From Vicinamibacterales bacterium (GTDB lineage Bacteria; Acidobacteriota; Vicinamibacteria; Vicinamibacterales; 2-12-FULL-66-21), in assembly GCA_036257535.1 (NCBI GenBank), contig DATAFJ010000137.1:3540-67539 (forward strand): a stretch of 64,000 nt of DNA. The letters are read 5' to 3'. A model generated the notes under the pieces. The model saw only the letters and a list, made by a program, of their open reading frames with translations, searched no databases and was not told the origin of the DNA. Shown one piece after another: positions 1 to 64,000 of this stretch. The first letter of the stretch is position 1. The number at the start of each line of letters is the position of its first letter. Position numbers and translations under genes: made by a program.

Positions 1-378
1 GCGGGACACGCGATCGTCGGCCACGCGATCGTCCGCGACGATCCGTCCGCGGTGCGCCGCGTCCTGTACGAGCAGCTTGCGAGCGGCGACGCGCGCGTGA
101 TCATCACGACCGGCGGGACCGGCATCACGTCGCGCGACAGCACGTACGAGGCGATTGCCGGCCTGCTGGAGAAACGGCTCGACGGCTTCGGCGAGCTGTT
201 CCGGATGCTCAGCTACGAGCAGGTCGGCGCCGCGGCAATGTTGAGCCGGGCGTGCGCGGGAACCGCCCGCGGGCGCGCGATCTTCGCGCTGCCTGGCTCG
301 GAAGCCGCGGTCCGCCTCGCGATGACGAAGCTGATCCTCCCGGAGCTGGGCCACATCGTGCGGGAGCTGTCCCGTTAA
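1..378 (+). CDS. moaB: Molybdenum cofactor biosynthesis protein MoaB/Mog family (5' end outside window)
   Basis: Frame 1 is open from nt 1. Motifs [20 protein letters not shown] and LPGSEAAV are typical of MoaB/MogA. The TAA stop at 376-378 overlaps the moeA ATG (TAATG). Confidence 0.85.
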
Positions 379-1586
379 TGCGTCCGATTCAGCACACGAT
401 CTCGATTGACGAGGCGCTGACGATCGCCCTCGACGCAACGAAACCGATCGAGCGGACGGAGCGCGTGCGCCTCGAAGACGCGGATGGTCGTGTCGCGGCT
501 TCGGCGGTGACGGCACGCGCCGACGTGCCGCCGTTCGACCGCGCCGCGATGGACGGCTATGCGGTCGTGGCGGCCGACACGGCCGGCGCCGGCCGCAAGA
601 ACCCTCGCGCGCTGCGGTGCGTCGAGCGCGTCTACACGGCCGAGATCGCCCGGCGAGCGGTCGAGCCCGGCACGTGCATCGAAATCGCAACCGGGGCGCC
701 GATGCCGCAGGGCGCGAACGCTGTCGTGATGGTCGAGGAAACCGAGCGCGCGCGCGACGATCAGGTCCGGGTGATGAGTCCGGTTCATCCCGGCCAAAAC
801 GTCGGGAAGCGGGGCGCTGACATGCAAGCGGGCACGACCGTCGTTGAGCCCGGCACAGTTCTGAATCCAAGCCGCGTTGGCGCCCTCGCGTCGTGCGGCG
901 TCGTCGAGGTCGACGTCTACGCGCGCCCGCGCGTGGCGATCCTGTCGACCGGCAACGAGATCGTCGCGCCGGGGCATCCGCTGGCGCCCGGCCAGATTTA
1001 CGACGTCAATCGGTTTACGCTGTCGGCCGTGATCGGACGCCACGGCGGCACCGCCGTCCCGTACCCGACCGCGCCGGACTCGCTGCCGGAGATGGTTGCC
1101 GCGCTGGAACTGACGGCAAACGAAGACATCATCGTGTTCTCGGGCGGAAGCTCGGTCGGCGATCGCGATCTCGTGCTGGATCTGATGCGCGAGCGCGGCG
1201 AAGTGCTCTTCCACGGCATCGCCGTGAAGCCGGGCAAGCCCACCGCGCTCGGCCGCGTCAATGGCAGGCTCTTTCTCGGCATGCCGGGCTACCCGACGTC
1301 CTGCCTGTCGAACGGTTACATCCTGCTCGTGCCGATTCTTCGCCGCATGGCGCGGCTGCCCGCGTTTACACCAAAGACCGTGCCCGCGACGCTGGCGCGC
1401 CGGATCGTGTCCGCTCCGGGACGGCACCAGTTCTACACGGTGCGCGTCGACAACGGCACCGCGCATCCGGCCTTCAAGGCGTCGGGCGACATCACGAGCA
1501 TGTCCCAGGCGGACGGCTACATCGAGATTCCCGCGCAGACCGAGTTCGTCGAAGCCGGGACCGTGGTAGACGTCAGGCTGTTCTAA
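378..1586 (+). CDS. moeA: Molybdopterin molybdenumtransferase MoeA
   Basis: ATG at 378 gives [14 protein letters not shown]..., with PPFDRAAMDGYAV, ILSTGNEI, FSGGSSVGDRD and GLPGYPTS-like motifs of MoeA/gephyrin E. The tracked start at 252 would overlap moaB. Confidence 0.9.
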   Translation: MRPIQHTISIDEALTIALDATKPIERTERVRLEDADGRVAASAVTARADVPPFDRAAMDGYAVVAADTAGAGRKNPRALRCVERVYTAEIARRAVEPGTCIEIATGAPMPQGANAVVMVEETERARDDQVRVMSPVHPGQNVGKRGADMQAGTTVVEPGTVLNPSRVGALASCGVVEVDVYARPRVAILSTGNEIVAPGHPLAPGQIYDVNRFTLSAVIGRHGGTAVPYPTAPDSLPEMVAALELTANEDIIVFSGGSSVGDRDLVLDLMRERGEVLFHGIAVKPGKPTALGRVNGRLFLGMPGYPTSCLSNGYILLVPILRRMARLPAFTPKTVPATLARRIVSAPGRHQFYTVRVDNGTAHPAFKASGDITSMSQADGYIEIPAQTEFVEAGTVVDVRLF

Positions 1587-1590
1587 CCAG

Positions 1591-1702
1591 CCCTGAGCCT
1601 TGGGCTCTGAGCCTTGAGCTCTGAGCCCTGAGCTCTGAGCCCTGAGCTCTGAGCTCTGAGCCCAGGCCCCGGGCCCCCAGCCCAAGCCCTTGCGCCCCAG
1701 GC
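1591..1702. repeat. Tandem heptanucleotide array R1, about 16 units (CCCTGAG/CTCTGAG grading into CCCAGGC/CCCCAGC)
   Basis: Read directly: ccctgag ccttggg ctctgag ccttgag ctctgag ccctgag ctctgag ccctgag ctctgag ctctgag cccaggc cccgggc ccccagc ... It lies between the moeA stop and padR. Confidence 0.9.
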
Positions 1703-1727
1703 GGCCACGGCTGTATTGTTAAGCCTT

Positions 1728-1739
1728 CCTATATATAGG
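1728..1739 (+). promoter_or_regulatory. Perfect 12-bp AT-rich palindrome CCTATATATAGG upstream of padR (candidate -10/operator)
   Basis: Palindrome read in the sequence 13-24 nt upstream of the padR ATG, flanked by TGTAT...ATACA. The regulatory function is inferred only. Confidence 0.3.
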
Positions 1740-1751
1740 GAGCCTATACAT

Positions 1752-2076
1752 ATGTTCAGCGCGGAGCTGAAAAAAGGCAGCACGGAGATGTTGATTCTGT
1801 CGCTCCTCGAGGCGCGCGCGCGGCACGGCTACGAGATTGGAAAGCTGATCGAGCGCCGATCCAACGGGAAGCTGAAGTTTGCGCTGCCGTCGCTGTACCC
1901 GAAGCTCCTCCATTTGGAGAACCGCGGGTGGATCAAAGGCCGCTGGGTGGAGAAGGCGGGCGAGCGCCAGCGCTGCTACTACAAGCTGACAGCAGAGGGT
2001 CGACGCGTGCTCGCGGAGCAGCGTCGCACGTGGCGAGCCTACATCGCCGCGGTCAACGAGGTCATGGGGACCGGCG

Positions 2077-2084
<8 letters not shown>
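1752..2084 (+). CDS. PadR family transcriptional regulator
   Basis: MFSAELKKGSTEMLILSLLEARARHGYEI...LYPKLLHLENRGWIKGRW...YYKLTAEGR is a classic PadR winged helix. Its 3' end overlaps the next gene by 8 nt. Confidence 0.9.
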
Positions 2085-4763
<2,679 letters not shown>

Positions 4764-4767
<4 letters not shown>

Positions 4768-5228
4768 CGCTTACCTATCTTGCGCTGCCACTCGGGCTCG
4801 AGAACGTCAGCCGTGTGCAGATCGAAGGCGCCGGCGGTACGTTTGTATCGCCCTCGAAACTCGGTGTGGCATCGGTAGCAGACGGTGACATCGCCCAGCC
4901 GTCCGTAGACGACGAGATCGACGAGCACGGCTGCCGCAAGAATCCCGTATGCAATGAGATCGAGGCCGAACCAGTAGAAGATGCCGCTGATGAGCGCGCC
5001 AACAATCACGACGGTCAAACCGAGCTTCGGATCGAAATCCTTGCGGACGTAGAAGTCTGATCCCAGACAGAGCGGGCAGGCGTCGACGGCTCGATCGTCG
5101 CGAACCGCGCTGGTGACGTGGACTGACATCTCCCGCGAGCAACGGCCGCAACGCACGCCGCCAGGCGGTTGTGCGGCGTCGACCGGCAGCCTTGCGCCGC
5201 AGCCCGGGCAAATCAGCGTTATCTGCAC
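4764..5228 (-). CDS. Hypothetical zinc-ribbon membrane protein
   Basis: CPGC...CGRC and CPLC...CYRC cysteine pairs flank two hydrophobic helices. No family recognised. Its stop shares the CTAG tetranucleotide with the convergent permease stop. Confidence 0.55.
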
Positions 5229-5232
5229 GACG

Positions 5233-6042
5233 CTACAGCGGCAGCGACGTTTCCATCAGCAGATATTTCGCGAGCACCTCGCCGACGATCACCGTGAAAA
5301 AGTCGACATAGAGAATGCCGGTCGCCGACTGGGTGGACCGGATCTTCGCCGTCTCCCACGTCAACCAGCCCAGAACGGCCGGTCCCGCGAGGCCGAACAG
5401 GACCCGCTGCCAGAGAAACACGCCGGCGGCCGAGGTTGCGTAATGCGCCAGATCGATTTTGGCGGCCATCAGGCCGCCCGCGACCGCCGCCACGACGCCG
5501 GCGACCAGGATGACTCGCGCGATGAGCGACGTGAGATGGAACCGGACAATGCGCTGAAGAAGACCGATCTCCATGGACGGCAGGATGAGGTACCAATGGC
5601 CGAGGACCATGGCGGTGCAGGCGCCGCCGAGCAGCGCGGCCGACGTAACGAAGCTCGCGGCGGTGAGGCCGCGGACGACCATGCTTCCTGACGGCCAGGA
5701 CATCACCAGCGCGTGGACGAGTATCGCCCCCGCGCCAGCGAGAAGCGCAGCCCAGAGAAACACCGGACGAAGCGCCGCGAGCGCGCGGCCGATCGTCGCC
5801 CAGTACAACGTCAGGCCTGCGATCGTCGCGTAGAGCAGCCACAGACCCACACCCCAGACGAGATCGATCCCGGTCGAGTCGGGCGGCTTCGGCCGCAGCG
5901 CCGCCGCCGCAACGAGCAGCAACGCGGCCAGGCCGGCGTTGAAGCGGAAGAACTTCACGCCGGCTTCTCGTCGGACGAGCAGCAGCGTCCACGCGATGCC
6001 GATGCCGAGGTGCGCGAGGAAGAGGAAGAGGATGAATGACAA
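5233..6042 (-). CDS. Hypothetical polytopic membrane protein
   Basis: 269 aa with about 8 hydrophobic segments. The TTG start at 6042 directly abuts repeat array R2, and the next in-frame start would delete the first helix. Confidence 0.6.
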   Translation of the reverse strand: MSFILFLFLAHLGIGIAWTLLLVRREAGVKFFRFNAGLAALLLVAAAALRPKPPDSTGIDLVWGVGLWLLYATIAGLTLYWATIGRALAALRPVFLWAALLAGAGAILVHALVMSWPSGSMVVRGLTAASFVTSAALLGGACTAMVLGHWYLILPSMEIGLLQRIVRFHLTSLIARVILVAGVVAAVAGGLMAAKIDLAHYATSAAGVFLWQRVLFGLAGPAVLGWLTWETAKIRSTQSATGILYVDFFTVIVGEVLAKYLLMETSLPL

Positions 6043-6126
6043 GTGGGGCGTGGGGCGTGGGCTCGGGGCTCGGGGCGTGGGGCTCGGGGCCTGGGCCCTA
6101 TGCCCCAGGCCCTATGCCCCAGGCCC
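6043..6126. repeat. Tandem heptanucleotide array R2, about 12 units (GTGGGGC/CGGGGCT then TATGCCC/CAGGCCC)
   Basis: Read directly. The G-rich left half and C-rich right half are partly self-complementary (ggggcctggg / cccaggcccc). It fills the whole sod to membrane-gene spacer. Confidence 0.9.
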
Positions 6127-6728
6127 TACTTGCCGAATTGCTTATTCACGGCGTCCCAGTTGACGACGTTCCACCACGCGGCGATGTAGTCGGGACGGCG
6201 GTTTTGATACTTGAGGTAGTACGCGTGCTCCCAGACGTCGAGCCCGAGGATCGGCTTCTTGCCCTCCATCAGCGGGCTGTCCTGGTTGGCCGAGCTCTCG
6301 ATGACGAGCTTGCCGCCGGCGTCGATGAGCCACGCCCAGCCGCTGCCGAACCGGCCGACGCCTGCCTTCGCAAACTGTTCCTTGAACTGATCGACGCCGC
6401 CGAACGCCGCCTTGATGGCGTCGCCGATCGCGCCCTTCGGCTCGGCGGATCCGCCCGGCGCCATGAGCTCCCAGAAGATCGTGTGGTTTGCGTGGCCGCC
6501 GCCGTTGTTGCGCACGGCGGTCCGGATGTCCTCCGGCACGCTGTTGATGCCGCGCAGCAGATCCTCGATCGACTTCTGCTGGAGGTCGGGATGCTTCTCC
6601 AGCGCAGCGTTGAGGTTGTTTACGTAGGTCGCGTGGTGCTTGTCGTGATGGATCCGCATCGTCTGCTCGTCGATATGCGGTTCCAGCGCGTTGTAGTCAT
6701 AGGGCAGCGGGGGAAGCTCGTGCGCCAC
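6126..6728 (-). CDS. sod: Fe/Mn superoxide dismutase
   Basis: [32 protein letters not shown]...[18 protein letters not shown] is canonical for the Fe/Mn-SOD family. Confidence 0.95.
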
Positions 6729-6807
6729 GATGAATCTCCTTGCGGTGATGGTCCAGCTAGGGCTGGACGCTTGTCCGGCTAACGCCGGACGCCACGTGAG
6801 AGGTATG

Positions 6808-7938
6808 TTAGGAGATCGTGAGCATGCGGTCGAGCGCGACTTTGGCCCAGTGCTTTGTCGGCTCGGCCACGACGATCTGGTTGTGGATCTGCCCGTCTAT
6901 GAGGCCTTCGAGCACCCACAGCAAGTGGTTCGGCGACACGCGGAACATCGTCGAGCACAGGCAGCCGAACGGATCAAGCGTGGAGACCGTCCGCGACGGC
7001 GCGAGCTGGCTCGCGAGACGATTCACGAGGTGGATCTCCGTGCCGATCGCCCAGATCGATCCTTCGGGGCTCGCCGTCACGGTCTTGATGATGTATTCGG
7101 TCGAGCCCGAATCGTCCGCAGCCTGAACGACGTCGAACGTGCACTCCGGGTGTACGATCACGCGACCTTCGGGATGCTCCTGCCGGAAGCGCGCAATCTG
7201 CTGCACGCTGAACCGGGTGTGCACCGAGCAGTGGCCCTCCCAGAGAATCAAGCGTGCACGCTGGACATCCTCAGGCGACAGGCCACCCCACACTTCGTTC
7301 GGATCCCAGACCACCATTTCCTCGAGCGGCACACCCATCTTGTAGGCCGTGTTGCGCCCGAGATGCTGGTCGGGCAGCATCAGCAGCTTCTCCCCGCGTT
7401 CCCACGCCCAGCGCATCGTCGCCGCCGCGTTCGACGACGTGCAGACGACGCCGCCGTGTTCGCCGCAGAAGCCCTTGATGGAAGCGGCGGAGTTTATGTA
7501 CGTGACGGGAACGACGGAACCCGCGCCCATCTCCGCAAGCTCGCGCCAGCACAGCTCGAGCTGATCGACCGCGGCCATGTCGGCCATCGAGCAGCCGGCT
7601 GCGAGGTCCGGAAGAATTACTTTCTGGTGCGGTCCGCTCAGGATGTCCGCGCTCTCGGCCATGAAATGCACGCCGCAGAAAACGATGAACTCGGCGTCGT
7701 GGCGGCTGGCGGCCTGGCGTGAGAGCTTGAAGGAATCGCCGGTGAAGTCGGCGAACTTGATGACCTCGTCGCGCTGGTAGTGATGGCCGAGGATGACGAG
7801 GCGCTCGCCGAGGGAAGCGCGGGCGGCCGCGATTCGAAAATCCATCTCCTCGTCGGGCAGACCGAGATACCGCTCGGGGAGCGACTGCCGCTCGCCGATC
7901 TGGGTTTTCTCGTAGTCCGTCAGGAGTTGGACGTTCAT
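6808..7938 (-). CDS. nadA: Quinolinate synthase NadA
   Basis: [43 protein letters not shown] and HPEC are NadA motifs. Confidence 0.9.
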
Positions 7939-7998
7939 GGTCGTGGTACGTGCCCTCCACGGGCCTCTAGGCCGCTTGTGAAAAAATTCTCAAGCTAC

Positions 7999-9114
7999 TT
8001 ATTGTACCACGTTGTAGAGGGTGTCGCGCTCCACTGGCTCGCGGCCCGCCGCCCGGATGAGGCGGCGGATCTCGCCGGTCGTCATCGCCTCCGGCGTTCG
8101 AGCTCCCGCCATGTGGTAAATCCGCTCTTCCTGGACGGTTCCGTCGAGATCGTCGACGCCAAACCAGAGTGAGGTTTGCGCGACCTCGACGCCGGTCGCG
8201 ATCCAGAAGGCCTTGACGTGCGGGATGTTGTCGCACATCAACCGCGCGACGGCGTGCACCCGCAGCGTGTCGGCCGCCGACGGCGCCGGGAGCTTGCGCA
8301 TCTGGTTGTTGTCCGGATGGAATGCCAGCGGGATGAACGCCTGGAAGCCTCCGGTCTCGTCCTGGAGCGCGCGCGCCCTCATCATGTGATCGACGCGCTC
8401 CTCCGCCGTCTCGATGTGCCCGTACAGCATCGTCACGTTCGAGCGCATGCCGAGGCGATGGGCGAGACGATGGATGGAGAGCCAGCGATCGGCATCCGCC
8501 TTGTCGTGACAAATCTTGCCGCGCACGCGCTCGGCGAAGATCTCGGCGCCGCCGCCCGGGAGCGAGTCGAGGCCCGCCGCCATCAGCTCGCGAAGCACCT
8601 GCTCGTCCGATATTCCGTAGAGATCCGCGAAAAAGGCGATCTCGACGGCGGTGAAACACTTCAAGTGAATGTCCGGACGGATGCGCTTCAGACCGCGCAG
8701 CATCTCCGTGTAGTAATCGAACGGCAGCTCGGGATGCAGCCCGTTGACGACGTGGATCTCGGTGAGCGGCTGGTCGGCGCGGCTCCGCAGCTTGTCCCAG
8801 ACTTCCTCGAGCGACATCGTGTACGCGTCCTTGTCGCCCGGTTTGAGACGGGCGAACGCGCAGAAGAGGCAGCTCGCCACGCAGACATTCGTCGCTTCGA
8901 TCCGGATGTTGTAGTTGTAGTAGGTCCTGCCGTCGTGCCGCCGCTCGCGCTCGCGGTTCGCGAGCCAGCCCAGCGCGAACAGATCGGGTGTTTCGAAGAG
9001 CCTCACACCGTCGCGAAGATCCAGTCGCACGCCTGCTTGGAGCTTCCCGGCGATGTAAGAAAGCCCGGCATCGGCGATTCGCTGCGTGAGTTCCGCGTGT
9101 TCCGCGGCGAGCAT
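7999..9114 (-). CDS. Radical SAM menaquinone (futalosine pathway) enzyme, MqnE/MqnC family
   Basis: The CxxxCxxC cluster (NVCVASCLFCAF) and the whole-length pattern (HVVNGLHPELPFDYY, LDSLPGGGAEIF, TMLYGHIET, AFIPLAFHP, VDDLDGT) are typical of MqnC/MqnE. I cannot separate the two by eye. Confidence 0.8.
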   Translation of the reverse strand: MLAAEHAELTQRIADAGLSYIAGKLQAGVRLDLRDGVRLFETPDLFALGWLANRERERRHDGRTYYNYNIRIEATNVCVASCLFCAFARLKPGDKDAYTMSLEEVWDKLRSRADQPLTEIHVVNGLHPELPFDYYTEMLRGLKRIRPDIHLKCFTAVEIAFFADLYGISDEQVLRELMAAGLDSLPGGGAEIFAERVRGKICHDKADADRWLSIHRLAHRLGMRSNVTMLYGHIETAEERVDHMMRARALQDETGGFQAFIPLAFHPDNNQMRKLPAPSAADTLRVHAVARLMCDNIPHVKAFWIATGVEVAQTSLWFGVDDLDGTVQEERIYHMAGARTPEAMTTGEIRRLIRAAGREPVERDTLYNVVQ

Positions 9115-9129
9115 CAGATCATTCTGGCA

Positions 9130-9138
9130 TGCTATACT
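9130..9138 (+). promoter_or_regulatory. Candidate extended -10 promoter element (TGcTATACT) for the riboswitch-led operon
   Basis: TGCTATACT was read just upstream of the riboswitch core. No clear -35 element was seen. Confidence 0.35.
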
Positions 9139-9144
9139 TCGCGG

Positions 9145-9298
9145 TTACAAACGACGCTCGCCCGCGGCCGGGGGAAGTGGGTGCGAAGCCCACGCGGTGC
9201 CGCCACTGTATGCGAGGCTGCAAGCCTCGCGAGTCAGGATACCCGGCCGACGGCGCGTCCTCCCATCGCACGGCGCGTTGCACGCCGGAAGGAGGCCA
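9145..9298 (+). promoter_or_regulatory. Cobalamin (B12) riboswitch
   Basis: The conserved core GGGGAAGTGGGTGCGAAGCCCACGCGGTGCCGCCACTGT is followed by the B12 box AGTCAGGATACCCGGCC. A downstream CCTCC (9259-9263) can pair with the GGAGG Shine-Dalgarno at 9291-9295 of the receptor gene. Confidence 0.8.
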
Positions 9299-11566
9299 GT
9301 GGCCAAGACTCTTCGCGTTCCTCTTCTTCTCTCTGTCGCAATTCACGCAGCTTTTCTCCTGGTGCCTGTGTCGGCGGCGGCCGCGGGTCTCCGCGGCCGC
9401 GCGCTCGACCCCGAGGGACAGCCAGTCCCCGGTGCGGCGATCCTCGTCACGCGCGGCTACGAAATCGTCGCGCAAACGACAACCGACTCGCGCGGCGAGT
9501 TCGCGATTGGCGATCTCACCGGAGACGGCCTGCTCGTCGCGGCGTCGCGCGACGGCCTTCGCGCGGCGGCCGTTCCAGTTGATCTCGATGGTGGAACCGA
9601 GCGCGAGATTACGCTCAGGCTCGAGATAAGCGCGATCTCCGAGTCGGTAATCGTTTCCGCGGCGCAGGTCGACGTGCCGCTGACGCGCGTCGCGGACAGC
9701 GTCACGGCGATCGATGCGGCGGCCCTCGAGGCGCGCCAGATCGACACGCTCGCGGATGCCATGCGGCTCGTTCCCGGCGTCGCGGTGAGTCGATCGGGAT
9801 CGGCCGGCGGACTGACGTCGCTGTTTCCACGCGGCGGCGAATCGGACTACACGCTGGTGCTCATCGACGGCGTCGCGACGAACGCGTTCGGCGGAGGCTA
9901 CGACTTCGCGCATCTCGGGTCGGCCGGCGTCGAGCGGCTCGAGGTCGTGCGCGGCCCGCAGAGCGCGCTGTATGGAGGCGGCGCGATCGGGGCCGTCGTC
10001 TCGGTCGTGAGCCGGCGTGGGGATCCTGCCCGGGTAGACGGTTCGATCGAGGGGGGCGGGATGGACACCTGGCGCGTGGACGGCAGCGCCGCGGGCATGC
10101 ACGACGGATGGGCCGGCAGCATCGCGGCGGAGCGGTTCGAGAGCGAAGGCTTCACCGGCAGTGCGCCCGCCACCGGGGAGGTCGTGAGCAACGAGGACTA
10201 CACGCGCCACTTCTTCACGGGCGGCGGGGGCTGGCACGGCGCACGGGGCGCCGCCGTCGAGAGCCGCGTGCGAGTTGCGGGGAACGAGCGCGGATTCCCG
10301 GGTCCGTATGGTTCGAATCCGGCCGGCAACTACGGCGGTGTCGATCGCGTCTCGCGCGGCATGAATGACGAGCTGCTGTTTTCGATCGACGGGCGCGTGC
10401 CAACCGGCGAGCGCTGGCGTCACCGCGTGCTCGTCACCTTCTCGGATCTCGATAGCGAGTTCATCAGCATCTTCGATCCGGACAACCCGACCCAATCCGA
10501 AAGTCAGAGAGTGACGGCGCGATTCCAGTCGGATGTCGACGTGTCCGTTCCTCTGGGAGTCAGCGTTGGCCTCGAGTTCCAGCGCGAGCAGGCGCGCAGC
10601 ACGTTCATAACCGGCGAAATCTCGCAGGAGATTCCGATCGACCGGGACATCGCGGGCTACTTCGGCGAAGCGCGATATACGGCCGGCCGCCTCGCCGCGA
10701 CGGCAGGCGTACGCGTCGAACACATTCGCCGGGATGCGCTCGAAGGCGATCCCAACGCCTTCCAGCCGCGGCCCACATTCGACGAGGATACCGTCTGGTC
10801 AACGAACCCGCGGGTGTCCGCGCTCTGGCTGCTGCGCAGCCCGGACGATTCCGGATGGACGAAGCTGCGCGCGTCGGCAGGAACAGGCATCCGCCCGCCG
10901 ACGGCGTTCGAGATCGCGTTCACGGACAACCCGGGGCTGCAGCCGGAGCGCAGCGTCAGCTTCGACGGGGGCATCGAGCACGCCTTCGCCAGGGGCGCCG
11001 CGGTTGCGTCGGCGACGTTCTTCTTCAACGACTACGACGATCTGATCGTGGCCGTCGGCCGATCGTTCGCAGACGCCAGCCGATACCGTACGGACAACAT
11101 CGCGAACGCGCGGGCGCGTGGCCTCGAGATCGCGGCATCGTGGCGCGCACGCGGCGTCGCCGTCAGCGGCAACTACACGTTCCTCGATACCGAGATTCTT
11201 TCCGTGGATCGCGCGCCCGGCCAGGCGCCGTCCCCCTTCGAAGTCGGCGACCCATTGATTCGCCGCCCGCGCCACCAGGGTGTCGTCGACGTTACGGTCA
11301 GGCGAGGCCGGCTGACGGCATTCACGGTTGGCACCGCGCGCGGCGAAGTGCTTGACGTCGAGCCATCGTTCGGCGCAAGCGGCGGCCTGTTCGAAGCGCC
11401 AGGCTACCTCGTGATGTCGGCCGGCGCGTCGTTCCTCATCACGCGCGGCGTGAGCGCTTACGCGCGCGTCGCGAACCTCTTCGACGAGGACTACGAGGAG
11501 GCGTACGGTTTCCCGTCGCCCGGCCGTACGGGTTTCATCGGGGTGCGTGTTGCTGTCAGCAAGTAA
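9299..11566 (+). CDS. TonB-dependent receptor with N-terminal CarboxypepD_reg domain (BtuB-like by context)
   Basis: GTG at 9299 follows GGAGG and gives a signal peptide MAKTLRVPLLLSVAIHAAFLLVPVSAAAAG. This is followed by a carboxypeptidase-regulatory fold, a plug (VTAIDAAALEARQIDTLADAMRLVPGV) and a beta-barrel. It sits downstream of the B12 riboswitch. Confidence 0.85.
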   Translation: MAKTLRVPLLLSVAIHAAFLLVPVSAAAAGLRGRALDPEGQPVPGAAILVTRGYEIVAQTTTDSRGEFAIGDLTGDGLLVAASRDGLRAAAVPVDLDGGTEREITLRLEISAISESVIVSAAQVDVPLTRVADSVTAIDAAALEARQIDTLADAMRLVPGVAVSRSGSAGGLTSLFPRGGESDYTLVLIDGVATNAFGGGYDFAHLGSAGVERLEVVRGPQSALYGGGAIGAVVSVVSRRGDPARVDGSIEGGGMDTWRVDGSAAGMHDGWAGSIAAERFESEGFTGSAPATGEVVSNEDYTRHFFTGGGGWHGARGAAVESRVRVAGNERGFPGPYGSNPAGNYGGVDRVSRGMNDELLFSIDGRVPTGERWRHRVLVTFSDLDSEFISIFDPDNPTQSESQRVTARFQSDVDVSVPLGVSVGLEFQREQARSTFITGEISQEIPIDRDIAGYFGEARYTAGRLAATAGVRVEHIRRDALEGDPNAFQPRPTFDEDTVWSTNPRVSALWLLRSPDDSGWTKLRASAGTGIRPPTAFEIAFTDNPGLQPERSVSFDGGIEHAFARGAAVASATFFFNDYDDLIVAVGRSFADASRYRTDNIANARARGLEIAASWRARGVAVSGNYTFLDTEILSVDRAPGQAPSPFEVGDPLIRRPRHQGVVDVTVRRGRLTAFTVGTARGEVLDVEPSFGASGGLFEAPGYLVMSAGASFLITRGVSAYARVANLFDEDYEEAYGFPSPGRTGFIGVRVAVSK

Positions 11567-12347
11567 CATCGTCTTTTCGTACGAGGAACGAAGCACGACG
11601 CTCCGTGGTGTCTCGGTAACCTGCGCGCCGGGAGACTTCGTCGGCATCCTCGGGCCGAACGGGTCCGGCAAGACGACGCTGCTGCGTGCGCTCGGCGGGC
11701 TGATCCGGCCGGCGTCGGGAGCGGTCAGGCTGGACGACGTGGGGCTGTCGAAGCTGGGGCGCGCCGCGGCCGCTCGCCGCATCGCAGTCGTGCCCCAGGA
11801 GATCCACCCGGCGTTCGACTACTCGGTGATCGAAATGGTCCTGATGGGGCGCTACCCGCATCTCGGCCGCTTCGCGCTGGAGTCCCCGCGGGATTTCGAG
11901 ATCGCCCGGGCGGCGCTCGCGGCGACCGGAACGTTGGAGCTGGAGGATCGCCTGTTTTCGACGCTCTCGGGCGGCGAAAAGCAGCGCGTCGTGATTGCGT
12001 CGGCGCTCGCGCAGATCGAGGGGCAGCCCGGATCCTACCTGCTCCTCGACGAACCGACCGCGTCGCTCGATCTCGGGTTTCAACTCGAGGTCGCATCGGT
12101 CGTCCGGAAACTCGCCGAGGAACGCCGGATCGGACTCGTCCTCTCGACCCACGACTTGAACCTGGCGGCTGGCCTCTGTCGCACTCTCGTCGTCCTGAAA
12201 GCCGGCGAAGTGATCGCTTCAGGGCCGACGGCAGACGTCCTGACGCCCGCACTCATCCGTCGTCTGTACGGCGTCGAGAGCGAGATCGCGCCGCATCCGA
12301 GAACCGGAAGGCTCGTCGTCGTTCCGATCTCGCGCGAGGCGCCGTGA
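11547..12347 (+). CDS. ABC transporter ATP-binding protein (FecE/BtuD family)
   Basis: Walker A GPNGSGKTT, signature LSGGEKQRV and Walker B LLLDEPT. Confidence 0.9.
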   Translation: MLLSASNIVFSYEERSTTLRGVSVTCAPGDFVGILGPNGSGKTTLLRALGGLIRPASGAVRLDDVGLSKLGRAAAARRIAVVPQEIHPAFDYSVIEMVLMGRYPHLGRFALESPRDFEIARAALAATGTLELEDRLFSTLSGGEKQRVVIASALAQIEGQPGSYLLLDEPTASLDLGFQLEVASVVRKLAEERRIGLVLSTHDLNLAAGLCRTLVVLKAGEVIASGPTADVLTPALIRRLYGVESEIAPHPRTGRLVVVPISREAP

Positions 12348-13348
12348 GCCGTGGGATTCGCCGGCGGTTCATTTTTTCAACGCTGGGTTTTGCCGGTGTT
12401 GCCCTCGCCGTCATCCTGGGCGCGCCGCTCGTCGGGTCGACGTCAATCGATCTCCGGCGCGTCTTCGATTCGTCAATCCCTGTTTCGGAAAACGTCGACG
12501 CGCAGATTTTCTTCGTCGCGAGGCTGCCCCGCTCCCTGGCGGGCGCCCTCGTGGGCGCGACGCTGGCGTCGGCGGGCGTCATCTTTCAGGGTCTCTTGAG
12601 GAACCCGCTCGCCACGCCGTTCACGCTCGGCATCTCATCAGGCGCGGCGCTCGGCGCGATGCTGGCGATCACGTTCGGCTGGAGTTTCGCGATTGCCGGA
12701 ATCACGGCGGTGCCGCTCTCGAGCTTCGCCGGATCGATCGGCGCCGTGGCAATCGTCTACTGGCTGTCGGTCGCGCGCCAGCGGGGGTTATCGACGAGCG
12801 TCCTGCTCCTCGCGGGCGTCACGCTCAACGCGTTCATCTCCGCGCTGATTCTGTTCGTGCAGTACTTTGCCGACTTTGCCGAGACGTTCCGCACGCTCCG
12901 CTGGCTGATGGGCGATCTCGACGTGAGCAGCTTCCGGCCGATCGTCGTCGCGCTGCCGCTTGCCGTGGTGGCGTTCGCGATGTTCGCGATGCTGCCGCGG
13001 GCGCTCAACCTCCTCAGCCTCGGGCCCGACAGCGCAGCCGCCCGCGGCGTCGACATCGTCCGGGCGCAGCGGACGGCGTTCTTCAGCGCATCGCTGGCGA
13101 CCGGCGCGGCAGTGTCAGTCGGCGGGCCTATCGGCTTCGTGGGCATCATCGTTCCGCACCTCGTGCGGCTGCTGGTTGGATCGGATCACCGGATCGTGCT
13201 GCCTGCATCGGCTTTCTTCGGTGCGGCGTTCCTCGTCGCCTGCGACACGATCGCGCGGACCATCATGGCCCCCGTCGAGCTGCCGGTCGGCGTCATCACG
13301 GCAGTCCTCGGTGGACCGTTCTTCCTGTGGCTGTTGGTGAGACGATGA
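12344..13348 (+). CDS. FecCD/BtuC family ABC permease
   Basis: RLPRSLAGALVGATLASAGVIFQGLLRNPLA..PFTLGISSGAALGA and GPIGFVGIIVPHLVR are FecCD motifs. GTGA overlap with the ATPase stop. Confidence 0.9.
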   Translation: MSRGIRRRFIFSTLGFAGVALAVILGAPLVGSTSIDLRRVFDSSIPVSENVDAQIFFVARLPRSLAGALVGATLASAGVIFQGLLRNPLATPFTLGISSGAALGAMLAITFGWSFAIAGITAVPLSSFAGSIGAVAIVYWLSVARQRGLSTSVLLLAGVTLNAFISALILFVQYFADFAETFRTLRWLMGDLDVSSFRPIVVALPLAVVAFAMFAMLPRALNLLSLGPDSAAARGVDIVRAQRTAFFSASLATGAAVSVGGPIGFVGIIVPHLVRLLVGSDHRIVLPASAFFGAAFLVACDTIARTIMAPVELPVGVITAVLGGPFFLWLLVRR

Positions 13349-14376
13349 CCATGCGGACACGTCCGAGACTCTGGGTGTCTCTGCGTTTCTGCGTCTTTGC
13401 GTTCACGCTCTGGTCTGCGTTCTCCATCACCTCTGCGTCTCAACAGCCGGATACTCACCCGGCACGGATCATCTCTCTGATTCCGGCGACCACGGAGATG
13501 CTCTTCGCCATCGGCGCGGCGCCCCAGGTGGTGGCCGTCGGAAGCTTCGACGCACATCCACCCGAGGTGCAATCGCTGCCGCGTGTCGGCGCGCTGCTGG
13601 ATCCGGACGTCGAGCGCATCCTCTCGCTCAAGCCCGATCTCGTCATCGTCTACGGAACGCAGCTGGATCTTCGGCAGCAGCTCGAACGGGCCGGCATCCA
13701 GCAGTTCTCGTACAAGCACGGCGGGCTGGCCGGCGTGACCGCCACGATTCGCGCGCTCGGGGCACGAATCGGACGCGTGCAGGAGGCGGAGCGGGTGGCC
13801 ACGGACATCGAATCGCGCCTCACGTCAATCCGCCGCCGAATGGCCGGACGGCCCAGACCGAAAACCGTGCTCGTCTTCGGGCGCGACCGAATGTCGCTGC
13901 AGGGAATATTCGCCAGCGGCGGCGTCGGGTTTCTCAACGACATGCTCCAGACCGCAGGCGGCGACAACGTCTTTGCCGACGTCAAACGAGAGTCGGTGCA
14001 GGCAACGAGCGAGTTGATCCTCGCCCGGTCGCCGGACGTCATCCTCGAGCTCCGCAGCTCGATCGATCCCGACCAGGCGGCGGCCGAGCGCGCGGTCTGG
14101 GATACGCTTGCGGCCGTGCCGGCCGTGCGCACGGGACGCGTCCACATGCTCGCGGATCCGTCGCTCATGGTTCCTGGGCCGCGGGTGGCGCACGCAACCG
14201 AGCTGATCGCGGGGGCCCTGCATTCTCGAAGCCGCGGAGAGGGCGGAGGACGCGGAGACGGCTTTAACGCGGAGCTCGCAGAAAACGCAAAGAAACGGTT
14301 TGAAAAACCCTTTGCGAGCTCTGCGCTGAAATCGTCTCTGCGTCCTCAGCCCACCTCGGCGAGCGAAGGTCGCTGA
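13345..14376 (+). CDS. Periplasmic substrate-binding protein (BtuF/cluster A-2 type) with repeat-derived C-terminal extension
   Basis: ATGA overlap with the permease stop. Signal peptide, then RIISLIPATTEMLFAIGAAPQVVAV...LSLKPDLVIV. The last ~45 codons are read through a palindromic element (14243-14350). Confidence 0.8.
   Translation: MTMRTRPRLWVSLRFCVFAFTLWSAFSITSASQQPDTHPARIISLIPATTEMLFAIGAAPQVVAVGSFDAHPPEVQSLPRVGALLDPDVERILSLKPDLVIVYGTQLDLRQQLERAGIQQFSYKHGGLAGVTATIRALGARIGRVQEAERVATDIESRLTSIRRRMAGRPRPKTVLVFGRDRMSLQGIFASGGVGFLNDMLQTAGGDNVFADVKRESVQATSELILARSPDVILELRSSIDPDQAAAERAVWDTLAAVPAVRTGRVHMLADPSLMVPGPRVAHATELIAGALHSRSRGEGGGRGDGFNAELAENAKKRFEKPFASSALKSSLRPQPTSASEGR
14243..14350. repeat. 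~108-bp imperfect palindromic (MITE/REP-like) element inside the 3' end of the binding-protein ORF
   Basis: The outer arms gcggaggacgcggagacg (14243-14260) and cgtctctgcgtcctcagc (14333-14350) are reverse complements at 16/18 positions. The inner arms gagctcgca / tgcgagctc and gcaaag / ctttgc also pair. Confidence 0.75.
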
Positions 14377-15074
14377 TGCGGCTCCTCATCTCCTGGAGCT
14401 CCGGCAAAGACAGCGCGTGGATGCTCCAGGTACTGCGTCAGCAGGGACTGACGACAGGCGCGGCGCTGCTGACGACGGTGAACGAGGCGGTGGATCGTGT
14501 CGCGATGCACGGCGTCCGGCGGAGTCTGCTCGAGGCGCAGGCGTCAGCCGCCGGGCTGCCGCTCCGAACGATTCCTCTTCCGCATCCGTGTCCGAACGAC
14601 GTGTACGAGGCCCGGATGCGGGCCGCAGTCGCCGGCGCGGTCGCTGACGGTTTCACGCACGCGGCGTTCGGTGATCTCTTTCTCGAGGACGTTCGCGCAT
14701 ATCGCGAGCGCAATCTCGCCGGCACGGGACTCACGCCGCTGTTTCCGATCTGGGGCCGGGATACGGCGCGGCTCGCGCGAGAGATGATCGACGCTGGCGT
14801 CAAGGCAACCCTGACCTGTGTCGATCCGCGCGTGCTCGATCGAACGTTTGCAGGACGCCCGTTCGATGCAGCTCTTCTCGCCGATCTGCCGCCAGCCGTC
14901 GACCCGTGTGGCGAGCGCGGCGAGTTTCACACCGTGGCGACGGCCGGGCCGATGTTCGAGCGGGACATCCCGACGCGGGGCGGCGAGATCGTCGAGCGGG
15001 GTGGCTTCGTCTTCGCGGACGTCATCGTCGACGCCGGCGCGGTCCTAGGCTACGAACTCGACCGCCATCCGTGA
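14376..15074 (+). CDS. PP-loop ATP pyrophosphatase, Dph6-related/MJ0570 (DUF71) family
   Basis: The N-terminal ISWSSGKDS is a PP-loop (SGGKDS-like). The length and pattern are typical of COG2102. The ATG overlaps the upstream TGA (TGATG). Confidence 0.7.
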   Translation: MRLLISWSSGKDSAWMLQVLRQQGLTTGAALLTTVNEAVDRVAMHGVRRSLLEAQASAAGLPLRTIPLPHPCPNDVYEARMRAAVAGAVADGFTHAAFGDLFLEDVRAYRERNLAGTGLTPLFPIWGRDTARLAREMIDAGVKATLTCVDPRVLDRTFAGRPFDAALLADLPPAVDPCGERGEFHTVATAGPMFERDIPTRGGEIVERGGFVFADVIVDAGAVLGYELDRHP

Positions 15075-15872
15075 CGGGATGAGCCCGCGGTCGTACGCGT
15101 CCGCGTAGAGGCGCTCGAGCCCGGCGCGGCCGCGCGGCCCGTAGTCGAGCGTGAAATCGTTCACATACATCCCGACGAACCGATCGGTGCGTGAGCGATC
15201 GAGGCCACGGCCAAACTGCTGCGCGTACTCGACCGCTTCGTCGCGATGCGTCAGCGCGTGCGAGATGCTGGAGCGCAGCAGCCGCGAGACCTGTTCCATC
15301 GTCTCGCGGCCCAGATCGCGACGGATGATGTTGCCGCCGAGCGGCAGCGGGAGGCCGCCCGTTCGTTCCGCCCACCACTCGCCGAGATCGACGATCTTGA
15401 CGAGCCCTTCGTCCGCGTACGTCAGCTGGCCCTCATGAATGAGGAGACCTGCCGCCGCCTTTCCTTCCGCTACAGCCTCCTGGATGCGGTCGAACGGTAT
15501 CACCTCGAACTCGAAGTCCGGCTCGTACAGACGCAAGGTCAGATAGGCCGTCGTGAGCGTCCCGGGGATCGCAACCTTCGTCCCTTTGATCTTTGACGGC
15601 CCGTCCCGCCGCGCGACCACGATCGGGCCGTACCGATCTCCCATGCTTGCGCCGTGCGGCAGGAGCGCGTACTTATCGGCAAGATGCGCGTACGCGTGGA
15701 AGGAGACGGCCGTCACTTCGTAGCGTCCCTCGAACGCGGCGCGGTTCAGGGTCTCGATGTCAGCGAGAACCTGATCGATCTGCAGGCCGTCCGTCTCTAC
15801 GGCGCCGCTGGCCAGGCCGTAGAACATGAACGCATCGTCGGAATCTGGGCTGTGCGCTACGGTGATTTTCAT
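15045..15872 (-). CDS. Menaquinone biosynthesis protein, MqnA/MqnD (periplasmic-binding-protein-like) family
   Basis: MKITVAHSPDSDDAFMFYGL... and LLIHEGQLTY are typical of the COG2107/VitK2 biosynthesis family. Its 3' end overlaps the convergent gene by 30 nt. Confidence 0.7.
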   Translation of the reverse strand: MKITVAHSPDSDDAFMFYGLASGAVETDGLQIDQVLADIETLNRAAFEGRYEVTAVSFHAYAHLADKYALLPHGASMGDRYGPIVVARRDGPSKIKGTKVAIPGTLTTAYLTLRLYEPDFEFEVIPFDRIQEAVAEGKAAAGLLIHEGQLTYADEGLVKIVDLGEWWAERTGGLPLPLGGNIIRRDLGRETMEQVSRLLRSSISHALTHRDEAVEYAQQFGRGLDRSRTDRFVGMYVNDFTLDYGPRGRAGLERLYADAYDRGLIPSRMAVEFVA

Positions 15873-15895
15873 TTCTTTACTCGCGCTGGAGCCAC

Positions 15896-16396
15896 CTACA
15901 CATCATCGTCGTCCGGGGGCAGATACGGCTGCGACGCGCGACGGACGACGATCGTGAGGCCGAAGAGGACGAGCACGGCTGACGCGGCTGCGCCCAGGTA
16001 GATGCCGGAGCCTGTCGACGTCTTCGCGGGCGGCCGGGCGTCGAGGCCGTACACAATCGACGGCTTCTGCGCGTCGACCCACGCCCGATCTTCGGCGGCG
16101 CGCATCATCACGCGCTGCCCGAACAGGTTGACGCCCAGCGCCACGAGACCGACGAGCAGGAGTGGATGCCTCGAGTTGCGACGCGTCGCGATGCTGAGAG
16201 ACGCGAGGACGACGGCGAGCGCCCCGAGCCCCAGGACCCAGAGACCTGCGAGTCTCGGGACGGGCACCGCGACGTCGCCTACGTATACCCAGGGCAGAAA
16301 CGCGCTCGCGATGAGCAGCGTCCCGCCGGCTATCGGCAGGTAGTACCCGCGCATGTTATGTCCCACGACCGCCGCCGCGGCGCTTCGCAGAGACAT
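15896..16396 (-). CDS. Hypothetical membrane protein
   Basis: 166 aa with four hydrophobic segments. No family recognised. Confidence 0.5.
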   Translation of the reverse strand: MSLRSAAAAVVGHNMRGYYLPIAGGTLLIASAFLPWVYVGDVAVPVPRLAGLWVLGLGALAVVLASLSIATRRNSRHPLLLVGLVALGVNLFGQRVMMRAAEDRAWVDAQKPSIVYGLDARPPAKTSTGSGIYLGAAASAVLVLFGLTIVVRRASQPYLPPDDDDV

Positions 16397-16449
16397 GGAC
16401 CGGAGTGTACCACAGGGGTAGAATTGGATTCTGTTCAGGAGGCGCGGAG

Positions 16450-16899
16450 ATGAAAGCGATCAGCGCCGTAATTCAAGGACAAGACACTGCGGTCGTGGAC
16501 CCTGGTGCGAACGTCCTCGAAGCCGTGCAATTGATGGCCGACCGCAACATCGGCGCCGTCCCCGTCGTGGAGGGAGAACGGCTCGTCGGCATCTTCACTG
16601 AGCGCGACGTCATGTCGAGAGTGGTCGCTGCCGGTCTCGACGCAAAGACGACGGCCGTCCGCGACGTCATGAGCCCCGAGCTCGTCGTCGCGGATTTTCG
16701 CGACAGCTACGACACATGCCTGCGGCGGATGCAGCAGGCGCGCGTCCGCCATCTGATCGTTCTGAAGGAAGGCCGCCTGGCTGGGGTGCTGTCGGTTCGC
16801 GATCTGCTGGCGGTCGAGCTCGACGAGAAGGACGAGGCGATCAACCTGCTAAACGCCTACGTCCACTACATTCCGGCTGACCTCGCGCGGAAGAGCTGA
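16450..16899 (+). CDS. CBS domain pair protein
   Basis: ATG follows GGAGG. The sequence has two CBS repeats (AVQLMADRNIGAVPVVE..LVGIFTERDV; RRMQQARVRHLIVLKEGRLAGVLSVRDL). Confidence 0.85.
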   Translation: MKAISAVIQGQDTAVVDPGANVLEAVQLMADRNIGAVPVVEGERLVGIFTERDVMSRVVAAGLDAKTTAVRDVMSPELVVADFRDSYDTCLRRMQQARVRHLIVLKEGRLAGVLSVRDLLAVELDEKDEAINLLNAYVHYIPADLARKS

Positions 16900-16900
16900 C

Positions 16901-17344
16901 CTAAAGGTCGGGCCGATCCGGTTCCGGCTTCTTACGTGCCTTCTCCGCCAGCCATTTCATGAGCGCGATCGTGGGCGTCATCAGATCCGCGGGCGGAGAC
17001 TTGAACTCCTGCGGCGTGACAAGGTTGAGGAATTCGGTGTGCGTCGGGGACCCGTACTGGACGGCGCCCGACTTCGTATCGATGTCAGAAAACAGGTCAA
17101 TCTTCGAGTAGCGGCCGTAGACCTCGACGTAGTATTCGAGCCTCAGCCCGTCGGTCTTGGTGGCTGGCGCCTGGGCAAGCTTGCGGCGGATCCGTTCAAC
17201 CGACACCGGCAGCTCCCGTTGCGCCGCTTCGACCTGCTCGGGACTTGGGAGCTGGGGAGCCTGTGTCGACGGCTGTTCCTGCGCCGTCAAGCCGGCAGGC
17301 GCCGCAAGCAACGCTGCAACGAGCGCGAGCGCGGTCACCTTCAT
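16901..17344 (-). CDS. Hypothetical secreted protein
   Basis: MKVTALALVAALLAAPAGLTAQ is a signal peptide. It is the last gene of the suf-nifS transcription unit. No family recognised. Confidence 0.55.
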   Translation of the reverse strand: MKVTALALVAALLAAPAGLTAQEQPSTQAPQLPSPEQVEAAQRELPVSVERIRRKLAQAPATKTDGLRLEYYVEVYGRYSKIDLFSDIDTKSGAVQYGSPTHTEFLNLVTPQEFKSPPADLMTPTIALMKWLAEKARKKPEPDRPDL

Positions 17345-17346
17345 CC

Positions 17347-18531
17347 TCAACTTATGACGCCTCCAGCCGACTGTCGGTGGCCCTGCCTCAAGGACAGCAC
17401 GATTCGCGCCACACGCGCCGCCGCCTCGTCCACGTCCTCCGGTGTATTGGAACGGCCCAGCCCGAACCGGATCGTGGCTTTCGCCATCTCATCGGGCACC
17501 CTGAGCGCTCGTAACACGTGCGACGACTTGGCGGACGCGGATGCGCACGCGGCGCCTGGCGACACCGCCAGGTCGCCGAGCGCCAGCAGCAATTGCTCGC
17601 CCTCGACCCCTTCAAAACTCACGTTCAGGTTGTGAGGAAGCCGTTCGGCCATCGAACCATTCACCACGATGCCGCCGACGTGCGACCTCAGGGCTGAGAG
17701 CAGGCGGTCGCGCAGGGCGCCGAGCCGCTCGGCGTCGGTGTGCATTTCGTCCCCCGCAACAGCACAAGCGCGGCCGAGCCCGACGATCCCGGGAACGTTG
17801 AGCGTGCCCGATCGCAAGCCCCCTTCGTGGCCGCCGCCGTCCATGATCGGGTCGATGACGATGCGCGGGCGCTGACGACGAATGTACAGCGCGCCCACAC
17901 CCTTCGGCCCGTACAGCTTGTGAGCCGTCAGCGACGCGAGATCCACTTCCCAGCCGTCGAGCGGAAGCGGGATCTTCCCGGCGGCCTGAGCCGCGTCGGT
18001 GTGAAAGAGCGCGCCGTGCACGTGCGCAAGGCGGGCCGCGGCGGCGATCGGCTGGATGACGCCGATCTCGTTGTTCGCGGTCATCACGCTCACGAGGATG
18101 GTCGACCGATCAATCGCGCGTTCGAGCTCGTCGAGCGAGATCAGGCCGTCCCGCGAGACGCCAAGGCGCACGATCTCGAAGCCGTCACGCTCGAGGCGCG
18201 CACAGACGTCGAGGACCGAGTCGTGCTCGATCGCGGTAATCACGATCCGGCGTCCACGCTCGCGGCATGAGGAGGCGACACCTTTGATCGCTAGATTATT
18301 GGACTCAGTCGCGCCGCTCGTGAAGACGATCTCGCGGGAGCTGGCGCCGAGGAGCGAAGCCACTTCCTCGCGCGCGCGCTGCACCGCGTCTGCCGCCTCG
18401 AGGCCGTAGCGATGCGTCCGGCTCGACGCGTTTCCGAAGCGCTCAGTGAAGAACGGCAGCATCGCCTCGAGCACCCGCGGGTCGACCGGCGTCGTCGCGT
18501 GAGAGTCGAGATAGATCGTGCGGCCGGCCAT
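17347..18531 (-). CDS. Cysteine desulfurase, NifS/IscS class
   Basis: IYLDSHATTPVDPRV, FTSGATESNNLAIKG, the SLTAHKLYGPKGVGALY PLP-lysine motif and SPGAACAS... are class V aminotransferase/IscS-like features. Confidence 0.9.
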   Translation of the reverse strand: MAGRTIYLDSHATTPVDPRVLEAMLPFFTERFGNASSRTHRYGLEAADAVQRAREEVASLLGASSREIVFTSGATESNNLAIKGVASSCRERGRRIVITAIEHDSVLDVCARLERDGFEIVRLGVSRDGLISLDELERAIDRSTILVSVMTANNEIGVIQPIAAAARLAHVHGALFHTDAAQAAGKIPLPLDGWEVDLASLTAHKLYGPKGVGALYIRRQRPRIVIDPIMDGGGHEGGLRSGTLNVPGIVGLGRACAVAGDEMHTDAERLGALRDRLLSALRSHVGGIVVNGSMAERLPHNLNVSFEGVEGEQLLLALGDLAVSPGAACASASAKSSHVLRALRVPDEMAKATIRFGLGRSNTPEDVDEAAARVARIVLSLRQGHRQSAGGVIS

Positions 18532-18547
18532 GTGATGCCTTACAGCG

Positions 18548-18946
18548 TTACCACAGCCCGAGCTGCAGTTTCGCGGCGTCGCTCATTCGATCCTTCGTCC
18601 AGGGCGGGTCCCAGACGATTTCGACGCGCGCGTCCTTCACCCCGTCTACCTTTCGGACTTTGTCGCGTACCTCGACAGGCAGCGACTGAGCGGCTGGACA
18701 TGCCGGAGCGGTCAGCGTCATCTTGACGGCCGCAACGCCGTCGGCGTCAACGAAGATGTCGTACACGAGCCCGAGCTCGAAGATGTTGACTGGGATCTCC
18801 GGATCGTAGACGGTCGAGAGCGCCTCGACGACCTTGGGCTTCAGCTCGCTCGTCTTGACCGGATCAGGAACGAGCCCGGCGACGCTGTCGCTGACGGACT
18901 CTTCCGACGCGGGCGGAGGATCGGGGAGCAGGGGGAAGTTTTTCAT
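18548..18946 (-). CDS. sufT: SUF system Fe-S assembly protein SufT (DUF59/PaaD-like)
   Basis: VYDPEIPVNIFELGLVY...MTLTAPACP...VEIVWDPPW is the DUF59 signature. Confidence 0.85.
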   Translation of the reverse strand: MKNFPLLPDPPPASEESVSDSVAGLVPDPVKTSELKPKVVEALSTVYDPEIPVNIFELGLVYDIFVDADGVAAVKMTLTAPACPAAQSLPVEVRDKVRKVDGVKDARVEIVWDPPWTKDRMSDAAKLQLGLW

Positions 18947-18959
18947 CGAGTCGTTATGG

Positions 18960-19409
18960 CTACTCTGTTGAGACGACCTCGGGTTTCTCGGCCTTCACGG
19001 CGGCCTTCATCGTGTGCCAGGCAAGACTGGCGCACTTCACACGCACGGGAAACTCCCGGACGCCTGCGAAAACCGACAGCTTGCCGAGATCCTCGACGGC
19101 GGTGTCGGGCGGCGACGTCACCATCCGGTGAAACCGCTGGAACAGCGCTTCTGCATCTGCGACCGTTCTTCCCTTCAACGCCTCGGTCATCAGCGACGCC
19201 GACGCCTTCGAGATGGCGCAGCCCGATCCCTGGAACGAGACGTCACGGATGACATCGCCGTCCAGCTGCAGGAAGAGCGTGAGCCGATCGCCGCACAGCG
19301 GATTGAAGCCCTCGGCCCGGCGGTTCGCGCCGTCGAGCGCGCGGAAGTTCCGCGGCGTGCGGTTGTGGTCGAGAATGACTTCCTGGTAGAGATCGCTGAG
19401 ATCGGACAT
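18960..19409 (-). CDS. sufU: SUF system NifU-family scaffold/sulfur acceptor SufU
   Basis: LYQEVILDHNRTPRNF, NPLCGD, GSGCAISKASAS and RVKCASLAW are the conserved SufU Cys motifs. Confidence 0.9.
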   Translation of the reverse strand: MSDLSDLYQEVILDHNRTPRNFRALDGANRRAEGFNPLCGDRLTLFLQLDGDVIRDVSFQGSGCAISKASASLMTEALKGRTVADAEALFQRFHRMVTSPPDTAVEDLGKLSVFAGVREFPVRVKCASLAWHTMKAAVKAEKPEVVSTE

Positions 19410-19415
19410 CGTGTT

Positions 19416-20692
<1,277 letters not shown>

Positions 20693-20696
<4 letters not shown>

Positions 20697-22014
20697 TGCC
20701 CCTCCAGATCCTGCGCGAGCCGATCGAAGAGCGCCGCTTCCATCTGCGCGCGCACGGGCTCGACCTTGATCTCGTTCAGGATCTCGCCGGCGAATGCGTG
20801 GATGAGCAGATCGCGCGCCTCGAGGGCCGTCAGGCCGCGCGCGCGCAGGTAGAACAACGCCTCTTCGTCGAGCTGGCCGATCGCCGCTCCATGCGTACAC
20901 TTCACGTCGTCCGCAAAGATCTCGAGCTGCGGCTTCGTGTTGATCTGGGCGTCGTCGGAGAGGAGGAGCGCGCGGTTGGTCTGCTTCGCGTCGGTCTTCT
21001 GCGCATCCTGCCGGACGACGATCTTTCCGTTGAACACGGCGCGCGCCTTGCCCGCGAGGATGCCCTTGTAGAGCTCGTGGCTCGCGCAGTGCGGCATCGC
21101 GTGGTCGATCATGGTGTGGTTGTCGACGAGCCGCCGGGCGTCGCTGAAGTACAGGCCGTTGAGCGTGCACTCGCCGCCTTCTCCCCCCAGGACCGCAACG
21201 AGGTCGTTGCGGACGATCCCGCCGCCGAAAGCGAACGACTGCGACGCGAAGTTGCTGGACCGGGCCAGCCGCACGTGCATGGTCGCGACGTGGTGAGCCG
21301 TTGTCGGCTCGCGCTGGTCCTTGTAGTGTTCGACGACGGCGTTCTCGCCGAGCTCGATTTCGGTGACGGCGTTCGTGAGATACGGCACGCCTTCGGCGCC
21401 GACATAGGTCTCGACGATCGTCGCCTGCGCGCTCGCGCCGACGGACACGACGATCCGGGGATGCGCGACGACCGGGTCCGCGCCCGGAACTGTCGCGACG
21501 ACGATGTGGATGGCGTCGCGGAGAAGTGCTCCGGCCGGGACCACCACGAGCGCGCCGTCGTCCAGAAACGCGGTGTTGAGTGCGACGAACGGACGGCCGT
21601 CCATTTCAAAGGCGCCGATCTGCTGCTCCAGACCGACGCTCCCACCCGCGACGGCGCCAGCCAGGCTGCCCGCCTGAACCGGCGAATTGGAGATCCGCGA
21701 GAGCTCGGGCACGAAACGGCCGTTGATGACGACGATGCGGATCGCGGCGTCGAAGAGGACGTCGCGGATGAGCGTGTCGACGCCGGGCGCGACCGCCGGT
21801 GCCAGCGTCCAGGGCGTTTCGGCGATCGGGGCGACGTTCGTGAACCGCCACTCCTCGTCGCGCGTCGTCGGAAAGCCACGCTCCGCGAAGCGGACCAGTC
21901 CGCGTCCGCGAAGATCGCGCAGCCAGGCCGGATCGGACGCACGACACGCGATGAAGCGATCATGTTCCGCGAGATAGAAGTCGTTCCGCTCCGCGACAGC
22001 CCCGCCCTTCGCCA

Positions 22015-22015
<1 letters not shown>
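20693..22015 (-). CDS. sufD: Fe-S cluster assembly protein SufD
   Basis: The C-terminal beta-helix pattern (...FNGKIVVRQDAQKTDAKQTNRALLLSDDAQINTKPQLEIFADDVKCTHGAAIGQLDEEALFYLRARG) is present. The ATG at 22015 overlaps the sufC TAA. Confidence 0.9.
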
Positions 22016-22770
<755 letters not shown>

Positions 22771-22775
22771 GTGTT

Positions 22776-24221
<1,446 letters not shown>

Positions 24222-24234
24222 GGTCCCTACACAC

Positions 24235-24254
24235 GCCCGACCTGAAGGTCGGGC
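24235..24254. repeat. REP-like hairpin GCCCGACC-TGAA-GGTCGGGC (copy H1)
   Basis: A perfect 8-bp stem with a 4-nt loop lies between the iscA-like stop and the sufB start. The same element recurs at 26803, 58732 and, degenerate, at 26775 and 32043. Confidence 0.85.
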
Positions 24255-24581
24255 CTACACTGAAAACGAAGTTCCGCAACCGCACGTGCTCTTCGCGTGC
24301 GGATTGTTGAAGATGAAGCCGCGGCTCACGAGGCTCGTGTCGTAGTCGAGCTCCGTGCCGTCGAGCAGCCTGTGGCTCTTCGGATCGACGAAGAGACGCG
24401 CGCCGTCCGGCCCGTCGAACACCTCGTCGTTCGGCCGGGGCGCCGCTTCCCAGGCGAACGTGTAGCTGTAGCCGGAGCAGCCGCCCGCCTTGATGCCGAT
24501 GCGAAGGCCGCCGCCAGGGATGCCGTTCTTCTCCAGCATCTTCGTGATAATTGCCGCGGCGTTTTCGCTTATCTGAACCAT
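24255..24581 (-). CDS. HesB/IscA-family Fe-S cluster insertion protein
   Basis: MVQISENAAAIITKML...GGCSGYSY...F.NP.A...CGCG.SF has the three conserved Cys. An alternative TTG start at 24599 lies inside the repeat array. Confidence 0.85.
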   Translation of the reverse strand: MVQISENAAAIITKMLEKNGIPGGGLRIGIKAGGCSGYSYTFAWEAAPRPNDEVFDGPDGARLFVDPKSHRLLDGTELDYDTSLVSRGFIFNNPHAKSTCGCGTSFSV

Positions 24582-24587
24582 CTCGTT

Positions 24588-24643
24588 CCCAGGCCCCAAG
24601 CCCTAGTCCCTAGTCCCTAGTCCCCAGTCCCCAGTCCCTGGCT
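24588..24643. repeat. Tandem heptanucleotide array R3, 8 units (CCCAGGC CCCAAGC CCTAGTCx3 CCCAGTCx2 CCTGGCT)
   Basis: Read directly. It spans the Rrf2 gene stop and ends 6 nt from the iscA-like ATG. It is G-rich on the transcribed (minus) sense strand. Confidence 0.9.
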
Positions 24644-25093
24644 CTTTCGTCCACCCAGCGTGCCCGCTGTCACAGGTATGACCTCCGGCGGATCCGCCAT
24701 GAGGTCTGCCACCGTGCACGTCGCGAGCGCCTCGACTATTCGATCCTTGATGCGCCAGAGCGGATCGCGCACGCTGCAGGCGGAGTACTGATCGCATCGA
24801 TGATCATCCGTGGAACAGGCCGTGATGGTGAGCGGCCCGTCGATCGCCTGGATGACCTCGGAGACCGAGATCGCACCCGCCGGGCGCGACAGCTGATATC
24901 CGCCGCGCGTGCCCTGATGGGACGCCAGCAGCCCACCACGCACAAGCCGCTGGAGCACCTTCGCGAGCAGCTCCACCGGAATGTCGTAGTGATGCGCGAT
25001 CTCCCGGGCGCTCGCCGAGCCCCGGTCGGCCTGAAGCGCAAGATGCTTCATTGCCATAAGCGCGTAATCGGCCTTCTTCGAGAGCCTCAGCAT
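24617..25093 (-). CDS. Rrf2 family transcriptional regulator (IscR/SufR-like role by context)
   Basis: MLRLSKKADYALMAMKHLA...SAREIA..Y.IP...LAKVLQRLV..GLL.S..G..GGY.L.R is an Rrf2 HTH. A three-Cys region follows (CSTDDHRCDQYSAC). The last ~9 codons are encoded by array R3. Confidence 0.9.
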   Translation of the reverse strand: MLRLSKKADYALMAMKHLALQADRGSASAREIAHHYDIPVELLAKVLQRLVRGGLLASHQGTRGGYQLSRPAGAISVSEVIQAIDGPLTITACSTDDHRCDQYSACSVRDPLWRIKDRIVEALATCTVADLMADPPEVIPVTAGTLGGRKSQGLGTGD

Positions 25094-25110
25094 GCTGGCC
25101 GCCTTGTGCG

Positions 25111-25133
25111 GAATCCCGACCAAAGTAGTCCTA
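25111..25133 (-). promoter_or_regulatory. Candidate Rrf2/IscR-type operator overlapping a -10-like TAATAT
   Basis: The minus strand reads ATAGGACTACTTTGGTCGGGATT. This resembles the type-1 IscR site pattern ATA..GACT.....AGTC...TAT as I recall it. Confidence 0.35.
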
Positions 25134-25173
25134 TATTATGAAACACTGCCGGGGCTGACGCAAGCCAGTCAAA

Positions 25174-25215
25174 GGGCTTGGGGCCTGGGGCTTGGGGCCT
25201 GGGGCTTGGGGCCTA
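25174..25215. repeat. Tandem heptanucleotide array R4: (GGGCTTG GGGCCTG)x3
   Basis: Read directly. The last unit contains the rhodanese stop codon. It matches the G-quadruplex pattern G4-N3-G4-N3... on the plus strand. Confidence 0.9.
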
Positions 25216-25527
25216 GTAGCGTCGCTGCGTGGGGTCGACCCTATCAATCCAAGCCACGATGCCCCCGTCGAGGTTGTGGACGTTCTCGAAGCCCTGCTGT
25301 CGCAGAAATGCCACTGCCCTCGCGCTGCGGCCGCCCACCTTGCAGAGCACGACCATCTCACGCCTTCGGTCGAGCTCTTCCATTCTTTGCGGAAGCTCAC
25401 CGAGGGGAATGAGGGTCGCTCCCTCGATCCGGCAGATGTCCCACTCGCGCGGTTCGCGGACGTCGACGATGGCCGGCGCCTCGCCCCTTTCGATCTTTGC
25501 CTTCAGCTCTTCAACGGTCACGGCCAT
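25213..25527 (-). CDS. Rhodanese-like sulfurtransferase domain protein
   Basis: 104 aa. IVDVREPREW..CRIEGA..IP and the active-site loop VVLCKVGGRS. Confidence 0.85.
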   Translation of the reverse strand: MAVTVEELKAKIERGEAPAIVDVREPREWDICRIEGATLIPLGELPQRMEELDRRREMVVLCKVGGRSARAVAFLRQQGFENVHNLDGGIVAWIDRVDPTQRRY

Positions 25528-25565
25528 CCTCCGATTGAGATTCGAGGAGCTTTCGCCTAATATTC

Positions 25566-26789
25566 GTGGCTGTGCAGCTCCTGTATCTTGCCATCGGTCT
25601 GGTAGTTGGCGCAGGAGTCATCCTGCTGATCCTCCGCGCCGAGCGGCGCGCCGTCTCGAGCGCCCGAGAACAGTTCGCCGCGCTCTCGTCAGAGGCCCTT
25701 CGCGCCAGCAACGAACAGTTCCTGCAGCTTGCCACAGCCAGGCTCGGTGAGGCGCAGGCGCGGGCGTCGGGCGAACTTGCCGCGCGCGAGCAGGCGATTT
25801 CCGCATTGGTCAAGCCGATCGCCGAGACACTGAATCGGTTCGACGCCAAGGTCCAGGACGTCGAACGTGAGCGGATCGGCGCCGCTGCCCGTCTCGACGA
25901 GCAGCTCCGGGCGCTTCAGGGTGAGACGTCCAGCCTCGTGAAAGCGCTCCGCTCGCCCAACGTGCGTGGTCAGTGGGGAGAGCTCCAGCTCCGGCGCGTC
26001 GTCGAAGCGGCAGGAATGATCGAGCACTGCGATTTCGTAGTGAAGGAGAGCGTCGAAGGCGAAGAAGGACGGCTGACCCCCGATTTGATCGTTCGCCTGC
26101 CGGGCGGTCGCAGCGTCGTCGTGGATGCGAAGGTGCCCGCGACGGCCTACCTCGCAGCGCAGGAGGCGTCGGACGATGCGGTGAGGGCGGCACGACTGCG
26201 CGACCACGCCCGACAGCTTCGAGATCACGTGACGCGGCTCGGCAACAAGGCGTACTGGCAGCGCTTCCAGCCGGCGCCCGATGTCGTCGTGCTGTTCGTA
26301 CCGGCCGAAGCCCTACTCACGGCGGCGCTCCAGCACGACCCGGCTCTACTCGAGGTCAGTCTCTCGAAGAACGTGCTGCTTGCCAGCCCGATCACGCTCG
26401 TAGGTCTGCTCCGCGCCGTCGCATACGGGTGGCAGCAGGAGCGAATGACGCAGAACGCGCAGGAGATCAGCGAGCTCGGCCGGACGCTCTACGAGCGGAT
26501 CTGCAAGATGGCCGAGCACTTCGATCGGCTGGGCGGATCGCTGAAGCGTTCGGTGGAGGCGTACAACGAGGCGGTCGGTTCGATGGAAAGCCGCGTGCTG
26601 GTGACGGCGCGCCGGCTGAAGGATCTCGGCGTCGCGGCGAGCATGGAGGTGGAGCCGGTTCCGCCTGTCGACACGAGCGTGCGTCCCACGCGCACGCCGG
26701 AGCTGACCGGCCTCTTCGACGAGGCGCTCGACGGAGAGGTGTTGCAGAAGATCGAATCGGGCACGCCGCCCAACACACGCCCGACTTAA
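25566..26789 (+). CDS. rmuC: DNA recombination protein RmuC
   Basis: N-terminal transmembrane helix and coiled coil, then RGQWGELQLRRVVE.AGM..HCDF...PDLIVRLPGGR.VVVDAK.P...Y, the RmuC nuclease-like core. The stop lies in a REP-like half element. Confidence 0.85.
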   Translation: MAVQLLYLAIGLVVGAGVILLILRAERRAVSSAREQFAALSSEALRASNEQFLQLATARLGEAQARASGELAAREQAISALVKPIAETLNRFDAKVQDVERERIGAAARLDEQLRALQGETSSLVKALRSPNVRGQWGELQLRRVVEAAGMIEHCDFVVKESVEGEEGRLTPDLIVRLPGGRSVVVDAKVPATAYLAAQEASDDAVRAARLRDHARQLRDHVTRLGNKAYWQRFQPAPDVVVLFVPAEALLTAALQHDPALLEVSLSKNVLLASPITLVGLLRAVAYGWQQERMTQNAQEISELGRTLYERICKMAEHFDRLGGSLKRSVEAYNEAVGSMESRVLVTARRLKDLGVAASMEVEPVPPVDTSVRPTRTPELTGLFDEALDGEVLQKIESGTPPNTRPT

Positions 26790-26822
26790 AGGTCGCTTGC
26801 ACGCCCGACCTAAAGGTCGGGC
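26775..26822. repeat. Two tandem REP-like hairpin copies (degenerate copy plus perfect GCCCGACC-TAAA-GGTCGGGC, H2)
   Basis: acacgcccgacTTAAaggtcgc followed by acGCCCGACCTAAAGGTCGGGC, located between convergent rmuC and the SIMPL gene. The rmuC TAA stop sits in the first loop. Confidence 0.85.
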
Positions 26823-27542
26823 TTACTTGATTGTTGCCGTCAGCGTCACCGACGCGCGGATTTCGATCTGACCGGGTGTTACCGGCGTCGGCTGGCTTTC
26901 GGCAGTGTCGGCGCGCGCCAACATCATCGGCCGCGGCGGCGGAAACAAGTCCTGGCGGTGCTCTTCAATCGTGACGATGCGGTCGATGGCGCGGCCGGCG
27001 CCCACGGCGAGCGCCTCTGCGCGCCCCCGAGCATCCGCGACGGCCGCCTTGAGCGCTTCGCGTTCCGCGGCGGCACGGTCTTTCAGATCGAACCGAACGT
27101 CGTGCACTGAAGTCGCGCCGGCGCCGACGGCGCCGTCGATCACCTCGCCGACGCGTGCGATGTCGTCCAGGCGGACCTCGATCATGTTGCGCGCGAGATA
27201 CCCGCGCAGCTTCTGACGGCCGCTCACGTAGTCGAACTCGGGCTGCAGTTCGATCGAGAGGGTCTCGATGGCGGTGTCGGCGATCCCGATCGCTTTCAAC
27301 CGATCGCGCACGGCCGTCATCGTCTTCGCGTTCTGTGCCTGTGCTTCCTTTGGCGCGGCCGCGCGTGCCTCGGTTGCGACCCGCACGTAAGCACGGTCGG
27401 GCACTCGCTGAACCATCGCGGAGCCGTTCGTTGTGACCACCGGCTCGCGCCGGGTGTCGCGCTGCGGCTCCTGGGCCATCGCAGCGGAGGTGATCAGCAG
27501 GGCGAACGAGATCGAGGCGAGCAAAACAGGAAGGGTCTTCAT
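26823..27542 (-). CDS. SIMPL (DUF541) domain periplasmic protein
   Basis: The ATG at 27542 overlaps the upstream TGA (ATGA). Signal peptide MKTLPVLLASISFALLITSAAMAQ. The pattern is typical of SIMPL/BP26. Confidence 0.75.
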   Translation of the reverse strand: MKTLPVLLASISFALLITSAAMAQEPQRDTRREPVVTTNGSAMVQRVPDRAYVRVATEARAAAPKEAQAQNAKTMTAVRDRLKAIGIADTAIETLSIELQPEFDYVSGRQKLRGYLARNMIEVRLDDIARVGEVIDGAVGAGATSVHDVRFDLKDRAAAEREALKAAVADARGRAEALAVGAGRAIDRIVTIEEHRQDLFPPPRPMMLARADTAESQPTPVTPGQIEIRASVTLTATIK

Positions 27543-28342
27543 GACGGTTCTGAGCATGCTATGCGGAATCCGATGCTGTACGAGTACGTGTCGGCAGGCA
27601 CCTCGTGCCGATGGGCGCACGTCAGCATGCGCGTATCGGACACGGGCCAGCCTCCGCCGCGTATGATTCGCAGCCGGCCCTCTGCTGGGCCGGTGGGATT
27701 TTTCGAGTTCCGATCTTTGTACGCGTCAGCCGAGTACCAGTCGGCCACCCATTCCCACACGTTCCCTGCGACGTCGTACAGCCCGTAGCCATTCGGCGGA
27801 AACGCGCGTGCGGGCGTCGTCCCGCGCGCCATCTTCTGAGTTGGATCGGTCAGGAAATTTGCCCGGAGCGGATCCAGCTCGTTGCCCCATGGATACCGGC
27901 AGCGGTCCAGGCCGCCGCGCGCCGCCTTTTCCCACTCCGCTTCCGTCGGCAACCGGACGTCGCGTCCTGTCAACTCCGACATCCAGCGGCAATACGCGAT
28001 GGCGTCTTCCCATCGAACGAGCGTGACGGGATGGTCAAGGCGTTCGGGGGGCGGCGTGCTGTCGGACCAGACGTAAGGACCGCTCAGGCGGCGGAAGACG
28101 CGTTCGCGATCGCGCCCTGTGTTGCTGACGATGAGCGGAAGCTCGTAGATTGCGGGCGGACGGTGGCCCGCCTCGCGAACGAAACGTACGTACTGGCGCT
28201 GCGTCACCGGGACGATGGCGATTGAGAATTCGTCCACGAGGACGCTGTGGATCGGCTTCTCGTCCTCGTCTCCTTCGTCCGAGCCCATCATGAACTCGCC
28301 CGCCGGGATTCGCGCCATCTCCGGTAATGGCTCGTGCGACAC
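27539..28342 (-). CDS. Formylglycine-generating enzyme (SUMF1/FGE-sulfatase) family protein
   Basis: MARIPAGEFMMGS....E.P.H.V....F.I...PVT..QY..F, WEDA..YC.W, RLPTEAEWEKAARGG, YPWG, NVWEWV.DWY and RGGGW are FGE-sulfatase domain motifs. Confidence 0.85.
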   Translation of the reverse strand: MSHEPLPEMARIPAGEFMMGSDEGDEDEKPIHSVLVDEFSIAIVPVTQRQYVRFVREAGHRPPAIYELPLIVSNTGRDRERVFRRLSGPYVWSDSTPPPERLDHPVTLVRWEDAIAYCRWMSELTGRDVRLPTEAEWEKAARGGLDRCRYPWGNELDPLRANFLTDPTQKMARGTTPARAFPPNGYGLYDVAGNVWEWVADWYSADAYKDRNSKNPTGPAEGRLRIIRGGGWPVSDTRMLTCAHRHEVPADTYSYSIGFRIACSEPS

Positions 28343-28380
28343 GTCTGTCCTGGGCCTACAAGATACCTTAGACTACCCGC

Positions 28381-29541
28381 ATGCGCATCGAAACGTTCGC
28401 GATGGAGCGGATGCAGTCGACCTGGGAGAACCGCGTCGCGTTCAATCTGTCGGAGAGCGGCGTTCATCCAATGCGGCTTGAGGAGCTCCTGGGAATGGAT
28501 TCGGCGGTACGGGGGGAGACGATCAACCCCGATCTCGTTCGCCTGCTGAAGCAGGAACTGGTCTACACGCAGTCGAACGGGACGCCGGAGCTCCGCCGCG
28601 CGATCGCCCAAATGTATCCCGGCGCAACTGACGAGCACGTCCAGGTCACGAATGGCGGCTCCGAGGCGAACTACATCACCGTGTGGCACCTCGTGGAGCC
28701 GGGCGATGAGGTCGTGATGATGACGCCGACGTACATGCAGGCCTGGGGCCTCGCGCGTGCGTTCGGCGCCGTCGTGAAACCGTGGGCACTTACGGAGCAA
28801 AGCACGCAGCGCGGAGGGCGATGGCGGCCGGATCTGGACGAACTCGCCTCACTCGTCACCTCGCGCACGAAGCTGGTCGTGATCTGCAATCCGAACAACC
28901 CTACGGGGGCGCGCCTCGACGCGGCCGACCTGGACGCGATCGCGCGGATCGCCGACCGCCACGGCGCCTGGATACTGGCGGACGAAATCTACCGCGGCGC
29001 GGAGCCTGACGGGCACGAGACGCCGTCGATCTGGGGACGTTCCGAGCGGGCGATCGTCACCAGCGGCCTGTCGAAGGCGTACGGGCTGCCGGGCCTCCGT
29101 ATCGGCTGGCTGGTTGCGCCGCCGAGCCTGACCGCCACGTTGTGGTCGTATCACGACTACACGACGATCGCTCCCGGTGCGCTGAGCGATCTGCTCGCGC
29201 GAATGGCGCTCGACCCCGAGCGGCGCGGGACGATCATCGAGCGGACCCGCGGGATCATCCGGACGAATTACGAGATGCTGCGCGGCTGGCTCGACCCGCG
29301 AGCTGAGGGCTTCCAGCACATCACTCCCGAAGCGGGAGCGATCGCGTTCGTCCGGTACCGTCACGGCATCAACTCGACCGAACTGGTGACGCGCCTGCGC
29401 GATCGGCACAGCGTGCTGCTCGTGCCGGGCGACCACTTTCACATGGACGGCTACCTCCGAATCGGATTCGGTACCGAGCCGGCGATCCTCACCGAAGGTC
29501 TTCGGCGGCTCGAGGTGCTGCTCGAGACGGCGGCGGTCTGA
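28381..29541 (+). CDS. Class I/II pyridoxal-phosphate-dependent aminotransferase
   Basis: Y..S.G.PELR.AIA, NPNNPTGA, GLSKAYGLPGLRIGW (PLP lysine) and a fold-type I layout. Confidence 0.85.
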   Translation: MRIETFAMERMQSTWENRVAFNLSESGVHPMRLEELLGMDSAVRGETINPDLVRLLKQELVYTQSNGTPELRRAIAQMYPGATDEHVQVTNGGSEANYITVWHLVEPGDEVVMMTPTYMQAWGLARAFGAVVKPWALTEQSTQRGGRWRPDLDELASLVTSRTKLVVICNPNNPTGARLDAADLDAIARIADRHGAWILADEIYRGAEPDGHETPSIWGRSERAIVTSGLSKAYGLPGLRIGWLVAPPSLTATLWSYHDYTTIAPGALSDLLARMALDPERRGTIIERTRGIIRTNYEMLRGWLDPRAEGFQHITPEAGAIAFVRYRHGINSTELVTRLRDRHSVLLVPGDHFHMDGYLRIGFGTEPAILTEGLRRLEVLLETAAV

Positions 29542-30626
29542 ACAGGCTCGAGCGGCTGGACCTCGCGCTGGTTGGCTTCGGCAACGTCGGACGTCGTTTC
29601 GTCCGGCTGATCGCCGAGCTGAGCGATCGCCTCGCACAGCAGCACGGCCTCTCGCTCCGCGTCTGCGGCATCGCCACGCTGCGCCATGGCGCGATCTTCG
29701 ACGCGGCCGGCGTCGACGCGGTTCGCGCGGCGCACGCGATTGAATCCGGCAGCGCGCTGCATGCCGATCGTCGCGCCGGAGCCGAGATCATCGAAGGGGG
29801 CGCCCTCGAGCTGATCGAACGCCTGTCGAGTGTGGCAAGCGACGGCAGCGCGGCCCGCGTCCTGATCGAGACCACTCCGCTCAACGTCCAAACCGGCCAG
29901 CCGGCAATAAATCATGTCGAGCGCGCGCTCGAGCGCGGGCTCCACGTGGTGACGGCGAACAAAGGACCCGTCGCGATCAGATGGAAAGAGCTCGATCGCG
30001 CCGCGCGCGAACGTGGCGTCTCGTTCCTGTTCGAAGGCGCCGTCATGGACGGTATCCCCGTCTTCAATTTCGTCCGCGAGACGCTGCCTGCCGTCACGAT
30101 TACCGGCTTCCGCGGCGTGCTGAACAGCACGACGAACCACATCATCACGGCGCTCGAGGATGGCGGCGAGTTCGGCCAGGCGCTCGAAGCGATGCAGCAG
30201 GCGGGCATCGCGGAAGCAGACCCGTCGCTCGACGTCGATGGGTGGGATGCCGCCGCCAAGGCGGCAGCGCTCGCTAACGTTCTGATGGGCGCGGACCTGA
30301 CGCCCGCGGCTGTCGTCCGCACCGGTATCCGCGGTCTGGGTGGCGCAGACGTGCGTGCGGCGGCCGCGCGCGGAACAAGGATCCGGCTCGTCGCATCGGC
30401 AGGCGCCGCAGGCGCTCGTGTCGAACCGGTTGCGCTGCCGGCAGCGGATCCGCTCGCTCAGCTTCGCGGCATGGCAAACGCCGTGATCCTTGAAACCGAT
30501 CTGCTTGGTGAGGTAGCCGTGACTCAGCTGACGGGTGGCCTGACGCAGACGGCGTACGCCCTCGTCAGCGATCTGACGACGGTGGCGAGGCGAATTCGAC
30601 CAGGTCCCGGAGCTCCGGTTCGTTGA
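29538..30626 (+). CDS. hom: Homoserine dehydrogenase (no ACT domain); start codon non-canonical or unresolved
   Basis: The C-terminal part (tracked from GTG 29832) has ANKGP, FEGAVMDGIPV, G.LN.TTN.I and the DV.GWDAA.K catalytic domain. The NAD-binding motif LALVGFGNVGRRF is encoded in the same frame at 29562-29600, with no ATG/GTG/TTG before 29832. CTG 29538 overlaps the aminotransferase TGA (CTGA), and CTG 29556 is an alternative. Confidence 0.7.
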   Translation: MNRLERLDLALVGFGNVGRRFVRLIAELSDRLAQQHGLSLRVCGIATLRHGAIFDAAGVDAVRAAHAIESGSALHADRRAGAEIIEGGALELIERLSSVASDGSAARVLIETTPLNVQTGQPAINHVERALERGLHVVTANKGPVAIRWKELDRAARERGVSFLFEGAVMDGIPVFNFVRETLPAVTITGFRGVLNSTTNHIITALEDGGEFGQALEAMQQAGIAEADPSLDVDGWDAAAKAAALANVLMGADLTPAAVVRTGIRGLGGADVRAAAARGTRIRLVASAGAAGARVEPVALPAADPLAQLRGMANAVILETDLLGEVAVTQLTGGLTQTAYALVSDLTTVARRIRPGPGAPVR

Positions 30627-30831
30627 AGCCTTTCACGACGCGGGTGCCTGCGACGGTCAACGGCACGGTTCGAACGCCGCGGGCAATCAGCTCGCGGTAA
30701 GCTGTGTCGTCTTCTTCGACGTTCTTTTCGACAAAGGGCACGCCGGCGCGTGAAAGGAACTCTTTCACCCTCTGGCAGGCCTGTCAGCTCGGCCCAGTTG
30801 TGTAGACACGAATAATGGGAGTGTCAGGCAT
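30565..30831 (-). CDS. Glutaredoxin-like (YruB/NrdH-type) protein with in-frame TGA at the first redox Cys: candidate selenoprotein (UQAC motif)
   Basis: The minus-strand ATG at 30831 gives MPDTPIIRVYTTGPS-[TGA 30786..30784]-QACQRVKEFLSRAGVPFVEKNVEEDD...TVPLTV..G..V.GF. The TGA aligns with Cys1 of the CxxC in the glutaredoxin fold. A hairpin lies 15 nt downstream. The tracked ORF (30565..30768) begins at an internal GTG. Confidence 0.6.
30750..30768 (-). promoter_or_regulatory. SECIS-like stem-loop downstream of the in-frame UGA
   Basis: The minus strand reads GUGAAAG-AGUUC-CUUUCAC, a 7-bp stem with a 5-nt loop containing GU. It can be extended through an internal loop by GCC/GGC. The loop begins 22 nt after the UGA. 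Confidence 0.45.
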
Positions 30832-30853
30832 TAGGCATTAGGCATTAGGCATT
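30826..30853. repeat. Tandem heptanucleotide array R5: (AGGCATT)x4
   Basis: Read directly. It fills essentially all of the 28-bp spacer between the divergent start codons 30831 (minus) and 30860 (plus). The selenoprotein-candidate ATG lies inside the last unit. Confidence 0.9.
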
Positions 30854-30859
30854 CTGATT

Positions 30860-32056
30860 ATGTCCGATCCAACCGGTCCGCTCTCGGGGATCGTCGTCGC
30901 CGACTTCACACGAGTGCTGTCGGGCCCTTACTGCACGATGCTGCTGGCGGACATGGGCGCGCGCGTCATCAAGATCGAGCACCCCGACAAAGGGGACGAC
31001 ACGCGCGCGTGGGGCCCGCCGTTCGTCCGGGGCGAGAGCGCATACTTTCTCAGCATCAACAGAAACAAGCAGAGCATCACGCTCGACCTGAAGCGGCCCG
31101 AGTCGCGCGAGGTCCTGGACCGGCTGCTGGCGCGCGCGGACGTTCTCGTCGAAAACTTCCGCCCCGGCACGCTCGATCGGTTAGGCCTCGGGTACGCGGA
31201 CCTCTCGCCTCGCTATCCGAAGCTCGTGTACTGCTCGATCTCGGGATTCGGCCAGACGGGACCGCGCCGCGATCTGCCAGGCTACGACGCGGTGGTGCAG
31301 GCCGAAGGCGGACTGATGAGCATCACCGGCGACGCGGAAGGGCCGCCCTTCAGGCTCGGCGTTGCGATCTCCGACATCGTGGCGGGCATGTTTGCGGCCA
31401 ACGGGATCGCGCTCGCGCTGCTGGCCCGCGCTCGGACGGGGCGCGGGCAGTTGGTGGATGTCGGCATGCTCGACGCGACCGCCGCGCTTCTGACGTACCA
31501 GGCAGGCATCTTCTTCGCGACCGGCACCTCACCGGGCCGTCTCGGCAACCGCCATCCGACGATCGCGCCTTACGAAACCTTCGAAGCCTCCGACGGCGGG
31601 TTCGTCGTCGCCGTCGGGAACGACGAGCAGTGGCGGCGCTTCTGCGCGGCTATCGATCTGGCGCCGCTCGGCGCGGACCCACGATTCATGACGAACCGGG
31701 ACCGGGTGACGCAGTATTCCGAGCTGCGACCGATTCTCGCGTCACGCCTCCGCGAACGCACGCGCGCGGAATGGCTGGAGGCGTTGACGAAGGCCGGCGT
31801 TCCCTGCGGATCCGTGCGCAGCGTAGGTGAGACGCTCACGGATCCGCAGCTCGAGGCGCGCGACATGATCGCGCAGCTCGAGCATGCCGCGGCCGGTGCG
31901 ATTCGGACACTCGGAGTTCCGATCAAACTCTCCGATACTCCCGGGTCGGTCCGCACGCCGCCGCCCAGGCTCGGCGAGCACACGCATGCTGTCCTGCGAG
32001 AGCTCGGGTTCGACGACGAAGTGATTCGTCGGATCAGCGGGCAACGCCCGACCTGA
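30860..32056 (+). CDS. Family III CoA-transferase (CaiB/BaiF family)
   Basis: PLSGI.V.DF..VLSGPYCTMLLADMGA.VIK.E.P..GD.TR and ENFRPG.....GL.Y are typical of CaiB/BaiF. The TGA stop lies in a degenerate REP-like half element. Confidence 0.9.
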   Translation: MSDPTGPLSGIVVADFTRVLSGPYCTMLLADMGARVIKIEHPDKGDDTRAWGPPFVRGESAYFLSINRNKQSITLDLKRPESREVLDRLLARADVLVENFRPGTLDRLGLGYADLSPRYPKLVYCSISGFGQTGPRRDLPGYDAVVQAEGGLMSITGDAEGPPFRLGVAISDIVAGMFAANGIALALLARARTGRGQLVDVGMLDATAALLTYQAGIFFATGTSPGRLGNRHPTIAPYETFEASDGGFVVAVGNDEQWRRFCAAIDLAPLGADPRFMTNRDRVTQYSELRPILASRLRERTRAEWLEALTKAGVPCGSVRSVGETLTDPQLEARDMIAQLEHAAAGAIRTLGVPIKLSDTPGSVRTPPPRLGEHTHAVLRELGFDDEVIRRISGQRPT

Positions 32057-32075
32057 AGGCACACGCCTGACCTAA
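32043..32075. repeat. Degenerate REP-like half copies (ACGCCCGACCTGAAGG / CACACGCCTGACCTAACC)
   Basis: They share the ACGCCCGACC-TRAA core with H1-H3 but lack a complete 3' arm. The CoA-transferase ends ...RPT-TGA, just as rmuC ends ...RPT-TAA. Confidence 0.6.
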
Positions 32076-32135
32076 CCGCCTCCGCCAAGGCTCCGTCGGT
32101 CCGCCGAAGCTTCGCGCGAAGGCGGAAGGTCGTGC

Positions 32136-32567
32136 CTACTTTTCTACGAACGGCCCGAGTTCGGCGACGAGAAAATCGAGCACGTCGTCCTGGGTGAGGT
32201 CGACGACGGCTGCGTTCTCGCGGATGGGGCGCTCGATGGCCACGCCGCGTGAGCCGTGGGTGTAGTTGACCCGTCCGATCACCTGCGGCGGATTCAGCGA
32301 CGTATCCAGCTCGATCTCGATGAAGTCGTTGCGGGAGCGCTCGGGCGTCAGGCGCAGCGCTCCCGCTGGCGTCGACACCTTGAAGGGGTAGTTCTCGGCA
32401 GTCAGCGCCTGGGCGAACATCTGGCAGACGGGCGCCGCGACCTCTTTCAGGAAGGGAACGAAGTCGCGCTCGGCGGCATCGACGTCCGCCCGGCGCGCCG
32501 CCGCCGCCTGGCGGGCCTCGACGATCCGCAGGCGCACGCGCCGGCGGACATCCGCGACTTCCACCAA
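32136..32567 (-). CDS. Hypothetical protein (last gene of the metal/PilT-like operon)
   Basis: 143 aa. TTG 32567 or GTG 32564 lies 1-4 nt after the PilT-like stop. No family recognised. Confidence 0.5.
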   Translation of the reverse strand: MVEVADVRRRVRLRIVEARQAAAARRADVDAAERDFVPFLKEVAAPVCQMFAQALTAENYPFKVSTPAGALRLTPERSRNDFIEIELDTSLNPPQVIGRVNYTHGSRGVAIERPIRENAAVVDLTQDDVLDFLVAELGPFVEK

Positions 32568-32568
32568 A

Positions 32569-34773
32569 TCAGGCTAGCCTTTCCACGAACGACGTGTCGA
32601 GCCCGTCGCGCCTGAGCTGCGCCACGAGCGCATCGCGCTCGACGGCGTGGCGATACGCCTCGCTCGGGTCGACCAGGCCGCCGCGCACGAGCGAGGCGAG
32701 CGCGTCGTTCAGCGGCGTCATGCCGAGCTTGCGTCCGCTCTGAAGCGCCGCCTGAATCTGAAACAGCTTGCCCTCGGCGATGAGCGATGCGACCGCCGGC
32801 GTATTGAGCAGCAGCTCGCGCGCGGCGACCCGGCCGCCGCCGCGCTTCCGAAGCATGGCCTGCGCGACGACGCCCCGGAGGGTCGATGCGAGCGCGCTTC
32901 TGATCTGCGTCCGCCGTTCGGCCGGCGTCTGCTCGATCAGCCGTTCGATCGCCGGTCCGGCGGCAGGCGCACGCAGGCCGGCGAACACCAGCCGGCCGCC
33001 CTGTGCGGCTTCGACTGCTGCCGCTACGGTTTCGGCGGAACCGAGCTCCTCGACCACGAGCACGTCCGGATCTTCCCGCATGGCCGCCCAGACGGCGGCG
33101 GCGATCTCGTCCCCTTGTCCTCTCACTTCGCGCTGGCTCACGAACGAGCGCTTCGGCTCGTGCAGGAAGAGGATTTGAGTCTCGATCGTGACGACGTGCT
33201 CGCTCCGGGTGCGATTGACGAGATCGACGAAGGCTGCGACGAGCGTGGAGAGGTCGCTGCCGCGCGGTCCGGCCAGAAGCACGAGGCCGTCCGGCACCGC
33301 CGACAACGCCTGGACTTCCTTGGAGAGACCGAGCTGCTCCGCCGAAATGGCTCGAGGCGGCAGCATCCGGAAGATCACGCCCGGCCCGCGATGATCGAAG
33401 AAGCTGAGGCAGCGGACGCGGCCGACCTCCGCCATGTCGCAGATCCACTCGGTCGTCTCGCCGGCACGCACGGCCTCGCGCGTGGGTTCCTGCGCCACGC
33501 TCATCGTGAACGCCTCGACCGTGTCAGGCGTGAGCAGGTCCTCGCCGTCGAGCGTCTGCATCTCGCCGTCCACGCGGACGACCGGCTTGGTCCGCGCCAC
33601 CGCGTAGAGCGCCGACGCGCCGCGCGCCGCGGCGATGCGTAGCAGACGATCGAGATCCGACGGCGCCACGACCTGCGGCGGAGGCGCAGAGTCGCGCGGC
33701 ACACGGGCGATGGGGACCACGACGGCACCACTCCCTTCCTCGAGCTCGTCTTCAGCGACCGTGTAACTCGCCGCCGGCGGCTCGCCTGGCAGAACTCGGG
33801 TCTCTTCCACCGGAGCGACATGACCGAACGTCAACTGGCCCTCGGATTCGAGGACCGCCGCTGTCGGTGCGTGTTGAGGCTCTTCTGCCACCGCCTCCGG
33901 CCGGAGATCGGCCGGCGTCGGCGACACGAGCTGGTATGCGGGTTCAGCCGGGGCCTCGACGGCAGCCGTGATCGGCGGCGGTCCGGCAGCGACCGGCGCT
34001 TCCTGCTCTTCGACCGCGAGTGTCGTGAGCCCCACGACGGGGCTCAGGGTCGGCTTTTCGATCGGGCTTACCGTTTCAGCGGCCATCGGAGCCGGTTCTT
34101 CGACCGCGACCGGGGCGGGCTCTTCGACGGCCACCGGTGCAGGCTCTTCGACGGCCACCAGTGCAGGCTCTTCGACGGCCACCGGTGCAGGCTCTTCGAC
34201 GGCCACCGGTGCAGGCTCTTCGACGGCCACCGGTACAGGTTCTTCGACGGCCACCGGTACAGGTTCTTCGACAGCCACCGGTGCAGCCTCTTCGACGACC
34301 ACTGGTGCGGGCTCTTCGACAGCCACCGGTGCAGCCTCTTCGACGACCTCCTGTGGCGCTTCGGCGATCGGAGTTGGCGCTGGTTCTTCAGCGCCGGCGG
34401 GGGACGTTTCGACCGCGTCGGCCGCCGTAGGCCTCACGTGCCGGATCTCGAGCCAGATGTCCTGTCCGCCACGCGCCGCGATGACGACGAAGCGCGAGCC
34501 GTTTTCGCGATTCGGGAGCTCGTGCTCGACGGCCCCGATTTCCTGCAGCGCCTGTCGCTCGTCCGCGGGGAGGAGCTGGTCCACCATCGCGCCGACGGCG
34601 TCGAGCGTGAGCAGCTTCGACGACAATTCGACCTGCCCCCACACCAGCGGCCCGCGGAACTCGTTCATCGCGGTACGCGACGTGACGACGTACGGCTTTT
34701 CGCCGACGTGCATGACGAGCGCGTCGCCGTCCAGCCGGACGATTGCAGACAGGAGCGAGTCGATCAGTGACAT
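32569..34773 (-). CDS. PilT-like protein with degenerate ATPase motifs, an extra N-terminal PilT_N-like domain and a Pro/Val/Glu-rich tandem-repeat linker
   Basis: The C-terminal half aligns with PilT block by block, but Walker A is GPRGSDLST (vs GPTGSGKST), the Asp box is TIETQILF, Walker B is DPDVLVVEELGS, and the His box is GGRLVFAGLRA (vs TGHLVFGTLHT). ATG 34773 gives MSLIDSLLSAIVRLDGDALVMHVG.... An alternative GTG lies at 34860. Confidence 0.75.
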   Translation of the reverse strand: MSLIDSLLSAIVRLDGDALVMHVGEKPYVVTSRTAMNEFRGPLVWGQVELSSKLLTLDAVGAMVDQLLPADERQALQEIGAVEHELPNRENGSRFVVIAARGGQDIWLEIRHVRPTAADAVETSPAGAEEPAPTPIAEAPQEVVEEAAPVAVEEPAPVVVEEAAPVAVEEPVPVAVEEPVPVAVEEPAPVAVEEPAPVAVEEPALVAVEEPAPVAVEEPAPVAVEEPAPMAAETVSPIEKPTLSPVVGLTTLAVEEQEAPVAAGPPPITAAVEAPAEPAYQLVSPTPADLRPEAVAEEPQHAPTAAVLESEGQLTFGHVAPVEETRVLPGEPPAASYTVAEDELEEGSGAVVVPIARVPRDSAPPPQVVAPSDLDRLLRIAAARGASALYAVARTKPVVRVDGEMQTLDGEDLLTPDTVEAFTMSVAQEPTREAVRAGETTEWICDMAEVGRVRCLSFFDHRGPGVIFRMLPPRAISAEQLGLSKEVQALSAVPDGLVLLAGPRGSDLSTLVAAFVDLVNRTRSEHVVTIETQILFLHEPKRSFVSQREVRGQGDEIAAAVWAAMREDPDVLVVEELGSAETVAAAVEAAQGGRLVFAGLRAPAAGPAIERLIEQTPAERRTQIRSALASTLRGVVAQAMLRKRGGGRVAARELLLNTPAVASLIAEGKLFQIQAALQSGRKLGMTPLNDALASLVRGGLVDPSEAYRHAVERDALVAQLRRDGLDTSFVERLA
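34086..34348. repeat. About 11 tandem copies of a 24-nt unit (ggctcttcgacggccaccggtgca) inside the PilT-like CDS
   Basis: Read directly. It encodes (PVAVEEPA)n with point variants (A/V/L). Confidence 0.9.
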
Positions 34774-34869
34774 CGTGTGCAGGGCCGTGCGATCGCCCGC
34801 AATTCCTTCGCGGCGTCCGGCGTTCGCCGGACCTTCAACTCGAAGTGTCGGAGTCCCCACGACGGTGCT

Positions 34870-35289
34870 TTAGGCCGCGTGTCCTTCGTACACCCTCACC
34901 AGCTCCACCAGCTTGTATCCCCGCGTCTGATACGGCGGGACGATCCGCTCGGATCGAAGGTACTGAAGCATGCCTTCGTCTTCGTAGTCCGGCGCGCCCA
35001 CGCCGGCCGCAGCCTCGAGCGCTCGCTCGAGGTCCTTCATCGTCATCGTCTTGTCCGACCGCTCCCGGGTGCCGGGCAGAAACCCGAAGCGCTTGACCGG
35101 CTCCCGGCGAGTGGTCAATTCGAAGACAACATATATCTCGTTGCTGATGAAATTGTAATCGGCGTCGGATCGGGTCGACGGCGCGTCCTCGACGCGAACA
35201 AGGCTAATCCCCGAAATAGTCTGCAATACGTCGATGAGCGTCTGGGTAAACGTCCCCTCTCCGGACCAACGCGACGTGTCCAACTGCAT
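34870..35289 (-). CDS. Hypothetical protein
   Basis: 139 aa, 3 nt downstream of the ubiE/menG stop. No family recognised. Confidence 0.5.
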   Translation of the reverse strand: MQLDTSRWSGEGTFTQTLIDVLQTISGISLVRVEDAPSTRSDADYNFISNEIYVVFELTTRREPVKRFGFLPGTRERSDKTMTMKDLERALEAAAGVGAPDYEDEGMLQYLRSERIVPPYQTRGYKLVELVRVYEGHAA

Positions 35290-35292
35290 ATT

Positions 35293-36039
35293 TCACGCCT
35301 TCGCCTCGTGAATAGCCATCAGCCCGCCCAGAACCGGCAGGAATCGGGCGCTGTCAAAGCCCTGCGCCTCGAGCCTCGCGACGACCGCCTCGGCGCCCGG
35401 ATAGCGTTTGATGCTCTCGGGAATATAGCGGTATGTATCGGGGTCGCGGTGCAGCGCCCAGCCGACCGCGGACCCGACGGCCGTCAGGTAACTGAGGTAG
35501 ACGGCCCTGACCAGCGCGTTCGCCGGGCGATTGAAGTCGAGCGACAGGAACAGCCCTCCGGGTCTGAGCACGCGGCGCACCTCGGACAGCGCGGCGTCGA
35601 TGTCGGGAACGTTCCGAATGCCGTACCCGGTCGTCACGAGGTCGAAGGCGCGATCCGGAAACGGCAGCGCGAGCATGTCGCCGACGAGAAAAAGGGGACA
35701 GTCACCTTTTTTCGCGTTACGTAAAAAGGTGACTGTCCCCTTTTTCTTTGCCAGCTCCACCATCCTCGGCGTGATGTCCAGTCCGACGACGTGCGCGCAG
35801 TCGGCCGCGAGCGCGAAGGCGATGTCGCCCGTTCCGCACGCGAGGTCGAGCGCCTTCGTGCCCGGCCGCACACCCGCGAGCGCGACGAGACGCCGTTTCC
35901 ACGCAGCGTCGCGCCCGTACGACAGCAGGACGGTGATCAGATCGTAGCGATCGGCAATGGTCGCGAAGAGCCGCCGCACGTAGCGGCTCTTTCCGTCAGG
36001 GGTCGAGAGGGATGTTTCGAGGTGCGGACGGCCCGTCAT
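35293..36039 (-). CDS. ubiE: Demethylmenaquinone/ubiquinone methyltransferase UbiE/MenG, carrying an in-frame perfect palindrome
   Basis: V...F..IA..YDL.N..LS.G.D..WR, the SAM motif ALDLACGTGD, LPFPD..FD.VT..YG.RNV.D, GG.F..L.F..P. ATGA overlap with the cupredoxin stop. Confidence 0.85.
   Translation of the reverse strand: MTGRPHLETSLSTPDGKSRYVRRLFATIADRYDLITVLLSYGRDAAWKRRLVALAGVRPGTKALDLACGTGDIAFALAADCAHVVGLDITPRMVELAKKKGTVTFLRNAKKGDCPLFLVGDMLALPFPDRAFDLVTTGYGIRNVPDIDAALSEVRRVLRPGGLFLSLDFNRPANALVRAVYLSYLTAVGSAVGWALHRDPDTYRYIPESIKRYPGAEAVVARLEAQGFDSARFLPVLGGLMAIHEAKA
35688..35746. repeat. Perfect 24-bp inverted repeat with 11-nt spacer inside ubiE/menG
   Basis: gaaaaaggggacagtcaccttttt (35688-35711) is the exact reverse complement of aaaaaggtgactgtcccctttttc (35723-35746). 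Together they are translated as KKKGTVTFLRNAKKGDCPLF. Confidence 0.9.
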
Positions 36040-36446
36040 TCCACCTCGATGATGCCACGCATCATCGAGGCGTGCGGGTTGCAGAGATACTCGTAGCGGC
36101 CGGCGCGGTCGGGAACGCGGAACGTCACGGCATCCTCGCCGCCGCCCTGCAGACGACGCGTCGCCACCTTCCAGTCGCTGACGGCGAAGTCGTGCGTCAC
36201 GCCGGGCTGTTCGTTCTTCAGGACGAGCCTCACCCGCTCGCCGGACCGCAGCCGCAGCGTCGGGTTCTCGCCCCCGGTGCCGTCAAGATAGAACGCCATG
36301 TCGCGGACGACGAGCACGACGTCGCGCGGTTTGGAATCGGCAGAGCCCGAGCCGCGCGCGAGCAGCGCGCCGACGCCGAGGCAGACGACCGTCGCCGCGA
36401 CGATGAAGGACCGAGCGAACCCTGCGTGCCGGGTGAGGAATCCCAT
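36036..36446 (-). CDS. Cupredoxin (plastocyanin/azurin-like type-1 copper protein)
   Basis: N-terminal membrane anchor or signal, then the ligand pattern ...THDF... and YLCNPHASMM (C-x2-H-x3-M). Confidence 0.8.
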   Translation of the reverse strand: MGFLTRHAGFARSFIVAATVVCLGVGALLARGSGSADSKPRDVVLVVRDMAFYLDGTGGENPTLRLRSGERVRLVLKNEQPGVTHDFAVSDWKVATRRLQGGGEDAVTFRVPDRAGRYEYLCNPHASMMRGIIEVE

Positions 36447-36449
36447 GAC

Positions 36450-37688
36450 TCAGCCTACGAGCATCCCCGTCGAATACATGATGGCGAAGCCGGCAGCGAG
36501 ACCGGCGAGCACCGGTCCGCGCGCGAAATAACGCGATATGGAGTCCTGTCCCGCCATCTGACGCGCGATCAGGTTGACGACCTGGGCGATGGCTCCCGCT
36601 CCAATCGAAAGGAACAGCACCGACCATACGGGCGAGTAGGCGAGGCCGCCGATCCACGCACCGGCGATGGTCGGCGCTCCGCCGATGACCCCAAGCAACA
36701 GAAGATCCTTGGCGGGGACGCGTTCGTGAGCGATCGGCGCGACGATCGCCAGACCCTCGGTCGTGTTGTGCAGCGTGAACCCGATGATGAGGAGCGTGCC
36801 GAGCGCCGCTTCACCGAGCGCGAACGCCGCACCGATCGCGAGCCCCTCGCCGAAATTGTGAAGGCCGATGCCGATCGCGACGAGCAGTGCCGTCACCCAA
36901 CCGGCGCCGAGCCCGACGCCGACGCCGCTTGAACTGCGCTTCGACCTCAGCGCCACGCCGAGCGCCTCGAGCGCGAGAAACGCGCCGACCGCGCCGAAGA
37001 AAAACAGCGCCGGCCCCTGCAGCGAGCCGGGAATCGCATCCGCCGCCTCGAGTCCTTCGTGGGCGGCATCCGCCAGGAGGAACAGAAGTAATCCAATCGT
37101 CAGCGCCAGCAGAAAGTCCATGCCGGCCTTTCCCAGTCGTCCGACGAGCGGGAACCAGAGGAGCCCGAGCGCCACGGGAATCACGCCGACGTAGAGACCG
37201 ATGAGCGCAAAGATCCCGAGATATCGCGCGTCGGGACGCGGCGTCGTGACCGCGACGCCGATCTCGTGCTCGAACGTCGTCCCCGTCGAGCTCACGACTT
37301 TCACGAAGTGAGTCTCGCCCTGGACCCAGGGATACGGAATCCGCAGCCTGGTTCGACCCAGGTGCCGCAGCTCAGACGCTCCTTCGACCGTGAACTGCCA
37401 ATAGGCATCGTCGACGATGATCTGCGCGATGGTGATCGGATCGGGACCGTCGTTCATCACCGTCGCGAGAATGCCGTCGGAGTCCAGCGTGACACGCTGG
37501 AACACGAGGCGCTCGACCGGCGGATAGCCGTCGCCTCTGAGCGCCTGCGCGGGACCCCACCGCAGCAGCAGCAGCACCAGGCCGGCGAGAAGGATCAGCG
37601 GCAGAACCGCGATCAGCCAGACGCTGGCTGTGATACGAGGCTGCAGCCTCGCGTCACTTCGATCGGTCGCCAGCGTCTCAGGTTTCAC
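36450..37688 (-). CDS. ZIP family metal cation transporter with ~150-aa N-terminal extracytoplasmic domain
   Basis: The C-terminal GIGLHNFGEGLAIGAAF...GFTLHNTTEGLAIV are ZIP/GufA signature helices. The GTG start overlaps the multicopper oxidase 3' end by 11 nt. Confidence 0.8.
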   Translation of the reverse strand: MKPETLATDRSDARLQPRITASVWLIAVLPLILLAGLVLLLLRWGPAQALRGDGYPPVERLVFQRVTLDSDGILATVMNDGPDPITIAQIIVDDAYWQFTVEGASELRHLGRTRLRIPYPWVQGETHFVKVVSSTGTTFEHEIGVAVTTPRPDARYLGIFALIGLYVGVIPVALGLLWFPLVGRLGKAGMDFLLALTIGLLLFLLADAAHEGLEAADAIPGSLQGPALFFFGAVGAFLALEALGVALRSKRSSSGVGVGLGAGWVTALLVAIGIGLHNFGEGLAIGAAFALGEAALGTLLIIGFTLHNTTEGLAIVAPIAHERVPAKDLLLLGVIGGAPTIAGAWIGGLAYSPVWSVLFLSIGAGAIAQVVNLIARQMAGQDSISRYFARGPVLAGLAAGFAIMYSTGMLVG

Positions 37689-38721
37689 GTCGGCTTCCCT
37701 CGGCCCTGAACAGGCCCATCCACCCGAGCTCCGCGAACTCGCTCTGATGGGCGTGGAACATGAAGTCCCCTGGATAGCGGAACCGCGTCTCGACGATCGC
37801 GCGCTCGCCCTGGCAGAGCATCAGCGTATCGGTGACCTCGCTCGTCGTGAGCGCGGTACCTGTTCTGAACACGTCGAAGAACATCCCGTGAAGGTGCAGG
37901 CTGTTGACCAGATCGAACTCGGTGACGTTGATGAGATAGATCCGAACGAGCTCGCCCACCTTCACGCGCACCGGCTCGTGCATGAAGTGATGCGCGACCG
38001 TGTTGACCGCGTACACCTCGTTGTCGGCGTCGAAGTTGGTGTCGAACGCGTTCATCACCATCACCATCTCGTCCGCCGCGGGCCGGCCACCCTTGGGATC
38101 GACGATGAACGCGCCGTACAGACCTTTGTGGATGTGGCGCTTCAGCGGAACCGCGTGACAGTGATAGAGGTGCAGCCCGAATGGCTCGGCATCGAACTCG
38201 TAGACGAACTGCTTGCCGGGCATGACCTGGTGCTCCGACAACGAGCCGTCCATCTCGGGTGGATGCCAGCCGTGAAAGTGCATCGTGTGCGGATGGGAGC
38301 CGCCGTTCGAGAACGTGATTCGAATGCGATCCCCTTCCGTGGCGCGGATCGTCGGCCCGGGAACCTGCCCGTTGTAGGTCCAGGCCGGGAAGAAGACGCC
38401 CGGCGCAATCTCCACCTCGCGGTCGACCCCGAAGATCTCGTACTCGCGGAAGAGGGAGCCATCGGGGCGCCGCGTTTCCCGGTAGAACTTCGACCGCCGC
38501 TCGGGCGCGAGATCGGAGAAGTTCCAGGCGCGCAGGTAGACCATCGGGTCGAAGGCCTCCGTCGAGACCCGACCGACCGCCCCCATCGCGTGGCTGGCGT
38601 GGGGAAAGGTGGCCTCGGAGCTCGGACCCTGGGCCCGGGCGGCGCGCCGCGCGAACAGACCCGCGCCGAACGTGCCTACCCCAGCCGCCTGCAGCCATGA
38701 ACGCCTTGAAAGCCCCTTCAT
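37678..38721 (-). CDS. Tat-exported two-domain multicopper oxidase family protein (NirK/small-laccase-like)
   Basis: Twin-arginine signal SRRSWLQAAGVG. Copper motifs HPHTMHFHGWH, LYHCHAVPLKRHIHKGLYG and FMFHAHQSEF. Substrate unknown. Confidence 0.75.
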   Translation of the reverse strand: MKGLSRRSWLQAAGVGTFGAGLFARRAARAQGPSSEATFPHASHAMGAVGRVSTEAFDPMVYLRAWNFSDLAPERRSKFYRETRRPDGSLFREYEIFGVDREVEIAPGVFFPAWTYNGQVPGPTIRATEGDRIRITFSNGGSHPHTMHFHGWHPPEMDGSLSEHQVMPGKQFVYEFDAEPFGLHLYHCHAVPLKRHIHKGLYGAFIVDPKGGRPAADEMVMVMNAFDTNFDADNEVYAVNTVAHHFMHEPVRVKVGELVRIYLINVTEFDLVNSLHLHGMFFDVFRTGTALTTSEVTDTLMLCQGERAIVETRFRYPGDFMFHAHQSEFAELGWMGLFRAEGSRRET

Positions 38722-38741
38722 TCGACTCGTCTAATCCTAAT

Positions 38742-38757
38742 TTTTGACAAATCAAAA
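38742..38757. promoter_or_regulatory. Inverted repeat TTTTGA-caaa-TCAAAA in the AT-rich divergent promoter region (candidate DtxR/MntR-type operator)
   Basis: Palindrome read in the 63-bp spacer between the multicopper oxidase operon and the DtxR-family gene. It overlaps a TTGACA hexamer. Function is inferred. Confidence 0.3.
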
Positions 38758-38784
38758 TATAAAGATGTATCGTTCCAAAGTCAA

Positions 38785-40251
38785 ATGGCAGCTTCATATA
38801 CGGTCGAAAACTACCTGAAAACCCTGTATCAGGCCCAGTTCGCGCTGCCCGACCACGAAGGCCTGGTCCCAATGGGAACCCTTTCGTCGGCACTTGGGGT
38901 CGTTCCCGGGACGGCGACCACCATGGTCAAAACTCTGGCTGAGTCCGGGCTCGTCCGTTACGAGCCGTACAGCGGAGTCCGCCTGACGCCCGCAGGCGAG
39001 AAGCTTGCGGCGCGCGTGCTGCGCCGGCACCGGCTCATTGAGCTGTTTCTCGTGCAGGTCATGGGAATGAGCTGGACCGAAGTGCACCCGGAGGCGGAGC
39101 AGCTCGAACACGCCGTTTCAGACCGCGTCATCGAGCGCATCGACGAGATGCTTGGCCACCCCGAGGCCGACCCGCACGGCGACCCGATCCCGGGTCCGGA
39201 AGGAACCGTCGTCCGCCAGCAGTACGACACGCTGCTCTCGTGCCCGCTCGACACGCCGGTCGCGATCCGCAGGGTGCTGGATCAGGATCCCGGATTCCTT
39301 CGCTTCATCGAGGAAAGCGATCTCAAGCCGGGGCAGACAATCACGATCGAAGAGCGCGATCCCGCGGCCGATCGAGTCCGCGTCGTCGTGCCGAACGATC
39401 GCCGCATCACGGTCGGCACTCGCGCGGCCGCCAAGGTGCTGGTTCAAACGCTGGCAGCGCTTCTCTTCGCGCTCATGTCTGCGCATGGTGCCGCGGCTCA
39501 GACACAGCCGACCGATCGGCTGCGCCCGTTCGAGATCACGGACAACTCGTTCCTCGTCGAAGAGGCCTTCAATCAGGAAGCGGGAGTCTTTCAGAGTATC
39601 TTCGGGACTGTGTTCGGCGACGACGGGTGGGCCGCAGGCTTCACGCAGGAGTGGCCGCTCGGTTCACAGACTCACCAGCTGTCGTACACGCTGCAGTGGC
39701 TCGACAGCGGCGAGGCGGTCGGCTTCGGCGACGCACTCATCAACTATCGCTACCAGGCGCTGATGGAAGGGCCCGGCCGCCCAGCCTTTTCTCCAAGGGT
39801 CAGCGTCGTGCTTCCGTTCGGGGACGTTCCCGGCGAACTAGGCGCCGGCTCGGCCGGGCTGCAGTTCAACCTTCCGTTCAGCAAGCAGACGGGCGACTGG
39901 TACTGGCACTGGAACGCGGGCCTGACGTGGCTTCCTCAGGCCCAATTCGACCTCGATCCGGGCCGTCAGGAAAATCTCTCGTCGCCCTTCCTGGCAGGGA
40001 GCGCGATCTACCGGCTGCGTCCGATGTTTAACGTGATGCTCGAAAGCGTCTGGCTCTCGCAGGAATTCATCGAGGACGCCGGCACGGGCCGGGAATCGCT
40101 GTTCACGCTGTCACCCGGCGCGCGGGGCGGGTGGAACATCGGCGACCATCAGCTGATTCTCGGCGTTGCGGTCCCCGTCACCTGGATCTCCGACGCGGCA
40201 GACGCGGGAATGTTTCTCTACTTCTCTTACGAGCTGCCCTTCAAGAGGTGA
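38785..40251 (+). CDS. DtxR/MntR-family metalloregulator (residues 1-~222) continuing in frame, with no stop, into a signal-peptide-bearing outer-membrane beta-barrel-like protein
   Basis: N-terminal part: ENYLKTLY, HTH, RHRLIELFL, HPEAEQLEHAVS, HGDPIP, and a FeoA/SH3-like domain ending ...GTRAAAKVLVQ. This is followed by TLAALLFALMSAHGAAAQ (signal-like) and an amphipathic beta-strand-rich region ending FSYELPFKR. Confidence 0.7.
   Translation: MAASYTVENYLKTLYQAQFALPDHEGLVPMGTLSSALGVVPGTATTMVKTLAESGLVRYEPYSGVRLTPAGEKLAARVLRRHRLIELFLVQVMGMSWTEVHPEAEQLEHAVSDRVIERIDEMLGHPEADPHGDPIPGPEGTVVRQQYDTLLSCPLDTPVAIRRVLDQDPGFLRFIEESDLKPGQTITIEERDPAADRVRVVVPNDRRITVGTRAAAKVLVQTLAALLFALMSAHGAAAQTQPTDRLRPFEITDNSFLVEEAFNQEAGVFQSIFGTVFGDDGWAAGFTQEWPLGSQTHQLSYTLQWLDSGEAVGFGDALINYRYQALMEGPGRPAFSPRVSVVLPFGDVPGELGAGSAGLQFNLPFSKQTGDWYWHWNAGLTWLPQAQFDLDPGRQENLSSPFLAGSAIYRLRPMFNVMLESVWLSQEFIEDAGTGRESLFTLSPGARGGWNIGDHQLILGVAVPVTWISDAADAGMFLYFSYELPFKR
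39436..40251 (+). CDS. Possible nested or internally initiated outer-membrane protein (MetA-pathway/transporter-like beta-barrel)
   Basis: The internal GTG 39436 (or ATG 39475) would give M-LVQTLAALLFALMSAHGAAAQ-TQP..., that is, a signal peptide plus a mature barrel. Only a weak Shine-Dalgarno is present. Confidence 0.35.
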   Translation: MLVQTLAALLFALMSAHGAAAQTQPTDRLRPFEITDNSFLVEEAFNQEAGVFQSIFGTVFGDDGWAAGFTQEWPLGSQTHQLSYTLQWLDSGEAVGFGDALINYRYQALMEGPGRPAFSPRVSVVLPFGDVPGELGAGSAGLQFNLPFSKQTGDWYWHWNAGLTWLPQAQFDLDPGRQENLSSPFLAGSAIYRLRPMFNVMLESVWLSQEFIEDAGTGRESLFTLSPGARGGWNIGDHQLILGVAVPVTWISDAADAGMFLYFSYELPFKR

Positions 40252-40255
40252 CCGC

Positions 40256-40660
40256 CTACTGCTGCGAGTAGGCGGCGAAAGAGGTGGGCGTCTCCCAGAC
40301 CCTGACCGAGACGACGTCGAGCCCGAGCGTGCGGGCCTGATCGAAGATCAATTTGGCGATTCGCTCGACTGTCGGATTGCTCTCCAGCACGTAGACGGGC
40401 TCGCCAAGCGCCTGGAGCGGCTTCACGAGCGGATCGTCCTGGCGCAGGATCATCTTGTGGTCAAGCTCGCGGTCGATCCACCCTTTCACCAGACGCTTGA
40501 TGTCGCTGAAGTCCGCAACCATGTTCCTGTTGTCGAGCCGGTCGGTGCGTATGTCGATCTCGACGGCCGCGTTGTGGCCGTGCGGGTGTTTGCAGACGCC
40601 GTCGTAATCCAGCAGCCGGTGCCCGTAACAGAAGTCGATTCGCTTGGTGACGAGATACAT
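40256..40660 (-). CDS. queD: 6-carboxy-5,6,7,8-tetrahydropterin synthase QueD
   Basis: F.YGHRL......C...HGHN......I......D..GMV.DF..IK and WETP.S.A are QueD/PTPS motifs. Confidence 0.9.
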   Translation of the reverse strand: MYLVTKRIDFCYGHRLLDYDGVCKHPHGHNAAVEIDIRTDRLDNRNMVADFSDIKRLVKGWIDRELDHKMILRQDDPLVKPLQALGEPVYVLESNPTVERIAKLIFDQARTLGLDVVSVRVWETPTSFAAYSQQ

Positions 40661-40667
40661 TGAGGAA

Positions 40668-41348
40668 ATGGTAGCGCAGTCGCTCGTTCTCTGCTCGGGC
40701 GGCCTCGACAGCGCTGTGCTCGTGGCGATTGAAGCTCGGACGTCGATCGTCCAGCCCGCCTACGTGAGCACGGGGCTGGCGTGGGAGGCGGCCGAACGGC
40801 GCGTGCTCGCGCGGCTGCTTGAAGCCAGCGACTTCGGCCCCGGCGTCCTGCCGCCGGTCGTGCTCTCGTTCGACATGCGCGACATCTATCCACCCACCCA
40901 CTGGGCGATCCGCGGCACGCCACCGGCGTACGACACGCCGGACGAGCACGTGTACCTCGACGGGCGCAACATCGTCCTGCTGTCGAAGGCAGCCGTCTTC
41001 GCCGCGCGTGCACGAATCGCCCGCATCGCGCTCGGTCCTCTGGCGGGCAATCCTTTCCCCGACGCGACGCCCCGTTTCTTTCAGGCGATGCGCGAGGCGC
41101 TCTCGATCGGCCTCGACCATCCGATCGACATCGCAACTCCACTGGCGGCAATGCCCAAGGCGGACGTGATCAGGCGCGGGCTGGAGCTCGATGTTCCGCT
41201 GGCGCTCACGCTGTCGTGCATGAACCCGGGGGAGGGGGATCGCCACTGCGGGCGATGCAGCAAGTGCCGCGAGCGGCACGAAGCGTTCGTCGAGACTGGT
41301 GTTCCCGATCCGACCGACTACGCGGCTAGACCCCCGACCTCAGACTGA
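40668..41348 (+). CDS. queC: 7-cyano-7-deazaguanine synthase QueC
   Basis: The ATG follows GAGGAA. PP-loop LCSGGLDSAV and a C-terminal zinc motif C...CGRCSKCRER. The start lies only 7 bp from the divergent queD start. Confidence 0.85.
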   Translation: MVAQSLVLCSGGLDSAVLVAIEARTSIVQPAYVSTGLAWEAAERRVLARLLEASDFGPGVLPPVVLSFDMRDIYPPTHWAIRGTPPAYDTPDEHVYLDGRNIVLLSKAAVFAARARIARIALGPLAGNPFPDATPRFFQAMREALSIGLDHPIDIATPLAAMPKADVIRRGLELDVPLALTLSCMNPGEGDRHCGRCSKCRERHEAFVETGVPDPTDYAARPPTSD

Positions 41349-42216
41349 TCGAGCCGTCGCCGCTTCGAACCTTGAGCGTGTGGCCACCACTCCCGATGCG
41401 GCCCCGCAGGGATCGATCCTCGCGCTCGCGATGTTCGTCGTTGAGATTGAACTCGGATCGAACGCGCCCGTCGCCCGTGTGCGCGTCGAGATCGGCGCTG
41501 AACTCGTCCGGGAGATAGACCAAAATCGATCCGTCGTTGGTCGAGAGCGACCAGTCGCTCGCCATCCGGCTGCCCGCTTCGGCCCTGAGCGTCAACGAGC
41601 CGTCGCCCGTCTGCACTCTCGCGCGCGCGAGCTTTCCAGTGACGCTCACGCCGCCGTCGTTCGTGGTCACTTCCACGGATCCGTCTACGTCGTCGAGCAC
41701 GATCGAGCCGTCGCCGCTGTTGAGCGTCAACTCGCCGGAGATCTCGTCGCCGCGGATGCTGCCGTCGCCGGTGCGCAGCTCGATCCGGCCGTTGACGCGC
41801 GCGATTCGAATCGATCCGTCGCCGCTGCGCGCCACGATCGCGCAGTTGCGCGGAACGGTGGCAATGAAGCGAACTTCTCTCGAGACGTTGAGGCCGATGC
41901 CGATGAACCGGTCGCCGCCGATGGGCCGGCGCGCCTCGAGCTCGATCCGGTTCTCCTCCTGGCTGACGGCAACCTCGAGCTGGTCGATCGCCTCCTTCGT
42001 CGGGCCCCGCTTTTCGATCTCGACGAGCACTTCGGGCTGATCCCACGAGCGAATCTCGATGGCGCCGTCGAACGTCGTGAGGCGCAGATCTGGTTCGCCG
42101 CTGACAGTGAACCGGCGCTCTTCGCGGACGGTTTGACCCTGGGAGTCGACGTTGACCACGCACGCGACGGAGAGCACTGCGGCCGCGACAGAAAGAGAGC
42201 GGAGGGCAACGTGCAT
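41326..42216 (-). CDS. DUF4097-like repeat (putative adhesin/beta-helix) protein
   Basis: Signal-like N-terminus and many GDGSI/NDGSI/GDGRV repeats about 20-25 aa apart. Confidence 0.65.
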   Translation of the reverse strand: MHVALRSLSVAAAVLSVACVVNVDSQGQTVREERRFTVSGEPDLRLTTFDGAIEIRSWDQPEVLVEIEKRGPTKEAIDQLEVAVSQEENRIELEARRPIGGDRFIGIGLNVSREVRFIATVPRNCAIVARSGDGSIRIARVNGRIELRTGDGSIRGDEISGELTLNSGDGSIVLDDVDGSVEVTTNDGGVSVTGKLARARVQTGDGSLTLRAEAGSRMASDWSLSTNDGSILVYLPDEFSADLDAHTGDGRVRSEFNLNDEHREREDRSLRGRIGSGGHTLKVRSGDGSISLRSGV

Positions 42217-42233
42217 GAGTGTTCCTCAGTTAT

Positions 42234-43502
42234 CTAGACGGGTTCCCGGGTCCAAGGTTCCACGGTGCCGGTGATTTCCTTGCTTCGCCCGTCGTAGACG
42301 AGGACGCCGCCGATCCAGGTTTGAGCGACCTTATACGTGCGATCGAGGACGGTCAGGTCCGCAATCGCGCCTGGCGCGATGACGCCGTGACCGTGCAGAC
42401 CGAGCTCCCGTGCAGGGGTCGTCCCGCACAGGATCGCCGCATCGACCGGCGACAGTCCAACACGGCCCACCAACCGCTCGAACGCGCGGTCCATCGTGAG
42501 CACGCTCCCGGCGATCGTTCCATCGTCCAGGTACGCCGTTTCGCGGACGGTGATCCGACGCCCACCGATCGAGGCGTGAGAGCCGGTCGGCAGGCCGGCG
42601 CCGGCCGTGGCGTCCGTGATCGCCATCACTCGCGGCGCCCCTTTCGCGGCGATCGCAAACCGCATTACCGCCGGATGCACGTGAACGCCGTCGCAGATCA
42701 GTTCGGCGGCGATCTCGTCGGCGTCCAGCGCCGCGCCGGCAAGGCCCGGCGCACGATGCGACATCGGCGGCATGCGATTGAAGAGATGCGTCGCGTGGCG
42801 GGCGCCGGCGTCGATGCCGGCGCGCGCTTCGTCGAACGTCGCGCCCGAATGCCCGAGCGAGACGCGATGGCCGGCGGCGACGAGCCGTCGAATCAGATCG
42901 AGCCCGCCATCGAGCTCGGGGGCGAGCGTCACGATGCCGACGTCAGGCCTGGCGCTATCGATCTCCGCAAGAATGTCCGCAGCTGAAAACTCCGACGGGT
43001 TCGAGGAGGTTCGAGTGGGTTCGACCGGGTTCGATTCGGTTCGGGGTCGTGGAGGTCGACGGAGACACTCGACGGGCTGCGCGCCCGCGTACTCCGGGTT
43101 GATGAAATTGCTTTCGAGATGCGCCGGAAGGACGCGAGCCGAGCTTGGCGACGGCGACGTGCGGGCGTCCCGTACGCCGGCCAGCATTCGACCGAGCACA
43201 TCGGGACCGCACGCGAGGCTCGTCGGGCAGAAACCGGCGACGCCGTATCGGGGAAGCCGCGCGGCGATGCGCCGGACGGCGTCGTGCGAATCGAGCGTGT
43301 CGACGCCGTCCACCCCATGGACGTGGACGTCGATGAACCCTGGAACGATCAGATGGTTGTGGAGATCGTGACGCTCGGCACGCGCGTCGCTCGGCCGCTG
43401 ACGATCGACGATCTCCGAGATCTTGCCGGCATCGACGACGAGTGTGCCGCCGGTGATGATGCGATCGGGCAGCACGATGTCGGCGCCGGACAGAAAGATC
43501 AT
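42234..43502 (-). CDS. nagA: N-acetylglucosamine-6-phosphate deacetylase NagA with a repeat-encoded insertion
   Basis: MIFLSGADIVLPD..., PGFIDVHVHG, HLE.NFI and GHS.A....A...G....THLFN.M are amidohydrolase/NagA motifs. The insertion RPRTESNPVEPTRTSSNPSEF lies after the HLE block. Confidence 0.85.
   Translation of the reverse strand: MIFLSGADIVLPDRIITGGTLVVDAGKISEIVDRQRPSDARAERHDLHNHLIVPGFIDVHVHGVDGVDTLDSHDAVRRIAARLPRYGVAGFCPTSLACGPDVLGRMLAGVRDARTSPSPSSARVLPAHLESNFINPEYAGAQPVECLRRPPRPRTESNPVEPTRTSSNPSEFSAADILAEIDSARPDVGIVTLAPELDGGLDLIRRLVAAGHRVSLGHSGATFDEARAGIDAGARHATHLFNRMPPMSHRAPGLAGAALDADEIAAELICDGVHVHPAVMRFAIAAKGAPRVMAITDATAGAGLPTGSHASIGGRRITVRETAYLDDGTIAGSVLTMDRAFERLVGRVGLSPVDAAILCGTTPARELGLHGHGVIAPGAIADLTVLDRTYKVAQTWIGGVLVYDGRSKEITGTVEPWTREPV
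42997..43047. repeat. Five tandem 10-11-nt units (GGTTCGAnnn) inside nagA
   Basis: gggttcgagga ggttcgagtg ggttcgaccg ggttcgattc ggttcggggt, read directly. The sense strand carries TCGAACCnnn. Confidence 0.85.
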
Positions 43503-43512
43503 GCGGTGTCGA

Positions 43513-43932
43513 TCACTCGAACTGGGTGTCCAGGTGCCACTGAAGCTTCCGGCCCGACAGGGGCGTGGCCGCATCCGCCGCCGGGCGGAACACCTCGCGA
43601 TCGGTCCGGGCGACGAGCATCATCAGCGCGCGCTCGTCGGGCGCCTGGAAAACGATCACGCCGCCGCTTTCCTCCGGCGGGAACCGGCGATCGTCGAAGT
43701 AGTCGCGGTCGAGCGTGACGATCGTGCGGCGCAGCTCGCGGGCCAGCCGATAGTGCTGGCCGTCGGGGGCGCGGCGCAGATCGTCATGCTCGATGACGAA
43801 CAGCACGTCCCAGCCGAGCGACTGCCGCATGTAGGCCACCACGCCGGCAGGGATGTTCGCGTCGGCGTAGATGCGAGGCGCCGACGGCTGTTCGTCGACG
43901 ATGAGGCCGAGCTCGGAAGCTAAGGTTCCCAT
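43513..43932 (-). CDS. DUF5615-like (PIN-like, Mut7-C-related) protein
   Basis: The pattern IYADANIP..VV..MR..GWDV..V.......D...Y.LA.E..R.IVTLD.DY.D is typical of DUF5615 toxin-like proteins. No DUF433-type partner is adjacent. Confidence 0.6.
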   Translation of the reverse strand: MGTLASELGLIVDEQPSAPRIYADANIPAGVVAYMRQSLGWDVLFVIEHDDLRRAPDGQHYRLARELRRTIVTLDRDYFDDRRFPPEESGGVIVFQAPDERALMMLVARTDREVFRPAADAATPLSGRKLQWHLDTQFE

Positions 43933-43935
43933 TTC

Positions 43936-43991
43936 TTCAGAATTCAGAATACAGAATCCAGAATAGAGAATTCAGCTATCAGCATCAGCAG
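43936..43991. repeat. Tandem heptanucleotide array R6, AT-rich (minus-sense CTGAATT CTCTATT CTGGATT CTGTATT CTGAATT)
   Basis: Read directly. It fills the spacer between the deoxyhypusine-synthase-like stop and the DUF5615 ATG. On the minus strand it ends ...CTGAATTCTGAAGAA-ATG. Confidence 0.9.
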
Positions 43992-43995
43992 TGCG

Positions 43996-45213
43996 CTAGC
44001 GGTGTCTCTCGAGGTCCGGCATGAGCGCGGGATCGTCGGACGGCTTGCGTTCCGTCTTCGCCGCGGCGCCTTGTCGCTTCAATTCGGCGACGAGCGCGTC
44101 GCGCTGGTGGTAGAGCTCCTTCCTCTCGCGCCGGCCGCGATCGGAGCCGATTGCGTACTCGCAGAAGAGTGGAAACGCGATCGTCGAGTCGCAATAGGCG
44201 ACGACCGTGTCGGGAAGCACGCCTGGGTTCACTTTCCCCCAGCTCACCGCTTCGGAAGGCGTCGCGCCCGACAGCCCGCCCCAGACGACCTGGTCGGTCG
44301 TGATCTGGATGAAGAACTCGTTCCCGCCTTTGGGGATGCCGTACACCTCCCAGAGCGTCGGCTGCCCCTGCAGGTAGAAGTTCTTGGGCGAGCCTCCGCC
44401 GAGGATCACACAGCCGTTCTTCTTGCCCGCGAGGATGATCGCGCAGATCTCGTTGACGTCGCGGTTTGGATCGATCATCAGCGTCCCGGCGTTCATCAGC
44501 TCGTGCCAGGCGATGTTCATGCCGATCGAGCTGTCGCCCGGCGACGAGGTGTAGATGGGAACGCCGAGGGCCGCGGCGCGCGCCACGACCGAGTACTCTT
44601 CGCAGCCGGGGTACCGCGCTGAAAGATCGCGTCCGAGCCGATAGTGGAACTCGGCGGTGCTCATCGCGCCTTCGAGACGCTCGCGTACGAGGAAATCACG
44701 AATGTACTCGTCTGTCTCGAGCAGCACGGTCGCCGGAAAGAGGACGTCGTAGATCCGGATGACGCCTGCCTCGTACAACTCGACGTCGTCGAGAAACGGC
44801 GAGCCACGGCGCAAGGTGAAGTTCAAGGCGTAGTGCAAATCGTGGTACAGATTCGCGCCCGTGCTGATGATGAAGTCGACGAGTCCGCGCTCCATCACCT
44901 CGATCACGCAGCCGCCGAGGCCCGCCGGCGTCATCGCGCCGGCGATCGTCAACCCGATGGTCGTGGCGTTGTCCGGATCCAGCATCTTGTCGGTGAAGAT
45001 GCGGCACGCCTCGCCGAGGCGGCCGGCGTTGAAGGCCTGGAACCCGTTCTCGATGAGATCCCGGACGTCCTTGCTGCCACGCGGACGGTAATAGCTGATG
45101 GGACGACCCTTCAGGTAGTCGCCGGCGGAGTGACCGGGCGCGCCCGGAGCGCGGTGCGGCACGGGACGATTCTCCTCTCGTGGCCTAGGATACACGCAGT
45201 TGCACGGATCCAC
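43996..45213 (-). CDS. Deoxyhypusine synthase-like protein
   Basis: GFQA..LG.A..I...M......T..L...GAM..AG.........ME.G.VD.I.STGAN..HD.. and SS.GDSSIG are DHS family blocks. Confidence 0.8.
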   Translation of the reverse strand: MDPCNCVYPRPREENRPVPHRAPGAPGHSAGDYLKGRPISYYRPRGSKDVRDLIENGFQAFNAGRLGEACRIFTDKMLDPDNATTIGLTIAGAMTPAGLGGCVIEVMERGLVDFIISTGANLYHDLHYALNFTLRRGSPFLDDVELYEAGVIRIYDVLFPATVLLETDEYIRDFLVRERLEGAMSTAEFHYRLGRDLSARYPGCEEYSVVARAAALGVPIYTSSPGDSSIGMNIAWHELMNAGTLMIDPNRDVNEICAIILAGKKNGCVILGGGSPKNFYLQGQPTLWEVYGIPKGGNEFFIQITTDQVVWGGLSGATPSEAVSWGKVNPGVLPDTVVAYCDSTIAFPLFCEYAIGSDRGRRERKELYHQRDALVAELKRQGAAAKTERKPSDDPALMPDLERHR

Positions 45214-45296
45214 CTGTAAACGCTTGACAGGCGGCGAGGCGGTCGGCGACTCTGGATCCTTCCCCAGTTCGGCTCCCCGCCGAGAGATGCGATTCC

Positions 45297-45714
45297 ATGC
45301 AGGATTGGTCGTCAGCCGCGTCGATCGCCGCGCTCCTCGTCGCGGTGGTCGTGATCGTCGCCGTGCTGATCGTCTGGTGGAAGGGACGGGTTGCCGTGTT
45401 GCCCGACGCGCGCGTCTTTCGCGCGAGCCGCTTGAGCCGCGGGAATCGCCTCTTCCCGACGCAGGTGATCATCTCTCCCGCGAGCGTGCTGCACTATACG
45501 CCTCAATGGATCGGCAAGCTGGAGCACTCGATCCACATGGCACACGTCGCGTCGGTCCGAATCGACACCAATCTCCTGTTCTCGGATGTCTTCATCGAGA
45601 CCACCGGCGGCGCGAGCCCGATCCGCTGCCGGGGTCACCACAAGAAGGATGCGGTCGAGATGAAAGGCCTGATCGAGCGGTATCAGACGGAGTATTATCG
45701 GGGCCAGCCAACCC

Positions 45715-45722
<8 letters not shown>
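45297..45722 (+). CDS. Single-pass membrane protein with bacterial PH (DUF304/bPH_2)-like domain
   Basis: One transmembrane helix (AASIAALLVAVVVIVAVLIVWW), then FPTQVIISPASVLHYTP..IGKLEHSIHMAHVASVRIDTNLLFSDVFIETTGG. Its 3' end overlaps the activator gene by 8 nt. Confidence 0.5.
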
Positions 45723-47058
<1,336 letters not shown>

Positions 47059-47299
47059 CGCGCTCGAGACCTTAAATCGCTGATTACAAGTTAGTTATTG
47101 CGTGTGCCGTTTTTGAACAGACTTGTCGGTCGCTCAGCCGTTTAGAATCAACGATTTACGGGGACAAGCGTCGCAGGACTGTCGCGTACTGGAACACGCA
47201 CCGGGCCATGCGTCATTCCGGCCACTCCACAAGCCGAACGCGTGGGCAGCAACTGTAAGTAGGACAACTAGTTAGGAGATCAACCCGTCGGAGCCGCCG

Positions 47300-47317
47300 C
47301 GGGCAGATCGTTTGCAT
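47300..47317 (+). promoter_or_regulatory. Sigma-54 (-24/-12) promoter candidate: cGGGCAGatcgtTTGCAt
   Basis: GG at 47302-3 and GC at 47314-15 have the canonical 12-nt register and match GGCA-N7-TTGCA of the TGGCAC-N5-TTGCW consensus. It lies about 39 nt upstream of the protease ATG and downstream of the activator gene. Confidence 0.6.
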
Positions 47318-47353
47318 TTCGCCGCGCGTTTCGACTGCGAAATCCTGCGAAAA

Positions 47354-49171
47354 ATGCTCTCAAAACATCTCGCAGCCCTCCTCGTGAGTGTCCTCTGCGC
47401 CGCGCCGGCGTTTGCTGGCGCCGCCGGAGACCTCAAGCTCGACGAACCGCTGCGGGTGCGTGCCCGATCGCCGCGCGGGACCGTTCGCGTGATCGTTCAG
47501 ACTGCCGGCGGCGCCGCCGTCGAGCGGAGCGCACGGTTGGTCAGCCGCCTCGGCGGCCGGCCAGGCCGGCGTCTGTCGGCGCTTCGCGCCGTGAGCGCCG
47601 AGGTTCCGGAGTCGGCGCTCGCCGCGCTCGCCGCTGACGGCCAGGTCCGTAAGGTGAGTCTCGATCGCGAGGTCTGGCCGACGATGGATCGGACGGGAGC
47701 GACGATTGGCGCGCCTGCCGTCCGCGAAGCGCTTGGCGTCGACGGCACCGGCGTCGGGGTAGCAATCGTCGACTCCGGCGTCACCGGGTGGCACGACGAT
47801 CTCGGCTTCGGTCCCCTAGCGTGGTTCCAGGATTGGACCGGTACCGGACAGCGCATCACCCACTTTGCCGACTTCGTCGGCGGCTATCCCGACCCCTACG
47901 ACGATTACGGTCACGGAACACACGTCGCGGGCGTCATCGCCGGCAACGGCGAGTCGTCCGGCGGCGCGCGCGCCGGCGTTGCGCCCGGAGCCAGCCTCAT
48001 CGCGCTGAAGGTCCTCGACCGCAACGGCCGCGGCTATATCAGCGACGTGATTGCCGCAATCGATTACGCGGTCGCCTACCGCGACTACTTCAACATCCGG
48101 GTGCTGAATCTCTCGGTTGCGGCAGGCGTCTACGAGTCGTACGACACGGATCCGCTTACGCTCGCGGCAAAGCGCGCAGTCGAGAAAGGCATCGTCGTCG
48201 TCACCGCCGCCGGGAACTTCGGGGAAAACGCCGAGCGGCAGACGCAGTACGGCGGCGTCACGTCGCCCGGCAACGCACCCTGGGTGCTGACCGTCGGCGC
48301 GTCGAGCCACATGGGTACGGCGCCGCGCGCCGACGACACGGTAGCCGGGTTCAGCTCGCGCGGTCCGGGCCGGTTCGACTACGCCGCGAAGCCCGACATC
48401 GTCGCTCCGGGCGTCGGCCTGGTCTCGTTGAGCGAGCCGCGCAGCACGCTGTACCGCACGCGTCCCCAGAATCGCGTCTGGGGACTTCTCCAGGGTGGAC
48501 AGGCTCCCTATCTGAGCCTCTCCGGAACGAGCATGGCGGCGCCCGTCGTCGCCGGCACGGTCGCCTTGATGCTGCAGGCGAACCCCACGCTCACACCGAA
48601 TGCGGTCAAGGCGATTCTCCAGTACACGGCGGAAACGCGATCGAGCTACGACCACCTGACGCAGGGCGCGGGCTTCCTGAGTACGCGCGGCGCGGTGGAG
48701 CTGGCCTCGGCGATGGCCGGCTGGACGCCGGAGCCGATCGACTCGTCAGCCTGGAACAAACACATCATCTGGGGCTCGCACCGCGTCGGCGGTGGAGCGC
48801 TGGACGCCGGCGCGAATGCCTGGGCAACCAACATCGTCTGGGGCACGGTCGCGACACCCGATGGCGAAAACATCGTCTGGGGGACGCTGTGCCAATCGGC
48901 CGACTGTGCCGATACCGTCTGGGGCACGGCCAGCGGCGAGAACATCGTCTGGGGAACGGTGGGTGACGGCGAGAACATCGTCTGGGGCACCGCCGGCGAG
49001 CACGAGAACATCGTCTGGGGCACCGCATGCGGCGGCAACGACTGCGAGAACATTGTGTGGGGCACGGTCGACGGCGAGAACATCGTGTGGGGCACGGTCG
49101 GAGGCGAAAACATCGTCTGGGGCACGGCGCATCCCGGCAACGTCGTGTGGGGGACCCGGGCGCGGAGGTAG
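47354..49171 (+). CDS. Secreted S8 (subtilisin-family) serine peptidase with C-terminal NIVWGT repeat domain
   Basis: ATG 47354 gives the signal peptide MLSKHLAALLVSVLCAAPAFAGAA. Catalytic triad blocks VAIVDSGV, HGTHVAGVIAG and SGTSMAAPVVAG. The tracked TTG 47312 lies inside the sigma-54 promoter. Confidence 0.85.
   Translation: MLSKHLAALLVSVLCAAPAFAGAAGDLKLDEPLRVRARSPRGTVRVIVQTAGGAAVERSARLVSRLGGRPGRRLSALRAVSAEVPESALAALAADGQVRKVSLDREVWPTMDRTGATIGAPAVREALGVDGTGVGVAIVDSGVTGWHDDLGFGPLAWFQDWTGTGQRITHFADFVGGYPDPYDDYGHGTHVAGVIAGNGESSGGARAGVAPGASLIALKVLDRNGRGYISDVIAAIDYAVAYRDYFNIRVLNLSVAAGVYESYDTDPLTLAAKRAVEKGIVVVTAAGNFGENAERQTQYGGVTSPGNAPWVLTVGASSHMGTAPRADDTVAGFSSRGPGRFDYAAKPDIVAPGVGLVSLSEPRSTLYRTRPQNRVWGLLQGGQAPYLSLSGTSMAAPVVAGTVALMLQANPTLTPNAVKAILQYTAETRSSYDHLTQGAGFLSTRGAVELASAMAGWTPEPIDSSAWNKHIIWGSHRVGGGALDAGANAWATNIVWGTVATPDGENIVWGTLCQSADCADTVWGTASGENIVWGTVGDGENIVWGTAGEHENIVWGTACGGNDCENIVWGTVDGENIVWGTVGGENIVWGTAHPGNVVWGTRARR
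48829..49157. repeat. About 11 degenerate coding repeats (gagaacatcgtctggggcac; peptide (E)NIVWGT) at the protease C-terminus
   Basis: Read directly in DNA and in translation, with spacers of 1-9 residues. Confidence 0.85.
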
Positions 49172-49228
49172 GTGAGATGGCAACGCGCATTCGACGAAAG
49201 GCAGTCTGGGGCAACTAGCCTTCTCTTC

Positions 49229-51730
49229 ATGTTCAGACAGCTCCCGCTGGCCGCACGAATCTACGTCGGCGCGGTCATCGGCGTGGGTTTCGTTCTCCTT
49301 GTCAATTACCTGCCGGAAGCGAAATTCGACCGGCCGGTGATGTTCGCGGCCCTGTTGGGCCTGTCGGCACTCACGTCGGTTTTCAAAGTCAATCTGCCGC
49401 TCGCACGACGCGCATCGACGATGTCGGTGTCGTACGCGGTGGATTTCGCCTCGCTGCTGATCCTCGGGCCAAACGAAACGATGCTGGTGGCAGCGGCGAG
49501 CGCGTGGAGCCAGTGCACGTTCCGGATCAAGGAACGGAACCCCACGCATCGAACGCTGTTCAGCATGGCCTGCCTCATCATCACCGTACAGGCCGCGGGA
49601 CGTGTCTATCTGGCGATGAAAGGCCAACTGGGCGCCGTTGACCTGGATACGATCGAAGGTCCGCTGGTGGGCGCCGCCACCACGTATTTCGTCGTCAACA
49701 CGATGACGATCGCGACCGCGATCGCGTTGACGAACCGCCAGCAGCCGATTATCCGCGTCTGGAACGAGAACTTCCTCTGGAGCGCGCCGAGCTACTTCGT
49801 GGGCGCGCTCGCGGCGGCCGGCGCCACCTGGATCCTCGAGAAGTCACTGCTCTTGCTGGCGCCGCTCGCGGCCGCGCCGCTCTATCTCACGTATCGCACG
49901 TATCGGGTGTATCTCGGACGCATCGAAGACGAGCAGCGGCACGTGCAGGAGATCTCGGACCTGCACCTCGCGACGATCGAGGCGCTCGCGCTCGCCATCG
50001 ACGCGAAGGATCAGACGTCGCAGACGCACATCCGGCGCGTGCAGCTATATGCGGCCGAGCTCGCACGCTCCATGGGCATGTCCGCCAACGAGATCCAGGG
50101 CGTGAAAACCGCGGCGCTGCTGCACGACATCGGCAAGCTGGCGGTGCCCGAGCACATTCTCTCGAAGCCGGGGCCGCTCACTCAGGAAGAATTCCAGAAG
50201 ATTCGAGCGCATCCGAAAGTCGGCGCCGAGATCATCAGCGCGGTTCCATTCCCGTACCCGGTGGCGCCGCTGATCCTCTGCCATCACGAGCGCTGGGATG
50301 GGAAGGGCTACCCTGCGGGGCTCAAGGGAGACGAGATTCCGCTCGGCGCGCGCATTCTGTCGGTCGTCGACTACTTCGACGCGCTGATGGCCGAACGGCC
50401 CTATCACAAGGCGATGAGCTTCGACGCCGCCGTCGGGCTCCTGAAACAGGAAGCGGGCAAGGGGCTCGATCCTGTCATCGTGTCCCGGTTCGTCGAGATG
50501 CTTCCCGATCTTCAGGCGCAGGCGGCGACACTCGAGCAGGGCGCGATCCGGCGCCTCACGTTCGACGAAAAGCCTTCAGACGTGGGCCGTCCCGCGACGG
50601 GTCTCTCGCCCGAGCCGGCGCGCAAGAACGTCTTCGAGGACATCGCGCTCGCGCACCGCGAGATCTACGCGCTCTACGAGATCGCGCAGGCGATGGGCAC
50701 GAGCCTTGGTGTCGCGGACACGATGGCGCTGATCTCGGCAAAGCTCAGCAACCTCGTACCGTTCTCGTGCTGCGCGCTGTTCCTCCACGACGAGGAGGCG
50801 GATGCGCTCCGGTGCCGATTCGCTACCGGCGTCGACGCCGAGATCATCCAGCAGGTGACCGTGCGGAGCGGTGAGGGCCTGACGGGCTGGGTAGCGAGGA
50901 ACCGCCGGCCGCTCGTCAACGCCCGGCCGAGCGCCGACATCGAAGCCGCCGGGCTGCCGCACCTCGCGACGACGCTGCAGTCCGCGCTCGTGTGTCCGCT
51001 GGTCTTCAGCGAGAGATTCATCGGGACGCTGTCGGTCTACCACACTGAGCCCGCGTTCTACCGCGAGGATCATCGCCGTCTGCTCGACCGCGTGTCGGAG
51101 CAGGCGTCGGCCGTCATCAACAACTCGATCGTGTTCGAGCAGACCCAGGAAGATTCGCTGACCGATCCGCTCACCGGCCTACCGAACACACGGTTCCTCT
51201 TCATGCACCTGAGCCGCGAGCTCGCGCGCGCCGAGCGGCTGAAGTCGGAAGTGGCGCTGCTCGTGATGGACCTCGATCACTTCAAGGACATCAACGACAA
51301 CCACGGCCACCACGTCGGCGACCGGGCGCTCTGCGAGGTCGCGCGGGTGCTGCGCGCCGCGATCCGTCCTTACGACATCTGCGTGCGCTACGCCGGCGAC
51401 GAGTTCATCGTGGTTCTATCGGGCTGCAGCCCCGACGAGGCGGAACAGAAGCGCCACGAGCTGCAGCGCGCGATCGACGACGTCTATTTCGAAGCGCGGC
51501 CGGGAAAGCGGCTCGCGCTCGGGATCAGCGTGGGATTCGCGGTCTTTCCGCAGGACGGCGAGTCGTACGAGACGCTGCTCGCTACGGCCGACAGCCGGAT
51601 GTATCAGGACAAGGTCACGCGCAAGCGCCGCGCCTCTTCACGCGGTTCACACCCGTCTGAGAAACCGCTCTTTGCCCTGACCGAGGTCAGCGACGTCGAG
51701 ATTCAGCGCGCTGCGGCAGGCGTGCTCTGA
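49229..51730 (+). CDS. Membrane sensor protein with HD-GYP, GAF and GGDEF (AGDEF) domains
   Basis: About 7 N-terminal transmembrane helices. HD-GYP: LLHDIGKL...HHERWDGKGYP. GAF region. GGDEF domain with RYAGDEF and RPYD (RxxD I-site) five residues upstream. Confidence 0.9.
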   Translation: MFRQLPLAARIYVGAVIGVGFVLLVNYLPEAKFDRPVMFAALLGLSALTSVFKVNLPLARRASTMSVSYAVDFASLLILGPNETMLVAAASAWSQCTFRIKERNPTHRTLFSMACLIITVQAAGRVYLAMKGQLGAVDLDTIEGPLVGAATTYFVVNTMTIATAIALTNRQQPIIRVWNENFLWSAPSYFVGALAAAGATWILEKSLLLLAPLAAAPLYLTYRTYRVYLGRIEDEQRHVQEISDLHLATIEALALAIDAKDQTSQTHIRRVQLYAAELARSMGMSANEIQGVKTAALLHDIGKLAVPEHILSKPGPLTQEEFQKIRAHPKVGAEIISAVPFPYPVAPLILCHHERWDGKGYPAGLKGDEIPLGARILSVVDYFDALMAERPYHKAMSFDAAVGLLKQEAGKGLDPVIVSRFVEMLPDLQAQAATLEQGAIRRLTFDEKPSDVGRPATGLSPEPARKNVFEDIALAHREIYALYEIAQAMGTSLGVADTMALISAKLSNLVPFSCCALFLHDEEADALRCRFATGVDAEIIQQVTVRSGEGLTGWVARNRRPLVNARPSADIEAAGLPHLATTLQSALVCPLVFSERFIGTLSVYHTEPAFYREDHRRLLDRVSEQASAVINNSIVFEQTQEDSLTDPLTGLPNTRFLFMHLSRELARAERLKSEVALLVMDLDHFKDINDNHGHHVGDRALCEVARVLRAAIRPYDICVRYAGDEFIVVLSGCSPDEAEQKRHELQRAIDDVYFEARPGKRLALGISVGFAVFPQDGESYETLLATADSRMYQDKVTRKRRASSRGSHPSEKPLFALTEVSDVEIQRAAAGVL

Positions 51731-51737
51731 TTCCCGC

Positions 51738-51959
51738 TTACTCGACCCAGTCAGCCGTTCGTCCTTGAAGCCCGGCGACGACGAACGCAACGCCGGTCGC
51801 GCCGAGGATCAGCCCGAAGCCGTCCGTCAGTGCTGATTCCCACGCAAACTCGAACAGCCACAACGCGCCGGCCGGCGCTACAAGTGCGAGGCCTACCGCG
51901 ATTGCCGCGCGGCGCGAATACGCGCGCCTCAGTACGAAGCCTCGCAGTCGTCTCAGCAT
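51738..51959 (-). CDS. Small hypothetical two-helix membrane protein
   Basis: 73 aa with two hydrophobic segments. No family recognised. Confidence 0.4.
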   Translation of the reverse strand: MLRRLRGFVLRRAYSRRAAIAVGLALVAPAGALWLFEFAWESALTDGFGLILGATGVAFVVAGLQGRTADWVE

Positions 51960-51970
51960 GTCGGGCCCTA

Positions 51971-52009
51971 CTGAATTCTGTATTCTGTATTCTTAATTCT
52001 TAATTCTAG
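51971..52009. repeat. Tandem heptanucleotide array R7, AT-rich (CTGAATT CTGTATTx2 CTTAATTx2 CTAG)
   Basis: Read directly. It ends exactly at the ATG 52010 of the oxidoreductase gene. It has the same unit family and the same orientation relative to the downstream gene as R6. Confidence 0.9.
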
Positions 52010-52717
52010 ATGTCTTCCACCATGACGCTGCGTGTGGCGGGCCTCCGCACGGCCACGCCTGGTACACGCATCGTCCGCCTCGCCCTGGGTCCTCAGCCAT
52101 TCGAGTTTCTCGCGGGTCAGGCGGTGCTCATCGGAGCGCCAGGCCAGGATCAGCCGCGCCCGTACTCGATCGCCTCCTCGCCGGAGGAGACCCGCCGAAC
52201 GGGGCTGCTCGAGTTCCTGATGAAAGTGGACGACGGCGGCGACCCAGGACCGCACCTGCGGGGTCTCGCGAGGGGCATGAACGTCGAGGTCGTCGGCCCG
52301 TACGGCACGTTCGTCTTCCCGCCAGACCCTCCCGAGCGCCGCTTTCTGTTCATCGCCGGCGGCACCGGCATCGCGCCGCTCCGCTCGATGCTTCGGCACG
52401 CGCTGGCCTCACGCGTACCGGGAGAGTTCGCCGTTGCCTACAGCGCGCGCACGCCCAACGACTTCGCGTACCGCGACGAGCTTCGGCGCCTGGTGCGTGC
52501 TGGCCGCATCCGCCTGGAGCTGATGGTGACGAGAGAAGCGCCGCCCCGATGGCGAGGGCACCGAGGTCGCGTCGGTCAGCCGCGGCTGACGCCGCTCGTG
52601 ACCGACCCTGCGACGCTGTGCTTCATCTGCGGTCCGCCGCCGATGCTGGTCGAGATGCCGCCGATCCTGACGGCGCTCGGAGTACCCAGCGATCGAATCC
52701 TTATGGAAACCTGGTGA
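52010..52717 (+). CDS. Ferredoxin-NADP reductase-like FAD/NAD(P)-binding oxidoreductase
   Basis: RPYSIAS (RxYS FAD motif), GPYG.F, FIAGGTGIAPLRSML and CGPPPM. Confidence 0.85.
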   Translation: MSSTMTLRVAGLRTATPGTRIVRLALGPQPFEFLAGQAVLIGAPGQDQPRPYSIASSPEETRRTGLLEFLMKVDDGGDPGPHLRGLARGMNVEVVGPYGTFVFPPDPPERRFLFIAGGTGIAPLRSMLRHALASRVPGEFAVAYSARTPNDFAYRDELRRLVRAGRIRLELMVTREAPPRWRGHRGRVGQPRLTPLVTDPATLCFICGPPPMLVEMPPILTALGVPSDRILMETW

Positions 52718-52726
52718 CCGACGTCA

Positions 52727-53500
52727 TCAGATTCCCATCACCTGGAATCCGGCGTCGACGAAAAGGATCTCCGCGGTGACGGCCCGGCCCGAAGGGCCGA
52801 GGAGAAAGAGCGCGGCATCGGCGACTTCGGCCGTTTCCACGGTCCTTCGGAGCGGCGCCCGGTCGCGATACTGCTGGAGGATGCCGCTGAAGCCGGAGAT
52901 GCCGGACGCGGCGAGTGTCTTGATCGGTCCCGCCGAGATGGCGTTCACGCGGATGCTCTTCGGGCCCAGCTCCGACGCCAGGTAGCGCACGGTCGCCTCG
53001 AGCGCCGCCTTCGCGACGCCCATGACGTTGTAGTTCGTGAAGACGCGCTTGCTGCCCAGGTACGTCAGCGTCAGGATGCTGCCGCCGCCGCGCTTTTCCA
53101 TTAACGGCACCGCGCCACGAGCCAGCGCGATCAGCGAGTACGCGCTGACGTCGAGCGAGATGCGGAACGCCTCGCGCGTCGTTTCGTAAAACGGCGCGGC
53201 GAGCGACTCGCGGGGCGCGAACGCCGCGCCGTGCACGAGAAAGTCGAGGCCGCCGAACTCGCCGTCCAGCTCGACGAAGACGTTTTCAATCTGCGCGTCA
53301 CTGGTGACGTCGAGCGGAAGCAGCAGTGGATCTTTCAGCTCAGCGGCGAGCTCGCGGACGTTCTCCTCGAGCCGCTCCCCCTGGTACGTCAGCGCGAGCC
53401 GTGCCCCGGCCGCGGCTGCGGCCTGCGCGATGGCCCAGGAGATCGAACGCTTGTTGGCGACTCCGACGATGAGTCCGTGCTTGCCCGCGAGCTGCGTCAT
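52727..53500 (-). CDS. fabI: Enoyl-ACP reductase FabI
   Basis: GK..LI.GVAN.RSI.W.IA, SAYSL, Y.G......NYNVMGVAKAALE and INAISAGPIKTLA. Confidence 0.9.
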   Translation of the reverse strand: MTQLAGKHGLIVGVANKRSISWAIAQAAAAAGARLALTYQGERLEENVRELAAELKDPLLLPLDVTSDAQIENVFVELDGEFGGLDFLVHGAAFAPRESLAAPFYETTREAFRISLDVSAYSLIALARGAVPLMEKRGGGSILTLTYLGSKRVFTNYNVMGVAKAALEATVRYLASELGPKSIRVNAISAGPIKTLAASGISGFSGILQQYRDRAPLRRTVETAEVADAALFLLGPSGRAVTAEILFVDAGFQVMGI

Positions 53501-54477
53501 TTCTTCGGCGGAAGGTACTTCTTCGGGAACTTCGCCATCACAGTGTAGTTCGGATCGACGACGTTCGCGATGCGCGAGTGGCCGACCTGCGACACGATCT
53601 GATAGGCCTCCATCTTTTCGAAGCCGTACTCGGCGACCAGCCAGTCGATCAGCTCCACCTGCGCGATTCGAAACGCGTCCACGAGTGGCCGGCCGCTGCC
53701 GGCCACCATGATGTCCTCCGCGTCCTCGTACCGCGGCCAGCGGATCTGCTTGCCCTTGATCAGATCCAGGTGAAGCGTGACGTCCATCGTGGTCTCGAGT
53801 CCGGAGCCGCAGATCTCTCCGTCCCCCTGGAGCGCGTGGCCGTCGCCGAAATAAAAGTACGCGCCTTCATGGAAGATCGGCAGATACACGGTTGTGCCCT
53901 CGCGCGCGTCGGGCGAATCCATGTTGCCGCCGAAGTCGCCGGGCCAGAGTCCGCCAAACGCCTCCTCGCCTGCCGGCGCGACCGCGAGCCGCCCCAGCAT
54001 CGGACTGAGCGCAACCTCGATCCGCTTGGAGGCCGAGTTCGGCAGCTCGAGGATGCCGACGTTCCGCGCGCGATCGAGCGTCCAGACGAACCGCCGCGCC
54101 GGCATCGGATCGTTCAGCATGCGCGTCCGATTGTCCGAAGCCACGGCGCTGATCCCGTTCGGCCGGACATTGGACACCGCGGTGTCGCGGTTCGGGCGAA
54201 CCTTGATGATCCGCACGACCAGCGTGTCGCCGGGCGTAGCTCCTTCTATGTAGAAGGGGCCGACTTCGCCCGGCCACGAGCCGCCATCCTTTTCATAGTA
54301 GTCGCCGGGTCTGGAGAACGTGCGGGACTCGACGGTGTCTCCCGGCGTGATGCGGAGGACGGGCGGCCTCACGGCGAACGTCTGCACGCCCTGCGTAGGT
54401 TCGAACTTGACGACGTCGGCCGACAGGGGAGAAGCCGACAGGCACGAGGCAGCCACGAACCAGATCGCGCGACGCAT
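53497..54477 (-). CDS. Acetamidase/formamidase family protein (secreted)
   Basis: Signal peptide. GP..IEGA.PGD.L.V.I, GGN.D......G..VYLP....GA.F..GD.HA.QGDGE. ATGA overlap with the fabI start. Confidence 0.8.
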   Translation of the reverse strand: MRRAIWFVAASCLSASPLSADVVKFEPTQGVQTFAVRPPVLRITPGDTVESRTFSRPGDYYEKDGGSWPGEVGPFYIEGATPGDTLVVRIIKVRPNRDTAVSNVRPNGISAVASDNRTRMLNDPMPARRFVWTLDRARNVGILELPNSASKRIEVALSPMLGRLAVAPAGEEAFGGLWPGDFGGNMDSPDAREGTTVYLPIFHEGAYFYFGDGHALQGDGEICGSGLETTMDVTLHLDLIKGKQIRWPRYEDAEDIMVAGSGRPLVDAFRIAQVELIDWLVAEYGFEKMEAYQIVSQVGHSRIANVVDPNYTVMAKFPKKYLPPKK

Positions 54478-54479
54478 GG

Positions 54480-55061
54480 TCAGCGTGATCGCTTCTTCTG
54501 CCGGCCGCCGTGCTGAGGGTGCGCACCGCCGCGATTGAACCGTCCGCCTCCCTGGGGTGCCCCGAAGCGGTGCCCGCGTCCCGCGCGTCCCTGGTCGCGG
54601 AAGCCGCGCGAGCCGGGCTGCCGAATCGTAAAGTCCGGCGCGGGGCGTTCCTTCGGGATGCCTTCAGGGCGTGGCAGCGTGGCGCGGATCAGCGACCGGC
54701 GCACCGGCCCCTCGTCGCGGGGAGCAGCGTCGGGCGCGTCCCCCGGGCCCTCCTCGGAGCCTGGCAGATCGCCGTTCGAGCTCACGGTGGACGCGCCGGG
54801 CTCGACGACTTTCGACGGGGCAGCGTCGGTCTGATCGCTCATACCGGACAAAACCTCGTTGTAGAGGGCTTCTGGGCTTTCCTTCCGCCGTCGCTTGGGC
54901 GCGCTACCACCTTTGTAAGCGTGCTCCGCGTCGCACGCCGTGCATCGCGTCTGCTGAATGGCGTCCGCCACCATCGCGACGACGGCGTGGTCGGTCACCC
55001 GCCGCTCGCGCGGACAATAGTCATCGACGATGTCACCGACCCGCAGGCGGCGCTGCTCCAC
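54480..55061 (-). CDS. Hypothetical protein with N-terminal CPxx...CxxC zinc-ribbon-like motif and an Arg/Gly-rich disordered tail
   Basis: DDYCPRERRV...TRCTACDAEH, then low-complexity sequence. No family recognised. Confidence 0.45.
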   Translation of the reverse strand: MEQRRLRVGDIVDDYCPRERRVTDHAVVAMVADAIQQTRCTACDAEHAYKGGSAPKRRRKESPEALYNEVLSGMSDQTDAAPSKVVEPGASTVSSNGDLPGSEEGPGDAPDAAPRDEGPVRRSLIRATLPRPEGIPKERPAPDFTIRQPGSRGFRDQGRAGRGHRFGAPQGGGRFNRGGAHPQHGGRQKKRSR

Positions 55062-55127
55062 GAAAACCCCCGGGACAGACCTATGGGAGGAATGAGAAAA
55101 CTGGGTTGCGCAGGTGGGGCGAGTCTA

Positions 55128-56459
55128 TCAGAGCCCCTGCCGGGGGCGCAAATGGATGGCGTCCACCCATTCGAGCGCCTTGTCGAGTGTCGCGTCGCGG
55201 CCGCGCGCGAGCGCCTCCCGCGAAATCGCCACTTCGACGTCCGGGATCACGCCACGGCCCTCGAGGCGATCGCCCGTTGCGGTCACGAAGTCACCGAAGG
55301 CGTGAACGAGGATGTCGCCGTTCGGCAGGCGGTCGAACAGCGCCGGAAGCGCCTGGCCCATCGTCTGGGTGCCGAACACGCGGGCGCGCCCGAGCGACTG
55401 CATTCCGCCCGTGAAACATTCCGACGCGCTGCCGGTCAGTCCATCGACGAGGATGGCGACCGGACCGGCATACGGTTCGACCGCCTTGCCCGACGCGTTC
55501 ACACGCCGCGGGTTCGCCATCAGCCGCAGCTCCCCGTCGCGCGTCTTCATCCTGCCGAGGAGAACGGGCTCGGAAAGGAAGTGACCCGAGAGGCCCATCA
55601 CCATCGCGGCCAGCCCGCCGGGGTTGCCGCGCAGATCGATGACGATTCCCGACGCCGTCCGGAACTCGTCGATGGCGCGCTGTACGAACCCGTCGACCGG
55701 CGTCATCCATGCGTTGAACCGGATGAGCCCGACCGTTCGACCGCCGGCCGTCGTCAGCGCGCGGCTGTAAGTACGCACCGCGAGCATCGGAAAGTGGCCG
55801 ATCTGAACGCGCTCGCCAGGCTCGGGATCGCGCCGCACAATCACGCCGCGCGGAGTGCCCGAGCCATCGTCGAATGCAATCTCGACCTGGGACCCGATGG
55901 GGCCGCGGACGTACGCCGTGAGCGTGCGCCATGCTTCGAAGCGGCTCAGCGCGGTCAGGCGTGAACGATCGAAGGGGCTCAGGATCTGGCCGACGGTCCT
56001 CCCGCCGACCGATGCGATCGCCCACCCGGCTTCCACCTTGCCCGTAGCCGGTCCGTCCGGATCGACGGCAACGACGATCGCCTCGCTCCCATCGAGCCGG
56101 AAGTCGAACCCGGGCCAGCCGGATTGATCGGCCGGTGCGTCACCGTCGGCAACTCCGCCGCTCGGCACGAGGGCGAAATGCGATTGACCGAGGCGCGCGA
56201 GCATGTCGCGGATGACTCCACGCAGCGCATCTGGCGTCGAGGCGGCGAGCGCGTGGGGGCGGAGCTCGTCACGGACCTTCGGCCAGTCGACGCCGTTGAA
56301 GGTCGTGTCGAAGTGCGTGTCGTTCACGATCTGCCAGACGCGATCGAAGGTCTCGACGCCCGCTTCCTGGGCGGCGGCGGCCAGGCATGAAGCGGCTGCG
56401 ACAGCCGTCAGGATCGGGCGGATGCGCGTGCGGATCGGAAGGTATCGGCGCGGGATCAC
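55128..56459 (-). CDS. S41 family (tail-specific/C-terminal processing-like) peptidase
   Basis: The GTG 56459 overlaps the upstream TGA (GTGA). Signal peptide ...ILTAVAAASCLAAAAQ. Catalytic region PVAILVDGLTGSASE. The tracked 774-aa ORF continues upstream over another gene's frame. Confidence 0.8.
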   Translation of the reverse strand: MIPRRYLPIRTRIRPILTAVAAASCLAAAAQEAGVETFDRVWQIVNDTHFDTTFNGVDWPKVRDELRPHALAASTPDALRGVIRDMLARLGQSHFALVPSGGVADGDAPADQSGWPGFDFRLDGSEAIVVAVDPDGPATGKVEAGWAIASVGGRTVGQILSPFDRSRLTALSRFEAWRTLTAYVRGPIGSQVEIAFDDGSGTPRGVIVRRDPEPGERVQIGHFPMLAVRTYSRALTTAGGRTVGLIRFNAWMTPVDGFVQRAIDEFRTASGIVIDLRGNPGGLAAMVMGLSGHFLSEPVLLGRMKTRDGELRLMANPRRVNASGKAVEPYAGPVAILVDGLTGSASECFTGGMQSLGRARVFGTQTMGQALPALFDRLPNGDILVHAFGDFVTATGDRLEGRGVIPDVEVAISREALARGRDATLDKALEWVDAIHLRPRQGL

Positions 56460-57232
56460 TTGACGAGCGCGCGGATCGCCTGCGGCAGCTCGAAGCTCGA
56501 TGCCGCGACGCCGCCGAACTCGACGCTGCTGATCGTGAGAACCTGTTCGGCCCCCATCGCACGCTGAACCTGGCGCGTCGGAATCTTCAGCCCGTCGAAC
56601 GCCCGGTAGTCGGACATCACGTTCGTCGCTTTCACGGATCCAAGCGGCGACTCGCGCGTGACGACCGAGCCGACGAGGAAGCCGGTCTCGACGTCGTAGA
56701 ACTCGAAGTCTTCGTCGCCGGTCTTTCTGAGCGCGCGGACCTTGTACGCGGGCCGTCCTTCGAAGTCCGTCCGTTCGACCGTCTCGAGCGCCTGGAAGCC
56801 TTCCTCGTGAAGCGCCGCATCGAAGTCGGACTCGAACCGGAGCTGCTCGAGCTGTTTGCCCTGAAGCAGCATCGGCCCCGTGATCGGGCTGACGATCCAG
56901 CCGGTCGAACCGTCGTAGCCGGTCTGCATTTCGCCGAGACCTTCGAGCGTGACTTTCAGCAGAAAGCGATCCGGCCGCGCGGCGACGAGCTCCAGCGTTC
57001 CAGTGATGCCCTGCGCCGGCATTGAGAACGTTCCCACGGCGCGGCGTGAAGCATGTTTGAGCACCACCTCGCGGCCGCCGATTGCGTCGACGTACTTGGC
57101 GATGATGTCGCCCGCGCGCGGTAGCGGCGGCGGCCCCTGTGCAACAGCAGGCGCCCTGATGCCCAACGTCAGCGCCAGCACGGTGACCAGAGACACGACA
57201 GGCGCCCAGCGGCGCGATGCAGTTGAATGCAC
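56456..57232 (-). CDS. Hypothetical secreted protein (LolA-like/outer-membrane lipoprotein-sorting fold suspected)
   Basis: GTG 57232 gives MHSTASRRWAPVVSLVTVLALTLGIRAPAVAQ, a signal peptide. Alternative starts exist up to 57295. The fold assignment is a guess from the beta-rich pattern. Confidence 0.5.
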   Translation of the reverse strand: MHSTASRRWAPVVSLVTVLALTLGIRAPAVAQGPPPLPRAGDIIAKYVDAIGGREVVLKHASRRAVGTFSMPAQGITGTLELVAARPDRFLLKVTLEGLGEMQTGYDGSTGWIVSPITGPMLLQGKQLEQLRFESDFDAALHEEGFQALETVERTDFEGRPAYKVRALRKTGDEDFEFYDVETGFLVGSVVTRESPLGSVKATNVMSDYRAFDGLKIPTRQVQRAMGAEQVLTISSVEFGGVAASSFELPQAIRALVK

Positions 57233-57269
57233 GGGTGCTTTCAGTGTAACACTCAGGGGGCGCCACCAC

Positions 57270-57491
57270 ATGCTCAAGGGTACCCGGCCGGGCATCGTTC
57301 AGCGGATTCAACCCGTCAGCATACACGGACAGATCTCGCTCGATCTGTACGTCACCGATCCGGACGAACCGGACGCGCAGGCTCGCGTCGCGCGTGTCGG
57401 CGAGGAGTCGGTCCCGCGCGGCCTCGAGCCTGGCGATCGCGTCGTCCTGCACTACATGCTGGGCGTCGTGACTAATGTGACCCGCGAGTAG
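57270..57491 (+). CDS. Candidate small TOBE/Mop-like domain protein (73 aa, not listed separately in the ORF track)
   Basis: The ATG follows AGGGGG and gives MLKGTRPGIVQRIQPVSIHGQISLDL...ARVGEESVPRGLEPGDRVVLHYMLGVVTNV. This resembles the TOBE pattern LKG.V..i......V.L.l......a.It..S...L.L..G..V.a. The mirror frame is also open, so the call is uncertain. Confidence 0.35.
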   Translation: MLKGTRPGIVQRIQPVSIHGQISLDLYVTDPDEPDAQARVARVGEESVPRGLEPGDRVVLHYMLGVVTNVTRE

Positions 57492-58764
57492 CGCGCCGCC
57501 GCGCTTTCAGATAGACCTCGATCGAGTCCGGCCTTGGATTCGCGAACGACAGGCGGATTCGTCCATCCTCTTCCTGCGTCACGACCGCGGGCATGGCGCT
57601 CGCGGTCAGATACCAGCCTTCCGGGAGCACGACGTCGTTTAGCGGGCGGCCGAACGTTCGATGCCACACGAGCTCGTCACCGATCGTTGCGTAGCGGCCG
57701 GGATCGACGTAGGTCTCCTCGATTCGCATACGGACCGACTGCCCCTTCTTGACGGCCGGGAATCGAATGACGACCGCCTCGCTGTCCGCCTGCACCGGTT
57801 CGCCGATGTCGATCTTTGCCTTCGTAATGGCGTCGCCTTTGAGCGTCTCGACCTGCAGCTTCTCGCCGGTGTCGAGAACCGTCGCCGACGGGTTCGTCAC
57901 GGTGCTTCCACGCCGCACCACGTTGACGTAGCGATCGATGCCTTCGCGCGTCTCGGTGTAGTCGTGGTAAAGCCGGAACGCGTGTGTCTCCGGCTGCTGC
58001 AGGAAGTACACGATTTCGCGATCCTGGAAGGCACGCTCCGGCGGCGTGACGCTCCTCAATGGTTGTGCGCGGGGTTCGGGGTCTGCGGTGGCCGCCGGGC
58101 TCGGCGTCGCCGGCTTCGCCTGGGTGGTCGACAGAGCCGCGCGCTGAACCCGCTTCGCGCGCAGCGTGAGCGCGGCGGCTGATGGATAGGTGTTGAAGAA
58201 GCTGATGAGAACACGACCGTCCGCCTCTTCGATCACCTGTGACGGAACGCTGCAGCCGACGAGCTCGTGTCCCGCGGGCAGCACCACGCTGTTGCGGGGG
58301 ATGCCGAGCGAGCGCGTGAATACGACGGCATCTCCTTCGGTGAAATACGACTTTGGATCCTTGTAGGTCTTGAGGATCCGGATGCGTGCGCCTCCTCCGT
58401 CGGGTACCGGCCGGGCGAGGTGGACCTTGATGTACCGCGTGTCGGTGTCCGCCCTCGCGAAACCCTGCTCCCTCGCGCTGGCGCCGGAGACCTCTTCGAA
58501 CTTCAGCGGGGCGCCGGTCATCAGATCGACGACCGACTCGTCGCTCGCTTCGCTGCCGGGCCGAATCGGGTTGAAGAAGAATCGTGCTCCGGGTGTCGAT
58601 GCGGTGACGTCGTAGATGATTCGGAAGCTGGCGGTGGCAGGATCGAGGAGCTCGTATCGCGTGTACGCGTCTTCGCTGGCGTTCTGGGCAACGGCCCCGG
58701 ACGCGTGCAACGCGAGAACAACAGCGGCCACGCCCGACCGGAAGGTCGGGCTAACTCTTTTCAT
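57472..58764 (-). CDS. Hypothetical secreted protein built from two homologous ~190-aa halves
   Basis: Signal peptide MKRVSPTFRSGVAAVVLALHASGAVAQ. The halves align, for example IRILKTYKDPKSYFTEGDAVVFTRSLGIPRNSVVLPAGHEL with MRIEETYVDPGRYATIGDELVWHRTFGRPLNDVVLPEGWYL. No family recognised. Confidence 0.6.
   Translation of the reverse strand: MKRVSPTFRSGVAAVVLALHASGAVAQNASEDAYTRYELLDPATASFRIIYDVTASTPGARFFFNPIRPGSEASDESVVDLMTGAPLKFEEVSGASAREQGFARADTDTRYIKVHLARPVPDGGGARIRILKTYKDPKSYFTEGDAVVFTRSLGIPRNSVVLPAGHELVGCSVPSQVIEEADGRVLISFFNTYPSAAALTLRAKRVQRAALSTTQAKPATPSPAATADPEPRAQPLRSVTPPERAFQDREIVYFLQQPETHAFRLYHDYTETREGIDRYVNVVRRGSTVTNPSATVLDTGEKLQVETLKGDAITKAKIDIGEPVQADSEAVVIRFPAVKKGQSVRMRIEETYVDPGRYATIGDELVWHRTFGRPLNDVVLPEGWYLTASAMPAVVTQEEDGRIRLSFANPRPDSIEVYLKARRRATRGSH
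58732..58751. repeat. REP-like hairpin GCCCGACC-GGAA-GGTCGGGC (copy H3) inside codons 5-11 of a CDS
   Basis: A perfect 8-bp stem. It is translated on the minus strand as SPTFRSG in the signal-peptide n-region. Confidence 0.85.
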
Positions 58765-59318
58765 TGATTGCCTCCCTTCCGCGTGAAGACAGCACCCGCG
58801 CCAAACCATGCTTCGAGATCGGGCTGCCGCAGCCACTTCCGCAGCGCGGGAGTTGACGCGGTGATAACGGCATTCTGTTTCTGATCGACCGTGGCTGGAA
58901 GTCCGGCGAGCCCTCCCTCCTTCGCGGCGGTAGCAAACCTGTCGTAGTCGAGCGCCTGGACCGTGATCCGGTCAGGTCCGCGCTGAATTCGGAGCAGGGC
59001 GTGGATGGGAAGGAGAAACGAGCCGTAGTCCTGGCCGCGAACCGGGCTCAAATCGAGAAAAAAGGCGTCGCCGACGGAGGTGAGATACCCGGTCAGGACA
59101 CCTTTCTCGATCGAGTGCTCGTACGTGATCCGATACGAACGCCACTCGCCCTGCTCGATCGTCACGGTGACCCGGTCTTCGCTGTCGTACCACGTTCCTA
59201 CGAGCGCCGGATCCCACGTCAAGCCGGCATCGTCATATGCCGGATGCAGCGCGAGGACGAGGCAGCCCGATGAAGCGAGCGCGGCGGCGAGCGCAACGGC
59301 CACAATCAGTACCTTCAC
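58761..59318 (-). CDS. Hypothetical lipoprotein
   Basis: The GTG 59318 overlaps the MFS TGA (GTGA). MKVLIVAVALAAALASSGC is a lipobox signal. The tracked 520-aa ORF upstream part lies over the MFS gene in another frame. Confidence 0.6.
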   Translation of the reverse strand: MKVLIVAVALAAALASSGCLVLALHPAYDDAGLTWDPALVGTWYDSEDRVTVTIEQGEWRSYRITYEHSIEKGVLTGYLTSVGDAFFLDLSPVRGQDYGSFLLPIHALLRIQRGPDRITVQALDYDRFATAAKEGGLAGLPATVDQKQNAVITASTPALRKWLRQPDLEAWFGAGAVFTRKGGNQ

Positions 59319-60529
59319 GCGAGAGCCCGTCCCTTTGTTTCCGGAATCCAGATCCACAGCAGCGCGGCGACCAGGAACGCGGTCGACGTGATCGAGAAGG
59401 CGACGCCCAGGCCTCGGCTCGCGGCCAGCGCGCCGACGATGAACGGCGACAGGGCGCTGAGGCCACGGCCGAGATTGTAGGTCAGGCCCTGAGCGGTGGC
59501 GCGAATGGACGTGGGAAAGATCTCGGCGCTGACGGCACCGAACCCGCTGAAGTACCCGGTGCCGAAGAACGCCACGAGCGGACCGAGAATCAGGAGCGCG
59601 GCGGGATCTCTCGTCGCGCCGTAGATCGGCACCAGGACGGCAGCCGTCAACAGGTACGCGACATAGGTCCGGCGGCGGCCGATCGCGTCGGCGATGAAGC
59701 CGTAGGTGACGTAGCCGAACCACATGCCGACCTGCATGAGGATGATCCACGTGGACGTCCGCATGATCGAGAGGCCGGCCCCGCCTTCGCTGACGGGGCG
59801 GCCCAGATACGACGGTATCCAGGTGAAGAGACCCCACCACGCGAACATTGTTGCAGCGTTCATCGCGGCCACCAGCCACGTCAGCCGGCCGAGCTCGCCG
59901 CGCATCAGCGCCCGGAGGGGGACACGGGTGGGCGCGGCCTGCGACGTGCGCCAGAGAGCGGGCTCCGCGACCGACGTGCGGATCCAGATCGTTGCCAGGG
60001 CGGGCAGAATGCCCGCGAAGAACACCGCGCGCCATCCCCACCTCGGCAGCACGACCGCCGTGATGAGCGCCGCCGCTGCATACCCGACCGCCCACGCGCT
60101 CTGCATGAACCCGAGCGCCTTGCCGCGATGCTGGCCCGGCCACGTTTCGGCGACGAGCGCGGCGCCGATCGCCCACTCGCCGCCGAACCCGAAGCCGAGA
60201 AGCGCTCGAAAGAGGCCGAGCTGAAAGACCGTCTGGGAGAGACCGCACGCCGCGGTGCATGCAGAGTACCAAAGTATCGACGCCATCAGCGCCCGGGTGC
60301 GCCCGATGCGGTCCGCCATCCAACCGAAGAGCAGACCGCCGGGCGCTGACGTCGCGAGTGGAAGCGCGATGAGAATTCCGCTCGTACGATCGTCGAGGCC
60401 GAACTCACGGCGGACGTCGTTCAAGACGAGCGAGTACATCAGCACGTCCATCGCGTCGAGCATCCACCCGAGCGCCGCGGCCACCAGGGCGCGCCGCGCC
60501 TCGGGCGTCGCCGACCGCCACCAGTTCAT
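59315..60529 (-). CDS. MFS transporter
   Basis: 12 predicted helices and a GWMADRIGRTR loop motif (G-x3-D-R-x-G-R-R/K-like). Confidence 0.85.
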   Translation of the reverse strand: MNWWRSATPEARRALVAAALGWMLDAMDVLMYSLVLNDVRREFGLDDRTSGILIALPLATSAPGGLLFGWMADRIGRTRALMASILWYSACTAACGLSQTVFQLGLFRALLGFGFGGEWAIGAALVAETWPGQHRGKALGFMQSAWAVGYAAAALITAVVLPRWGWRAVFFAGILPALATIWIRTSVAEPALWRTSQAAPTRVPLRALMRGELGRLTWLVAAMNAATMFAWWGLFTWIPSYLGRPVSEGGAGLSIMRTSTWIILMQVGMWFGYVTYGFIADAIGRRRTYVAYLLTAAVLVPIYGATRDPAALLILGPLVAFFGTGYFSGFGAVSAEIFPTSIRATAQGLTYNLGRGLSALSPFIVGALAASRGLGVAFSITSTAFLVAALLWIWIPETKGRALA

Positions 60530-61314
60530 CTCGGTTCGCCCGACGACTGCCGCAGGTTCTGGCCGATCGGCTGCACTGACACCCCGGCGCGCGCGAGGCC
60601 CGATCGAAGTTTCCTGACGAGGCCGGCCGCGCCAGGCGTGTCGCCGTGAACGCAGACGGTCTCCGCATGAAGGGGCACGACGGTCCCGTCGGACGCGACG
60701 ACGGTGCCGTCGCGCGCCATGCGGAGAACGCGTTCGACGACGAACCCGGGGTCGTTGACGATCGCATGAGGCAGCCGGCGGGACGTCAGCGAGCCGTCGG
60801 GCTCGTACGAGCGATCGGCAAACGCCTCGGCCGCGACACGAAGACCAGCGTCCCGCCCGGCGTCGAGCAGCGCGGAGTTCGGAAGGCCGAAGAGAATGAG
60901 CGACCGGTCGAAGGCTGCCGTCGCGCGCGCGATCGCATCGGCCAGCGGCCGGGCTTTCGCCGCCATGTTGTAAAGGGCGCCATGCGCCTTCACGTGCTGA
61001 AGACGGACGCCTTCAGCGGCGGCCACTCCTGCAATCGCGGCTATCTGATACAGGACCAGGTCTTCGACTTCGCCGGGCGATGCCGCCATGTCCCGCCGGC
61101 CGAAGCCGACCAGATCCTGAAATCCCGGATGCGCGCCGACGGCGACGCCGCGCTCGCGCGCGAGCCTGATCGTGTTGCGCATCACGGAAGGATCGCCCGC
61201 GTGAAAACCGCACGCGACGTTTGCGGACGTGATGCTCGCCATCACCTCGTCGTCTGATCCCATCTTCCAGGGGCCGAACGACTCGCCGAGGTCGCAGTTC
61301 AGATCGATTCGCAT
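60526..61314 (-). CDS. pxpA: 5-oxoprolinase subunit A (LamB/YcsF family) PxpA
   Basis: IDLNCDLGE..G......D.........ANVACGFHAGDP and KAHGALYN. No pxpB/pxpC is adjacent. Confidence 0.9.
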   Translation of the reverse strand: MRIDLNCDLGESFGPWKMGSDDEVMASITSANVACGFHAGDPSVMRNTIRLARERGVAVGAHPGFQDLVGFGRRDMAASPGEVEDLVLYQIAAIAGVAAAEGVRLQHVKAHGALYNMAAKARPLADAIARATAAFDRSLILFGLPNSALLDAGRDAGLRVAAEAFADRSYEPDGSLTSRRLPHAIVNDPGFVVERVLRMARDGTVVASDGTVVPLHAETVCVHGDTPGAAGLVRKLRSGLARAGVSVQPIGQNLRQSSGEPR

Positions 61315-61318
61315 CGGG

Positions 61319-62833
61319 TCACATCGTCAAGACCGCCGCGATCGTCACGATCCCCTCGAACAGGTTGCCGAGCCTCAGGTTTTCGTTGTCCTCGTGCTGG
61401 TTGTTGTCAAAGTTGACGATCGGCACGAGGACGGCCGGGAAGCCGACCGCCTCGATGAACGGCGCGATCGGGACGGTGCCACCGAGTGTGCGGATCTGCA
61501 CCGGCGGGGCGCCATAGGTGCGCTCGAGCGCCGATACGAGCGCGCGGACTTGCGGATCGTCGCCGGCAGTTCGGAACGCATTGGTACCATCGCGCGCTGT
61601 CAGACGCGCAATCCTGGCATGCTTCGCGCGAACGCCGTCGTCCGGGTCGGCGTCCACGAGGAGATAACCCTGCCGGCGGATGTGTGAGCGGATCTTCTCC
61701 ACCATCGCGGCGACGCGCGTTTCCTTGACCAGGCGCACGTCGATCCCGGCCGTCGCGCTATCCGGGATGATCGTTCGTGCTCCGGCGCCGACGTGAGCGC
61801 TGACAAGGCCGCGAATGTTCAGCGTCGGCGTCTGAAAGGCTTCCTGCAGCGAACGGCCAGGCGCTTCAGGCGCCGACACGCCGAACACGCGGAGCATCCG
61901 CTCGGAGTCGTCCGGCACGTCTCGAACGATCTTTTCCTCGGCGGGCGTCAGCGGCGCGATGCCATCGTGGAACCCGTCGACCAGCACGCGGCCATCCGCA
62001 TCCTTCATCGTCGCGAGCAGGTGAACGAGACGCCAGGCCGGGTTCGGGATCCAGTTGCCGTAGTTGCCGCTGTGAACTCCGGATTTCGGCCCGTACACCG
62101 TCAGGTCCATCGTGACGATGCCGCGTGCGCCGAGCGCGACGGTGGGCCGTCCGCTCGAGTGAATAGGGCCGTCGAGGATGACCATGAAGTCGGCGGTGAG
62201 CTTGTCGCGGTACCTGGCAATTGCTGGAGCCAGGCTGCGAGAGCCTGCCTCTTCTTCGCCGTCGAGGATGACGCGCACGTTCGCCGTTGGTGCGCGCCCC
62301 GCGGCCTTCAGCGCATCGAGCGCGGCGCAGAGCCCCACGATCGGTGCCTTGTCGTCCGATGCCGAGCGGGCGTAGAGCCGCCACTCGTGGTCGAAGCCCG
62401 TGAGGCCCCCGATCGATCCGAGCTCGCGGCCGCCGGCGTCCATCCGACGCTCGCGCAACACGGGCGTGAACGGGCTGGCCTGCTTCCAGCTTTTGGGGTC
62501 CACTGGCTGACCGTCGTAGTGCGCGTAGATCAGCAGGGTTCGCGAGGCGCCGGGCGTCTTCAGCTCGCCGTAGACGAGAGGATTCCCGTCGGTTTCCAGG
62601 AGCTCAGCGGCAAACCCGCGGCGCGCGAGCATGGAGCGCAGGTGATCCGCGTTCTTCCGGATATTGCCCTTGTCGGCGGCGACGTTTGGGATGGAAAGGA
62701 GCTCCACGAGCTCGGCGACGATCGCCTTCCGGTTGGCGTCAACGTAGCGCCGGACGTCCGGCCGCAAGCCGGACTGAGCGGTCAGAACCGTGGAAAGGAT
62801 GGCCGTGGCGAGAATCCCGAGCACGACTCTCAT
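61319..62833 (-). CDS. Secreted M20-family dipeptidase-like metallopeptidase
   Basis: Signal peptide, LL.IPNV, L.YAHYDGQPV, SDDK, DGEEE.GS, and a length (504 aa) typical of M20 dipeptidases. Confidence 0.8.
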   Translation of the reverse strand: MRVVLGILATAILSTVLTAQSGLRPDVRRYVDANRKAIVAELVELLSIPNVAADKGNIRKNADHLRSMLARRGFAAELLETDGNPLVYGELKTPGASRTLLIYAHYDGQPVDPKSWKQASPFTPVLRERRMDAGGRELGSIGGLTGFDHEWRLYARSASDDKAPIVGLCAALDALKAAGRAPTANVRVILDGEEEAGSRSLAPAIARYRDKLTADFMVILDGPIHSSGRPTVALGARGIVTMDLTVYGPKSGVHSGNYGNWIPNPAWRLVHLLATMKDADGRVLVDGFHDGIAPLTPAEEKIVRDVPDDSERMLRVFGVSAPEAPGRSLQEAFQTPTLNIRGLVSAHVGAGARTIIPDSATAGIDVRLVKETRVAAMVEKIRSHIRRQGYLLVDADPDDGVRAKHARIARLTARDGTNAFRTAGDDPQVRALVSALERTYGAPPVQIRTLGGTVPIAPFIEAVGFPAVLVPIVNFDNNQHEDNENLRLGNLFEGIVTIAAVLTM

Positions 62834-62955
62834 AACGGCGGGGATTATGCCGCAGAGAGAGGCCTGGCGCGCTAGGAGTCAGGGGACGCAGGGTCCACCG
62901 CCGAGCGAACGAGCGCAGCGAGCGTGTGAGGGGTCTGGGGACGCAGCCCCAGACC

Positions 62956-62993
62956 AAAAAAAAGAAAGGGGCATCGCGTCATTGCGATGCCCC
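62956..62993 (-). terminator. Rho-independent terminator for the DGQHR gene transcript
   Basis: The minus strand has GGGGCATCGC-aatgac-GCGATGCCCC (a 10-bp stem) followed by TTTCTTTTTTTT. Confidence 0.7.
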
Positions 62994-63181
62994 CGGTCTC
63001 GCAGGCGACCCGGCTCCCCAGCAACTCACGGCTCCCTGCCGTAAATATTCAGGCCGCCAGCGACCCGTGATTACGCAACCGGCATGCCCGCAAAAACACA
63101 CGAAAAACAGGGAGTTCTAAAGGTTGGCGGCGATTTCGATGATCGTTCTTGATCGCAGTCTTACAGTTTTGTACGCGTGCG

Positions 63182-64000
63182 CTAAACGGCCGCGCCCTCC
63201 GGATATTGGAGCGCGAGCCGCAGCTCCTTCGCGAGCGAGTCCACCGTCGTCCCGGCACGCTTCCACGCCCCCTCCGTTTCGAACCGCAGGTCGCCGATTC
63301 GCCGACCCCAGGGGGCGATGACCCGTCCGATGGCCCGGAAGTCGCTCCGGTCCACATGCTCCTGATCGAGGCGGCGCGCCACGTCCGGGGCGACACGAAT
63401 GAAGGCCCTGAGCGCCGTGGCGCTCTTGATGGAGTACTTGCGGCCGTTCCAGGCCGCGCCGAAGACCTGAGCGATCTGCTTGAAATAGTTGACGAAGAAC
63501 TTCCTCCCCTCTTCGCGGAGGCTCTCGGTCTTCCGCCCGGAACCGAACGCCTCGGTCGCGAACAGCTTCTTCAACTCCTGCGCGAGCGGCGCCTGGGCGA
63601 CGCGGCCTCCGCCAACTCCAAGCAGCTTGATCTCGCCCGCGAGCGGGGAGTCGTCGCGATCGTTCAGGGCCCGGACGATGTCGTGGGCGGCGGCGAGGTT
63701 ATCGTCGCGATAGAGCTGACGGCCCGACAGCGAGACGAGGTGTGACGCGTTCAACCGCGTGTGCTTTGCGTTGATCGTCACAAACATCTGAACGACATGA
63801 TCTTCGGGCAAACGGTCGAAAATCACGGCCGGCACGCTGAACTTCTCGCCTCCGAAGCGATCGATGTCGGCATGGAGCGCCAGCAGGCGGTGCTGGCCGT
63901 CGATGGCGCGCAGGACGCCTTCCCGCTCGGGGACCTTCAGGGTGCCGACGTCTGAGTTGTCCTCGGCCGGCTCGAACTTGAGCGGCTCGTCGCAGGAAAT
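63182..64000 (-). CDS. DGQHR domain-containing protein (DndB-like), 5' end outside window
   Basis: The frame stays open to nt 64000. The translation contains ...GVLRAIDGQHRLLALHA... and QMFVTINAKHTRL, the hallmark DGQHR and FxxxN motifs. The tracked ORF starts at an internal GTG (63835). Confidence 0.8.
   Translation of the reverse strand: MSCDEPLKFEPAEDNSDVGTLKVPEREGVLRAIDGQHRLLALHADIDRFGGEKFSVPAVIFDRLPEDHVVQMFVTINAKHTRLNASHLVSLSGRQLYRDDNLAAAHDIVRALNDRDDSPLAGEIKLLGVGGGRVAQAPLAQELKKLFATEAFGSGRKTESLREEGRKFFVNYFKQIAQVFGAAWNGRKYSIKSATALRAFIRVAPDVARRLDQEHVDRSDFRAIGRVIAPWGRRIGDLRFETEGAWKRAGTTVDSLAKELRLALQYPEGAAV

Follow-up and report, generated by a model that had tools for sequence, protein, structure and literature searches.

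A glutaredoxin-like gene with an in-frame TGA and a candidate SECIS hairpin in a member of the Vicinamibacterales

Results

Gene model and reading frame

The window, i.e. the whole 64-kb stretch of DNA that was analysed, carries on its minus strand a complete glutaredoxin-like gene at positions 30565..30831. The gene comprises 88 codons plus stop and is predicted to encode a selenoprotein with selenocysteine (Sec) at codon 16, a model that draws on the translation, the Pfam profile PF00462 and a match to the structure 7C10. It starts with an ATG (30829..30831), which falls in the final unit of a heptamer repeat. Codon 16 is an in-frame TGA (30784..30786), which would provide the attacking residue U16 of a UQAC redox motif, and the TGC at 30775..30777 provides the resolving Cys19 of this UxxC motif. 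The genuine TGA stop codon (30565..30567) falls where the gene and the convergent homoserine dehydrogenase gene (hom) overlap by 62 nt at their 3' ends. Mechanical ORF calling reports only 67 amino acids, starting at GTG 30768. The original prediction had extended this ORF (30565..30768) through the single TGA at 30786..30784 to the ATG at 30831, and both coordinates and translation agree with it. Read-through gives MPDTPIIRVYTTGPS, the TGA, and then QACQRVKEFLS...SSDR followed by the stop codon. The UQAC region reads IIRVYTTGPS-U-QAC-QRVKEFL, placing UxxC between strand beta-1 and helix alpha-1.

Translation of the 88-codon frame revealed no further disabling mutation, a point on which the prediction had asked for a check, and no second in-frame TGA besides codon 16, the C-terminus reading SSDR-TGA. 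Of the 39 genes called on the contig, 19 have TGA as their ordinary stop, so a global reassignment of TGA does not apply. In the closest strains, the gene starts at an ATG or GTG immediately ahead of the IIVY strand, and in one locus (L454) a GAGAGG lies 7 nt upstream of the ATG. Concerning the overlapping neighbour, the hom gene of the window has no canonical start codon. A frameshift in hom, which would have been a sign of poor assembly, was suspected and rejected, since hom is intact in one frame.

Glutaredoxin fold and family placement

With U read as C, the read-through product matches PF00462 (Pfam Glutaredoxin) with E = 2.1e-12 and 47.5 bits (cut-off 22.9), residues 9-64 lying on profile positions 3-58 of 60. 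The 67-aa ORF alone reaches E = 4.1e-6 and its match begins at profile position 16. This gain upon read-through indicates that the upstream 21 codons are part of the glutaredoxin domain. U16 falls on the first Cys of the profile and aligns with the Cys of CRAC in the Cys homologue P0062 and with the Cys of CPHC in 7C10. A cis-Pro TVP motif is present.

The YruB/NrdH-type layout that had been proposed for the protein holds as far as a complete glutaredoxin domain is concerned, whereas the family label is approximate. The best-scoring NCBIfam model, YruB (TIGR02196), gives 57.5 bits against a cut-off of 88.55, NrdH (TIGR02194) 39.5 against 85.75, and Uxx-star (NF041212) 39.8 against 66; membership in all three was rejected on these scores. 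YruB and NrdH resemble the window protein in size, beta-alpha-beta layout and the TVP motif, but they are Cys proteins. CVQC and WSGFRP, the hallmarks of NrdH, are absent, and the classical motif for glutathione binding, GG-x-dD, is not evident. The Uxx-star families (NF041212, NF041211, NF047338) combine a glutaredoxin-like fold with an N-terminal Sec motif and show weak similarity to the window protein; they carry UxxT and, three residues ahead of the stop, another Sec, in contrast to the UxxC of the window protein, which has no such second Sec.

Conservation of the TGA codon

For comparison, four Vicinamibacterales/Acidobacteriota genomes and 80 metagenome loci were retrieved by peptide patterns, which together with the window makes 85 loci. 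The position of codon 16 is TGA in 85/85 of these loci, down to 47% identity, and never TAA, TAG or TGY. The beta-1 strand upstream of the TGA is kept as protein with synonymous variation, and the upstream codons are under purifying selection. Cys19 is invariant as well, encoded by TGC or TGT in all 70 unique sequences. Moreover, at least 120 further species genomes, with GC contents of 31-75%, match the layout TGA-N6-TGY-N6-GTGAARGAGTTNCTTTCAC exactly. They belong to Acidobacteriota, Chloroflexota (including PDZ-fused forms), Clostridia, Bacilli, deltaproteobacteria, Planctomycetota and Armatimonadota, and about half of the first 120 matched are Vicinamibacterales.

A recent nonsense mutation in an ordinary CxxC glutaredoxin, TGC to TGA, had been named at the outset as the alternative explanation. 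It takes a single base, Cys homologues such as P0062 (CRAC) exist, and annotation pipelines report nothing but the 67-aa remnant. A pseudogene of this kind is, however, excluded by the conservation data and we consider it exceedingly improbable: the TGA recurs in every one of the 85 loci and in the further species genomes of several phyla, the upstream codons are under purifying selection, the frame carries no other defect, and the downstream hairpin described below is kept at synonymous sites, which is not expected of a pseudogene. Besides, the divergence of the related loci (47-99%) excludes their descent from a single recent pseudogene. A sequencing or assembly error that turned a true TGC into TGA likewise needs just one base in a metagenome assembly. 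Its probability is practically negligible, since the identical sequence was found in an independent sample (3300037536, L453) and the TGA is present in dozens of independent assemblies (JGI, ENA, NCBI, Logan).

Even database relatives are affected by the short gene calls. All 45 of them (45/45) were ORFs of 62-70 aa starting from the GTG inside the hairpin and none was full length; when protein representatives were searched with the 67-aa ORF as query, nine representatives of 50% clusters (E up to 1e-10) and many weaker ones proved likewise to be short ORFs from the hairpin GTG.

A hairpin downstream of the TGA

Fifteen nucleotides after the UGA, the mRNA can form the core hairpin GUGAAAG-AGUUC-CUUUCAC (30750..30768, minus strand), as foreseen in the original prediction. 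It consists of the 5' arm GUGAAAG (30768..30762), the loop AGUUC (30761..30757), which begins 22 nt after the UGA, and the 3' arm CUUUCAC (30756..30750), and it encodes V22-K-E-F-L-S27. The window holds a single copy of the pattern in its 64 kb, whereas 100 shuffles give an expectation of 0.00. The core alone folds with -6.4 kcal/mol (z = -3.5). A lower extension forms an interrupted helix of 45 nt (30737..30781, minus strand) with -21.8 kcal/mol (z = -2.7). This extension, predicted as GCC/GGC pairing across an internal loop, is real in the window, yet relatives do not share it: when 87 diverse sequences were folded jointly with RNAalifold, only the 7-bp stem and the 5-nt loop were kept, and a conserved lower stem was rejected. 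L094, L109 and L166, artefactual opposite-strand matches of the palindromic hairpin, had been left out of the alignment.

The codons of the hairpin are nearly frozen. Among the 70 unique sequences, GTG, GAG, CTT and TCA each occur in 70/70, AAA in 56 and AAG in 14, TTT in 64 and TTC in 5. In the same sequences, the flanking codons show free variation, as does the codon of another invariant Leu (CTC/CTG/TTG/CTA), and outside the hairpin these genes of 65-70% GC disfavour both CTT and TCA. The only stem change in the retrieved set is A to G, whereby a G.U pair is kept; double compensatory changes are absent from this peptide-retrieved set, in which the retrieval pattern fixed the stem. A compensatory change from U:A to C:G was detected in the 'AKEFLS' variants L456 and L457 (GCGAARG...CUUUCGC), which are more distant PDZ-type and small Grx-like relatives; here, a V to A substitution is paired with a synonymous Ser change, TCA to TCG. 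The 'GU' at loop positions 2-3 stays despite residue changes (GGUAC in L458). The Cys homologue P0062 is 47% identical and partly shares the gene neighbourhood, and its VKQYLS, encoded by GTG AAA CAG TAT TTG TCG, gives no fold (0 kcal/mol); the hairpin is absent from the Cys homologue P0077, too. A V-K-x-x-L motif is partly conserved in Cys homologues as well. For this reason, conservation of the amino acids alone is no evidence, only the synonymous-site pattern is. Judged by this pattern, the hairpin is conserved at the nucleotide level beyond the needs of the protein.

The published model of the bacterial SECIS (bSECIS) describes a loop of 3-9 nt that has a G within its first two positions and then a G or U, a stem of 4-16 bp, a distance of 16-37 nt from the UGA and a minimum free energy (MFE) of at most -7.5 kcal/mol (PMC13188914). 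With a loop of 5 nt (A-G-U), a stem of 7 bp and a spacing of 22, the hairpin fits the predicted bacterial geometry; the energy threshold of -7.5 is reached only with the window-specific extension (-21.8), the core (-6.4) being slightly weaker. A scan of the window at Rfam gathering thresholds returned a cobalamin riboswitch only, with nothing at the glutaredoxin locus and no match to a bacterial SECIS.

The GTG at 30768, which all gene callers choose, is part of the hairpin's 5' arm, and initiation could be gated by this arrangement. The real product might thus be the 67-aa protein, with the upstream frame as a leader or untranslated and the hairpin as a regulator occluding the GTG. We regard this as very improbable. 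Without beta-1 and the whole redox motif, such a protein cannot form a thioredoxin fold, and the 9-15 upstream codons are conserved as beta-1 plus UxxC with synonymous variation. Furthermore, the AKEFLS variants have GCG, not a start codon, at the presumed start and keep the hairpin nonetheless, and start codons with an SD-like GAGAGG exist upstream of the TGA.

Selenocysteine machinery

The source organism is represented by a 76-kb metagenome contig. Neither selA, selB, selD nor tRNA-Sec was found on the window or on a 22.7 kb stretch (L092) that extends past the window start. With ARAGORN, the window yielded no tRNA at all, and tRNA-Sec was found neither among 50 grx loci nor in a wider run over grx loci. 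Searches by tblastn with E. coli SelA, SelB and SelD, queries whose validity was confirmed, gave no match in the window and only two weak SelB-like matches, possibly of the EF-Tu type, in 1.37 Mb of grx loci.

Nonetheless, Sec machinery occurs in the same bacterial order, Vicinamibacterales. Using a lineage-specific segment for retrieval, a tRNA-SeC was called by ARAGORN in at least 120 Vicinamibacteria/Acidobacteriota genomes (120/120 of those listed). In one member of the Vicinamibacterales (L337), selD, tRNA-Sec, selB and selA adjoin, and the three sel proteins all score over the NCBIfam cut-offs (358.7/125, 332.2/242, 570.3/268). The selD gene of this genome has an in-frame TGA of its own where the catalytic Cys would stand. 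Five metagenome-assembled genomes (CAWARA01, JACPZV01, QHWR01, JANNHC01, DATFWL01) contain the UxxC gene together with tRNA-Sec. For the closest genome relatives (L001-L004), no co-occurrence with tRNA-Sec or SelB was seen among the matches listed (at least 120 genomes for tRNA-Sec; 120 of about 8000 for SelB).

Recoding of the UGA by an amino acid other than Sec was considered as well, be it Cys delivered by a selC*-type tRNA-Cys(UCA), or Trp or Cys through near-cognate suppression. Insertion of Sec and of Cys are indistinguishable from sequence alone. The selC* tRNA-Cys may deliver Cys at UGA, and unusual allo-tRNAs occur in Acidobacteria (PMC5389517). The same study describes selC* in anaerobic Firmicutes, Thermodesulfobacteria, Nitrospirae and Proteobacteria, but does not report it from Acidobacteria. 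In addition, the tRNAs of the Vicinamibacterales are called as tRNA-SeC by ARAGORN and adjoin selA, selB and selD; selA and selD would be pointless were only Cys inserted. An orthologous family member, cGrx1, is moreover a native selenoprotein (PMC7642778). Taken together, these points make recoding other than by Sec quite improbable.

Discussion

The locus very probably encodes an 88-residue, thioredoxin-fold, glutaredoxin-like selenoprotein with the motif U16-Q-A-C19, for which the hairpin would serve as SECIS. The invariant TGA of the 85 loci, the frozen and compensated hairpin, the pairing of Sec forms with Cys homologues and the machinery of the lineage bear out the candidate selenoprotein that had been proposed, as do the codons preceding the TGA, whose conservation in orthologues had likewise been put up for examination.

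We envisage the following course of events. Translation would start at ATG 30831, and the ribosome would not terminate at the UGA (30786..30784), as the hairpin within the coding sequence would act as a bacterial SECIS. Hereby SelB.GTP.Sec-tRNA(Sec) would be recruited and selenocysteine inserted, and translation would run on to the TGA at 30567..30565, which is without such a hairpin. At the N-terminus of helix alpha-1, Sec16 would be the nucleophile on substrate disulfides or sulfenates, and its attack would yield a selenenylsulfide that is resolved by Cys19, as in Grx1 of C. oremlandii. Binding of SelB, the actual insertion of Sec, a catalytic role, and a physiological substrate and reductant are the deduced parts of this course of events.

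Both the family and the SelB/SECIS mechanism are already known, and the window gene adds to the known Grx (UxxC) selenoproteins. The class of thioredoxin-fold Sec proteins, on which the original prediction relied, is indeed established: Grx (PF00462, UxxC) is a listed and experimentally verified bacterial selenoprotein family, catalogued in Geobacter sulfurreducens, Alkaliphilus metalliredigenes, Moorella thermoacetica and Sargasso Sea sequences. Like the window gene, the catalogued members belong to PF00462, carry UxxC and an in-ORF bacterial SECIS, and have Cys-containing homologues. In the searched text of these catalogues of prokaryotic selenoproteins, Acidobacteria are not mentioned for the Grx family; in 2006 they were credited only with 4 selenoproteins, belonging to 3 families, and otherwise with 3 genes in Occallatibacter.

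The closest solved structure, 7C10, is 40% identical over 70 residues (E = 1.6e-11). 7C10, 7C12 and 7C13 are Sec-to-Cys constructs of Clostridium (Alkaliphilus) oremlandii Grx1 (cGrx1), 'a native selenoprotein' of which dithiol and C16S constructs were described (PMC7642778); the CPHC of 7C10 and the CPHS of 7C12 match these two constructs. The native selenoprotein is attributed by the citing paper to Kim et al. 2011, and cGrx1 reduces selenoprotein MsrA. Among these relatives, physical incorporation of selenium is reported for cGrx1 only. Both cGrx1 and the window protein are small PF00462 proteins (~80 aa) in which U-x-x-C opens helix 1, and both have the peptide VKEFLS directly after the redox motif. 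They differ in the motif itself (UPHC versus UQAC), in the host (an anaerobic Firmicute versus a high-GC soil acidobacterium of the Vicinamibacterales) and in the gene neighbourhood, which in the window comprises a divergent CoA-transferase and the convergent, overlapping hom. A Natronincola sequence (L106), 80% identical to cGrx1 and 43% identical to the window protein, has TGA and hairpin as in the window, in the layout TGA-N6-TGY-N6-GTGAARGAGTTYCTTTCAC.

It is quite possible, if slightly on the doubtful side, that the UxxC motif and the 19-nt SECIS hairpin form one hyper-conserved cassette. The layout is exact in at least 120 species genomes and protein identity elsewhere is far lower, suggesting that the RNA element fixes the peptide VKEFLS. 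If this were true, either the Grx-SECIS module would have spread horizontally again and again or the hairpin would represent a near-universal optimum for SelB binding. Sec-glutaredoxins would then be common in aerobic soil Acidobacteriota and not 'limited to a few species', a phrase with which the number of genomes found here already contrasts.

The known Sec-glutaredoxin family is extended into Vicinamibacterales, and an abundant soil lineage would then routinely carry out selenium-dependent thiol redox reactions. The hairpin would also be a clean natural case in which an RNA element dictates a peptide motif. Concerning annotation, the database entries for the window protein and its relatives are fragments of 62-70 aa that lack the active site, and this short-called family is spread over many 50%-identity clusters. 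Being invariant and at a fixed spacing from the UGA, the 19-nt hairpin can be used as a DNA probe for such genes that is both simple and highly specific.

Reading frame and conservation of the in-frame TGA

The grx gene opens on the minus strand with an ATG at 30831..30829 and closes with a terminal TGA at 30567..30565. A single in-frame TGA (30786..30784) is found at codon 16. The mechanical ORF list holds only one piece of this gene, a 67-aa ORF starting with GTG at 30768 (minus strand). Start codon, TGA and downstream hairpin (GUGAAAG-AGUUC-CUUUCAC, 30768..30750, minus strand) are all present as described in the original prediction of a glutaredoxin-like selenoprotein. With the TGA read as Cys, residues 9-64 of the 88-residue product match profile positions 3-58 of 60 of Pfam Glutaredoxin PF00462 (E-value 2.1e-12, 47.5 bits, cut-off 22.9), and the TGA occupies the position of the first Cys of CxxC, resulting in U-Q-A-C.

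The window forms part of contig Ga0392385_0000001 (76,137 bp) from JGI metagenome 3300037523. Among genomes, the nearest relatives of the gene come from MAGs labelled Vicinamibacterales or Acidobacteriota, with 73-81% protein identity. All 45 database relatives are annotated as proteins of 62-70 aa beginning V/M-K-E-F-L-S, the gene callers stopping at the identical place in each, and no full-length Cys form was found among these 45 close relatives. Metagenome loci were fetched with degenerate peptide patterns, not with nucleotide sequence. The original prediction had asked whether orthologues carry Cys or TGA at codon 16. The codon aligned to Sec16 is TGA in 85 of 85 loci (four genomes, 80 metagenome loci and the window) down to 47% identity, and TAA, TAG or TGY occurs in none of the 85. 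Upstream of it, the strand I-I-V-Y-x-G-S-x is kept as protein with variable third codon positions, and the relatives' start codons (ATG or GTG) directly precede this strand. Two 90%-identical strains (L454, L455) carry a GAGAGG or GAGCGG box before the ATG.

These data bear on three alternatives. That the 67-aa protein of the ORF list is the real product is very improbable, as it matches PF00462 from profile position 16 only (E = 4.1e-6) and leaves out a strand conserved as protein. A pseudogene, in which the TGA would simply have disabled the frame, is still harder to credit given a TGA in 85/85 loci behind conserved upstream codons. A sequencing error has a negligible chance, since the independent sample L453 is identical to the window across start region, TGA and hairpin. 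The last two are thus excluded by the conserved TGA, the conserved upstream strand and L453. TGA is the ordinary stop codon of 19 of the contig's 39 called genes, hence there is no genome-wide TGA reassignment.

A hairpin under structural selection

The hairpin begins 15 nt downstream of the UGA, and the pattern occurs once in the 64-kb window, against 0.00 occurrences expected by chance. As for the SECIS geometry that had been proposed, the bacterial SECIS (bSECIS) consensus in the legend to Fig. 2 of PMC13188914 describes an apical loop of 3-9 nt, an upper stem of 4-16 bp, a G at loop position 1 or 2 with, in most cases, G or U next to it on the 3' side, a UGA-to-loop distance of 16-37 nt and an MFE <= -7.5 kcal/mol. 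The window hairpin has a 5-nt loop starting A-G-U, a 7-bp stem and a distance of 22 nt; its MFE is -21.8 kcal/mol for the extended helix, which reaches the threshold, and -6.4 for the core alone, which does not. The lower extension, also part of the original prediction, exists in the window but is not conserved in relatives: RNAalifold on 87 diverse sequences kept the 7-bp stem with its 5-nt loop and nothing more.

Synonymous sites were compared in 70 unique sequences over the six codons spanning the hairpin, and these are almost frozen. V is GTG, E is GAG, L is CTT and S is TCA in 70/70 each; K is AAA in 56 and AAG in 14, F is TTT in 64 and TTC in 5. The sole stem change is A to G, which retains a G.U pair. 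For conserved residues nearby (R, A, G, a further invariant Leu), three to five codons are in use at each; that further Leu is never CTT, and TCA occurs only once at the Ser codon immediately upstream. In a Cys homologue from a related neighbourhood (P0062, locus L451, CRAC, 47% identical), V-K-Q-Y-L-S is encoded by GTG AAA CAG TAT TTG TCG, a segment without any fold (0 kcal/mol), and no hairpin was found in a second Cys homologue, P0077. Alignment with homologues shows the predicted Sec paired with Cys.

It was predicted in advance that relatives with 'AKEFLS' (GCN for GTG) would have TCG for TCA if the stem matters. Both such relatives fetched, L456 (GCGAAAG-AGUUU-CUUUCGC) and L457 (GCGAAGG-AGUUC-CUUUCGC), agree: U:A is compensated to C:G by an amino-acid change in one arm and a synonymous change in the other. 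In L458 (VKGYLS) the stem is the same and the loop GGUAC, with G-U kept at loop positions 2-3. The RNA hairpin is under structural selection and correctly placed for a SECIS.

Selenocysteine machinery

The original prediction had also called for a search for the Sec-incorporation genes. They exist in the same bacterial order, Vicinamibacterales; tRNA-Sec, selA, selB or selD was found neither in the window nor in the L092 stretch, which reaches 7.9 kb past the window start. A generic tRNA-Sec pattern hit at least 120 loci in the species-genome collection, and ARAGORN called tRNA-SeC in 99 among the 120 listed, including Vicinamibacteria MAGs (L231, L247) and an Acidobacteriota locus (L275). A 30-nt segment specific to Vicinamibacteria/Acidobacteriota tRNA-Sec was present in at least 120 further genomes; among the matches listed, all had an ARAGORN tRNA-SeC and most were labelled Vicinamibacter* or Acidobacteriota. 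On a 5.4-Mb contig of a Vicinamibacterales MAG (L337), tRNA-Sec is flanked by selD (TIGR00476, 358.7, cut-off 125), selB (TIGR00475, 332.2, cut-off 242) and selA (TIGR00474, 570.3, cut-off 268), all above NCBIfam equivalog cut-offs. tRNA-Sec and a UxxC gene occur together in at least five MAGs, CAWARA01 (L145 and L348), JACPZV01 (L150 and L360), QHWR01 (L197 and L367), JANNHC01 (L187 and L392) and DATFWL01 (L099 and L408), a lower bound from MAGs other than the window's organism and its four closest relatives. Selenoproteins of Acidobacteria are on record in PMC1794560, and those of Occallatibacter riparius in PMC12013277.

The selD gene of L337 (1758-2846, minus strand) carries an in-frame TGA of its own at the site of the catalytic Cys, G-U-A-A-K (AAG-U-AAKLGP), and a possible hairpin downstream with loop CGUGC, G-U standing at positions 2-3 as in grx. 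SelD is therefore probably a second selenoprotein in Vicinamibacterales.

With UGA conservation, hairpin selection, Sec/Cys pairing and Sec machinery in the same bacterial order, the original reading holds up: the window gene is very probably a selenoprotein. Recoding of the UGA to something other than Sec is improbable, and even together with pseudogene, 67-aa product and sequencing error the alternatives are unlikely. For the selenoprotein, SelB.GTP.Sec-tRNA(Sec) would bind the hairpin and Sec would be inserted at codon 16, while the terminal TGA, which has no hairpin, would terminate. Sec16 would attack substrate disulfides or sulfenates, Cys19 would resolve the selenenylsulfide, and thioredoxin reductase or a low-molecular-weight thiol may recycle the protein.

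Family assignment and distribution

The closest solved structures, 7C10 and 7C12, are annotated 'Glutaredoxin' (E = 1.6e-11, 40% identity) and carry CPHC and CPHS, respectively, each followed by FTVKEFLS. In sequence they agree with the dithiol and C16S forms of Clostridium oremlandii Grx1 (cGrx1), so they appear to be the constructs of PMC7642778. That paper describes Grx1 as a native selenoprotein, crystallized with Cys in place of the catalytic Sec, and proposes it as reductant of selenoprotein MsrA. The experimentally verified selenoprotein families catalogued for prokaryotes include Grx (PF00462, UxxC), with early finds in Geobacter, Alkaliphilus, Moorella and the Sargasso Sea. The label 'YruB/NrdH-type' holds only approximately: the window protein scores 57.5 for YruB (NCBIfam cut-off 88.55), 39.5 for NrdH (85.75) and 39.8 for Uxx-star (66), which places it as a Grx-family selenoprotein outside all three. 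The gene is a new, mis-annotated entry in an already known family using the standard bacterial mechanism, and of modest interest, for specialists.

Searching species genomes for TGA-N6-TGY-N6-GTGAARGAGTTNCTTTCAC returned at least 120 genomes. Acidobacteriota or Vicinamibacterales make up about half of the matches listed; the others are Chloroflexota, Clostridia (with the cultured Natronincola peptidivorans, Fonticella tunisiensis and Wukongibacter baidiensis), Bacilli (Alicyclobacillus mengziensis, Pseudalkalibacillus, Alkalihalobacillus), deltaproteobacteria, Planctomycetota and Armatimonadota. The listed genomes span 31 to 75% GC, and all listed matches translate to ...U-x-x-C-x-x-VKEFLS..., the rest of the proteins being strongly divergent. 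cGrx1, the protein studied by experiment, is linked to this hairpin through the Natronincola protein, with which it shares 80% identity. In an unbiased search of representative proteins, many separate 50%-identity clusters start at the VKEFLS point. This suggests that Sec-Grx is considerably commoner than on record, especially in soil Acidobacteriota. The invariance of the hairpin across phyla, the most interesting loose end, may reflect horizontal transfer or SelB constraint.

In Chloroflexota, the UxxC-VKEFLS module carries a C-terminal extension of ~100 aa (loci L097, L107, L109, L116, L140, L141, L146, L153, L158, L163, L180, L183, L193 and L205; proteins P0084 and P0093); that of P0093 matches PDZ domains, giving a Grx-PDZ selenoprotein architecture. 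The bacterial in-ORF hairpin form was also met on contigs binned as a Promethearchaeota archaeon (L111, JBHLNY010000248.1) and as Bifidobacteriaceae (L149, CAZNOC010000069.1). Both have 65-70% GC, and mis-binning seems likelier than an archaeon with a bacterial-type SECIS.

Genomic neighbourhood and further features of the window

The window and the closest genomic relatives share a divergent family-III CoA-transferase, a convergent overlapping homoserine dehydrogenase gene (hom) and, beyond hom, aminotransferase, FGE-sulfatase, SIMPL, RmuC and a SUF cluster. The conserved CoA-transferase and hom give no clear functional hint. The divergent pair of grx and the CaiB/BaiF-type CoA-transferase (window gap 30832-30859) is conserved in many Acidobacteriota loci (L096, L099, L105, L118, L139, L144, L151, L167, L171, L173, L206). 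Their start codons are ~10-30 nt apart, so that each promoter must lie within the coding sequence of the opposite gene, unless the mRNAs are leaderless. In the window, the 28 nt that separate the CoA-transferase start (30860) from the grx start are taken up by a perfect 7-nt tandem repeat (30826-30853; AATGCCT on the gene strand, four copies). Every unit has an ATG, but the grx frame is opened by the last one alone; a change in copy number would alter promoter spacing and leave the reading frame unaffected. L453 also has four copies; L454 and L455 are without the repeat and start MEIIVY...

The 3' ends of grx and hom overlap by 62 nt (30565-30626), and the C-terminal 'PSPDR*' of grx, which is kept in distant loci as well, mirrors ...ALVSDL..., a conserved stretch of hom on the opposite strand. 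hom is intact as a single frame and shares 70% identity with L005 over 357 aa. At its start site (29538-29560) GAG replaces the relatives' ATG, and no ATG, GTG or TTG follows over the next 93 codons. Because the canonical start codon is missing, JGI calls a 226-aa fragment and, antisense to it, a spurious gene. The CTG at 29538, overlapping the aminotransferase stop (cTGA), might be a coupled hom start.

Elsewhere in the window, a cobalamin riboswitch (RF00174, 46.8 bits; 9149-9264, plus strand) precedes an operon with TonB-dependent receptor, ABC ATPase, FecCD permease and periplasmic binding protein. A T2SSE-family ATPase gene (32569-34860, minus strand) contains an extended series of near-identical 'EEPAPVAV' repeats within the N-terminal half, its product measuring 726-763 aa versus 695 aa in the closest relative's orthologue.
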